Virus record (IMG/VR): IMGVR_UViG_3300033067_000976
Coordinates: 1 to 38,090 of that record
Strand: one strand, 5' to 3'
DNA: 38,090 nt
DNA from: a virus
Lineage: Duplodnaviria; Caudoviricetes
Shown: piece by piece, positions 1 to 38,090 of the stretch
Layout: each line of letters begins with the position of its first letter
How positions within the stretch are numbered: position 1 is the stretch's first letter
Made by a program: the position numbers and the translations under genes
The notes under the pieces: generated by a model
Databases searched by the model: none
Told to the model about the DNA's origin: nothing
The model's input: the letters and a program-made list of their open reading frames with translations, nothing else

Positions 1-39
1 TCCCCATCGGTTAGGATCCTGCGGAGGGTAACAAATACC

Positions 40-273
40 TCACCGCACTGCCAGCATCTTAACTTTTGTTTTTCCTGCGTTGTCGCGTTCATGCTTCTGT
101 ACCTCCCTGATCAGCTGCTCCAGTTTCATCTGGCACAGTATGTCCATCGCCCTGTGGAATCTCTCCTTGTACGTTATCTCCCTGTTTTTCCACTGGAGCT
201 TCTCCTGCAGGCGTTTCTTCCGCTTTAGTTTCTTCTTGGCCTCCCGGGCCAGCCGCTTTTGATTGTTGCTCAT
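40..273 (-). CDS. Small basic (K/R-rich) hypothetical protein
   Basis: 77 aa, helical and very basic (KRLAREAKKKLKRKKR). Overlaps the tail of 89..577 in another frame. Confidence 0.55.
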   Translation of the reverse strand: MSNNQKRLAREAKKKLKRKKRLQEKLQWKNREITYKERFHRAMDILCQMKLEQLIREVQKHERDNAGKTKVKMLAVR

Positions 274-577
274 TGAACATTGCTTTAATGTCTCGTATTT
301 TTACTTCTGCCTCCGCGCTTTCCGCAAGCCACTTTTCATTCACCTCGGTGTTGGTGACTAGGTCGGCCATTTTCTGCGGGTCTATGTCGAGGCGTATACA
401 CATGGCTGCTATGTGGTCCCATATAACCCCCAGGGTCATGATGATCTGCTGCAGCTCTCGGTCGTGCTGCTTGAATTTACCTATGACCAAATCGCTAAAC
501 TTTGGCGGCAGGTCTGTCTGCTTCGCTTTGCCCAGCTTGCTTAGGTCGATCGCCGGTCCGTTGAATTGATTGTTCAT
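89..577 (-). CDS. Hypothetical protein, helical core with acidic disordered tail
   Basis: 162-aa ORF in operon orientation. Confidence 0.7.
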   Translation of the reverse strand: MNNQFNGPAIDLSKLGKAKQTDLPPKFSDLVIGKFKQHDRELQQIIMTLGVIWDHIAAMCIRLDIDPQKMADLVTNTEVNEKWLAESAEAEVKIRDIKAMFNEQQSKAAGPGGQEETKAEETPAGEAPVEKQGDNVQGEIPQGDGHTVPDETGAADQGGTEA

Positions 578-1007
578 GCTCGTGAAATTTTAAGATTAAC
601 TCTACCCCTTGGTCTTTTTTACTCCGGACTTGTACCCACTCCACGCCGGCGTTGTTTATATACTCTCTGCTATCGTCTTTTATAATCCCGGCCATGGTCA
701 GGCCGTCGATCATTGGCTTGCAGCTCGCCCGGGCATTATCGTCGTCCATTATATTAATGCCCATAAATACAAACTGCACTGTTACCTTGCCCGGCCATGG
801 GAACCTCCCCCGGAGTCCTGGCTCGTTCCTGAGTGGCATAACGGCCCAGTAGGCCATTGCTTTCCACTCTTTGCTCCATTTCCACCGCTCGCGCCAGTTC
901 ATGCGTAGGTTTGGGTTTGGCGGCAGATAGCGGGTCTTGTACTTTCCCCGGGAGAGCTCTATGCTTACCGGCGTTTGTACTGTGACTTTGAATTCTTTAT
1001 CTTCCAT
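495..1007 (-). CDS. rusA: RusA-like Holliday junction resolvase
   Basis: Motif DDDN...K..IDGL..AGIIKDDS..YI plus N-terminal PPNPN, characteristic of the RusA family. Confidence 0.75.
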   Translation of the reverse strand: MEDKEFKVTVQTPVSIELSRGKYKTRYLPPNPNLRMNWRERWKWSKEWKAMAYWAVMPLRNEPGLRGRFPWPGKVTVQFVFMGINIMDDDNARASCKPMIDGLTMAGIIKDDSREYINNAGVEWVQVRSKKDQGVELILKFHEHEQSIQRTGDRPKQAGQSEADRPAAKV

Positions 1008-1423
1008 TATTCCTCCTGGTCCGTGTGATCCTGGCGGTGGCGATCGCGCGGTACATATGTTTTATTTGGTTTTGCCAGGCGCTGTTTTACCGCCTCGAGT
1101 GGGTCCCCGTACCCATACCATTGCATCTGCAGCGGGTCCCACAAGATCCGGTAGAGCGGGTAAAGCTCGAGCCGTGAGTTTACTACCACTTTTTGCGGAC
1201 CTTGTAGGTTGAGTTCTAAGCCCTTGCTGTATTCTGCCAGCCGTTCGGTAGTGTACTCCTGCAACATAACCATCAATTTTTTGGTTTCCATCTTCCACTC
1301 ACCGCTGCTGCAAAAAGTATAAAAGTCTACTGGTGCTCCGGTCTTTGGGTTGCCGGTTATTCTGAATGCGTGCCCTACCGGGCATTGCATCTCTCTGGCC
1401 ATTGTGAATTCTTGCTCTGTCAT
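1007..1423 (-). CDS. Hypothetical protein
   Basis: 138-aa ORF translationally coupled to both neighbours (1- and 4-nt overlaps). Confidence 0.65.
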   Translation of the reverse strand: MTEQEFTMAREMQCPVGHAFRITGNPKTGAPVDFYTFCSSGEWKMETKKLMVMLQEYTTERLAEYSKGLELNLQGPQKVVVNSRLELYPLYRILWDPLQMQWYGYGDPLEAVKQRLAKPNKTYVPRDRHRQDHTDQEE

Positions 1424-2685
1424 TGTAGTAATTGCTCCCCCCGCTTATTAATTAAACCTTTTAACATTGCCTCCTCAAATCTAGTAAATTCTTTACGGGT
1501 GGGGTTTTGGCTTACCCGCTGGTATATTGCGTCCAGTATGTCGTTTGTCTTTGCCGTTTCGATCTGTGCCTTAAGCTCTCCCGCTAGTTTTCCAAACGTT
1601 GGGCTCCCTAAAAATGATTTACGTCTTGCGTTTGCGTAGTGCGGGCTGTACTTGCAGAGTATACACACCTCATCGTCCGGGATTGCTGCGTGGGTTTCTA
1701 TGTCCGGGCAGGTATCCGGTGTGTACTTTGGCCGTTCATCTTTCTGTGGTGCTACTGCTGCCTGCTCCGCTTTTTCCTCCGGTGTACTAATTGCTGCATC
1801 GAACTCTTCAAATGTCATACTGCCTGCTGATTGCTGCGGCCGAGTTTCCCACGCTGTGCGCTCAGTAGGTGCTGGCCCGAATTCTCCGTCTGCCTCTTCC
1901 GCGTCCCCGCCATCCAGGGGCTGCTCTGCTACTTCGTCTAGTGCTGTGCTCGCCGGCAGCGCATGATCTAGTGGTCGCTCAGTGCTGTCCGGTATGCCTG
2001 CCACGCCTGGCGCGTCCATGCTATATGCGTTTGCCCGGCCTTTTATATACCCCTGCACCTCTTTTGGATCAAACTCTAGCTTCATCGCGTATATGGTGGT
2101 TTTCTTTTGCTGCCCATCGTCGTTGTAATACACCACTTGTGGTTCCAGGGTTAGGTGCAGCGGGATCCCGCTGATTCTTCCTACCCATGCCCTAATCATT
2201 TTAATCATGGCGTTTATGTTCACTACGCTTTGGAAACTTCCGGTTATTATCTGGTAGCAGCCGGAGAGGCCGACCTTTGGCAAAAGGAATGTAAGCGTCG
2301 CCATTTCTTTGTACCCGAGTTGCTCGAGCTCTTTTTCATTGGTTCTGCTCGCCACCCAGTCGGCCTGGCTTTGTGAGTCCTCTGTCCGTTCCCATTTCGT
2401 GATACCGTCAGAGCGGCCCTTGAGTCCGCTAAAGCCGTATAGTTTGTACCATTGTGGAAATACGTCATCCACATCTCCCTCCATGGGAATAACAATATCC
2501 AGGGTCTTAGGCCTTTCGCCGTATACTGCCTGGACTTCCGGGGGGCACACAAAATAATCTGTTTTGACCGGTACTGTCACCGGCTTACCGTTCCGATCAA
2601 GGCGTCCGGTATCTTTCTGATACCCGAGCCTAATCATTCCCTTTCGCGGGAACCTATTCACATCTGCCCATTTCGCTATTGGCAT
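1420..2685 (-). CDS. Gp3/recombination-directionality-factor-like protein with acidic linker and C-terminal domain
   Basis: N-terminal PRKGMIRLG...DYFVCP..VQAVYGERPKTLDI...GRISGIPLHLTL pattern of the RDF-like (Gp3) phage family. AAAGGA upstream of the ATG. Confidence 0.7.
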   Translation of the reverse strand: MPIAKWADVNRFPRKGMIRLGYQKDTGRLDRNGKPVTVPVKTDYFVCPPEVQAVYGERPKTLDIVIPMEGDVDDVFPQWYKLYGFSGLKGRSDGITKWERTEDSQSQADWVASRTNEKELEQLGYKEMATLTFLLPKVGLSGCYQIITGSFQSVVNINAMIKMIRAWVGRISGIPLHLTLEPQVVYYNDDGQQKKTTIYAMKLEFDPKEVQGYIKGRANAYSMDAPGVAGIPDSTERPLDHALPASTALDEVAEQPLDGGDAEEADGEFGPAPTERTAWETRPQQSAGSMTFEEFDAAISTPEEKAEQAAVAPQKDERPKYTPDTCPDIETHAAIPDDEVCILCKYSPHYANARRKSFLGSPTFGKLAGELKAQIETAKTNDILDAIYQRVSQNPTRKEFTRFEEAMLKGLINKRGEQLLQ

Positions 2686-2697
2686 TTCTTTCCTTTG

Positions 2698-2760
2698 TGC
2701 GTGGCAGCTTTTTGTCGGGGTTCAATGGTCCTCGAGGAGCGTATGCTCAGCTGCTATGCG
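2698..2760. other. Three-way-junction stem-loop element filling the intergenic gap
   Basis: TGCGTGGCAGCT (2698-2709) pairs with AGCTGCTATGCG (2749-2760). Inner hairpins at 2715-2735 and 2737-2748. Confidence 0.6.
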
Positions 2761-3006
2761 TTAATTAGTTTTTTTTGGCTTTGGTGTTATAAGCACCAAT
2801 AACATGATTCTGGCTTCGTGCATCGTCATTGGAGTTTTGTTGTAAGCCAGCAAGTGCCAGAACCGTTTCTTCTCTTGCTGACTAATTCTCCCGAGCTTTT
2901 TCCAGAGTAGCTCATATGGTACATGCGCGTACTCCGGGAGTTGCTTCTGCAGCATCGGGATGAGAGCGCTCAACTCTCCCAGCCCGACGCGATCTTTGTT
3001 TTGCAT
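2761..3006 (-). CDS. Hypothetical protein
   Basis: 81-aa ORF directly downstream of a predicted promoter. Confidence 0.65.
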   Translation of the reverse strand: MQNKDRVGLGELSALIPMLQKQLPEYAHVPYELLWKKLGRISQQEKKRFWHLLAYNKTPMTMHEARIMLLVLITPKPKKTN

Positions 3007-3020
3007 TTCTGTTTGCTTTA

Positions 3021-3049
3021 ATACTAGTAGGTTGCTTTTCGTATTGCAA
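3021..3049 (-). promoter_or_regulatory. Sigma70-type promoter
   Basis: Minus strand TTGCAA-17 nt-TAGTAT in the gap between 3052 and 3006. Confidence 0.6.
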
Positions 3050-3051
3050 GT

Positions 3052-3297
3052 TTACTCTGTGGAAAACTTTTGCACTTCGATGTTCCGATAAATCCGACCG
3101 CGCTTTTTGATCCAGCCTTTTGCTTCGAGCGTGTCCAGAAACTTTTTTGCGTTCTGCCGTGAGTACTGGAAGTGCTCGGCTATCTCTTCCTGAGTGGGCG
3201 CCGAGTCGTGCTCTCTCTCGTAGGCTATGACAAACTCGAGCACGTCACGCTGCCCCTGGCTTAGTATCTTTTTTTGTTTATTCAGTATGCGTTTCAT
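3052..3297 (-). CDS. LexA-type winged-HTH DNA-binding protein without peptidase domain
   Basis: LSQGQRDVLEFVIAY..EH..APTQEEIAEHFQYSRQNAKKFLDTLEAKGWI matches the LexA N-terminal domain. Start reassigned to ATG 3297, which has an AGGAG RBS. Confidence 0.85.
   Translation of the reverse strand: MKRILNKQKKILSQGQRDVLEFVIAYEREHDSAPTQEEIAEHFQYSRQNAKKFLDTLEAKGWIKKRGRIYRNIEVQKFSTE
3058..3066 (-). promoter_or_regulatory. DnaA box (TTTTCCACA) just upstream of a promoter -35
   Basis: Matches consensus TTWTNCACA and lies 8 nt from the -35 at 3044-3049. Confidence 0.5.
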
Positions 3298-3430
3298 TTT
3301 TTCTCCTTTCCTCACAATCCTCACAGTATGGTGTGTGCCGTGCTGAATATCCCACTATCTCGCCGCCGCACTCTGTGCACTTACCATCCCACCACCATTT
3401 CACCTTTTGCCACAACTTGGATACTTTCAT
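3278..3430 (-). CDS. 50-aa zinc-ribbon protein (below the ORF-track cutoff)
   Basis: Translated by hand: MKVSKLWQKVKWWWDGKCTECGGEIVGYSARHTPYCEDCEERRKNETHTE. Two CxxC motifs; fills the gap between neighbours. Confidence 0.75.
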   Translation of the reverse strand: MKVSKLWQKVKWWWDGKCTECGGEIVGYSARHTPYCEDCEERRKNETHTE

Positions 3431-3443
3431 CTGTTCTTATAAA

Positions 3444-3761
3444 TTAAATAATTAATTCTACTTTTCTAAGTATTAGATATCGCTCCACTATCTCGCTCTC
3501 GGTTCCATTTTCATTCGACCAAGTTTCCCACACTCTCACTGGCGCTTCCATGATACGTTCAGGCGTAAGTTGTGAGTCAATTCTGCTTAGTCTCCCATTG
3601 CCTGGGGAGTCCTCCTCGTTTGCAAAGCTATCTTGTTTTCTAGCGTCTGTAAGAATTTCTTTGAAACGTTGCCGTGCTGTTATCTCGTTAGCAAAATAAC
3701 CTCTTTCTTCAATTAGTCCGATTTCGGTTTCTACTTCCACCGAGTAAATTATCGAAATCAT
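3444..3761 (-). CDS. Hypothetical acidic protein
   Basis: 105-aa ORF, visibly more AT-rich than its neighbours. Confidence 0.7.
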   Translation of the reverse strand: MISIIYSVEVETEIGLIEERGYFANEITARQRFKEILTDARKQDSFANEEDSPGNGRLSRIDSQLTPERIMEAPVRVWETWSNENGTESEIVERYLILRKVELII

Positions 3762-3764
3762 AAA

Positions 3765-4016
3765 TTATAAGTTAAATGTACTACTTCTACTGCCCCCGTG
3801 TAAGCCTCCATTTTGCCCTATGCTGGTTTTATCGCCCGGGCCGCCCACTACTCCATCATCTGCGGTATCGTTGCTGCATGCGCCCTCCCAGCCTATACAC
3901 CGGCCGTTTCTGTCCCGGGGCCCGGGTGTGCCGCATGATATGCAGTTCCCGTAGTTTTGCTGACTAATATCTTTCGGTTTCCGGTATCCAGGTACCGGTG
4001 TCGCTTTGGCTGTCAT
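3765..4016 (-). CDS. Cys/Gly-rich small protein, putative Zn-binding
   Basis: CISC...C....C, in operon orientation. Confidence 0.6.
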   Translation of the reverse strand: MTAKATPVPGYRKPKDISQQNYGNCISCGTPGPRDRNGRCIGWEGACSNDTADDGVVGGPGDKTSIGQNGGLHGGSRSSTFNL

Positions 4017-4266
4017 TGGTTGGTTCCTTTCGTGCCATCCACATAAACATTTTACCCGGCTCCCTGGCCGGTGTTATGCGGTCTTTAATGTTTCCTAAAA
4101 TGTACCGCGCTTTGTCGGTCCCTATTCGCTTGATCACTCCGAGGAACATCCCGAATTTCTTCGGCTCCTGACAGAAGTCTGCTATCTCTTTTGCCAGCAT
4201 GTGGTCCTCGGAGTGTAGGTTCGGCTGGCGCTTTATTTTTTTATACCTGTCCAGATCGATTTCCAT
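3964..4266 (-). CDS. Small helical protein resembling the C-terminal domain of replication-organiser proteins
   Basis: LAKEIADF.....F..VIKRIG......IL..IKD...AREPGKMFMW pattern. Function inferred only. Confidence 0.55.
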   Translation of the reverse strand: MEIDLDRYKKIKRQPNLHSEDHMLAKEIADFCQEPKKFGMFLGVIKRIGTDKARYILGNIKDRITPAREPGKMFMWMARKEPTNDSQSDTGTWIPETERY

Positions 4267-4486
4267 CTTCGTCGTTGGTTTGGTTTTTTAAAATATTAAG
4301 CGTGTCAGCTGCCTCTTTGTCTATGGTTGGTGAAGTTTTGAATTCTTCAGTGGCCATTTCTCTATCTCTCCTGGCGCAGTCCTTGCAGAGCATGAGCATG
4401 CCTCTGTGCAAGGTCGACACCGGCTGCACCTCTTTGCGTTGGTATTCGTTAAAACATCCATCGCATATTCGTTTCCTGTTAAACAT
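4241..4486 (-). CDS. Zinc-finger protein
   Basis: CDGC...LCKDC. Confidence 0.7.
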   Translation of the reverse strand: MFNRKRICDGCFNEYQRKEVQPVSTLHRGMLMLCKDCARRDREMATEEFKTSPTIDKEAADTLNILKNQTNDEDGNRSGQV

Positions 4487-5281
4487 TTATTTCTTTCCCC
4501 AGCAGTCCTTACTCGCTACCCATGGAGTAGTGCCCTGCTCTTTAAATAATGCAATCGCGACCGCTATGTGCGTCTCTAAGTCAAATCTAGTGCCTCCCAG
4601 GGACTTAGCTCTTTTATCATGAACTTTTAATTCCTGGAAGATACCATACGCAGATGAGGTCCCGCTAGTGTTTGGCTTCATCTGAAACCCGCTCTCGCAT
4701 TCTCCTATGCGTTTGAGGAGAGCAGTCTGCGCATCGCTGAGTCCTGCCGCTGCAGCCATTTCCGCAAACTTTGCGTAATTACCCGGAACCCCTGCCGCTG
4801 CAGATTTAGCATCCTTGCTGGGTACTGCATTGCGCCGTGGGCTGGCCGGCTGTGTTTCAGGCCCCACACTTGCCGGGATCGTCTCCTGCTCGTCTGGTGT
4901 TGTTTGTTCGATAATTTGTGCATGTGCTTCTTTCACTATCTCCGGTTGCCAGAAGCTTTGAGGTTTTACCTGCTCGAGCTCTGATTGCCGGCCTTTAATT
5001 TCTGCCTCTAGTACTTCCCGCTTGGCTTCGTTCCACGCTTTCTTTTGCACCTCTCCGGAGAAGTACCGGACCGTGGTGCGTATGTGTGTTACGACTCCCG
5101 GGCGGGTCGTTCCGTAGGTTACCGCTAGTATGAGTATTGCTACCACACTCAGGTAAAATCTACGCATGTATCTTTTATTCCGTTTTTCTCTCTCTAACCG
5201 TGCGGCTTCAGCGGCCGCTTCCCGTTCCTTTTTGTCCGTCTCTGATTCAATAGGTTTATTGTGCCTGTCGAATATTGACAT
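4487..5281 (-). CDS. Membrane-anchored lytic transglycosylase (SLT/Rpf-like lysozyme fold)
   Basis: Basic patch + TM (FYLSVVAILILAVTY), coiled coil, P/A/T linker, then CESG...SSAYGIFQ...GTTPW.AS..CW. Start reassigned to ATG 5281. Confidence 0.8.
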   Translation of the reverse strand: MSIFDRHNKPIESETDKKEREAAAEAARLEREKRNKRYMRRFYLSVVAILILAVTYGTTRPGVVTHIRTTVRYFSGEVQKKAWNEAKREVLEAEIKGRQSELEQVKPQSFWQPEIVKEAHAQIIEQTTPDEQETIPASVGPETQPASPRRNAVPSKDAKSAAAGVPGNYAKFAEMAAAAGLSDAQTALLKRIGECESGFQMKPNTSGTSSAYGIFQELKVHDKRAKSLGGTRFDLETHIAVAIALFKEQGTTPWVASKDCWGKK

Positions 5282-5474
5282 TGGGTTGATCCTTTGCGCT
5301 CCCCCCGAGCTTAGTTTTTTGTTTTTGTTTTTGTTCGTGTGCTGCAAAATCGTAGTTACTGCCTGGGCAGAAGACTTGGCCGTCTGGTCCCGGGCCGTGG
5401 GCTACTATCTTGCGTTCTACCACCGCGGTATTTTTTCCGCAGCGCTTGCATACTATGGCATCTGGTTTTGGCAT
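5256..5474 (-). CDS. Small Zn-binding protein
   Basis: CKRC...H...CPGS (C2HC). Confidence 0.65.
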   Translation of the reverse strand: MPKPDAIVCKRCGKNTAVVERKIVAHGPGPDGQVFCPGSNYDFAAHEQKQKQKTKLGGSAKDQPNVNIRQAQ

Positions 5475-5659
5475 ATTCCTAGCTCCTGTATGGCCTTGTG
5501 TCGGGCGTGCTCTCGGCTGACGGCGTTTATAATGCCGGTCCGATTTTGCATTTCCTTATCATGGTCCATACGCTCTAATTGGAAGAGGTTGGTGTACCTC
5601 TTTACCTCGACCTTGCCTTGGCGGCTTAAGTAGCCGACCCATACTCCTTGTTGTTGCAT
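5453..5659 (-). CDS. Hypothetical protein, first gene of the early operon
   Basis: Start moved to ATG 5659 because the longer ORF would run through the promoter at 5715-5743. Confidence 0.65.
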   Translation of the reverse strand: MQQQGVWVGYLSRQGKVEVKRYTNLFQLERMDHDKEMQNRTGIINAVSREHARHKAIQELGICQNQMP

Positions 5660-5714
5660 GCTTTTGTTTTCTTTACTTATTTTTTGCCGGCCCTTTTTTG
5701 TAGCCTGCACCAGT

Positions 5715-5743
5715 AGTATAATCGATTTCCGTTCAGGTGTCAA
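5715..5743 (-). promoter_or_regulatory. Strong sigma70 promoter for the early operon
   Basis: Minus strand TTGACA-17 nt-TATACT. Confidence 0.85.
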
Positions 5744-5897
5744 GTCGTGTTGCAATTACCTGCACATATTTGTACGGTTTTTCTAAATTTGTGCATGGTC
5801 CGTAATTCTTCCCCTGAATATGGCTTAGTCTTGGTGTACAGTTTAATTACGGATTGTTCGGTTTGTGCGCGCCTCCGTAAAATACCGAACGCCGATC

Positions 5898-5919
5898 ATT
5901 TTGCCGGCGCCGGCAAAAT
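5898..5919. repeat. Perfect 22-bp palindrome
   Basis: ATTTTGCCGGC|GCCGGCAAAAT. Confidence 0.9.
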
Positions 5920-5932
5920 AATACCGTTTTAC

Positions 5933-6065
5933 TTTTCCCTAGGTTGTCCCCAGGTTATCCACAATCGTTATTTCCAATTCCCCTTTAGTTAAAGCCATAA
6001 TTACAGAGTTATGCACTTATCCACCGTGCTTACTATTACAATATTTATATTTCTTAAGAAAATAC
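5933..6065 (+). other. oriC-like replication origin (DnaA boxes, DnaA-trios, AT-rich tract)
   Basis: TTTTCCCTA 5933, TTGTCCCCA 5944, TTATCCACA 5955 (11-nt phasing). TTATGCACT 6009 overlaps TTATCCACC 6017, followed by GTGCT, TACTATTACAAT and an AT-rich run. Confidence 0.7.
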
Positions 6066-6112
6066 ACCTCGAACTATGTACGAGGTATAGTAGGGTTTTG
6101 GAGCGGGCGCCG

Positions 6113-6141
6113 TTGATTTAATTTTCATATTGTGCTGTAAT
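6113..6141 (+). promoter_or_regulatory. Candidate plus-strand sigma70 promoter
   Basis: TTGATT-17 nt-TGTAAT with an extended -10 TG. Confidence 0.45.
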
Positions 6142-6147
6142 ACTGTT

Positions 6148-6380
6148 CATACCAGTACCTCTGGTTCTCATGGACCGCTTCGTATGGGTCGGCTGCGTTG
6201 CACAGTTCGCCACCGCTGCGACTTTCCCTCCCTGTTGGTAGTTTGAGCCGTTCCGGATATTACCGGCGCGCTACGGTCAAAATATCGCTTTTCCAGTACC
6301 TGCTTTATGCGCGTTAAAATTGGAATACTCGAAGCCATGAGAAAAGCCCACCTATTCGCGAGATGGTGGGCTTTTGTTTT
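6148..6380 (+). ncRNA. Candidate structured non-coding RNA (~230 nt), family unknown
   Basis: Closing stem TTCTCATGG 6165-6173 / CCATGAGAA 6335-6343, three internal stems with plus-strand G.U pairs, promoter upstream and terminator downstream. Confidence 0.5.
6342..6380. terminator. Bidirectional intrinsic terminator
   Basis: AAAAGCCCACC...GGTGGGCTTTTGTTTT. Confidence 0.8.
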
Positions 6381-6443
6381 GGGTATGGGTACCCTTGGGT
6401 AGGATTGTTGGCGGGGCTCGCATAGGCGGGCAAAGTTGTGGAG

Positions 6444-6518
6444 CTATCTCCGTTTGTGGTTTCGGTTACGTCGTAACCAGAATAGAAAGACCCGCCGCAT
6501 ATAAGGGCTGTACCTCAT
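6444..6518 (-). CDS. Candidate 24-aa Arg-rich peptide
   Basis: MRYSPYMRRVFLFWLRRNRNHKRR, preceded by GAGGAG and an A/C-rich leader, lying between two terminators. Confidence 0.45.
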   Translation of the reverse strand: MRYSPYMRRVFLFWLRRNRNHKRR

Positions 6519-6585
6519 GGTTGTCTCCTCTTTTGTTTTGTGATATGTTGGTTTTGTTGCATGTCATTTTGCTAGTGCATAAATG

Positions 6586-6621
6586 TATAAAACCCGCCCC
6601 AAAATTAGGGCGGGTTTTATA
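6586..6621 (-). terminator. Intrinsic terminator closing the late operon (potentially bidirectional)
   Basis: TATAAAACCCGCCC-8 nt-GGGCGGGTTTTATA immediately after the holin stop. Confidence 0.85.
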
Positions 6622-6873
6622 TTACCGCTTGAGCTGTGGAGGTGTGTCGTAGGTGAACCTGCCGAGCATGGTCAGCTTCTGCTCGCGCTTCTGCTTTACC
6701 ATGGTATAAATCGTTATTGCAAACGATGCCAGGATACCTACTGCAGCTGTAGCACTTGCTGCCTGAGCCCGGAGGTCGTCAGTTACAGCTACTCCCAGGA
6801 TTGGGAGAACCAAGAGCACCAGCTCAATTATGAGCTTTACAATCTTGGCTACGTACTCGCTTGAGTATTCCAT
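6622..6873 (-). CDS. Putative holin
   Basis: 83 aa, two hydrophobic helices, basic C-terminus, next to the lysin. Confidence 0.65.
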   Translation of the reverse strand: MEYSSEYVAKIVKLIIELVLLVLPILGVAVTDDLRAQAASATAAVGILASFAITIYTMVKQKREQKLTMLGRFTYDTPPQLKR

Positions 6874-6903
6874 ATAAATACCTTTCGTTCTTAATTACTA
6901 AAA

Positions 6904-8463
6904 TTATAACTCAGTTAGTGGCACACTGCCATTTGGATCTAATTTAAACGCTCCCGCTAGTACATTTTTTTGGTTCTGATCTGAGAGCTTCAAATAGAAT
7001 ATTACGGTTCTGTTTTCTATAGCCGGCATGTTGGTGTACACAAATCCGCGCTCTGCTAGTTTCGGTATGTCATTGGCTTGGCCTGGCACTACCTTTGGCG
7101 TCTTGAACATATCGGACACTTCATCCCACCGGGCTGCGGTTGGAATCTTTATGTACAACACCTGCAGCGGGCTTGCGGGATCCTTTGCGAATCCTACGTC
7201 CGGCTCATCCGTGCTGTGCACATACGCCATTGGGTTTACGAAATTGCTGAAGCCTGGGTTTGTTACCCCGTTGATGGTAATGCCCCAGTGGGTGTGTGGC
7301 CCAGTTACTTTTCCGGTCTTACCCATCTTGCCTATAACCTGCGCTCTCTGTACTTGGTCGCCTACTCCCACGTTGCCGGAGTCCAGGTGGTTGTAGTGGC
7401 TTGTGCCCCATGCGTGCTGGATGATTACAGTATTCCCCAGGCTTGCGCCACGGTTGCCGGAGTATATAACTTTCCCGGCGTCACACGCTTCTACTGGGTC
7501 GCCTATTTTTCCATTCTTTCCGTTTTTGCAATCTACGCCCGGGTGACCTTTCAGGCCGCGGTTTGCGTAGTACATACCTGGCTGGTCCGGGTCTTTAAAA
7601 TCTTCCCCGAACGCCTGGATCAAGTAGAAATCTTTAAACGGTAAGTGCAGGTCGGCCGGAGCTCCTACTGTTACTGCTGACTCCACAAAGTCCACATCTG
7701 CGAGTGCCTCATAGAATGGCGTTGTAGCTTTTATGTAACAGTAGCCCTCTACTCCAAAGTTTGCGGACCAGGAGTTTTGCACTTGGAACCAGAGCTCACC
7801 GTTTTCCGTTTTCCATCCGACAATCAACATGCGATGGAGTCCTGCGCTGCCGCTGGTATCAAGTACGTTGCCCTTTGCGTCGGTTGCAAAGTAATTGCTT
7901 GGGCAGTTAAATGTCACAGTCACCGGCGTCTCGTGCTCCGTGAGTAAATCTCGTACGTGATCTATGGTGCTCGCCCATACGTACCCTGTGCTCCGGTGTT
8001 GGAACGCGTCAGCCAACAGTATCTCTTCTACGTCGGCCGGGATTTCTATAAATTCTGCATGGTTCGAGTACGGCGTGTTTAGTATCCCTTTGCGCGGTAC
8101 TCCATAGTCGGTCCGGATCTTGGCCGCTATGGCTGGGTAGGTTCCCTCCTGGCCTGGCTGGCCGTCCATGCGTTTACAGAGTGCATACAGCGCCCGGTAG
8201 TCACCCTCGAACGGTCTGCCCTCGTCTTTCTCCTGGTACTCACATTCTTTTGCATGTGAGGCTCCCACACAGGATCCATAGTCCTGGTTTGTTATGCCCA
8301 GGCTCTTGTCGAACAAGCTAAAATTCTCCGGGTATACTTTCGCCGCGGTTACCGTTGCTGGTACTAGCGAGTCGTACCGGATCCTACGTGGATCCGGTGG
8401 ACTTGCCTTTGCTCCCAGCTGGTGGTTTGGTACTTGAGTGGTCGTTGCTAACTTTTTACTCAT
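6904..8463 (-). CDS. Modular lysin: papain-like C1 peptidase + M23 endopeptidase + C-terminal domain
   Basis: C1: NQDYGSCV, HRMLIVGW, VQNSW. M23: GHPGVD, YNHL, GPHTH. Confidence 0.85.
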   Translation of the reverse strand: MSKKLATTTQVPNHQLGAKASPPDPRRIRYDSLVPATVTAAKVYPENFSLFDKSLGITNQDYGSCVGASHAKECEYQEKDEGRPFEGDYRALYALCKRMDGQPGQEGTYPAIAAKIRTDYGVPRKGILNTPYSNHAEFIEIPADVEEILLADAFQHRSTGYVWASTIDHVRDLLTEHETPVTVTFNCPSNYFATDAKGNVLDTSGSAGLHRMLIVGWKTENGELWFQVQNSWSANFGVEGYCYIKATTPFYEALADVDFVESAVTVGAPADLHLPFKDFYLIQAFGEDFKDPDQPGMYYANRGLKGHPGVDCKNGKNGKIGDPVEACDAGKVIYSGNRGASLGNTVIIQHAWGTSHYNHLDSGNVGVGDQVQRAQVIGKMGKTGKVTGPHTHWGITINGVTNPGFSNFVNPMAYVHSTDEPDVGFAKDPASPLQVLYIKIPTAARWDEVSDMFKTPKVVPGQANDIPKLAERGFVYTNMPAIENRTVIFYLKLSDQNQKNVLAGAFKLDPNGSVPLTEL

Positions 8464-11400
8464 TTGTGTTTTCTCCCTGGTTCTGACCTCCGTTCAGATC
8501 CAATTTAATATTGTCTCCTGGCTTTAGTGGCACACCCCGGATTGTCTCCAGGTAGTACCGATATGCTCCTCCCAGTCTTTGCCGCTGCTCTGCATTTAAC
8601 CAGAGCAAAAACTTTTTGCGATCATTCTTGCTTGGATCCGTGGCACCCTTGGAAAGTCCGTAGAGCGGATCAGCTGCATCAAGCGATTTGTCCAGGTCTT
8701 TCGGACTTACTCCTAAATCTCCGAGTTTCTTCAGCTGAGCGGCCGCTGTTTTGCTGTCGCCGTATTTGAGTGCTGTCTTGTAGTCTCTGAACGCTTCACT
8801 GCGTGGTGTTGAGTAGCTGCTGTCTCCCTCTCGGCCGAGCTCTTTTTCCATAAACTGCCGCTTCAAACTTTGGATCTGATCGTATGCTATGGAGTCCGGG
8901 TCGTAGCTGGTAAATATTGTATCTTTCCAGCTATCTCCATAGCCGCGTATGGGTTTGCCATTTAGCATTCTGTATTCTGTGTCGAGACTAAACGCGCCGG
9001 CCAGGTTCTGCCACGGATCCCTCACTACTCTCGGGTTGAATACGTCTGGGAAGAAGCTGCGCTTGGATAGAAATTCGACCGGGGTTTTAATTGCCGGCGT
9101 CACGCCCTGTAGTACTTTGTTCACCGGAGCTTTAAGTCGGTTCTTTATGATTGTCTCCATATCCAGCTGGCCATCATTCAGCTGCTGCAGCTCGGTCGGG
9201 AATTGGTTCAAACCGAACCACTCCACAAAATCTGCCAGGGAGGATTGCAATCGCATGATCCGCACTTCTCCGTTTTTGTCTTTACCGAGGTTAATGTGCA
9301 GCCGGCGCCGGTCGTAGTCTGAGAGCAGTGCCTCATCCTCTCCGTGGAACATTTGGTTGTACAGTTGCATCGCTCCCCAGACTGCAGCAACGCGGACCAG
9401 AAACGCTGTTAAGTTAAAGCTAAACTTTACACCCGTGCTCGCTACTATACGCGCGCCACCTGCAGCGCCGCTCCATCCGCTCTTGCGCTCGCCTCCGGAT
9501 CCTCCGGTATAAAATGCATTTTTGAATAACCGCTGGTAGCGTACAAAGTTTACTTCCATCCAGGAGTAGAACGGTATCAGTGTTTGCCTGAGCTCTTTTC
9601 CTGTTGCGGATAGTGCCGCGTAGTCCCCCAGTAATTCCCGGGAAAGTTTGGCCGCTTTATCTTTTGGATCCGTGAGTGCATTAATCTCGGCCGGGATACT
9701 CGCCCCGTAGTTCTTCAGCGGCCGTGTGCCTGCAGCCTGGACCTGCTCGAGATATTTTAAATATGCTGCGTAACGGAATATCTGCTCTCTAAAATTCGAG
9801 AAGTTTTTGACTGCATTCCAATATCCGGATATTACTCCGAATCCCTTTTTGGCTATGGAGCTCTTTTGCGATTCCACCTGGCTCTTAAATATTTTTAGAG
9901 TGCTGATGTCTGGGATTTCCTGCGCGGTGATATTGCTCTCGAGTCCACCTCTGTCAAAGAAGTCTTGCATGTCCGGGCTCATGGCCTTGTTCCCGTAGTA
10001 CACATCGTAGAGCTCGCTTACTGCGCGTTTTACTTTGGTGAGTACCCGGGGGTTGCCGGCAATGAGTGCGTCCATATCACCCACAAAGTTTTGCAGGTTG
10101 TATCTGATTGCCCGGCGTGGGTTAAAGAGCACCCATACTTTCCACATGCTGGTTAGTTCTCTGGTAAATTTCTTCAGCGCAAATTCGTCCCTAAACTTTA
10201 CCAGCTCGTTCAATGTGGCCGCGACTTCATCCACCAGCGCAAACTCTTCATTCGGCCCGCCAAGTACTGTTACATTTCGGAGCTCCTCTTTGGTAATCTC
10301 CAAGCTTTCCACTGCGTCGCTCATGAGCTGCTTGGCCAGCCGTTCCGGAATCGAGTTTGCCCGGTAGAAAACATTGCCCTCTTTTGGCTGCCATGTGCTG
10401 TACCCTGCCGGGATGAAATCGTGCCAGTCGACTGGTGGGTGGCCGGCGCGGATCTGGTCGCCTATCTTCCGTGCTATTTCATTCGTGGCTTTGCCCAGGC
10501 GGGTACTGTTATCTCCCACCGTGAACTTTTCCTCAATCATCCTGGCTGCTTTTATAAGCTCATCTTCAGTGGCCAGCGGTCCTTTGTCTTGGTCAAAGTT
10601 TACAGTCCCATCGAGTGCGGCATTTACCTGCTTCAGTGTGTCTTGTATTACCGGCTTTATGTTGTGCGGCGACTGCTTGACCGACTCTATCACTTTGGCC
10701 GTTTCAATATCTACCATCCCTTGTGCCATCACCTCAAATTCTGCCTGGAGGTAATCGGAGTTTATATCCAGCTCGGATCCGTGGCGTTGCTTTTGGTAGC
10801 CGCGCTTTACTACCCGGAGTCGCTCGCCGGTTCCTTTCACCCTGAGTGGATCCTGCGCGTAGGAGATAACCTGGTGGCGGAAGTAATCCTCTTTCACCTG
10901 GTCCTTGGTTAGCACTTTGTATTTCACTAAGTCTTGCTGCAGCGCTTGCATCATGGTTGCCCGGCGTCCGAGGGCTGTCGCCACATCCGGGTTTGCTTGG
11001 ATGTATCGATTTACTGTTTCGATATCCACTTCCACCGCTTCAGGAGTAAATCCGAACGGAAGCTTCCGGCCGGCGGCAGCCTCCCGGGAGAAGTCGTCGA
11101 GCATTATTTTGCGGGTTAACAAATCCATTTTCTTCGGCCCTAAGTCACCCACTACTGCCTGCAGCATGCGCACTGCTTTGTCTGCCATTATTTCTTTTGC
11201 ACTCTGGTGGTGGCGTAGGAGCTCACGGAGTGGCGCAAACTCGGCGGTCTTGGGCATATGCTTATATTCCCGAGTGAAGCTCCGAAATGTTTCCGCAATA
11301 TATTCTTTTAGCCTGGCCGCCCTCGACGTCTGATCACCCTTTAGTCCTTTGCTTGCCTGGTAGCGGGCCTCTACGTTTTCGTCACTGAAGCGGATCTCCC

Positions 11401-14400
11401 CCTCCATGCTTGATGCTCCCGGGCGCTTGATTGTATCGTCCACAGCGGGCCGTTTAAACTTAGCCCTGTCTTCCACCTGCAGCCCAATGCTAGGCGCCGG
11501 CACTTCGCCTATGCGCTCGTTGGTAACTTCTGCGAGTGCCTGGCTGGCCGCTCTGAGTGAGTCCGCCGGCGTTTCGATCGGCTGGTCTGCGCGCCTGAGC
11601 AATACTTCCGTTTCTTGGTTTGGCATCTTCGGGAACGGATTCATTGTGCCCGGTATCTCACTAAACCGCGGTACTGCATTGTCGTAGTAAATTACCCGGT
11701 CCAGCACCTCCGGAGTTAGTTCTAATTCCTGTAGTGGCCGGTCACCCCTGGCAAAATACTCATCCGGTTTTACTGCCCAGGAGCTGCCCTGCAGGTCACC
11801 ATAGCGGTATATTTTCTTAATACCATCTTTCTGCAACTGGTCCCTGGATATTGCAGCTATCTCTTTTGCCACTGCCGGGCTCTCTGTTATTGCTTTGGTT
11901 AGTTGCCGATATGCATTTTTTATATTCTCATCATCTCCCGCTAATTTAAACGCGCGGAGAGAGTCAATCATTTTCTCTACCTGGTCGCCCCATTCTTCAG
12001 TGATTTGTTCTATCTTTACCTCTGGGGCAGTTACGTTTTCAGCCATTACTTTTTTCACGGCTGCAGTCACTAATTTTGTTGGCTTCAGCTCAGAGCGTTT
12101 CATAGTTGCCGGTTCCAACTTTGACGTGGCGAGTGTGTTCTTCTCCAGTTTCCCATCAACACCCTGAATCCTGAATCCCTGGACTGTCTCCTCAGTTGCG
12201 CCGGTCGCAATGAAAGCCCCACCGTCCGAGGTTGTATATACACCTCCGAATGGGTAGGTGCTACGGCCTTGTTTAGCGTTTTCAATTAAGATCTGTTTTT
12301 GTGTTTTGGTGAACTTTGCCGGCTCTGTGTTCTGTGCTTCGAGCAGCGGATCCGTTACACGCCTGGACGCTCCAAACGCCTGGACCGCCTGGACTTTGTC
12401 CTTTGGTGTAATTTTTGTTTCAAACCAGGTATTACCATATTCATCGGTAATTGTTTTTAGATCCGGGCGAATCCGCTCCAAGTACTTGTGCAGCTCAGAT
12501 TCGTAGAATTTATATATTGGATTTTCCGCATCTACTTTGGCGTTGATATCGTACGATTCCTCGTAGTTTACTATCGATGGGTTTTTTAATTTCTCAGCCA
12601 CCGTCTCGCCGGCTATGCTTCTGAGTGCCGATTCTGTGACTGCTTTAAATTTTCCATTCCCCAGGTCTTCAGTTACGTATATTACTTGTGCATCGCCCTC
12701 CGTAGATCTGACAATCTGCGCGCCTGGTTTTATATCCTCTGGCTTTACGTTCCCAGTATCTGCCGGGTCTAGTGATTCTTGGTATTTATCCCAGTTTTCC
12801 TGAGTAGTAAACTGTGTACTCTGTGTCAAGCCCTCGATTTTCATGGCGGTTTCTCCGGTTGGAAAACGTAGCCTTTTTATACTCTCGTTTGCTGCTGCCC
12901 GGATTTCTTCATTCACTATTCGTTCTTGCCACAGGTCCTCAAATGCCTTTAGCCTATCCACTTCTGCATCCCTATTTTCTATCAGCTGTTTGGTGGTACC
13001 GGCCGGCTTGACTTCTGTATTGCCAAATTTACCAGTACTGACAAGTTCATTGTTAGTACCCTCTATTGGCGTTGCAGTTTGCTTTATTCTTTCTTGTTCA
13101 ATTCTACCCCTTTGGAATAAGTCGCTTTGTATTTCAGATACTCGGCGTACACCCCCATCCGCCAGGTCTTCTGTACGTGCATGCGCAAAGTAGTGCTCTG
13201 GTGTCCCAGGCCTTGTGATTATAAAATTACCCGCTTCATCATTCGTGCTCCTTACTGATCGTTTCCAGTGTATATTCCCGGCTTTGGTCTGTATCGGACT
13301 TTCATATATATGCTCCTGATACCTCAGCTTTTTCGCATCATCTAATACTGTGATCGCACTGTAGTCTGTGTTTGGTAAACGGTTTTTTACACCCGTGGTG
13401 AAATCTTCGGTCGATGTAACTCTTGTGAGGGGTAGTAATTCGAGTTCTACTGCTTTCCCAAACTCTTCAGCGCTCACCCGCTCGCCGTCTGGGAACATGT
13501 CTAATACGCGATTAACAAGATCTCGCTCGACTTTCCGTATTTCCGGTTTGCGAGTAAGGTCTTGTATAAACTGCTTGCTGACTTTTTCTTTACCCTTTAG
13601 GTCTTCGAGGATGTTGGTTGTGAGCTGCTTTGGTCCGGCGTACCCTCGAACATTTGACTTACCGTTTGCAGCAGCACCGCGCCCTTTGGACTCAGCATTG
13701 GCCTGTGATAGGTCGGCAGCTTCAGCCCTGGCTGTGGCGAGCTCTCGTTGTTGTCGTCCATATACTTCTAATTTATTAATTGTCTCTTTAAGTTTTGAAT
13801 ATTGTACGTCCGGCTCCGCGCTGTAGGCGAACGTATAATTTGCTCCGTTTGCTAGGTTACTTTCTGCTATGTCTTTTAAATCATCAAGCGCCGTACCGCG
13901 ATACCTGTCTATCGTATTAAGTATGCGGGACTTAGTCCAGCCGCGGTTTTTGAACCACTCCGGGAATGTACTTGGTATTGCATACCACTCGCCCTGGTCA
14001 TTGCTTGCGCGTTGTCCAGCTTCGCCCCCTAGCACTTCCTCCCGCATGTTGGTTTTGATTTCTTCTTTTACCATACGGTCCACTTCCTCTTGGAGCGCTA
14101 TCTGGAATTCGCTCGCCATGTCCGCCTTTTCGTATGCAGTGGTCAAACCGTATTGCTCTTGCATAACCGTATCAAAGTTTTGCAACTCTACCGTGCCGGC
14201 TGCGTCAAACTTCTCCCGGACAAATTGCCGGATCACCTCTGCTCGGTCAAGACCGCCGGCACCAATTGGGCTTGATGCCTCTTCGGCGGCAGCCATGTTA
14301 TCAAAGTGTGAGTTATCTGCCCCGGCTTTGTATTCTTGATTGAGCTCGTTTAATAATGCCCGGCGTTCGGATAGAGTCTCGCCGTTCACGGTTGATGGGT

Positions 14401-16474
14401 GCGCTGCCAGGGGTCTTGTTGAGTGCTTATATACCACTCGTGCCAGTTCTGCCTGGAGTTGCTGCAGCTGTGGTTCCGCTGCCTGGATCCCGGCTTCGTC
14501 CCGGACTGTGCTTTCTATTTGCTGAATCTGCTGAATGATGTCGTTTGCTTCCGGTGGCAAAGTGTCCACGTTAAATGCCTGAGCGCGGGTGAGCACGTCT
14601 GCTGCCTGGGGGTGCGCCGCGGCGAACTCCTGCCTGTTTACTTCTCTACCAAACCTGGTTATTGATTTTCCGTTAGTTGCGTCGAGATGAATCTGCGCGT
14701 ATCCCTGTGCGGCCTTTGGTATCACGCTTGTTTCCCGGCTTAGGTAGTCGAGCTCTTGAGGAGTGAGCTTTGTATAAATCTTTTCACCGTTGGCTACAAC
14801 ACTGAGCACCGATGGAGCTGTGAGTTGCTCAATCGGTGGCTGTTGTACTTGTGGGATCTCTGGCCCGGCTTTTATTTGTTCCGGTTGTGCGGCTGCTACT
14901 TGTTGTTTAGTATCATTTGCTACCAGCTTCTCTACTGCAGGCGCTGCTTGGGCTATGCCGTCTTGTAGTTCTGTAATATCCGCTTGCAGCTCTGGTGTGA
15001 TGGATTTTGGCAGAGTCTTGATTGTTGCCTCGAGCTGGGTGGTTAAATGGGTCAGCCCGGCCGTATCCCGGTTTTGTATTAAAGTCTGAGCCTGAGTCGC
15101 TAGTTCCTTAAGCGCTACGCTTGCCGTTCTGCTTGCTACGTTGGTTATTTGAGGCAGGGCGGTACTTAGTGCCGTCTCGGCTGCTTTCGCCGCTCCTGTG
15201 GCCTCCTGTGGCGTCACGCTAGTGGCTGGAACCTCTGTAATTCCATTTTTTGAGGCATTCAGTGCCGGAGCCTCGCTTGCCGGTGTTCCTGCCTCATTTA
15301 CCGGCGTTGTGCGTGTTGGTTCAATCGCGGCCTCTCCGGGGACGGGAACCTTGGCCGGTGTGCCTATAAAACGTCTGGCTACTTTCGACATCATGAATCC
15401 ACCTTTGTCGGTCGGCGTTACGGTCACCAGCTGTCCGTCTTGTGTTACTCCGAATTTTGTTTGGTCCTGCAGCAGCGTTTCACCCTCTGCCAGGTGTGTA
15501 GATAAATCATTGCCGCGGGGTTTTACTGTCTCGCCTTTCACACCACCCGGTGCATTGGTTTTAATATTTCCCTCTGCATCTGTATACGCAACAGTCCCGG
15601 ATCCGCTTTTCAGCATAACCGGGGTTTGCTCATATTTAAATATTTTATTAAGTCCGCCCTGGAACTTGTTACCTACTGCTCCGACCGTTCCCACGAAAGC
15701 GCTCGATGCATTGAGCTGGTCTACCAATACGCTCCATGGGGCGAGTGCCGGGTCCCAGTGCTCATTTTCTATTTTGCTCTTTACCTGGCTTTGCGGACTC
15801 TCGAAATCCATGCCGAGTACGTGGACCTTACCTGCCTTGTTGCCAGTTATTTCTTCCTGGATACCAAGTGCAGGATTTACTACTGCGCCCAGGGTGAAGC
15901 TTCCTACTCCGCTTGCTACTTGCTTTGTCGCCCCCGGGGAGGCTTTTAAAATATCGGTATTGCTAACTTCGTTAAAACTTGGATCTTGCCCGGCCTCTTT
16001 TATTGCCTGTGGTAAATCTAACGCTGCGCCCAGTCCGGCCGCTCTGGTTAGATTGTTCAAAACATTATTTGCAATGTCTCCGCCTTTCCAGAATATATCC
16101 TTTGCTTTGTCTTTCCACCCACTCTTCTGCGGCTGTGAGTCGGCCGGATATACTGCCGGGTCGGTTTTAACCGGGACACTAGTCTGCGTTGCCGGCGGAG
16201 CTTTTGGGGGCTGGAATGTTACCTGCGTTACTTTGCCGGTTTTTCCGGTCACATTGAAAGGCTTACTAAAGTCGACCGGCCCTTGCATAGTTTCCAGCTT
16301 CTGTTTCAGCTGTCCTATGGAGTCGCTGAACTCGCTTTGGTATGCTTCTTCCGCTTGCTTTTTCTTTTTTTCGGCAGTAGTTACGCGCTCGAAGAATGTC
16401 GCCGGCGCGTTCGGGGTGGCCGGAGTCTTAGCTGCGACTCCCCCTGCTGCCCGTTCGTAGAAGCTCTGTGGCAT
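8456..16474 (-). CDS. Giant internal virion/ejection protein (large polyvalent protein, LPD38-like C-terminus)
   Basis: 2672 aa, last of the podovirus ejection-gene block. C-terminal DYAALS...LIPFYSW...P.IKTPVE pattern typical of such proteins; several internal enzyme-like modules. Confidence 0.8.
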   Translation of the reverse strand: MPQSFYERAAGGVAAKTPATPNAPATFFERVTTAEKKKKQAEEAYQSEFSDSIGQLKQKLETMQGPVDFSKPFNVTGKTGKVTQVTFQPPKAPPATQTSVPVKTDPAVYPADSQPQKSGWKDKAKDIFWKGGDIANNVLNNLTRAAGLGAALDLPQAIKEAGQDPSFNEVSNTDILKASPGATKQVASGVGSFTLGAVVNPALGIQEEITGNKAGKVHVLGMDFESPQSQVKSKIENEHWDPALAPWSVLVDQLNASSAFVGTVGAVGNKFQGGLNKIFKYEQTPVMLKSGSGTVAYTDAEGNIKTNAPGGVKGETVKPRGNDLSTHLAEGETLLQDQTKFGVTQDGQLVTVTPTDKGGFMMSKVARRFIGTPAKVPVPGEAAIEPTRTTPVNEAGTPASEAPALNASKNGITEVPATSVTPQEATGAAKAAETALSTALPQITNVASRTASVALKELATQAQTLIQNRDTAGLTHLTTQLEATIKTLPKSITPELQADITELQDGIAQAAPAVEKLVANDTKQQVAAAQPEQIKAGPEIPQVQQPPIEQLTAPSVLSVVANGEKIYTKLTPQELDYLSRETSVIPKAAQGYAQIHLDATNGKSITRFGREVNRQEFAAAHPQAADVLTRAQAFNVDTLPPEANDIIQQIQQIESTVRDEAGIQAAEPQLQQLQAELARVVYKHSTRPLAAHPSTVNGETLSERRALLNELNQEYKAGADNSHFDNMAAAEEASSPIGAGGLDRAEVIRQFVREKFDAAGTVELQNFDTVMQEQYGLTTAYEKADMASEFQIALQEEVDRMVKEEIKTNMREEVLGGEAGQRASNDQGEWYAIPSTFPEWFKNRGWTKSRILNTIDRYRGTALDDLKDIAESNLANGANYTFAYSAEPDVQYSKLKETINKLEVYGRQQRELATARAEAADLSQANAESKGRGAAANGKSNVRGYAGPKQLTTNILEDLKGKEKVSKQFIQDLTRKPEIRKVERDLVNRVLDMFPDGERVSAEEFGKAVELELLPLTRVTSTEDFTTGVKNRLPNTDYSAITVLDDAKKLRYQEHIYESPIQTKAGNIHWKRSVRSTNDEAGNFIITRPGTPEHYFAHARTEDLADGGVRRVSEIQSDLFQRGRIEQERIKQTATPIEGTNNELVSTGKFGNTEVKPAGTTKQLIENRDAEVDRLKAFEDLWQERIVNEEIRAAANESIKRLRFPTGETAMKIEGLTQSTQFTTQENWDKYQESLDPADTGNVKPEDIKPGAQIVRSTEGDAQVIYVTEDLGNGKFKAVTESALRSIAGETVAEKLKNPSIVNYEESYDINAKVDAENPIYKFYESELHKYLERIRPDLKTITDEYGNTWFETKITPKDKVQAVQAFGASRRVTDPLLEAQNTEPAKFTKTQKQILIENAKQGRSTYPFGGVYTTSDGGAFIATGATEETVQGFRIQGVDGKLEKNTLATSKLEPATMKRSELKPTKLVTAAVKKVMAENVTAPEVKIEQITEEWGDQVEKMIDSLRAFKLAGDDENIKNAYRQLTKAITESPAVAKEIAAISRDQLQKDGIKKIYRYGDLQGSSWAVKPDEYFARGDRPLQELELTPEVLDRVIYYDNAVPRFSEIPGTMNPFPKMPNQETEVLLRRADQPIETPADSLRAASQALAEVTNERIGEVPAPSIGLQVEDRAKFKRPAVDDTIKRPGASSMEGEIRFSDENVEARYQASKGLKGDQTSRAARLKEYIAETFRSFTREYKHMPKTAEFAPLRELLRHHQSAKEIMADKAVRMLQAVVGDLGPKKMDLLTRKIMLDDFSREAAAGRKLPFGFTPEAVEVDIETVNRYIQANPDVATALGRRATMMQALQQDLVKYKVLTKDQVKEDYFRHQVISYAQDPLRVKGTGERLRVVKRGYQKQRHGSELDINSDYLQAEFEVMAQGMVDIETAKVIESVKQSPHNIKPVIQDTLKQVNAALDGTVNFDQDKGPLATEDELIKAARMIEEKFTVGDNSTRLGKATNEIARKIGDQIRAGHPPVDWHDFIPAGYSTWQPKEGNVFYRANSIPERLAKQLMSDAVESLEITKEELRNVTVLGGPNEEFALVDEVAATLNELVKFRDEFALKKFTRELTSMWKVWVLFNPRRAIRYNLQNFVGDMDALIAGNPRVLTKVKRAVSELYDVYYGNKAMSPDMQDFFDRGGLESNITAQEIPDISTLKIFKSQVESQKSSIAKKGFGVISGYWNAVKNFSNFREQIFRYAAYLKYLEQVQAAGTRPLKNYGASIPAEINALTDPKDKAAKLSRELLGDYAALSATGKELRQTLIPFYSWMEVNFVRYQRLFKNAFYTGGSGGERKSGWSGAAGGARIVASTGVKFSFNLTAFLVRVAAVWGAMQLYNQMFHGEDEALLSDYDRRRLHINLGKDKNGEVRIMRLQSSLADFVEWFGLNQFPTELQQLNDGQLDMETIIKNRLKAPVNKVLQGVTPAIKTPVEFLSKRSFFPDVFNPRVVRDPWQNLAGAFSLDTEYRMLNGKPIRGYGDSWKDTIFTSYDPDSIAYDQIQSLKRQFMEKELGREGDSSYSTPRSEAFRDYKTALKYGDSKTAAAQLKKLGDLGVSPKDLDKSLDAADPLYGLSKGATDPSKNDRKKFLLWLNAEQRQRLGGAYRYYLETIRGVPLKPGDNIKLDLNGGQNQGENTNE

Positions 16475-16486
16475 GATGTTTTCCTT

Positions 16487-17824
16487 TTAGTTTAAGCTGA
16501 TGGTTGTTGTGCCATCGGGATTTTGTATCACTTGAGTGCCGCCGGTTGCAGTCCCTTTCTTAATATCTGCATTGCTCTTGCGCCATGCATCATATTCAGC
16601 TGGGCTGGTATAGGTTCGGTGCAATAAGTCATCGAACTCTCCCGGATCGAAACCTTGCTTTACTATAGCATCTGCGACCTCACCCCAACTTTTCCCCTCC
16701 TGGTGCATTTGAATAATCCCGGACGGAATTGTTTCTTTTAAGAACTTACGATCTTTGCTTGCCTGCTCGTAGGGGTCCACTGTAGTTGCTTTGGTTGGCG
16801 CAATGTACACCTCTTTCCGGTAAATGCCGGAACTGTTTTTGATTTTTGCCTGAGCCTGGGCCGGGGTATCTTTAGTCCAATCGATACCTGCATCCACATA
16901 CTTTTCTGCAAGGCTCTGTACAAATTTCTTAGACTCTTTTGCGGTTGGGTCAAAGTGGATGACGTTGTTTTCGTTCAGTCCTGCTGCAGCGGCCGCCTCT
17001 TTGTTCGGGAAAGCCTGGCCTGTTGTGCTTGAGTACCATGTGCCTGCCAGTTCATACCCGGCACTGGTTATGTTATTTTCAGCTGCAAATAGTTTCGCCT
17101 CTTTCGTATCCTGTTGCAGGTCGCGCTTTTGCTGGTAGTCAAACTGGCTTTGCTGCAGACCGTATGTCTTTTCGAACTGTGTGGCGCTCTGATCCTGGCC
17201 CTTAAGAGTTACGCCCACACCCACTAATTGCATCAGCTGGTTGAACCGTGTCTCTGCTATTTTGTCCTGGCGGTCCATTTCTTTTAGCTGCAGTGCCTGG
17301 ATCTTCGCTGCTCCCTCTACGTCCAAGTTTGCCAGAGCGCTCGCCTTGGCCGCTTCTAAATCTGCTATACGCTTTTCCCCTTTTTTCTGCACGCTGTCCA
17401 TATACGCATTGGCTGCGCTGGAGAAGCCCTCGCCCCGGAATCTACCCACGTCAACAGTTGCACCCCCTTGTTCGTTTGCTCCTAGTACTTTCGCGTCTCC
17501 TATCTGCCGGTCGAAGCTCGCACTTATATTAGCCTTTGCTGCAGCAGTTGCTTGCTTTTGTTCCTCGATCAGAGCTGGTATTTGGTATGCCGGCGCCGGC
17601 TGGTCACCGAGCAATGCTCTGCTATCTTGTACAATCGATGATAAATCTCGGCCACCTGTGGCGGTTGCTGGTGGAGTTGTTGTGCCCGGCGGGGTTGCCG
17701 TCGGTGCTGTAGTGCCTGGCAGACTCCGCGCCGCCAGTGCAGTCTCCGGGGTTGGTGCGGGCGTGTACTGGCCTGCATCGTTGTATCCCGACTGGTCCAT
17801 AAATTTGAATGCTTTGTCTGCCAT
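16487..17824 (-). CDS. Internal virion (DNA ejection) protein
   Basis: A/Q-rich helical protein with RGEGFSSAA motif, positioned before the giant gene. Confidence 0.7.
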   Translation of the reverse strand: MADKAFKFMDQSGYNDAGQYTPAPTPETALAARSLPGTTAPTATPPGTTTPPATATGGRDLSSIVQDSRALLGDQPAPAYQIPALIEEQKQATAAAKANISASFDRQIGDAKVLGANEQGGATVDVGRFRGEGFSSAANAYMDSVQKKGEKRIADLEAAKASALANLDVEGAAKIQALQLKEMDRQDKIAETRFNQLMQLVGVGVTLKGQDQSATQFEKTYGLQQSQFDYQQKRDLQQDTKEAKLFAAENNITSAGYELAGTWYSSTTGQAFPNKEAAAAAGLNENNVIHFDPTAKESKKFVQSLAEKYVDAGIDWTKDTPAQAQAKIKNSSGIYRKEVYIAPTKATTVDPYEQASKDRKFLKETIPSGIIQMHQEGKSWGEVADAIVKQGFDPGEFDDLLHRTYTSPAEYDAWRKSNADIKKGTATGGTQVIQNPDGTTTISLN

Positions 17825-17855
17825 GGTTTTGTGTGTTAATACTTTATTATTTATT

Positions 17856-19706
17856 TTAAGCCTGCGCCTCCCACGCTATTTGCAGTGTCCCAGTTGGTGT
17901 GCCTGTCTTAGTCCATGTAAGTATTATATTCGTTGCATCCATAGTTACCACTGCTGTTTGATCTCCACCGCCACCTTTCGCAATTACGAAACTAGTTGTA
18001 GTCGCTACACCGCTGGTATTACTTAGTACCACACTTGTTTCGTATAGACCCGCGGCCGTAGTTCCGTTATAGCTTAAATCACACCGAGCTGCGCTTTGGT
18101 TTGATCCGGGAACATACCATCCATTCAGCCTTATTCTTTTTGGTATTTTTCCGAGTCCGTGGGCAATGTTTTGCACACCACTTGCCGTAGACATGTCATA
18201 CGTAGTTGTGCCCATCTTAAATACTGGGGTAAGCGGTGACGCAATCAGGAATGCTGCGGCGGTACTGTTGTATACCAAATGCACGCTTCCGTTCGCTGCT
18301 ATGTCTCCGTCTGCAAGTGCTGACCCATCCGGCCGAAGTATGCTCGTTGCTCCCAGTCCATTAACATTTACTGTTGCCGCTCCTGTATTTGCTGTATCAG
18401 GTTTCATCCAAAATTCAAACCCATTGTATAGTGCTACTGGCGCAAATGGCAGCGTGACCACGTATGTATCGTTTCCGGTGGTTGATGTTCCGTAGTTGCT
18501 TTGTCCGAATATATCTTTCCCGGCACCGATTAATGGCATGAGCTGTAATTGTTGTGCAGATCGTGCTATACCCACATACCTCGGCAAAGTTTGCGCCGTG
18601 GATGCCAGGGCTGCCGCTGTATTAGATAAATAGTATTTAGTGCCCGGCGTGAGTCCCGACTGCGTACTGTCCACACCGCCCGTGCGTATAAGTACAAGCT
18701 GATCTGCTCCGCTTGTTGCGCTTTGGACAACCCCAATATCTACCCCTAAACAGGTGGCCACCGCATCCGCGTCGGTTTTCCACCACTTTTGATCGCTTGT
18801 CTTAAAGTACGCCATCGCTCCTACTGCTAAGGCTTCTCCGGATACTCCAGCCTGTATATCCTCGTCCAAACCGTCCGGGAGAAATACAAGCCGGGTGGTT
18901 GAAATTGCCACACCTACCAGTCTTGGCACCGCACCTACTGTTGTTGAGAGCGCGCCGGCTGTGCCTGAAATATAATACTTCGCGCCGGCTGTAAGCCCGG
19001 ACAGGTTTTTTTCTAGACCCGATACCAGGATATTTACACCGTTGCCCGCGGTGGCTGCCCCCTGCGCTACTCCAAGTATTACGTTTGCACAAGTGAGAAA
19101 CGCGTCCGCGTCGGTTTTCCACCAGCGTTGATCTGATTCTTTTAAATATACAATCGTGCCGGCCGCCAGTGTTTCACCGGCTGTGCCGGCAATCACTTGT
19201 TGATCCAGGCTTGCGCCGGCCAGGGATGTTCTTGTTAGCTGACCTTTAGTTACGAACTGCTTGTCGTTTGTTGCGTCCGCGTCCGTTGCTAGTTCCGGTC
19301 GGTTAGCGTTGGCAAAAGTTTTTAACCCATTAATTGTTTGGGCATCGTCTACGTTTACATATTGCTGACTCAGGAAGTGATCGTCGTTGGTAATAATTAC
19401 CGTTTCGCTCGGGCTGTGCGGCCAGAGGTTTCCGGAGTCTGTGCCATATGCGTAGTCTTTGTACCCTCTAGTTACTCCGGTTACTTTTGGCGTTGCTCCG
19501 GATGTGTCTATGCCGGTGAACGAGATTATTTCTTCGTTCGATGCGCCTGGGTTTAGCTTCAGGAGTCCAAGGTCACCAATATCGCTCATGGTCAAAACAT
19601 GGCCCTGTTTGGTGGTCAGGCTGTTTAGGAATATTTCTGTCTCACTTCCACCGCTTGCAAGCGATCGGGCTAGGGAGGTTTTGAAATTTGATGGTCTGAA
19701 TGGCAT
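17856..19706 (-). CDS. Tail fibre/needle-type structural protein with duplicated internal domain
   Basis: G/A/T-rich, QTINGLKTF fibre motif, two ~105-aa repeats each containing WWKTDADA. Confidence 0.75.
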   Translation of the reverse strand: MPFRPSNFKTSLARSLASGGSETEIFLNSLTTKQGHVLTMSDIGDLGLLKLNPGASNEEIISFTGIDTSGATPKVTGVTRGYKDYAYGTDSGNLWPHSPSETVIITNDDHFLSQQYVNVDDAQTINGLKTFANANRPELATDADATNDKQFVTKGQLTRTSLAGASLDQQVIAGTAGETLAAGTIVYLKESDQRWWKTDADAFLTCANVILGVAQGAATAGNGVNILVSGLEKNLSGLTAGAKYYISGTAGALSTTVGAVPRLVGVAISTTRLVFLPDGLDEDIQAGVSGEALAVGAMAYFKTSDQKWWKTDADAVATCLGVDIGVVQSATSGADQLVLIRTGGVDSTQSGLTPGTKYYLSNTAAALASTAQTLPRYVGIARSAQQLQLMPLIGAGKDIFGQSNYGTSTTGNDTYVVTLPFAPVALYNGFEFWMKPDTANTGAATVNVNGLGATSILRPDGSALADGDIAANGSVHLVYNSTAAAFLIASPLTPVFKMGTTTYDMSTASGVQNIAHGLGKIPKRIRLNGWYVPGSNQSAARCDLSYNGTTAAGLYETSVVLSNTSGVATTTSFVIAKGGGGDQTAVVTMDATNIILTWTKTGTPTGTLQIAWEAQA

Positions 19707-19710
19707 AGGC

Positions 19711-21480
19711 TTATATTTTTAAGTTTGCGGGTGGCTCTTCCTGCAGCTTCGGATTTGGTGAGATGGTAAGTATTTTATACCGCCCACCGAGCGAAGTGCT
19801 TTGAATAATTAAATCCATATTATAATGGTTCATAACAGGTAAGGTCAGGTACACCCGGAATGTATTCAGCTCTTCTGCCCCCTCTATCGTACCGCCAAGT
19901 GGTTGTGTACCGAGCGCCGCAGATCCCATGGTGTTGGGTTGATTCCTGATCACGTATGCACCGTCCCATTCTATTGTCTTCAGTGATGTGGACTTCTCGC
20001 CGTTTTCGTTCAGTCGTATGGTTATTTCTATGTCCGTGCCGTCACCAATTAATCCCTCGATATAAATTAGCCCGGCCTCTTTTTGTCTACTTGGTGCTCC
20101 GAAGTCATACCGCTTTGTACGCCTGGTTACTGTAATTGGCCCGGTATCATCCACGTACCCATCGAAGCATTTGAATGTATTGGGCTCGCTGGATCCTGCA
20201 AAATAGAGACTGCCTCCGTATATAAACCAATCATTCACCTGCCAGCCTGTGTAAAACCCTATACCGTTTGTTTTGGTATCACGGAATAATATTATGTCGT
20301 TGTTGGTCACATCACTCGAGCTCTTGCAGGCTACCAATATTTTCTTTTCAAACACCACGCATGCTGCATCGGTGAAGTCCAGGTCTTTAAGTGTTGGCCG
20401 TATTGGCTCAAATAGATCTAGTACGTCCAGGGCCTGTGTTGGTTGGCCTGCTGCAGTGAGCGCTGCGGTCAGCTGCCTTAGACCTCCTTTGCGTGATACG
20501 TAGTAGACCTCTTTAAGTTCGCCGGTTACTGAGAATGATGAGTACGGCCCTATATCGTAGGAGTAGCCCAGTGGTTTGGATACCGGGAACTCATTGGCTA
20601 CATCGCTTCTATCAAACTCGAAAGTCCGGAGGATGTCCGGCTTCATAATTACCAACTTTTCATCTCTTACACCAAACCCCCGGACGGATCCGCCGCCCTC
20701 GGGAAAATCTTCCACGCCGCCGTCTCCCACTACTCGTGGGGTGCTATAAGTAAAATCTTCAGGGTTGCCCGCCTTGGAGTAAAACATACCGGTCCCGATT
20801 CCGATCCAGTAGCGGCTTGCGTACCCTATACCGATATTCGACTTATACATTGCCGGTATAGTGGTGGCCACCATCGCTACACCTTTATCTACGGCAAACG
20901 CTGGCAGGCCCACAAGGCCCGTCAGCTGGTTTCCTGCTTTTCCGGTGTATGCGTATTGTGTACCGTCAACTACCACGGTTCCGGTTGCTGCAAAGTCTGT
21001 TGCGTCCACCACGTCCAGGGTTACTGCGGTATTGCTTACAACCCTGCTTGTGATACCTTTCCACTTAATCACATCATCCACGCCGTTATTGCAATAGACC
21101 CTATCTTCGCTCGAGGTATTCCATGGGAGGAAGAATACCCGCGCTGTAGCGCTTAGGTTGTCCACCAGCAGCTCCCAGCTGTTGTTGTAGACGTTGTACC
21201 ACTCGAGTATACCTTTTGGCGTTGCGTCCACCCGGAGCCTGAGCGGAATTTCGAATCCACTCCGGAGGCGCATTGTTGTGGTAGATAATATTTTGCCGTC
21301 TGTACTCGTGCGCTGGCCGTGTATGCTGCAGCCTTTGCGTGGCCCAAATGCTCCACCGGATCCAATCTCCTCATTCTGGCTGTACACGCATGCATCGTCG
21401 GGGATGCGATTTGCTTCCTCGACGGTGACCATGCCTCTGCCGTGATTTACTATATCGACTGGGTCGTATTTGGTGGCCAT
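19711..21480 (-). CDS. Tail nozzle / head-closure protein (P22 gp10 / T7 gp12-like beta-propeller)
   Basis: 589-aa beta-rich protein with FYS.AGNPEDF and TKRYDFG.P..QK motifs; follows the adaptor. Confidence 0.75.
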   Translation of the reverse strand: MATKYDPVDIVNHGRGMVTVEEANRIPDDACVYSQNEEIGSGGAFGPRKGCSIHGQRTSTDGKILSTTTMRLRSGFEIPLRLRVDATPKGILEWYNVYNNSWELLVDNLSATARVFFLPWNTSSEDRVYCNNGVDDVIKWKGITSRVVSNTAVTLDVVDATDFAATGTVVVDGTQYAYTGKAGNQLTGLVGLPAFAVDKGVAMVATTIPAMYKSNIGIGYASRYWIGIGTGMFYSKAGNPEDFTYSTPRVVGDGGVEDFPEGGGSVRGFGVRDEKLVIMKPDILRTFEFDRSDVANEFPVSKPLGYSYDIGPYSSFSVTGELKEVYYVSRKGGLRQLTAALTAAGQPTQALDVLDLFEPIRPTLKDLDFTDAACVVFEKKILVACKSSSDVTNNDIILFRDTKTNGIGFYTGWQVNDWFIYGGSLYFAGSSEPNTFKCFDGYVDDTGPITVTRRTKRYDFGAPSRQKEAGLIYIEGLIGDGTDIEITIRLNENGEKSTSLKTIEWDGAYVIRNQPNTMGSAALGTQPLGGTIEGAEELNTFRVYLTLPVMNHYNMDLIIQSTSLGGRYKILTISPNPKLQEEPPANLKI

Positions 21481-21483
21481 ATG

Positions 21484-22746
21484 TTAGTCCTCCACTACCG
21501 GGTTAATTCTAAACCGGCGCTTTGCTGAGTTCTTTTTGACTCCGTAGCTTGCGAGTAATAATTGCATGCCTCCCATCTTTGCCCGGGAGGTTTTCTGCTC
21601 GTCCTTGTCGTATCCATATTCAAATAGTTTCAGGTGGTTTTGGCTGTCGCTCGAGTTGTTGCTCCCCATCTGATCCATTACCTGCCAGAGTACTCCCTCG
21701 ACTGCCGTCTCCTTATGCTCTGCCGGAATAAGCAGCGTGTCTTCTAGAGCCTCCACCTTGCGCTTCCTGGCCGCCGTGGTGGCGTCTTTTACCAGATACC
21801 GGCTGTAGTACCACAGTTCCATAAATTCGGGCCGTGAGAAGCTTAATTTGCTCACTCTGACCCCGGTAATATTTGGGCAGCCGGCCGAGTATATAATACT
21901 AACCGCAGCAAACGCGGTAAGGCTTGCGCTTGGGCTTCCTACCTTGGTCGCGCTATCCCACGCAACCTCCACCAGGTTCCATCCGGCGTGCCAGTCATTT
22001 CCGTCTGCCGGCACTGTCTTTGTTTGATGCCAGTATGCGCTTGCGCTTTGGCCCCACTCGATTTTCACGCTGGTTATGTAATCCACCAGAGTCGCGGGGA
22101 TATACACCCACTGGAAGCCATGGCTGAGGTTTAAGTGGTCGGTAAAGTCTACAGCCGTAAGCCCGGCATTATAAATGCGGGCGTAGTTGTTCACTGATTG
22201 GGCTACGGTAATGTCAAAGGATAGGCTCGAGCTGCCATATTTGTAATATCCAATGTCTTGCTGCAGATTGCTTGCGTCACTTCCTGCGGTGTCCGCAAGC
22301 CACGATCCTACCTCTGTTTGGGTTGCCAGGATCACTTCTGGCTTTGTGTAGTCGTACCAGTTAATCCATAGGCTCTCGTAGTTGTCTTGGGTATTAATCG
22401 ATACGAATGGCCGGCGGTCGCCGGTCGCTGTCATGCGTGCGAACTCATCCGCTTCTACATTGTCGAGCACTCTGCCATTCCAGACTTCCGGCCGTACTTC
22501 CTTTAGCTCCATGAAGTCGTCCAAGCCGAACTGGTTTTGGATGTTATACAATGGCTGCCCTGCGTAGTAAGCTATTTGGGCCATGCGGACTGCAAAACGA
22601 AAATTTGCCCGACTTGAAATAATATCAAGTATGGCGTTTAGAGCGCGCATTTTCTTGCTATCGTCCACCGGGGTATCACTTGAGTCCCTCCGTTGGTCGT
22701 CCACTCGCTCGAGGACTTCTTGTGCTGTTAGGAATTCTTTGGCCAT
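21484..22746 (-). CDS. Head-tail adaptor (P22 gp4 / tubular protein A-like) with inserted beta-sandwich domain
   Basis: Helical N-terminus (MRALNAILDII) and C-terminus (DTLLIPAEH...VEGVLW), central W/Y-rich insert. Confidence 0.7.
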   Translation of the reverse strand: MAKEFLTAQEVLERVDDQRRDSSDTPVDDSKKMRALNAILDIISSRANFRFAVRMAQIAYYAGQPLYNIQNQFGLDDFMELKEVRPEVWNGRVLDNVEADEFARMTATGDRRPFVSINTQDNYESLWINWYDYTKPEVILATQTEVGSWLADTAGSDASNLQQDIGYYKYGSSSLSFDITVAQSVNNYARIYNAGLTAVDFTDHLNLSHGFQWVYIPATLVDYITSVKIEWGQSASAYWHQTKTVPADGNDWHAGWNLVEVAWDSATKVGSPSASLTAFAAVSIIYSAGCPNITGVRVSKLSFSRPEFMELWYYSRYLVKDATTAARKRKVEALEDTLLIPAEHKETAVEGVLWQVMDQMGSNNSSDSQNHLKLFEYGYDKDEQKTSRAKMGGMQLLLASYGVKKNSAKRRFRINPVVED

Positions 22747-22747
22747 A

Positions 22748-23212
22748 TTATTGCTGCGGCTTAGTTGTTTTTATATAGTCCCGGATCTCTTCAATAAAAC
22801 CCATTATATGCGTCCAGTTTTCTGTATTCTGTTTCCAGTAGTTCTGTTGTTCTGATAGTAGGTGTAGTATCTGTGGATCCCTACCTTGGAATATTTTTGT
22901 ATACTCTTGCAGCTGCAGGTCTTTTTGCGTGAGCTGCCCGGACAAATTCTCTAGTTTCCCGTTTAACTCTTTTATTTCGATTAGGTACTTACTCTGTAAT
23001 TCCCGTGCCTCGGCTTTTGATTGCCTCACTAATTCCTGCAGCGACTCAATTTGCCCCCGCATAAAACCTAACGTTTCCATGTCTGATTGGGTGGCTTCTC
23101 TAGCTGGCTTGCTTTTGTTCTGTATAAGCTGTCCCCAGGCGTATCCTATGCCGGCAGCAAATACCCCCAGTCCGCCCATAATCGTTATAGTACTTTGTAT
23201 GTCAAACGTCAT
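22748..23212 (-). CDS. Single-TM coiled-coil protein (holin/antiholin-like)
   Basis: N-terminal hydrophobic helix followed by a heptad coiled coil. Confidence 0.6.
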   Translation of the reverse strand: MTFDIQSTITIMGGLGVFAAGIGYAWGQLIQNKSKPAREATQSDMETLGFMRGQIESLQELVRQSKAEARELQSKYLIEIKELNGKLENLSGQLTQKDLQLQEYTKIFQGRDPQILHLLSEQQNYWKQNTENWTHIMGFIEEIRDYIKTTKPQQ

Positions 23213-23236
23213 GGTTTTTCTACTTAAGGATATTTC

Positions 23237-24394
23237 TTAATAACGCAAATTACGGCCACCAAGACCATCATTAAACGTACCTATAGTTGTAACTGGCCTG
23301 CGAATCGTTCCACCATTGTTTTTGAAGAAGGATGCCAGTAATAAACCGTGGAAATTCGGAAAGTATTGCGATGAAGCACCGGACCCGGTTTTGTAGAAGA
23401 GAGCCGTATCCTGCCCATCCCAACCACCCCACCACGCGAATCCTATCATGTGCCCATTCGGAGGCACGAGGTTGTCTCGCATTAGCTTAAATAACCTTAT
23501 AAGAAACTGAGTCCATAATTCCGGCGATAACTGACTGGCTCCGGGAATTGCATTCGCAAGGTCTCCGTATTCCATCCATACTTGGTCGTACCCACCTGCT
23601 GAATTATTCCCTCCGCCGGCTGGATCTTTCCCGAGGTATATTTGCTGCCAATCGTATATAACATCTTCCGGTTTATTATAGGCACTACCCCTGCGTTGTA
23701 GATAGTAATCGCTGCAGACTATATTGTTCTGGCTTCCATATCCGCTCCACCATCCGGACGCTACTTCTGAGAAGTTTGGGTTCGACATATACACTACCGA
23801 GACTCCACCCGGTGCTATGTTCTCTACTAAAATTTTGGCCTGATTGCAGTAGGTTATTGCCCCGGATTGGTCTGTCCAAAAATTTCCCCCGAAAGCAGTC
23901 CCTGTAATTTCAGCAACCGGACATATGATGTCTCCTGTCTGCCAGAGGCTTGCAAGTCCACGATTCATCCAAAAGTCATAGTCTCGGCCGAGCCAAGTTG
24001 TGTAACCGTCTGTCGGCGCCGATGCTGCGGTACCTACTGGAGTTGTTTTATCGAATGCAAAGCCACTGATATTCTGCATACCGCACCAAATATGCCGGTC
24101 GACTATCTTCAGCTTACCTCCAAACACACTAGAGCCGTATACATTGTCCTGTGCATGAATAAGATTGATCCACTCCTGTATTTCTGTTGCCATATTACGA
24201 GGTGACGGTGTATTGCCTGCAGATATGAGGTTGGCGTCCCTATCAGCTATAAAAGTGCATTCGATGTGCGTAGCTCCAAGCGCGGCACATGCAGCAATTA
24301 GATTTTGTTTTTCTGCCGTTGTCTTCTGACTTGCAAACGAGTTGTCGCTAAAGGATTTATCGATGCTTATTACTTTGTAGGTGAGATTGTACAT
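23237..24394 (-). CDS. Putative clan GH-A (TIM-barrel) glycoside hydrolase
   Basis: Candidate acid/base ICPVAE, nucleophile VWMEYG, strand-8 GFAWW. Start reassigned to ATG 24394. Confidence 0.6.
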   Translation of the reverse strand: MYNLTYKVISIDKSFSDNSFASQKTTAEKQNLIAACAALGATHIECTFIADRDANLISAGNTPSPRNMATEIQEWINLIHAQDNVYGSSVFGGKLKIVDRHIWCGMQNISGFAFDKTTPVGTAASAPTDGYTTWLGRDYDFWMNRGLASLWQTGDIICPVAEITGTAFGGNFWTDQSGAITYCNQAKILVENIAPGGVSVVYMSNPNFSEVASGWWSGYGSQNNIVCSDYYLQRRGSAYNKPEDVIYDWQQIYLGKDPAGGGNNSAGGYDQVWMEYGDLANAIPGASQLSPELWTQFLIRLFKLMRDNLVPPNGHMIGFAWWGGWDGQDTALFYKTGSGASSQYFPNFHGLLLASFFKNNGGTIRRPVTTIGTFNDGLGGRNLRY

Positions 24395-24401
24395 AGTCGT
24401 T

Positions 24402-25193
24402 TTAAACCGCTGGAGTACGTGCTCCAGCTGGTGTTCTGGCACCTGCTGTAGACCGTGGTCCGTTATATGGTTTTGTTATAAGGCTTGGTCCCGTTACCCA
24501 ACTTGGGGATCCGGTGAGACTCATATTATTACTACCACTTACTGTGTTCGCTACCGTTGCACCTGAACCCTCGATAAAGTTACAGTTTAATATCAGCCCA
24601 GTTTCCTGTGTTGGGTCAAGATAATAATCTTTGTTTGCAAGTATATCTGCTGCAGCGCGGGCTAAGTTCCACATACGAAGCGCCGCCACTCTTACATTCG
24701 CATAACCTCCACCATTTCCGTTTGACGCTAGGTAGAGGTTAATACCGCTAGACGAACCCTCTGAACCCGATCCGGAACTAGAGAAGCCCGCTCCCACCAA
24801 AACTCCATTTTTATAAAACGCTGCTACTATGCCACCTACTACCACCCAGGCGTTGTGCTCCCATGTACTCGAGGCCCTTACTCCAGAAGCGTTTCCATAA
24901 TATGAGTTGCTACCAGTCTTGTAGAGGTTGGTGTTGCTACTGTTCGTACTGCCTCCATCAAAGCCGTCATTAAAGAAAAAGTTACCAGAAGCCGGCAAGT
25001 CATCTAGTCGCATCATCGTCTTTGCTGCATTAGCACCTTGGTTGTATACGTAATATTCTATTGTAAAATCAGTAATTCCGTTTAAAGCAGCATAGTTTAG
25101 TATGGTCCCCAGCTGCGAGGATCCATTAAAACTAACCGCATTATTCGGATCTATAGTCAGAGTGAAAGTTTTACCTACTGGTGTTCTTGGCAT
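24402..25193 (-). CDS. LamG / concanavalin-A-like lectin domain virion protein
   Basis: DFTIEYYV, WEHNAWV, FYKNGVLV, ALRMWNLAR, ETGLILNCNF.EGSG. Confidence 0.85.
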   Translation of the reverse strand: MPRTPVGKTFTLTIDPNNAVSFNGSSQLGTILNYAALNGITDFTIEYYVYNQGANAAKTMMRLDDLPASGNFFFNDGFDGGSTNSSNTNLYKTGSNSYYGNASGVRASSTWEHNAWVVVGGIVAAFYKNGVLVGAGFSSSGSGSEGSSSGINLYLASNGNGGGYANVRVAALRMWNLARAAADILANKDYYLDPTQETGLILNCNFIEGSGATVANTVSGSNNMSLTGSPSWVTGPSLITKPYNGPRSTAGARTPAGARTPAV

Positions 25194-25199
25194 AAAATT

Positions 25200-25874
25200 T
25201 TATACCTGACTTAATATTGCCGGTACATTTGATACAGCAGGGCTGCCCGTGAATGGTGCAAACGATGCAGCCACATGGTTCCAATCCTGAGTCCCGTCGC
25301 TGGCCTGTGATTGCATGGCCTTGGCACCAGCTGGAGTCTTTGGGCCGTTGCTATCGAGGAGGGCGCGTGTAAGCGTAGTTTCACTGTGTTGTCTCAGTGT
25401 AACGCCGCTACTTGCCGCTATTGCCCCTGCTGCTGTTTTTCTGCTGAAAAGAACCAACCAACAGTTATCCGCTACTGTAGTTATCGTCGGACCATTAGCG
25501 TTCCCACTCGATACGCCTGCTGTGGCTTGAGATCCGAAAGCATCTGGTTGTCCAGTTTGTGCCGCGCCAGTGTATGAGGCACTCATTGCGGCTATGTTCC
25601 CAGCGGTTAATGCCGATATGGATACTACATTTGTTCCAGTCGCGGGGGCAACCAGGACGTACAGGTATATATAATCATTGATTGATCCTGTACTTTGTTG
25701 TTTAGTAACCAGAGTCATCGGAACGCCGTTGTACGTAACAGCTATAATATCATCAATAAGTTTTCTAAAACCTACAAACAATATTAAATTGCTGCCAGTG
25801 CATGTGTGGTTGAAGGTATGGGTTGATACGTTTGCCACTCCGCCATCTGTTGTTGTGTCAAGTGCTATAGCCAT
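25200..25874 (-). CDS. Beta-sandwich virion/fibre-associated protein
   Basis: HTCTGSNLILFV...VTYNGVPMT...LVAPATG motif common in phage structural proteins. Confidence 0.7.
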   Translation of the reverse strand: MAIALDTTTDGGVANVSTHTFNHTCTGSNLILFVGFRKLIDDIIAVTYNGVPMTLVTKQQSTGSINDYIYLYVLVAPATGTNVVSISALTAGNIAAMSASYTGAAQTGQPDAFGSQATAGVSSGNANGPTITTVADNCWLVLFSRKTAAGAIAASSGVTLRQHSETTLTRALLDSNGPKTPAGAKAMQSQASDGTQDWNHVAASFAPFTGSPAVSNVPAILSQV

Positions 25875-25880
25875 ATAACT

Positions 25881-26294
25881 CTAGATATTTTGTCCTACTA
25901 CGAAACCATCGTACGTGTTTGCTCCGGTTCTTCGGAATGCAAAAACATCTCTCTTGTTTGCTGTGGTCGTGAGGGTAGGTGCGGCACCTCCTGCCCAGCG
26001 TATGGTACTAAACCATGTAACTGTCCTACTACCAGTTCCATCCTGTAATATACTGACCGTGAAATTCTGCGCATTCGTCGCATTTGAGAGCGCAATAGTT
26101 ATGTTTCCGGCCGGCATAGTGATGTCGTGCACATTACTCAAAGACAAATCTAGCGTAGCTGTGCCGGCGGCGCTTGGCGAGTATGTCTGTGGCACTTGGT
26201 CAAACCCATTTATGGTAGGCTTGGTCAGTGTCTTATTTGTAAGGGTTGCCGTGTTATCTAATGTAACCGGTGGTGGTGCATAGAAGCTGCTCAT
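25881..26294 (-). CDS. Short fibre-associated protein
   Basis: TLTNKTLT fibre motif and QDGTGSRTVTW...WAGGAAPTLT domain. Confidence 0.75.
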   Translation of the reverse strand: MSSFYAPPPVTLDNTATLTNKTLTKPTINGFDQVPQTYSPSAAGTATLDLSLSNVHDITMPAGNITIALSNATNAQNFTVSILQDGTGSRTVTWFSTIRWAGGAAPTLTTTANKRDVFAFRRTGANTYDGFVVGQNI

Positions 26295-26334
26295 ATGAAT
26301 TGGACTAATTTTTGTTAGGGCACATCGTCGTTGT

Positions 26335-26718
26335 CTAGTTAAAAGGGTTAAACTCTCCGCCGGCCGTGACCGGGGTTGTAATTTCTAGGGCTCTATTTCT
26401 GAGCCCGATCAGGTGGTAGGATACGATATTCACAAGCCATGGGTCGCCCTGCTTGTCTTTCTCGCTGTCAGGTACTTTGCATACTTTAATTAATGTCTGG
26501 CGTAATTTCTCCCACGCTGCCGGCGTGGTTTTTTCGAGATTAAAGTATAGGTACATAAGCTCTCGGATATGGTCCGGGAGTTCGTCTAGCACGGCGTGGA
26601 TCTGCTGCACGTTCATGCTCTGCACTTCGTTCACGAATTTATGGTACTTCTGTATCACATCTTCGCTTGGCACTTCCACCTCGGGGAGGTCTGCTGCTTT
26701 GATATTTTTCTTTGTCAT
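26335..26718 (-). CDS. Hypothetical helical protein
   Basis: 127-aa ORF within the structural operon. Confidence 0.65.
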   Translation of the reverse strand: MTKKNIKAADLPEVEVPSEDVIQKYHKFVNEVQSMNVQQIHAVLDELPDHIRELMYLYFNLEKTTPAAWEKLRQTLIKVCKVPDSEKDKQGDPWLVNIVSYHLIGLRNRALEITTPVTAGGEFNPFN

Positions 26719-26723
26719 ATGGG

Positions 26724-27827
26724 TTAGATATACATTACGTGCTCGTTGTGGTCCGTGGTTGTTGCCGCGGTGAATGTAGCATTTACGGTCGACACTCCGT
26801 ATGCTACGCCGGTAGAGAGGTAATAGCCGGCTGTTCCGAAGAAGTCCGTGCCTATTAACCTGTCGCCTGGTTGGTTAGCGGTTCCTGCAGGAATAGCAAA
26901 GGAGAACACCGGCACGTCACTGCCTGCGGGTGCTGAGGCTTTGTTAAATATATGCAGGTATCTAATCGACGCATTAATGTTGTGTGCATGGGCTGAGAAG
27001 ATATTACCAGCGGCCGCTTTGGCTGATACGTCTACGTCGCTCGCGAATATTGCCGAGCGGGACAGGCTATAGGTTGAGGCCGCAATTGGCTTGTTCACTA
27101 TGCCCAGCACGTTATTGGTTAAATCTTCACCGCCTAACAAATCGAACAAACTTACCAGGCTTGCGCCGTTCACCGTTACGCGCCGTGGGTAAAACTGCCC
27201 ATCGGTCAAAGTCGGGCTGCTTGCGTCGTACTTACCCATGTCAAGAATATTCAGCCATCCGGTAACTGTTGAAGTTGCCGTAATAACTGCGGTCCTGAGC
27301 CTGTCCCAGGTAGTACCATTAAAGCCGTACATTCTAGATGCTGTACGCTGTGCGTTTGCGGTGTTCGATTCTGCATCTGCACCCGCGGTTTGCACGTCGC
27401 CACCGCCGCCGCTACTACCGCCGGCTGTGCTCTGGCCAAGTCCGAATGCTTGGGGTCTGTCTGTGGCAAAGGCCTGGGCGAGTAATGTTCCGTGGTTGCT
27501 GGATACGCCGCTGTCCTTGACCGAGATCTTTATATACTTGTCCGCGATCGCAATTGGTACGCGGATTGGGTATGCTGTGCTGCCTGCACCGCCCGGGTAT
27601 GAGTAGGTAGTCGGCGCGTTGTTTGAGTCTGGTGTCTGGTAGAAGTTTGTGCCATCAGGGCTGAACTCAATCTTTAGTACCAATGCGGCGCTTGTCTCAC
27701 TGGCTCCCGTAGTATGTTTTAAATACAGGACGAGTTCAGTAAAGCCGCCCACCTCTAAGGTTTTGGACTGGTAGCTAGATGTTAGCGCTGTGCTGGCAGC
27801 AAATATCGAGAATAATGTCTGTAACAT
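26724..27827 (-). CDS. Virion structural protein with two jelly-roll-like modules
   Basis: IEFSPDGTNFY module, GTTWDRLR linker, RYLHIFNKASAP...FAIPA module. Confidence 0.7.
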   Translation of the reverse strand: MLQTLFSIFAASTALTSSYQSKTLEVGGFTELVLYLKHTTGASETSAALVLKIEFSPDGTNFYQTPDSNNAPTTYSYPGGAGSTAYPIRVPIAIADKYIKISVKDSGVSSNHGTLLAQAFATDRPQAFGLGQSTAGGSSGGGGDVQTAGADAESNTANAQRTASRMYGFNGTTWDRLRTAVITATSTVTGWLNILDMGKYDASSPTLTDGQFYPRRVTVNGASLVSLFDLLGGEDLTNNVLGIVNKPIAASTYSLSRSAIFASDVDVSAKAAAGNIFSAHAHNINASIRYLHIFNKASAPAGSDVPVFSFAIPAGTANQPGDRLIGTDFFGTAGYYLSTGVAYGVSTVNATFTAATTTDHNEHVMYI

Positions 27828-27849
27828 TGTTTTAAATTCTTAAAAGGTG

Positions 27850-27881
27850 AAAAGGGCGAGACTTTTAGGGCTCGCCCTTTT
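27850..27881 (-). terminator. Intrinsic terminator (bidirectional shape)
   Basis: AAAAGGGCGAG-10 nt-CTCGCCCTTTT. Confidence 0.85.
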
Positions 27882-27885
27882 GGGT

Positions 27886-28203
27886 TTATTTCTTCCGTTT
27901 GCTGGCCGCTTTCTTCGCTGTTTTAGCAGCGGTTTTGCGTGCTGCTTTTGCTGGAGCAGCGGATGTTTTCACATCGCCCTCTCCATCGCCGGCGTCACCA
28001 CCCTCGTCAGACTGACGATTGACTGGCTTACCATCCGCGGATAGTTCGAGCCAGGGGTAGGTGTTTTGCAGGTGTTCTGCGTGGGCCTTTTGCACTTCTG
28101 CAAAAGTTTCACCACCCGGGATCTCGTAGCGGATACCCTCGACCACTGTGTCGATTGGCGCGCTCATGTCCGGGTTATGTACGGAGTATACTTCTCCTGC
28201 CAT
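27886..28203 (-). CDS. Small head-region protein with histone-H1-like A/K tail
   Basis: C-terminus APAKAARKTAAKTAKKAASKRKK after an acidic linker. Confidence 0.75.
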   Translation of the reverse strand: MAGEVYSVHNPDMSAPIDTVVEGIRYEIPGGETFAEVQKAHAEHLQNTYPWLELSADGKPVNRQSDEGGDAGDGEGDVKTSAAPAKAARKTAAKTAKKAASKRKK

Positions 28204-28236
28204 ATATAGGTCCCTTTCCTGATTAATATTTTTGCT

Positions 28237-28842
28237 TTAGGCAACGTAGATTGTTGGCTGTGAACCAGTGATGGTATTGGCCAAGGTTCCAGTTGCTGCG
28301 ACACGGACGCGAATCCGGTCGCCCTTTGTGACTGCGAGATCTGCTGCGGTGCTGGTAAGCGTGAGCTGTCTGCGGGTATTGGCCGAGATAGCTGTACCAG
28401 TCGTAGTCTTTGAGGTGTTTGCATCGGTTGCTGCAAGCAGTACTGCGGTTCCTGCTCCGGCTTGTCCTAGATTTGTGGCCGAGAACGTGACGTAGTTGGA
28501 TCCGTGCGCTGCGAGCGCGTCAATGCCCACAAAGTCTATACCGGTAATTACACCAGTCTCTGGTACGGTCAGGTAAAAATCCGTATTACCTGTAGTAGCT
28601 ACTGTTTTTTCAGTGCCAGTGACAGCTTTACCCGCCATTGGTACGAATCGACAGGAGGTAGAGTCGCCGTGGTTTATGTACATTGACGTGCCTGCTGCAC
28701 CGGATGTGTACATAAACAAACAACCTCTTGCATATCCCGTTGCTGCATCTGCGGGAACCGTTGCACCTCTCGCAAGTACCACATGTTCCAAGGGGTTTGT
28801 AAGAGCAAATCCCTGGTCATTGAATAAGTTTGTTCCTTGCAT
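28237..28842 (-). CDS. Capsid-associated decoration/spike-base protein
   Basis: T/A/G-rich beta protein directly after the major capsid gene. Confidence 0.7.
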   Translation of the reverse strand: MQGTNLFNDQGFALTNPLEHVVLARGATVPADAATGYARGCLFMYTSGAAGTSMYINHGDSTSCRFVPMAGKAVTGTEKTVATTGNTDFYLTVPETGVITGIDFVGIDALAAHGSNYVTFSATNLGQAGAGTAVLLAATDANTSKTTTGTAISANTRRQLTLTSTAADLAVTKGDRIRVRVAATGTLANTITGSQPTIYVA

Positions 28843-28870
28843 GGGAGTGTTTTCTTTTTAAAGTAGAAGA

Positions 28871-28898
28871 CCTGCAGGCCGGGGAGACGGCCTGCAGG
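28871..28898 (-). terminator. GC-rich hairpin after the capsid gene (leaky terminator or mRNA stabiliser)
   Basis: Perfect 11-bp stem CCTGCAGGCCG/CGGCCTGCAGG followed by a broken U tract (TCTTCTACTTT) on minus. Confidence 0.6.
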
Positions 28899-28907
28899 AA
28901 CGTTTGT

Positions 28908-29846
28908 CTAGCTGGAGTAGGAGAGGGTGTCACCCTTGCTGCCCCACAAACCGCGCCAATCGGACCAGCCGAAGCTGAAGCGTTGGTTTGCGATCATGAT
29001 GAGGGTGCGGGTAAGGGTTTCATAATCTTCATCGATGTTGAACATCTCGCGCCAGAAGAAGTTGAGCTGGCTCTGGCCCTTGTCGATCAAGTACCATGCG
29101 GTATCACTTCCACCACTGACCAATGCGCTGATCCAGCGGGTAGCAATAACCGTGATGCGGCCCTTGTAGATGTTAATATCGTTGTTTGCGGATCCGGAGA
29201 CGAGCTCGGATTCGGTAATGCGGGCAGCTTTCTTTTCGAGAGCTAACGGCACTAACAAGATTATTTCCCCGGTGTCACCTACCGTAATAACATTACCTTT
29301 GTTATCCAGGGTCTGGCGGAGGGCCAAGAGTCCGGTTTCGAGGTTGTCATCGGTTAAGGCGATACCAGTGGAGCTGGCGTTGCTCTGGCTTGTACCACCA
29401 TCCTTGCGGGGGTGGGACGTGCTGAAGAGCGGCTTTGCATCACCATAGCTGGTAAATGCGGTATTGAACCCGTTTCGGAATACGGAGAATGCCTGGAAGT
29501 CCGGTGTGCGCTTTCCAGCGGCACCGAGCTTGGCGCTCCTTTTCTTCATGATGCGGGTCTGGTCGTCGTCGTACAGTTCTTTGGAGATCTGAATACCTTT
29601 ACGGTATGTGACGTGCGTGTATCGGGTAACGTAGCCCGAGATTGGATCCTCGAAAGGAGCCGGCTGTTGCTCGCCGGTAGCTTCAAGGTAACCGATCCCA
29701 GTGGAGTCTACATCTTCTTCAAATGCTTTGGTGGAGGTGTCCACGTTAAACACTTTGTCGAATGCGGTTGGCGGCATTTGGTATGCATCGTCAATCCACT
29801 TGCGTACTCCAGGGGCTAACGCTTCAGCCCATTGTGCTCTAGTCAT
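28908..29846 (-). CDS. Major capsid protein (HK97 fold, Mu gpT-like)
   Basis: ISKELYDDDQ, YGDAKPLFSTSHP, LLVP.ALE..A, DTAWYL, RFSFGWSDWRGLWGS. Confidence 0.92.
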   Translation of the reverse strand: MTRAQWAEALAPGVRKWIDDAYQMPPTAFDKVFNVDTSTKAFEEDVDSTGIGYLEATGEQQPAPFEDPISGYVTRYTHVTYRKGIQISKELYDDDQTRIMKKRSAKLGAAGKRTPDFQAFSVFRNGFNTAFTSYGDAKPLFSTSHPRKDGGTSQSNASSTGIALTDDNLETGLLALRQTLDNKGNVITVGDTGEIILLVPLALEKKAARITESELVSGSANNDINIYKGRITVIATRWISALVSGGSDTAWYLIDKGQSQLNFFWREMFNIDEDYETLTRTLIMIANQRFSFGWSDWRGLWGSKGDTLSYSS

Positions 29847-29860
29847 TTGTTTTATGGGGG

Positions 29861-29890
29861 GTAGGCCCGCGGGAACTCCGCGGTCCTTAC
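29861..29890. other. Hairpin upstream of the capsid start
   Basis: GGCCCGCGG-GAACT-CCGCGGTCC. Confidence 0.55.
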
Positions 29891-29900
29891 GTTAGTTAAT

Positions 29901-30449
29901 TTAAGCGGTCATCTGGCGCTCGTGGATTGCATACAATCCGTTTGCACTATTCTGTGGGTCTACTCCAAGAATGGACAATTGGGCGCTTGCTGTGAAGCTG
30001 TTGCCGTTGTTATTCTCGTCGACTGTGATGTCATCCACCAAGTCGGTGTAGTTCCCCTTTAAGTCGGAACCGGTTGTGGTTCCGATTGCTGCATCCGGGG
30101 CAGAGGATACAACAAGGTCTGGTGTGATATCGATTTGCGCGCAAATCTTTTTCACGGTCTGGTTGTTGCTGGCTGCGGCGTAAGAGCCGTTTACACCTGC
30201 AACGAATGTGCCGTCATAGACGAGGCTGGAGTCGGCCGTGCGAGAGTCCAAGGGGATATCAAGCTGGGTAACGATTCCAACACACAATCCATAAATGGCA
30301 GCACCTGCGGTAGCGGGTGAGGCAAAACCACTAGACAAAAGCACAAAGCCCCCGACCTTAACGGTAGCGGAGTTCTTTATGATAACCCTGTCTAGGGTTG
30401 AGACTGCACGGCCGCCACGCTTGTTCCAGCGTCTGACAAATCTAGCCAT
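29901..30449 (-). CDS. Capsid decoration/cement protein
   Basis: Lies between scaffold and capsid; VKVGGFV.LSSG..SPA.AG..IYGLCVG pattern. Confidence 0.75.
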   Translation of the reverse strand: MARFVRRWNKRGGRAVSTLDRVIIKNSATVKVGGFVLLSSGFASPATAGAAIYGLCVGIVTQLDIPLDSRTADSSLVYDGTFVAGVNGSYAAASNNQTVKKICAQIDITPDLVVSSAPDAAIGTTTGSDLKGNYTDLVDDITVDENNNGNSFTASAQLSILGVDPQNSANGLYAIHERQMTA

Positions 30450-30472
30450 GGTCGTGTTTGATTGTTAAGGAA

Positions 30473-31300
30473 TTAACTGTTGCGGGACGCTTGTTCCTGC
30501 TGTAGTTTTTTCCCTTTGATGTAGTCTGCTTCGGACATGTTGAGTTTCTTGGCTGCAGCACGTTCCTCGGCTGAGAGTACTATGGTGTCTTGTCGGTCGC
30601 TCTGTCCGCCACCACTAGTTGCGTTATCCGCTGCTGCTGCGTCGGCCTGACCTTTGGTCCTGCCCGCCTCAGTCGCATCGGTTTGTAAACGCTCACCGAA
30701 TGTTGCGTAGTAAGCTGCCCGCAAATTTTTCTGGTATGCCTCTTTGGTTCCGGATTTATCGATCTCGACGTAATTGCTCATCATCTCGTCCCAGTTGGCG
30801 TTGTTAACGTCATGGGCCGGGTTAACAAGTTTAAACTTCGGATCTTTGGAGAAGCCTGATATCACATCGCGCTGATCTGCTTCGCGTCGAGCCTGCAGCT
30901 CTGCTTGCAGACGCTTAGTTTCTTCAGTTAGTTCTCCACCGGCGCCATTGTCTCCGGCATTGCTGCCTGAGTCACCATTGCCCTGGTCACCCTGGGGTTT
31001 TGGTGCGGTTCCAGTACCACCATTCAAAGTTCGCTTTTCGAGCCTCGCTTTTTCAAGGTCGACTCTTCGAGCACCTAGCTCGGAATCAAGTCCCGCGAGC
31101 TCTTTGCGTTTCCGCTCAAGCTCCGCATCTATGCTACCTGCGTCAGCCCCGGATTTGGACTTATCGTCCTGGTTATTATTTTGGCCGTCACCACCGGCAT
31201 TGTCCTGGCCTTGCTGGCCCGTGTTTTTATCCTGGTTTTCCTTACCAGTTTGCCCATCGCCGGCATCACTGCCTGCTTGAGCGTTATCATTTGGTTTCAT
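30473..31300 (-). CDS. Capsid scaffolding protein
   Basis: Acidic disordered N-terminus, coiled coils, C-terminal LSAEERAAAKKLNMSEADY. Confidence 0.85.
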   Translation of the reverse strand: MKPNDNAQAGSDAGDGQTGKENQDKNTGQQGQDNAGGDGQNNNQDDKSKSGADAGSIDAELERKRKELAGLDSELGARRVDLEKARLEKRTLNGGTGTAPKPQGDQGNGDSGSNAGDNGAGGELTEETKRLQAELQARREADQRDVISGFSKDPKFKLVNPAHDVNNANWDEMMSNYVEIDKSGTKEAYQKNLRAAYYATFGERLQTDATEAGRTKGQADAAAADNATSGGGQSDRQDTIVLSAEERAAAKKLNMSEADYIKGKKLQQEQASRNS

Positions 31301-31321
31301 GTTTGTTTCCTGCCTTGCAAA

Positions 31322-31514
31322 TCGCCGTATACGGTGGCGCGTTGTGGTGCATTCTCGAGAGCATGCGCTACAACTTACCGCGGTAAGAGACTAATGCATG
31401 GACCAATAATAAAGCTGGATCTCCGTAGAGAATCCAGCCAGCACCACAGGTCGGCGCATCCGCATACGCGTTCCTGGGATGCATGCTGCATTCCCCACGA
31501 ATGGTTGCGGATGT
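31322..31514. other. Five-hairpin structured intergenic element upstream of the scaffold gene
   Basis: Stems at 31322-31337, 31341-31374, 31374-31387, 31414-31438 and 31456-31514. Confidence 0.7.
31405..31438 (-). terminator. Candidate terminator/attenuator with cUACGg tetraloop
   Basis: Minus strand GCTGGATTCTC-TACG-GAGATCCAGC followed by TTTATTATT. Confidence 0.55.
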
Positions 31515-31547
31515 CAAGTTGTTAGTACGCCATTAATATAACACGTT

Positions 31548-31952
31548 TTATTCCTCTGGCAAGTTATCCACTTCTCGGTTCTGTTTTTGCCTATTGCGCC
31601 ACATATTCTCTACTCGGTCAAGTAGTCTGTTCACGAATTCATGCTTTACCCCTAAACGCTCAATTAAATTAACATTAATTTGCGTCATTGGTTTGTGGCT
31701 AGCCTTAATAATTCCCTGGGTTAGCTGGTTTCGGAGGGCTATAAACACTTTTTGGATCTCTTTCGACTGGGCTATAAGCAGCAATCCCTGCTTTATATCC
31801 TCGTCCGTGAGTGCTTCCGGGTGGGGGTTTGTCCACAGTCTGTGCTCAAATACCTCTAAAAGCTGGGCCTCTGTGTATTGCTCCATCTCAGGGCTGCCAA
31901 CTTCTGGCAGCCCTGTATTGACTTTCTTTTGTTTTTGTGTTGCTTTTGGCAT
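31548..31952 (-). CDS. Small helical protein between portal and scaffold
   Basis: 134-aa ORF coupled to the portal stop. Confidence 0.7.
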   Translation of the reverse strand: MPKATQKQKKVNTGLPEVGSPEMEQYTEAQLLEVFEHRLWTNPHPEALTDEDIKQGLLLIAQSKEIQKVFIALRNQLTQGIIKASHKPMTQINVNLIERLGVKHEFVNRLLDRVENMWRNRQKQNREVDNLPEE

Positions 31953-31953
31953 T

Positions 31954-34104
31954 TTAGTATCCGCTTAATTTGCTACGTAATGTATCAGTTGTTGGCGGGG
32001 TTGGCGGTTTCCCGACTTGCCCTGCTCTCTGGTTTCCCAGCACAGCGCTTGTACCTGCCCCACCTGGTGCGTTTCCTCCCGGGGTGGTAGTTTGGCCCGG
32101 CTGATCCAATCCGATGCCCAAGGCGGCCAATTCTGGGTCAACGCCGGGCTGCTGTGGTTGTGCCCCCGCGGGTCCCTTGGCTTGCTCGAGTATAAGTTCG
32201 TCCGGATCCTTGTCGTATGTCTCTGCAAATTCCCGGAACATCTTCTGGCGATCCACCATATCCCCGAAGTATGCCATTGCCCATTGCTGGAACTCTTTCT
32301 CGTGCGCGCGCTGGTAGTTGTCGCTCATCTTTACACTGCTCTGCGGTATGGCTTTTACACCTGCAGCAAAGTCCCGCATAAATTTAGCAGTGAAGTATAC
32401 GTGCTCGAGCTCCGGGTTGCTCGGGTCAATCTTTACCACAATCTCGTCGAAGTCGTCGCCGTACGTTTCTGCCAGCCTGGCTCTTTGCTGTGGATCCAGT
32501 TTTGGTGCGCCGCCTGGGAGATCCGCCTTGGTTGGAACGAAATATAAACATACGCTTCCGTTTGTTCCGGCAATAATTCGCGGTATGTTGTCCACGCGCA
32601 TTTCCCGCATCTTCGGTTCGCCGTCTTCCTCCTTGCCTATTGCCATGGGGTAGAACTGGCACTGGTTCGATATGCGGAGGTAGCCCTCTTCAGTTACTGC
32701 CCATTCCATAAACGTATTAAACAAACTCATGAGCTCGAGTGCGCCTTGCACTGCTGCGTCTGTTGCTGTTGCGGTTACGCCCTGGGATCCACTGCTTTGC
32801 CCCTGTGTCACGTTGTCTACGCTCGAGCTATTTATTTTGCTCAGGAACAAGTTCATGTAACTCATGGCCTCGTTGCCTGGGCCACTGATGTTCATCTCTT
32901 TATACCCTGTCTGTGGGTCCGTGACTTTGTATACCACGCCCGGTCCGAATGTTTTCTCTTCGATATCTTCCGGATCATTTGTTATAATCGGCCGGTTCAA
33001 GAATAGGTGGAGCAGGTCAATGCTCATGCGCATAACGCTGTCATTGCCGTCCTGGTCGCCTTTCAGCTTAATTGGCAGCGGCATGCGGTAGAAGAAGTCT
33101 TCAGCGTATGGCTCGAATCCTCCCTCCCAAAATGGCAGCCCGCGGTCCCGGAGTTTGTGGTTGAATGGCAGCCCGCTATTTTCTTGGGTCAACAATAGTC
33201 CGTTTGATATAAAGTTCATGGCGTCCGGGGTGTGGCCTGGCTTCTTGTAATATTCAAACACCCACACTTGATCGTCGCCGCACTCTCCCGGGATTAGATC
33301 CTTGAAAAATGGCAGCTCGCGCATTTCCCCTGCTGGCCGCACGTACTGTGCGTCCGGGTACTTCCTCCAGCTCTTCTGAAATTCTGCGTATGAAAGGAAC
33401 CGCTCACGGCCGCAATCGAGCATGCTGTTTGGTCCGTTGATGTGGAGCTTGCGCACGTCCCCCGGGTAAAACTCCTCAAGCGGTACAATCTCGCCTATAA
33501 CATCGTTCCAGTCGCGCCGGCTCTTTTCTTCCATTTTCATTTCGTTGGTCAGCGGATCAAAGTCTGTTATGTCCCAGTACTTGGTCAGTGGTGCTGCGTA
33601 CGTTTCGTAGCCTATGACCGTGCCCTTTGTTATTGCCGAGAGCATCTTAAAAAAGAATTGCACGTCATCGTTGTTCTTCAGCGCTGCCCACTCATCGAAC
33701 GCCCGGCAGATCCTGGCTTTCCATTTATTATTTTCGGTTACGCCATAGTAGCTGCGCTTCATACGCTGGCTTGCAAGCCTGGCCAGAATAGCAATCGTTT
33801 TGTTTCTTGTTTCCGGTCCCACGTATGTGGTCTGCCAGTCTTCAGCGCTGCTCCGGGGACGCTGGAATAAACCGAAGCGCTTTGTGGCGTCGTCGATTAT
33901 TTCAATCAGGGTACGGTTGTTGAAGTATCTAAACCTGCGGTTCCGTGCGTCTCGCATCTGCACGTAGCGCTGGTAGGTTTCTTTTACTATTGCCTGCTTG
34001 CGCGGATTCTGTTGGAATCCCACCTCGCGAGTCTTGAGCTCGTCCGGTGTAGGCATGGTTGTTGTGGCCCGTTTGTTTTTGCTGGCCTCTTTGGTACGCT
34101 CCAT
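31954..34104 (-). CDS. Portal protein (P22-like)
   Basis: Directly after TerL; ITKGTVIG, PLEEFYP, VTATA motifs and a P/G/Q-rich tail. Start reassigned to ATG 34104. Confidence 0.88.
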   Translation of the reverse strand: MERTKEASKNKRATTTMPTPDELKTREVGFQQNPRKQAIVKETYQRYVQMRDARNRRFRYFNNRTLIEIIDDATKRFGLFQRPRSSAEDWQTTYVGPETRNKTIAILARLASQRMKRSYYGVTENNKWKARICRAFDEWAALKNNDDVQFFFKMLSAITKGTVIGYETYAAPLTKYWDITDFDPLTNEMKMEEKSRRDWNDVIGEIVPLEEFYPGDVRKLHINGPNSMLDCGRERFLSYAEFQKSWRKYPDAQYVRPAGEMRELPFFKDLIPGECGDDQVWVFEYYKKPGHTPDAMNFISNGLLLTQENSGLPFNHKLRDRGLPFWEGGFEPYAEDFFYRMPLPIKLKGDQDGNDSVMRMSIDLLHLFLNRPIITNDPEDIEEKTFGPGVVYKVTDPQTGYKEMNISGPGNEAMSYMNLFLSKINSSSVDNVTQGQSSGSQGVTATATDAAVQGALELMSLFNTFMEWAVTEEGYLRISNQCQFYPMAIGKEEDGEPKMREMRVDNIPRIIAGTNGSVCLYFVPTKADLPGGAPKLDPQQRARLAETYGDDFDEIVVKIDPSNPELEHVYFTAKFMRDFAAGVKAIPQSSVKMSDNYQRAHEKEFQQWAMAYFGDMVDRQKMFREFAETYDKDPDELILEQAKGPAGAQPQQPGVDPELAALGIGLDQPGQTTTPGGNAPGGAGTSAVLGNQRAGQVGKPPTPPTTDTLRSKLSGY

Positions 34105-34108
34105 AGTT

Positions 34109-35623
34109 TTAGTAGCTTGTCGTTGAATACGGGTCAAAGCGCTTTCTCATTGAGTTGCGCCTGGCCGTATTCTGTGGCTTTGCCGGTTTAATTTCTAAAC
34201 TTACAGACTTTACTGCGTACCGGAGGTCGTCGGGCGCGTGATCCTCTTGGCCATCCGCTATTTCTTCCACGTTTTTGTCGTCGTGGATAAGCGCCGGTAG
34301 TGTTCTGATCAAATGGTAACAGTTCCGCGTGACTTTTAACAGTGGTACGGTTCCCTCGTGTTTGCCCGGGACGGCTTCCTGGAACTTTAAAACCTCACGA
34401 ATACGGGACCAGCCTGTCTTTCGATCGTTGTCCGCGGGAGTCATTGGCCAGCCGTTTTGTGCAAAGGTTGTAGCAATATCTTCTTTCGTTTTAGCTTTGC
34501 CCCACATGCTAGGATCTCCTACGCGGTATTCTATGCGCTCTCCCTCGGAGAGTTGGGCCAAAGCCTTAGCCGCATCACTATCTCGCTGTGGCGGGGTCAT
34601 TTCTCGCGTCTGCGGGTCAGGGAATGGGTAGTAATACTCCTTGTACGCCACAATCTTTACACCTTTCAACTCTGGCCTGCCCTCCGGTGGTGCGTCCGTG
34701 TTCGGGTTCAGTGCATACCAATGTGTTGAGAGCGGGTTACTGGATCCATAGTCTGTTGCCGTGAATCGTTTCCACTCAGCCGGCGGTAGGAATGGATCTA
34801 TCACATGTACGCTTTCTACCCACTCGCTGAAGAATTGACCTTGGAATATATTCCAATCGCCGTATAGGTACGCCCGGCGTTGAGTTGGCGGCAATGCTTC
34901 CAGTCGCCGTATGTATTCCGGATCTCTTTGCATGAGCACCGGGTTGTCGTATACGGTGGCACCCACGTACTCGAAATCTTCAGGCTCAAATCCTTGCGGG
35001 TAGTTTACCCGGTCAATCCAGAACCGCTTCACCCACAGGTGGCCAACGCTACCCGGGTTTGTGGCGCCGAAGAAGTTCGGATATATTCCCGGCTTTACGG
35101 TACGCAAGCGGGAGACTAACATCAAAAATTGAAACTCTGTAAATGTGGTGAGCTCATCAATGCCTATAAAATCGTACTCAGTACCCAGGTAGTTATAAAC
35201 GTCTTTTTCGTTTTGACAGTATCCAAATTTAATAGTTCCACCGCTGGGTTTGTATACCAGCAATCGCTTCTGGCTGTGGTACTTCCACATTTTCTTGGGC
35301 AGTTCCGCCTGTGCTTTCCGGATCAAGGTCGACTCTAATTCCGGGAATGTGCGGCGGAACAATATGCCGTGCACTGGTACGTTTGGGTGCTCCATCACTT
35401 GGGCGGCCGCCTCGTACAGTACGGCCGTGGATTTGCCCGGTCCTGCAGCTCCACCGAATAGCCTGTACCGCGCTGTGCTGCAGTGGAACTCATCCTGCTT
35501 TGGGAATGGCTCGTAATCTATTTTTAGACTGTTGGGCACGGCAAACTCTTTGTGCGTGGGTATGGGGTGGTGCGGCACAATAATTTGTGGTTTGTCCGGG
35601 AGCGCTATCTGCGTGGCTTCCAT
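34109..35623 (-). CDS. terL: Terminase large subunit
   Basis: Walker A GGAAGPGKS, Walker B FIGIDE, ATNPG coupling motif, nuclease DYG...DPS...DHAPDDLRY. Start reassigned to ATG 35623 (GAAAGGA upstream). Confidence 0.95.
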   Translation of the reverse strand: MEATQIALPDKPQIIVPHHPIPTHKEFAVPNSLKIDYEPFPKQDEFHCSTARYRLFGGAAGPGKSTAVLYEAAAQVMEHPNVPVHGILFRRTFPELESTLIRKAQAELPKKMWKYHSQKRLLVYKPSGGTIKFGYCQNEKDVYNYLGTEYDFIGIDELTTFTEFQFLMLVSRLRTVKPGIYPNFFGATNPGSVGHLWVKRFWIDRVNYPQGFEPEDFEYVGATVYDNPVLMQRDPEYIRRLEALPPTQRRAYLYGDWNIFQGQFFSEWVESVHVIDPFLPPAEWKRFTATDYGSSNPLSTHWYALNPNTDAPPEGRPELKGVKIVAYKEYYYPFPDPQTREMTPPQRDSDAAKALAQLSEGERIEYRVGDPSMWGKAKTKEDIATTFAQNGWPMTPADNDRKTGWSRIREVLKFQEAVPGKHEGTVPLLKVTRNCYHLIRTLPALIHDDKNVEEIADGQEDHAPDDLRYAVKSVSLEIKPAKPQNTARRNSMRKRFDPYSTTSY

Positions 35624-36138
35624 GGTTTTATCCTTTCGTAGGCCGCCATATCTTCGGCGGTCTTTAGCTTGTGGCATGCCGGGCACAGCAATCGCATATT
35701 GTCCCAGTGGTCCTGCCCGCCGAGCACTAGCGCTTGGTGGTGGTCGCCCTCGAACGCAATGATTGGCAGCTCTACCCCGGCCGGCGTGGTCTTGCTTGCG
35801 TGCACTCCACACCTGCAGCACTCGAAGTTGTACCACTTGTGCAGGAACCTCCGGAGGCTTGTTACCCGGAGGTTGTAGCTTACCCAGCCGGTCCACATAA
35901 CGCGGCGCTTGCAGCTTGCCCCTATACCTGGGCTCTCGCTGCAGTACTGTAGTTTTGCATTATCTAAATGTTTGCCACACCACAGGCAATTTCCCCGGTT
36001 TAACTCCCTGGATGTGGTGTACCATTCTGGCCACTTCCATCCTGCTGGGAGCTCTGCTGGTGCTCCTGGTATGCGGTTGATGCTGTAGTGCCGCTTGTAC
36101 CCGAGTATTAGATTGCCTGTGGTGGGTGACTTCATCAT
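35605..36138 (-). CDS. HNH endonuclease with extra N-terminal Zn motif
   Basis: CLWC...YCS..C and CCRC...DHHQALVLGGQDHWDNMRLLCPACHKLKT. Confidence 0.9.
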   Translation of the reverse strand: MMKSPTTGNLILGYKRHYSINRIPGAPAELPAGWKWPEWYTTSRELNRGNCLWCGKHLDNAKLQYCSESPGIGASCKRRVMWTGWVSYNLRVTSLRRFLHKWYNFECCRCGVHASKTTPAGVELPIIAFEGDHHQALVLGGQDHWDNMRLLCPACHKLKTAEDMAAYERIKPWKPRR

Positions 36139-36563
36139 TTGGGTTGTAGCTTCTCCTGGTACGCTTTCAATTTATGCAGTTGTGAGAAGTCAGAGACTGT
36201 AATCCTATACCCGCCGGTCACCACATCGCTATTGAGTAGACTCTCGCCTTTCCTGTATGTCTTCTTTGTGGATGGATCAAATAAAACTTTAGTACCCTGC
36301 ATCACTATTGCATGCGTTCCTGATTTATAATTTTTGCTTTTGACGGTCGCAATCCACGGGTGGTCCTGCCAAATTGCGCCGTCCTTACCATCAAAGCCGA
36401 TAGCCAATCCGAACTGGTGCAGGAAAACGTCCCATATCCTAAACCACGCGTCGCTATGGTCATTTGGTAGTACTTCCAGTGGCAGCTCCAGGAGGGAAGC
36501 CATACACGCCGGGAAACAGTCGCCTATGATATCGCTCACAATTCTTTGCTTTTGCTCTTTCAT
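36135..36563 (-). CDS. C39-like papain-fold peptidase
   Basis: GDCFPACMASLL, HAIVM, LFDPS (Cys-His-Asp). Confidence 0.75.
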   Translation of the reverse strand: MKEQKQRIVSDIIGDCFPACMASLLELPLEVLPNDHSDAWFRIWDVFLHQFGLAIGFDGKDGAIWQDHPWIATVKSKNYKSGTHAIVMQGTKVLFDPSTKKTYRKGESLLNSDVVTGGYRITVSDFSQLHKLKAYQEKLQPK

Positions 36564-36940
36564 TTTCTTTTTATAATTACGAGTCTATGGGTGATTCGAT
36601 TGTCTTTCCATTTGCTCGGGTACTGTGGATCGAACGCCAACCTGCCAGCCTGATATACGACCGCGTGCGCGTAGGTTTTGTACTTCAGGCTGTTACCTAT
36701 CACTATGTGCGTGCCGCGTTTTGGTGGTGTGGTGCAGGTTACCCAGTAGACCAGGTATCCGTGCTTCTTAAAAAACAGCTTCAGCCGTTCGTTCCACCTT
36801 TTTCGTGGCTTCACGAAATAGGGGACCCGGTAGGGGTGCATGTTCAGTACGTATGCTACGCAATCTGTCAGACACCCCTGGGTTTCTCTAAGCCGAGTCC
36901 AATTTATTTGTCTTTGTTTTTTCTCCACTGAATTAGCCAT
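36560..36940 (-). CDS. C39-like papain-fold peptidase (second, diverged copy)
   Basis: QGCLTDCVAYVL, HAVVY, AFDP. Confidence 0.7.
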   Translation of the reverse strand: MANSVEKKQRQINWTRLRETQGCLTDCVAYVLNMHPYRVPYFVKPRKRWNERLKLFFKKHGYLVYWVTCTTPPKRGTHIVIGNSLKYKTYAHAVVYQAGRLAFDPQYPSKWKDNRITHRLVIIKRK

Positions 36941-37068
36941 ATAAGCACTGTAACTAAAAACACCACGCCGACAAAAATGTCACTTGCGGATGGTGCTGGT
37001 TTTGGTGGCCGGGGATTTATGACGATATACGTTCCATAGTCGCCTGCCGGTTGCCTGGTAATTTCCAT
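36904..37068 (-). CDS. 54-aa single-pass membrane peptide (below the ORF-track cutoff)
   Basis: MEITRQPAGDYGTYIVINPRPPKPAPSASDIFVGVVFLVTVLIWLIQWRKNKDK: Pro linker, TM helix, basic tail. Confidence 0.65.
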   Translation of the reverse strand: MEITRQPAGDYGTYIVINPRPPKPAPSASDIFVGVVFLVTVLIWLIQWRKNKDK

Positions 37069-37143
37069 GCATTTGGGCGCTGGCGGAATGGAAGGATCTC
37101 TTCCCAGCGTATTAAGAATAACAGGGACACACTACTCTTTTCG

Positions 37144-37650
37144 CTAGTCCGTGTAAACGGTGCGATCGGGTAGGTAGGTGGAGCTGTACTCTTTTTTTAT
37201 ATCTTCGTACTCGTTCGGTCGGATGCTTTGCATTATGATGCGTGCAATTCGTTCCGTTTGTTGTTCGTTGATGGTTCGCAGCCCCTCCCGTACTTTTTTT
37301 GCTTTCGCGTCCTGGCCGCGGGGCATGAGCTCCCAGCAATAATCGTAGTATGGGTCCGTGAGTGCGTGGACCATTTCGTGGCAGAGCAGTCCGACAATGT
37401 AGCGCCGGTCGCCCTGCTTGTAGTAATCGTCATAAACCTTTTTGCTTATGTTGATTTCTACTTCGAGGTATCTGGTGTCTACCTCTACGTCCGCCGATAC
37501 GCCCCCTGCATACCGCCGGTCTTTGAGCTTGGTGTGGTACCAGACTGTAATTTCGTATTCCTGCATGCGCAGCCGGGTTTTAACCAGCCGCGCTGCAGCG
37601 TCTACGAATTTTCTAAACTCCTTGGGCGGGTTCCACTTTGTCTTGCTCAT
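37144..37650 (-). CDS. Zincin-like HExxH metallopeptidase
   Basis: LLCHEMVHAL with a downstream NEQQTE candidate third ligand. Confidence 0.75.
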   Translation of the reverse strand: MSKTKWNPPKEFRKFVDAAARLVKTRLRMQEYEITVWYHTKLKDRRYAGGVSADVEVDTRYLEVEINISKKVYDDYYKQGDRRYIVGLLCHEMVHALTDPYYDYCWELMPRGQDAKAKKVREGLRTINEQQTERIARIIMQSIRPNEYEDIKKEYSSTYLPDRTVYTD

Positions 37651-37852
37651 GGGTTTGTTCCTCTAAGTGAATTACACCCACTAATTCTACCACTTCGCGA
37701 TTATCCCCATCTTCGATGCGGTTTATGGCTTTCAGGAGGCCAGCCACAATGTCATCCACCACCCGGTCACGGCCATATTCCTTTATTGCCAGTCTGATGG
37801 CGGGTACTCCAAGTTTCGCAACATAGAGCTCTACCTGTTTCTCTGGTTCCAT
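37613..37852 (-). CDS. Hypothetical protein
   Basis: 79-aa ORF coupled to its neighbours. Confidence 0.6.
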   Translation of the reverse strand: MEPEKQVELYVAKLGVPAIRLAIKEYGRDRVVDDIVAGLLKAINRIEDGDNREVVELVGVIHLEEQTHEQDKVEPAQGV

Positions 37853-37853
37853 A

Positions 37854-38090
37854 CTATTTCCTCCCGCGCTTCTTACCTAGCTTTTCTTTTTTTGGTTTTG
37901 GTGGTACGAGTTCGACTGCCTCGCTTACCTCTGTTGCTGCAGCGTTGGCCCGGTCAACTTCGGCCGATACCTCTGCATAGTGCTTACCCTCTAGCCTGTC
38001 GATGCCGACCTTGATCAGCATTTCTTGCAGCGCGTTCATTTCAATGTCTGCGAATTGTGGATCGTCTAGGATCCTGTGTAGCTTGAGCCT
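37854..38090 (-). CDS. 5'-truncated hypothetical protein with basic tail
   Basis: Frame is open to the window edge (RLKLHRILDDPQFADIE precedes MNALQ). Confidence 0.6.
   Translation of the reverse strand, partial: RLKLHRILDDPQFADIEMNALQEMLIKVGIDRLEGKHYAEVSAEVDRANAAATEVSEAVELVPPKPKKEKLGKKRGRK

Follow-up and report, generated by a model that had tools for sequence, protein, structure and literature searches.

A chromosome-type DnaA-box and DnaA-trio unwinding module in an uncultured tailed phage, a candidate origin for host DnaA

The window analysed here, meaning the whole stretch of DNA under study, is a linear virus record of 38,090 bases from an uncultured tailed phage. CheckV estimates the record at 81% completeness, which leaves about a fifth of the genome (19%) missing. 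No terminal repeat was found in the 38,090 bases, and an attempt to close the genome from run contigs, which reach beyond both ends of the record, did not yield a closed genome. Nearly all genes lie on the minus strand, where annotation identified HNH, terminase large subunit, portal, major capsid and tail genes, then an M23/C1 endolysin-like gene and a holin-like gene, and then a gap. Beyond the gap, also on the minus strand, come small early genes, among them a LexA-like HTH gene, a Gp3-like gene and RusA, and the missing DNA begins 1.4 kb downstream of the Gp3-like gene. The gap itself is non-coding, measures about 840 bp and is bounded by a hairpin (6586-6621) and a promoter-like site (5743-5715). 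The module described below sits in it, with late (lysis) genes on one side and early genes on the other; both flanks are phage genes, as had been stated in the original prediction. Elsewhere in the window, the gene at 6904-8463 (minus strand) encodes an endolysin-like protein in which papain-type (C1) and M23 peptidase domains are fused, and 8456-16474 (minus strand) encodes a 2672-aa protein that matched nothing in Pfam or PHROG and has 23% identity to a protein of G037. Two phrog_5845 paralogues at 36135-36940 (minus strand) form an optional module, since a contig of run X2 omits 36139-36902.

The module occupies positions 5933-6064. It had been predicted to open with three DnaA-box-like 9-mers spaced 11 nt apart, and on re-reading the sequence we found all of the predicted coordinates to be correct. 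The spacing held, and the 9-mer at 5955-5963 (plus strand), 54 bp upstream of the box pair, is the sole perfect TTATCCACA in the 38 kb. Its neighbor at 5944-5952 (plus strand, 65 bp upstream of the pair) has two mismatches to TTATCCACA. The first 9-mer (5933-5941, plus strand, 76 bp upstream) proved weak, with three mismatches to TTATCCACA and two to the relaxed TTWTNCACA, and owes its place in the module solely to its register with the two that follow; GG joins the three. The predicted overlapping pair, offset by 8 nt, is present: an upstream box at 6009-6017 (plus strand, two mismatches), in the position of Bacillus subtilis box 6, has its last base in common with a trio-proximal box at 6017-6025 (plus strand, one mismatch), in the position of box 7, which is the best-scoring site of the contig. 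The GC-rich spacer that follows had been read as 5 nt long, but it is 4 nt long (6026-6029, plus strand, three of the four bases G or C) and the trios occupy 6030-6038, because trios are published as 3'-GAT-5' on the bottom strand (accessible text of PMC10201434). Read in this frame (also in PMC10797057, in part), the minus strand carries three DnaA-trios, 3'-AAT GAT AAT-5'. On the top strand opposite there are two TnnT motifs, and a fourth trio is broken. The AT-rich tract at 6040-6064, the predicted melting region, is A or T at 23 of 25 positions (92%) and ranks in the top 0.04% of the contig's 25-mers by A+T, and the fold of the single strand over 5880-6080 is unremarkable (z -0.88). Directly after the AT-rich tract lies an inverted repeat, ACCTCG-N9-CGAGGT (6066-6086), a possible operator, for example for the LexA-like HTH protein encoded at 3052-3324.

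In B. subtilis, the last base of box 6 is also the first base of box 7, and a spacer of the GGCC type comes next. A search of the accessible text of PMC10201434 for the GGCC-type spacer returned nothing. The search rule for a basal unwinding system (BUS) given in the accessible part of PMC8287927 asks for a box no more than 16 bp from the trios with two mismatches or fewer, and a tandem second box with four or fewer; here the box at 6017 has one mismatch and lies 4 nt from the trios, and the box at 6009 has two. At least three consecutive 3'-NAN-5' are expected on the strand and side used by DnaA, and AAT, GAT and AAT are found there, with the AT-rich region (92% A+T over 6040-6064) downstream of them. 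The module has the same co-oriented pair, short spacer and three trios as the B. subtilis incC boxes 6 and 7 with their DnaA-trios, and the likeness extends to the AT-rich tract and the phased distal boxes (PMC6669920, PMC8287927, PMC10721633 and PMC10201434, each in part). Even a top-strand 9-mer, TACTATTAC, is common to the phage module and the B. subtilis sequence printed in PMC10201434. In contrast to the B. subtilis BUS, the phage module lies on a phage, has no dnaA or dnaN alongside and is known here from sequence alone; its first trio is AAT, it has three trios only, and it shows two TnnT motifs compared with five. The box-6 position is not consensus, whereas chromosomes tend to have the better of the two boxes there (accessible text of PMC8287927). 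A chromosomal oriC lies on a chromosome, typically beside dnaA and dnaN, whereas this module lies in a virus record between phage genes. The claim that a phage carries a basal unwinding module of the B. subtilis type is supported, and it gains strength from the phased distal boxes and from the match to Patescibacteria origins described below.

The module is isolated within the gap. A sigma-70-type promoter-like site on the minus strand (5715-5743), 190 bp from the first box, points away from the origin into the early genes; it has 11 of 12 consensus bases and a 17-nt spacer, and is a consensus match only. On the other side, directly behind the holin-like gene, the hairpin at 6586-6621 (minus strand) has 17-nt arms that are 94% complementary and is likely the late-operon terminator, which would shield the origin. 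A perfect 20-bp palindrome (5899-5918), 14 nt upstream of the first box, is at best doubtfully linked to the origin: it also occurs in unrelated contigs without DnaA boxes and in six of six viral matches does not travel with DnaA boxes. The palindrome region (5888-5926) encodes a short peptide motif in an ORF at 5747-5992 (plus strand), and partial copies of the palindrome lie at 5681 and 6257. No direct-repeat family other than the DnaA boxes was found within 5400-6700. The fourfold-site skew is +0.13 to the left, +0.07 to +0.02 to the right and -0.28 at 24-31 kb, and no sharp GC-skew switch was seen at the module in this 81%-complete record, in which nearly all genes are on one strand.

The window shows no enrichment of DnaA boxes taken singly (69 matches at one mismatch, compared with 58 +/- 8 by chance). 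The motifs are short and AT-rich and the raw counts of the pattern in IMG/VR are near those of a control (70 vs 55), as would be expected if the arrangement had arisen by chance. However, using a first scoring model of a tandem box plus trio, hand-weighted by the author and with the trio frame offset by one base, we found that the best site of the contig is 6017 (plus strand) at 32.9 bits, a score that none of 200 third-order Markov sequences reaches, the null maximum being 23.1 bits. A second model that credits distal boxes also ranks this site first (0 of 20 nulls). Nor is the site an assembly chimera, because run X1, possibly the source sample, yielded a 33,613-nt contig that reaches from 1314 to 34926 and takes in the site with its flanks on either side. 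A second study agrees: contigs of its runs X3 and X2, labelled a riverine metagenome, cover 5772-6214 and 5984-6610 without differences. A chance arrangement or chimera is therefore largely refuted and scarcely credible, and the module is genuine.

B. subtilis requires a distal box 44 bp or more upstream of box 6, with activity phased over three turns (accessible text of PMC6669920). The distal boxes of the phage, 54, 65 and 76 bp upstream of 6009, lie one, two and three turns beyond 44 bp and hence on the same helical face, with the viable positions being those inferred from the text of PMC6669920. In order to see whether this geometry recurs, we used an IMG/VR scan for the box pair plus trio start (70 loci) and a control with a scrambled trio start (55 loci), which dereplicated to 46 and 34 loci. 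An extra box lies within 100 nt at 26 of the 46 test loci compared with 3 of the 34 control loci, and a GC-rich spacer is present at 34 and 8, respectively. For the phasing set we kept the 36 test loci whose two boxes together have no more than two mismatches and dropped the other 10; these viral loci were chosen only on box pair and trio start. Their extra boxes are found upstream 87 times and downstream 4 times, and the co-oriented ones peak at 43, 54-57, 66, 77 and 88 bp. Once related loci were merged into 31 clusters and the phase was tested against uniform distances, 17 of the clusters had a co-oriented box at 40-90 bp, and the nearest such box keeps the 44-bp phase (mean cosine 0.56, p=3.5e-4). 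DnaA is encoded in none of 36 module-bearing viral records, 15 of which are at least 90% complete; these records, viral by IMG/VR classing, comprise 34 phasing-set loci plus L025 and L086.

These observations bear on two other readings of the site. It could be a DnaA sink or a regulatory site at which no replication starts, titrating host DnaA and so stalling chromosome initiation, or coupling the promoter at 5743 to the DnaA level. The near-consensus promoter-like site only 190 bp from the first box would fit this, and T5-like phages provide a precedent, as they carry DnaA-box arrays in the injection-stop region that are not thought to be origins (bioRxiv 10.1101/866236, in part). Yet boxes would suffice for a sink, and this site, like the other viral loci, also retains features that serve unwinding: trios, a GC spacer, an AT-rich tract, extra boxes on the upstream side only, and helical phasing. 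Just a single perfect box is present, and we consider a sink or regulatory site improbable. The second reading, a captured piece of host oriC carried along as a decaying passenger, could account for the degenerate state of two distal boxes and of the box-6 position, for the presence of at least one host-type gene on the phage and for the lack of the module in distant relatives. As no dnaA or dnaN remnant lies nearby, the arrangement of the elements is undamaged and 31 unrelated clusters of viral loci repeat the layout, we regard a decaying passenger as very improbable.

Several of the matched records have features of their own. A gokushovirus with its own VP4 Rep (L393, KT264804.1) has a full phased module at 1114-1240, with distal boxes at 44, 56, 67 and 87 bp, located between VP4 and the next genes, and other Gokushovirus/Microviridae records also matched. 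Loci L067, L083 and L102 and related loci of 63-66% GC (G002, G010, G019) represent one phage family retaining the module; an HTH_36 protein and a DnaB helicase occur in G002 and G010, and the complete member G019 gave no such match. This family offers a natural test of module against initiator, because the module is kept while the initiator genes vary. In L047/L112 (G023) the module comes directly after the tail genes, near two small adjacent ORFs that by eye look toxin-antitoxin-like, a hint of a plasmid-like prophage. CP117684.1 (among L121 and L380-L392), a 592-kb Latilactobacillus record listed as a plasmid, has a module match at 1436 and is possibly a piece of chromosome. A single-box pattern was set aside, as its 65 IMG/VR loci are mostly chance and the full anatomy is present in 3. 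Compared by BLAST with annotated phages, the window module found weak matches only, and an Arthrobacter phage match was rejected as a module, having the box pair with no trios.

It had also been stated that no initiator, helicase or polymerase appears in the window. Gene annotation and family scans indeed gave no match to a Rep, helicase, loader or polymerase there, but this absence carries little weight since the record is 81% complete. In 6 of the 15 long relative loci of the Gp3-like gene, in which 52 chosen ORFs were scanned, an O-like initiator, loader or helicase is found within about 5 kb downstream of that gene. Complete viral records were scanned for four families (HTH_36, DnaB_C, AAA_25 and IstB): 5 of the 15 module-bearing ones match HTH_36, DnaB_C or AAA_25, none matches IstB, and 10 match none of the four. 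Among complete capsid relatives that lack the module, 8 of 9 are also without a match to the four families (1 of 9 has one), so missing Pfam matches are weak evidence. Nor does the module imply a virus without an initiator, because the 5 records above and the gokushovirus with VP4 carry both.

The module might therefore be auxiliary, with the phage's own initiator encoded in the missing 19% of the genome and DnaA used at this site to fire a second origin or to load the helicase, much as DnaA assists Rep in iteron plasmids. The Rep, loader and helicase genes behind the Gp3-like gene of relatives and the viral records that combine the module with a Rep or helicase speak for this, as does the finding that DnaA alone opens the P1 and F origins, aided by Rep (accessible text of PMC5043065). 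An auxiliary role is harder to reconcile with the lack of iterons beside the module (5400-6700), with the 10 complete module-bearing records that match none of the four families, and with the Gp3-like loci, including those with Rep, none of which (0 of 80; 462 kb, 29 loci of at least 5 kb) has the module in the available sequence. We consider an auxiliary role unlikely, but a serious contender.

Relatives of the phage are distant. Searches with the transglycosylase-like or endolysin gene found no close relatives in viral contigs, and a search by capsid found none in genome contigs; the capsid relatives (28-55%) have only structural genes in common with the window. Under the hand-weighted model none of 24 unselected capsid relatives has a module above 24.1 bits, and two of them beat their 25 nulls without a clean box-pair-plus-trio layout; under the second model none of 17 has the module. 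The original prediction looked to the box-trio layout in related phages, and no such conservation emerged, the distant capsid and Gp3-like relatives being without the module. The capsid and Gp3-like relatives scanned share no early genes with the window, and two module-bearing records have a distant capsid homologue. Three single-box matches in capsid relatives lie inside genes and were rejected, as was one in G044, a degenerate gap site whose score is not above the null.

Whether or not the phage has an initiator of its own, it carries a gene that points to its host. The 100-aa four-helix protein encoded at 3964-4266 (minus strand) has a homologue on Patescibacteria chromosomes, where the gene sits beside def-fmt. 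Its family has 89 representatives, the clusters nearest to it in the Atlas come from WWE3, Collierbacteria and viruses, and 17 of 20 genome loci bear the titles of Patescibacteria lineages. In all 20 loci def is right downstream of the gene, with fmt next; priA often occupies the slot next to def-fmt. The host of the phage is probably a member of the Patescibacteria, a call based on one gene at about 40-48% identity. The proposed comparison with the oriC of the predicted host proved favorable. Within the phylum of a Parcubacteria record the module pattern matches 14 of 401 genomes (reversed control 2), and 12 of the 14 matches immediately follow dnaA and share its direction, one of them being nearly equal to the window layout. 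These dnaA-dnaN intergenic origins (G231/L389, G476/L388 and others) have the same pattern and spacing, distal boxes at 45 and 52-53 bp being common, and differ in that they are chromosomal, are themselves sequence-predicted and occur in the strict form in only 14 of the 401 genomes. In the lineages that carry the 100-aa gene the module is mostly more degenerate, and for this reason the host call stops at the phylum, short of a class.

The predicted structure of the 100-aa protein has four helices (pLDDT 81), and Foldseek found nothing significant for it. A DnaD domain (2i5u) aligns with the model at Z 4.5 and rmsd 2.7 over 61 residues, at rank 15 and below unrelated folds. The Atlas gave 0.79 to DnaB_2, RepA_C and RepB_C, and Pfam, PHROG and PDB sequence scans gave no match of the DnaB_2/RepA_C type. 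A DnaD-like protein is thus a weak lead, attractive because DnaD of B. subtilis binds the strand opposite the trios (accessible text of PMC10201434). The profile of the protein found no match among module-bearing loci or capsid relatives; its only matches were L337 and L338, both without a clear module.

Reviews describe DnaA as the chromosomal initiator and as a mere assistant of Rep on plasmids, with phages such as lambda bringing their own initiator. Iteron origins of plasmids and phage-plasmids (P1, F, RK2) are likewise extrachromosomal and recruit host DnaA (PMC5043065 and PMC10797057, in part), but they need Rep and iterons, whereas the phage module has trios and is accompanied by no iterons or Rep in the 81%-complete record. 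According to the accessible text of PMC10797057, binding of DnaA to a single-stranded unwinding region has not been shown for iteron plasmid origins. For phage G, a default software prediction by Ori-Finder gives an oriC with DnaA boxes and a predicted trio; phage G differs in that it encodes its own polymerases, helicases and primases (both from the accessible part of PMC12484599). No DnaA-trio origin shown to work in a phage was found in the literature covered, which takes in few subscription papers. Within the accessible text of these sources, the phage G prediction, the T5-like box arrays and the accessory boxes of iteron plasmids are the nearest in print.

How, then, would the phage use such a module? 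Some action of DnaA on the site is very likely, if the readings that involve it are taken together. An oriC-opening layout placed between late and early genes suggests that the phage likely starts copying its genome with the host initiator, and we consider it moderately probable that the 130-bp module is the main replication origin of the phage, opened by host DnaA. By analogy with B. subtilis incC, DnaA-ATP would bind the pair at 6009/6017, and the in-phase distal boxes (5933-5963) would supply further DnaA via a loop. The DnaA oligomer would then grip the bottom strand at its three trios, capturing nucleobases of trios 1-3 (accessible text of PMC10721633), after which the AT-rich tract at 6040-6064 would melt and the host helicase could be loaded. 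The original prediction had proposed that the phage replicates as a DnaA-dependent minichromosome. A host-DnaA-driven origin is the best reading of the module; that DnaA is the sole initiator is less secure, because the record lacks about one fifth of the genome and because viruses elsewhere combine the module with a Rep or helicase of their own. For a minichromosome, in the sense of a plasmid-like prophage, no partition or integrase gene was found in the window.

A bolder proposal is that unrelated phage lineages, this phage being one of them, independently adopted a full chromosome-type origin that works with host DnaA alone and no initiator of their own, and that the host-derived protein encoded at 3964-4266 is a DnaD-like factor steering helicase loading to the phage origin. 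We put this forward as speculation that is unlikely to hold in full; if true, the 3964-4266 protein would also name a missing replication factor of Patescibacteria. If the module fires, the phage replicon would be wired to the cell-cycle initiator of its host and would compete with oriC; it would explain phage genomes without recognizable replication genes and would provide a sequence signature for origin and host prediction. Because of the phasing result, the idea of a firing module is directly testable with the existing short-oligonucleotide assay, and the phage copies would be independent natural variants of the origin in a phylum with almost no genetics.
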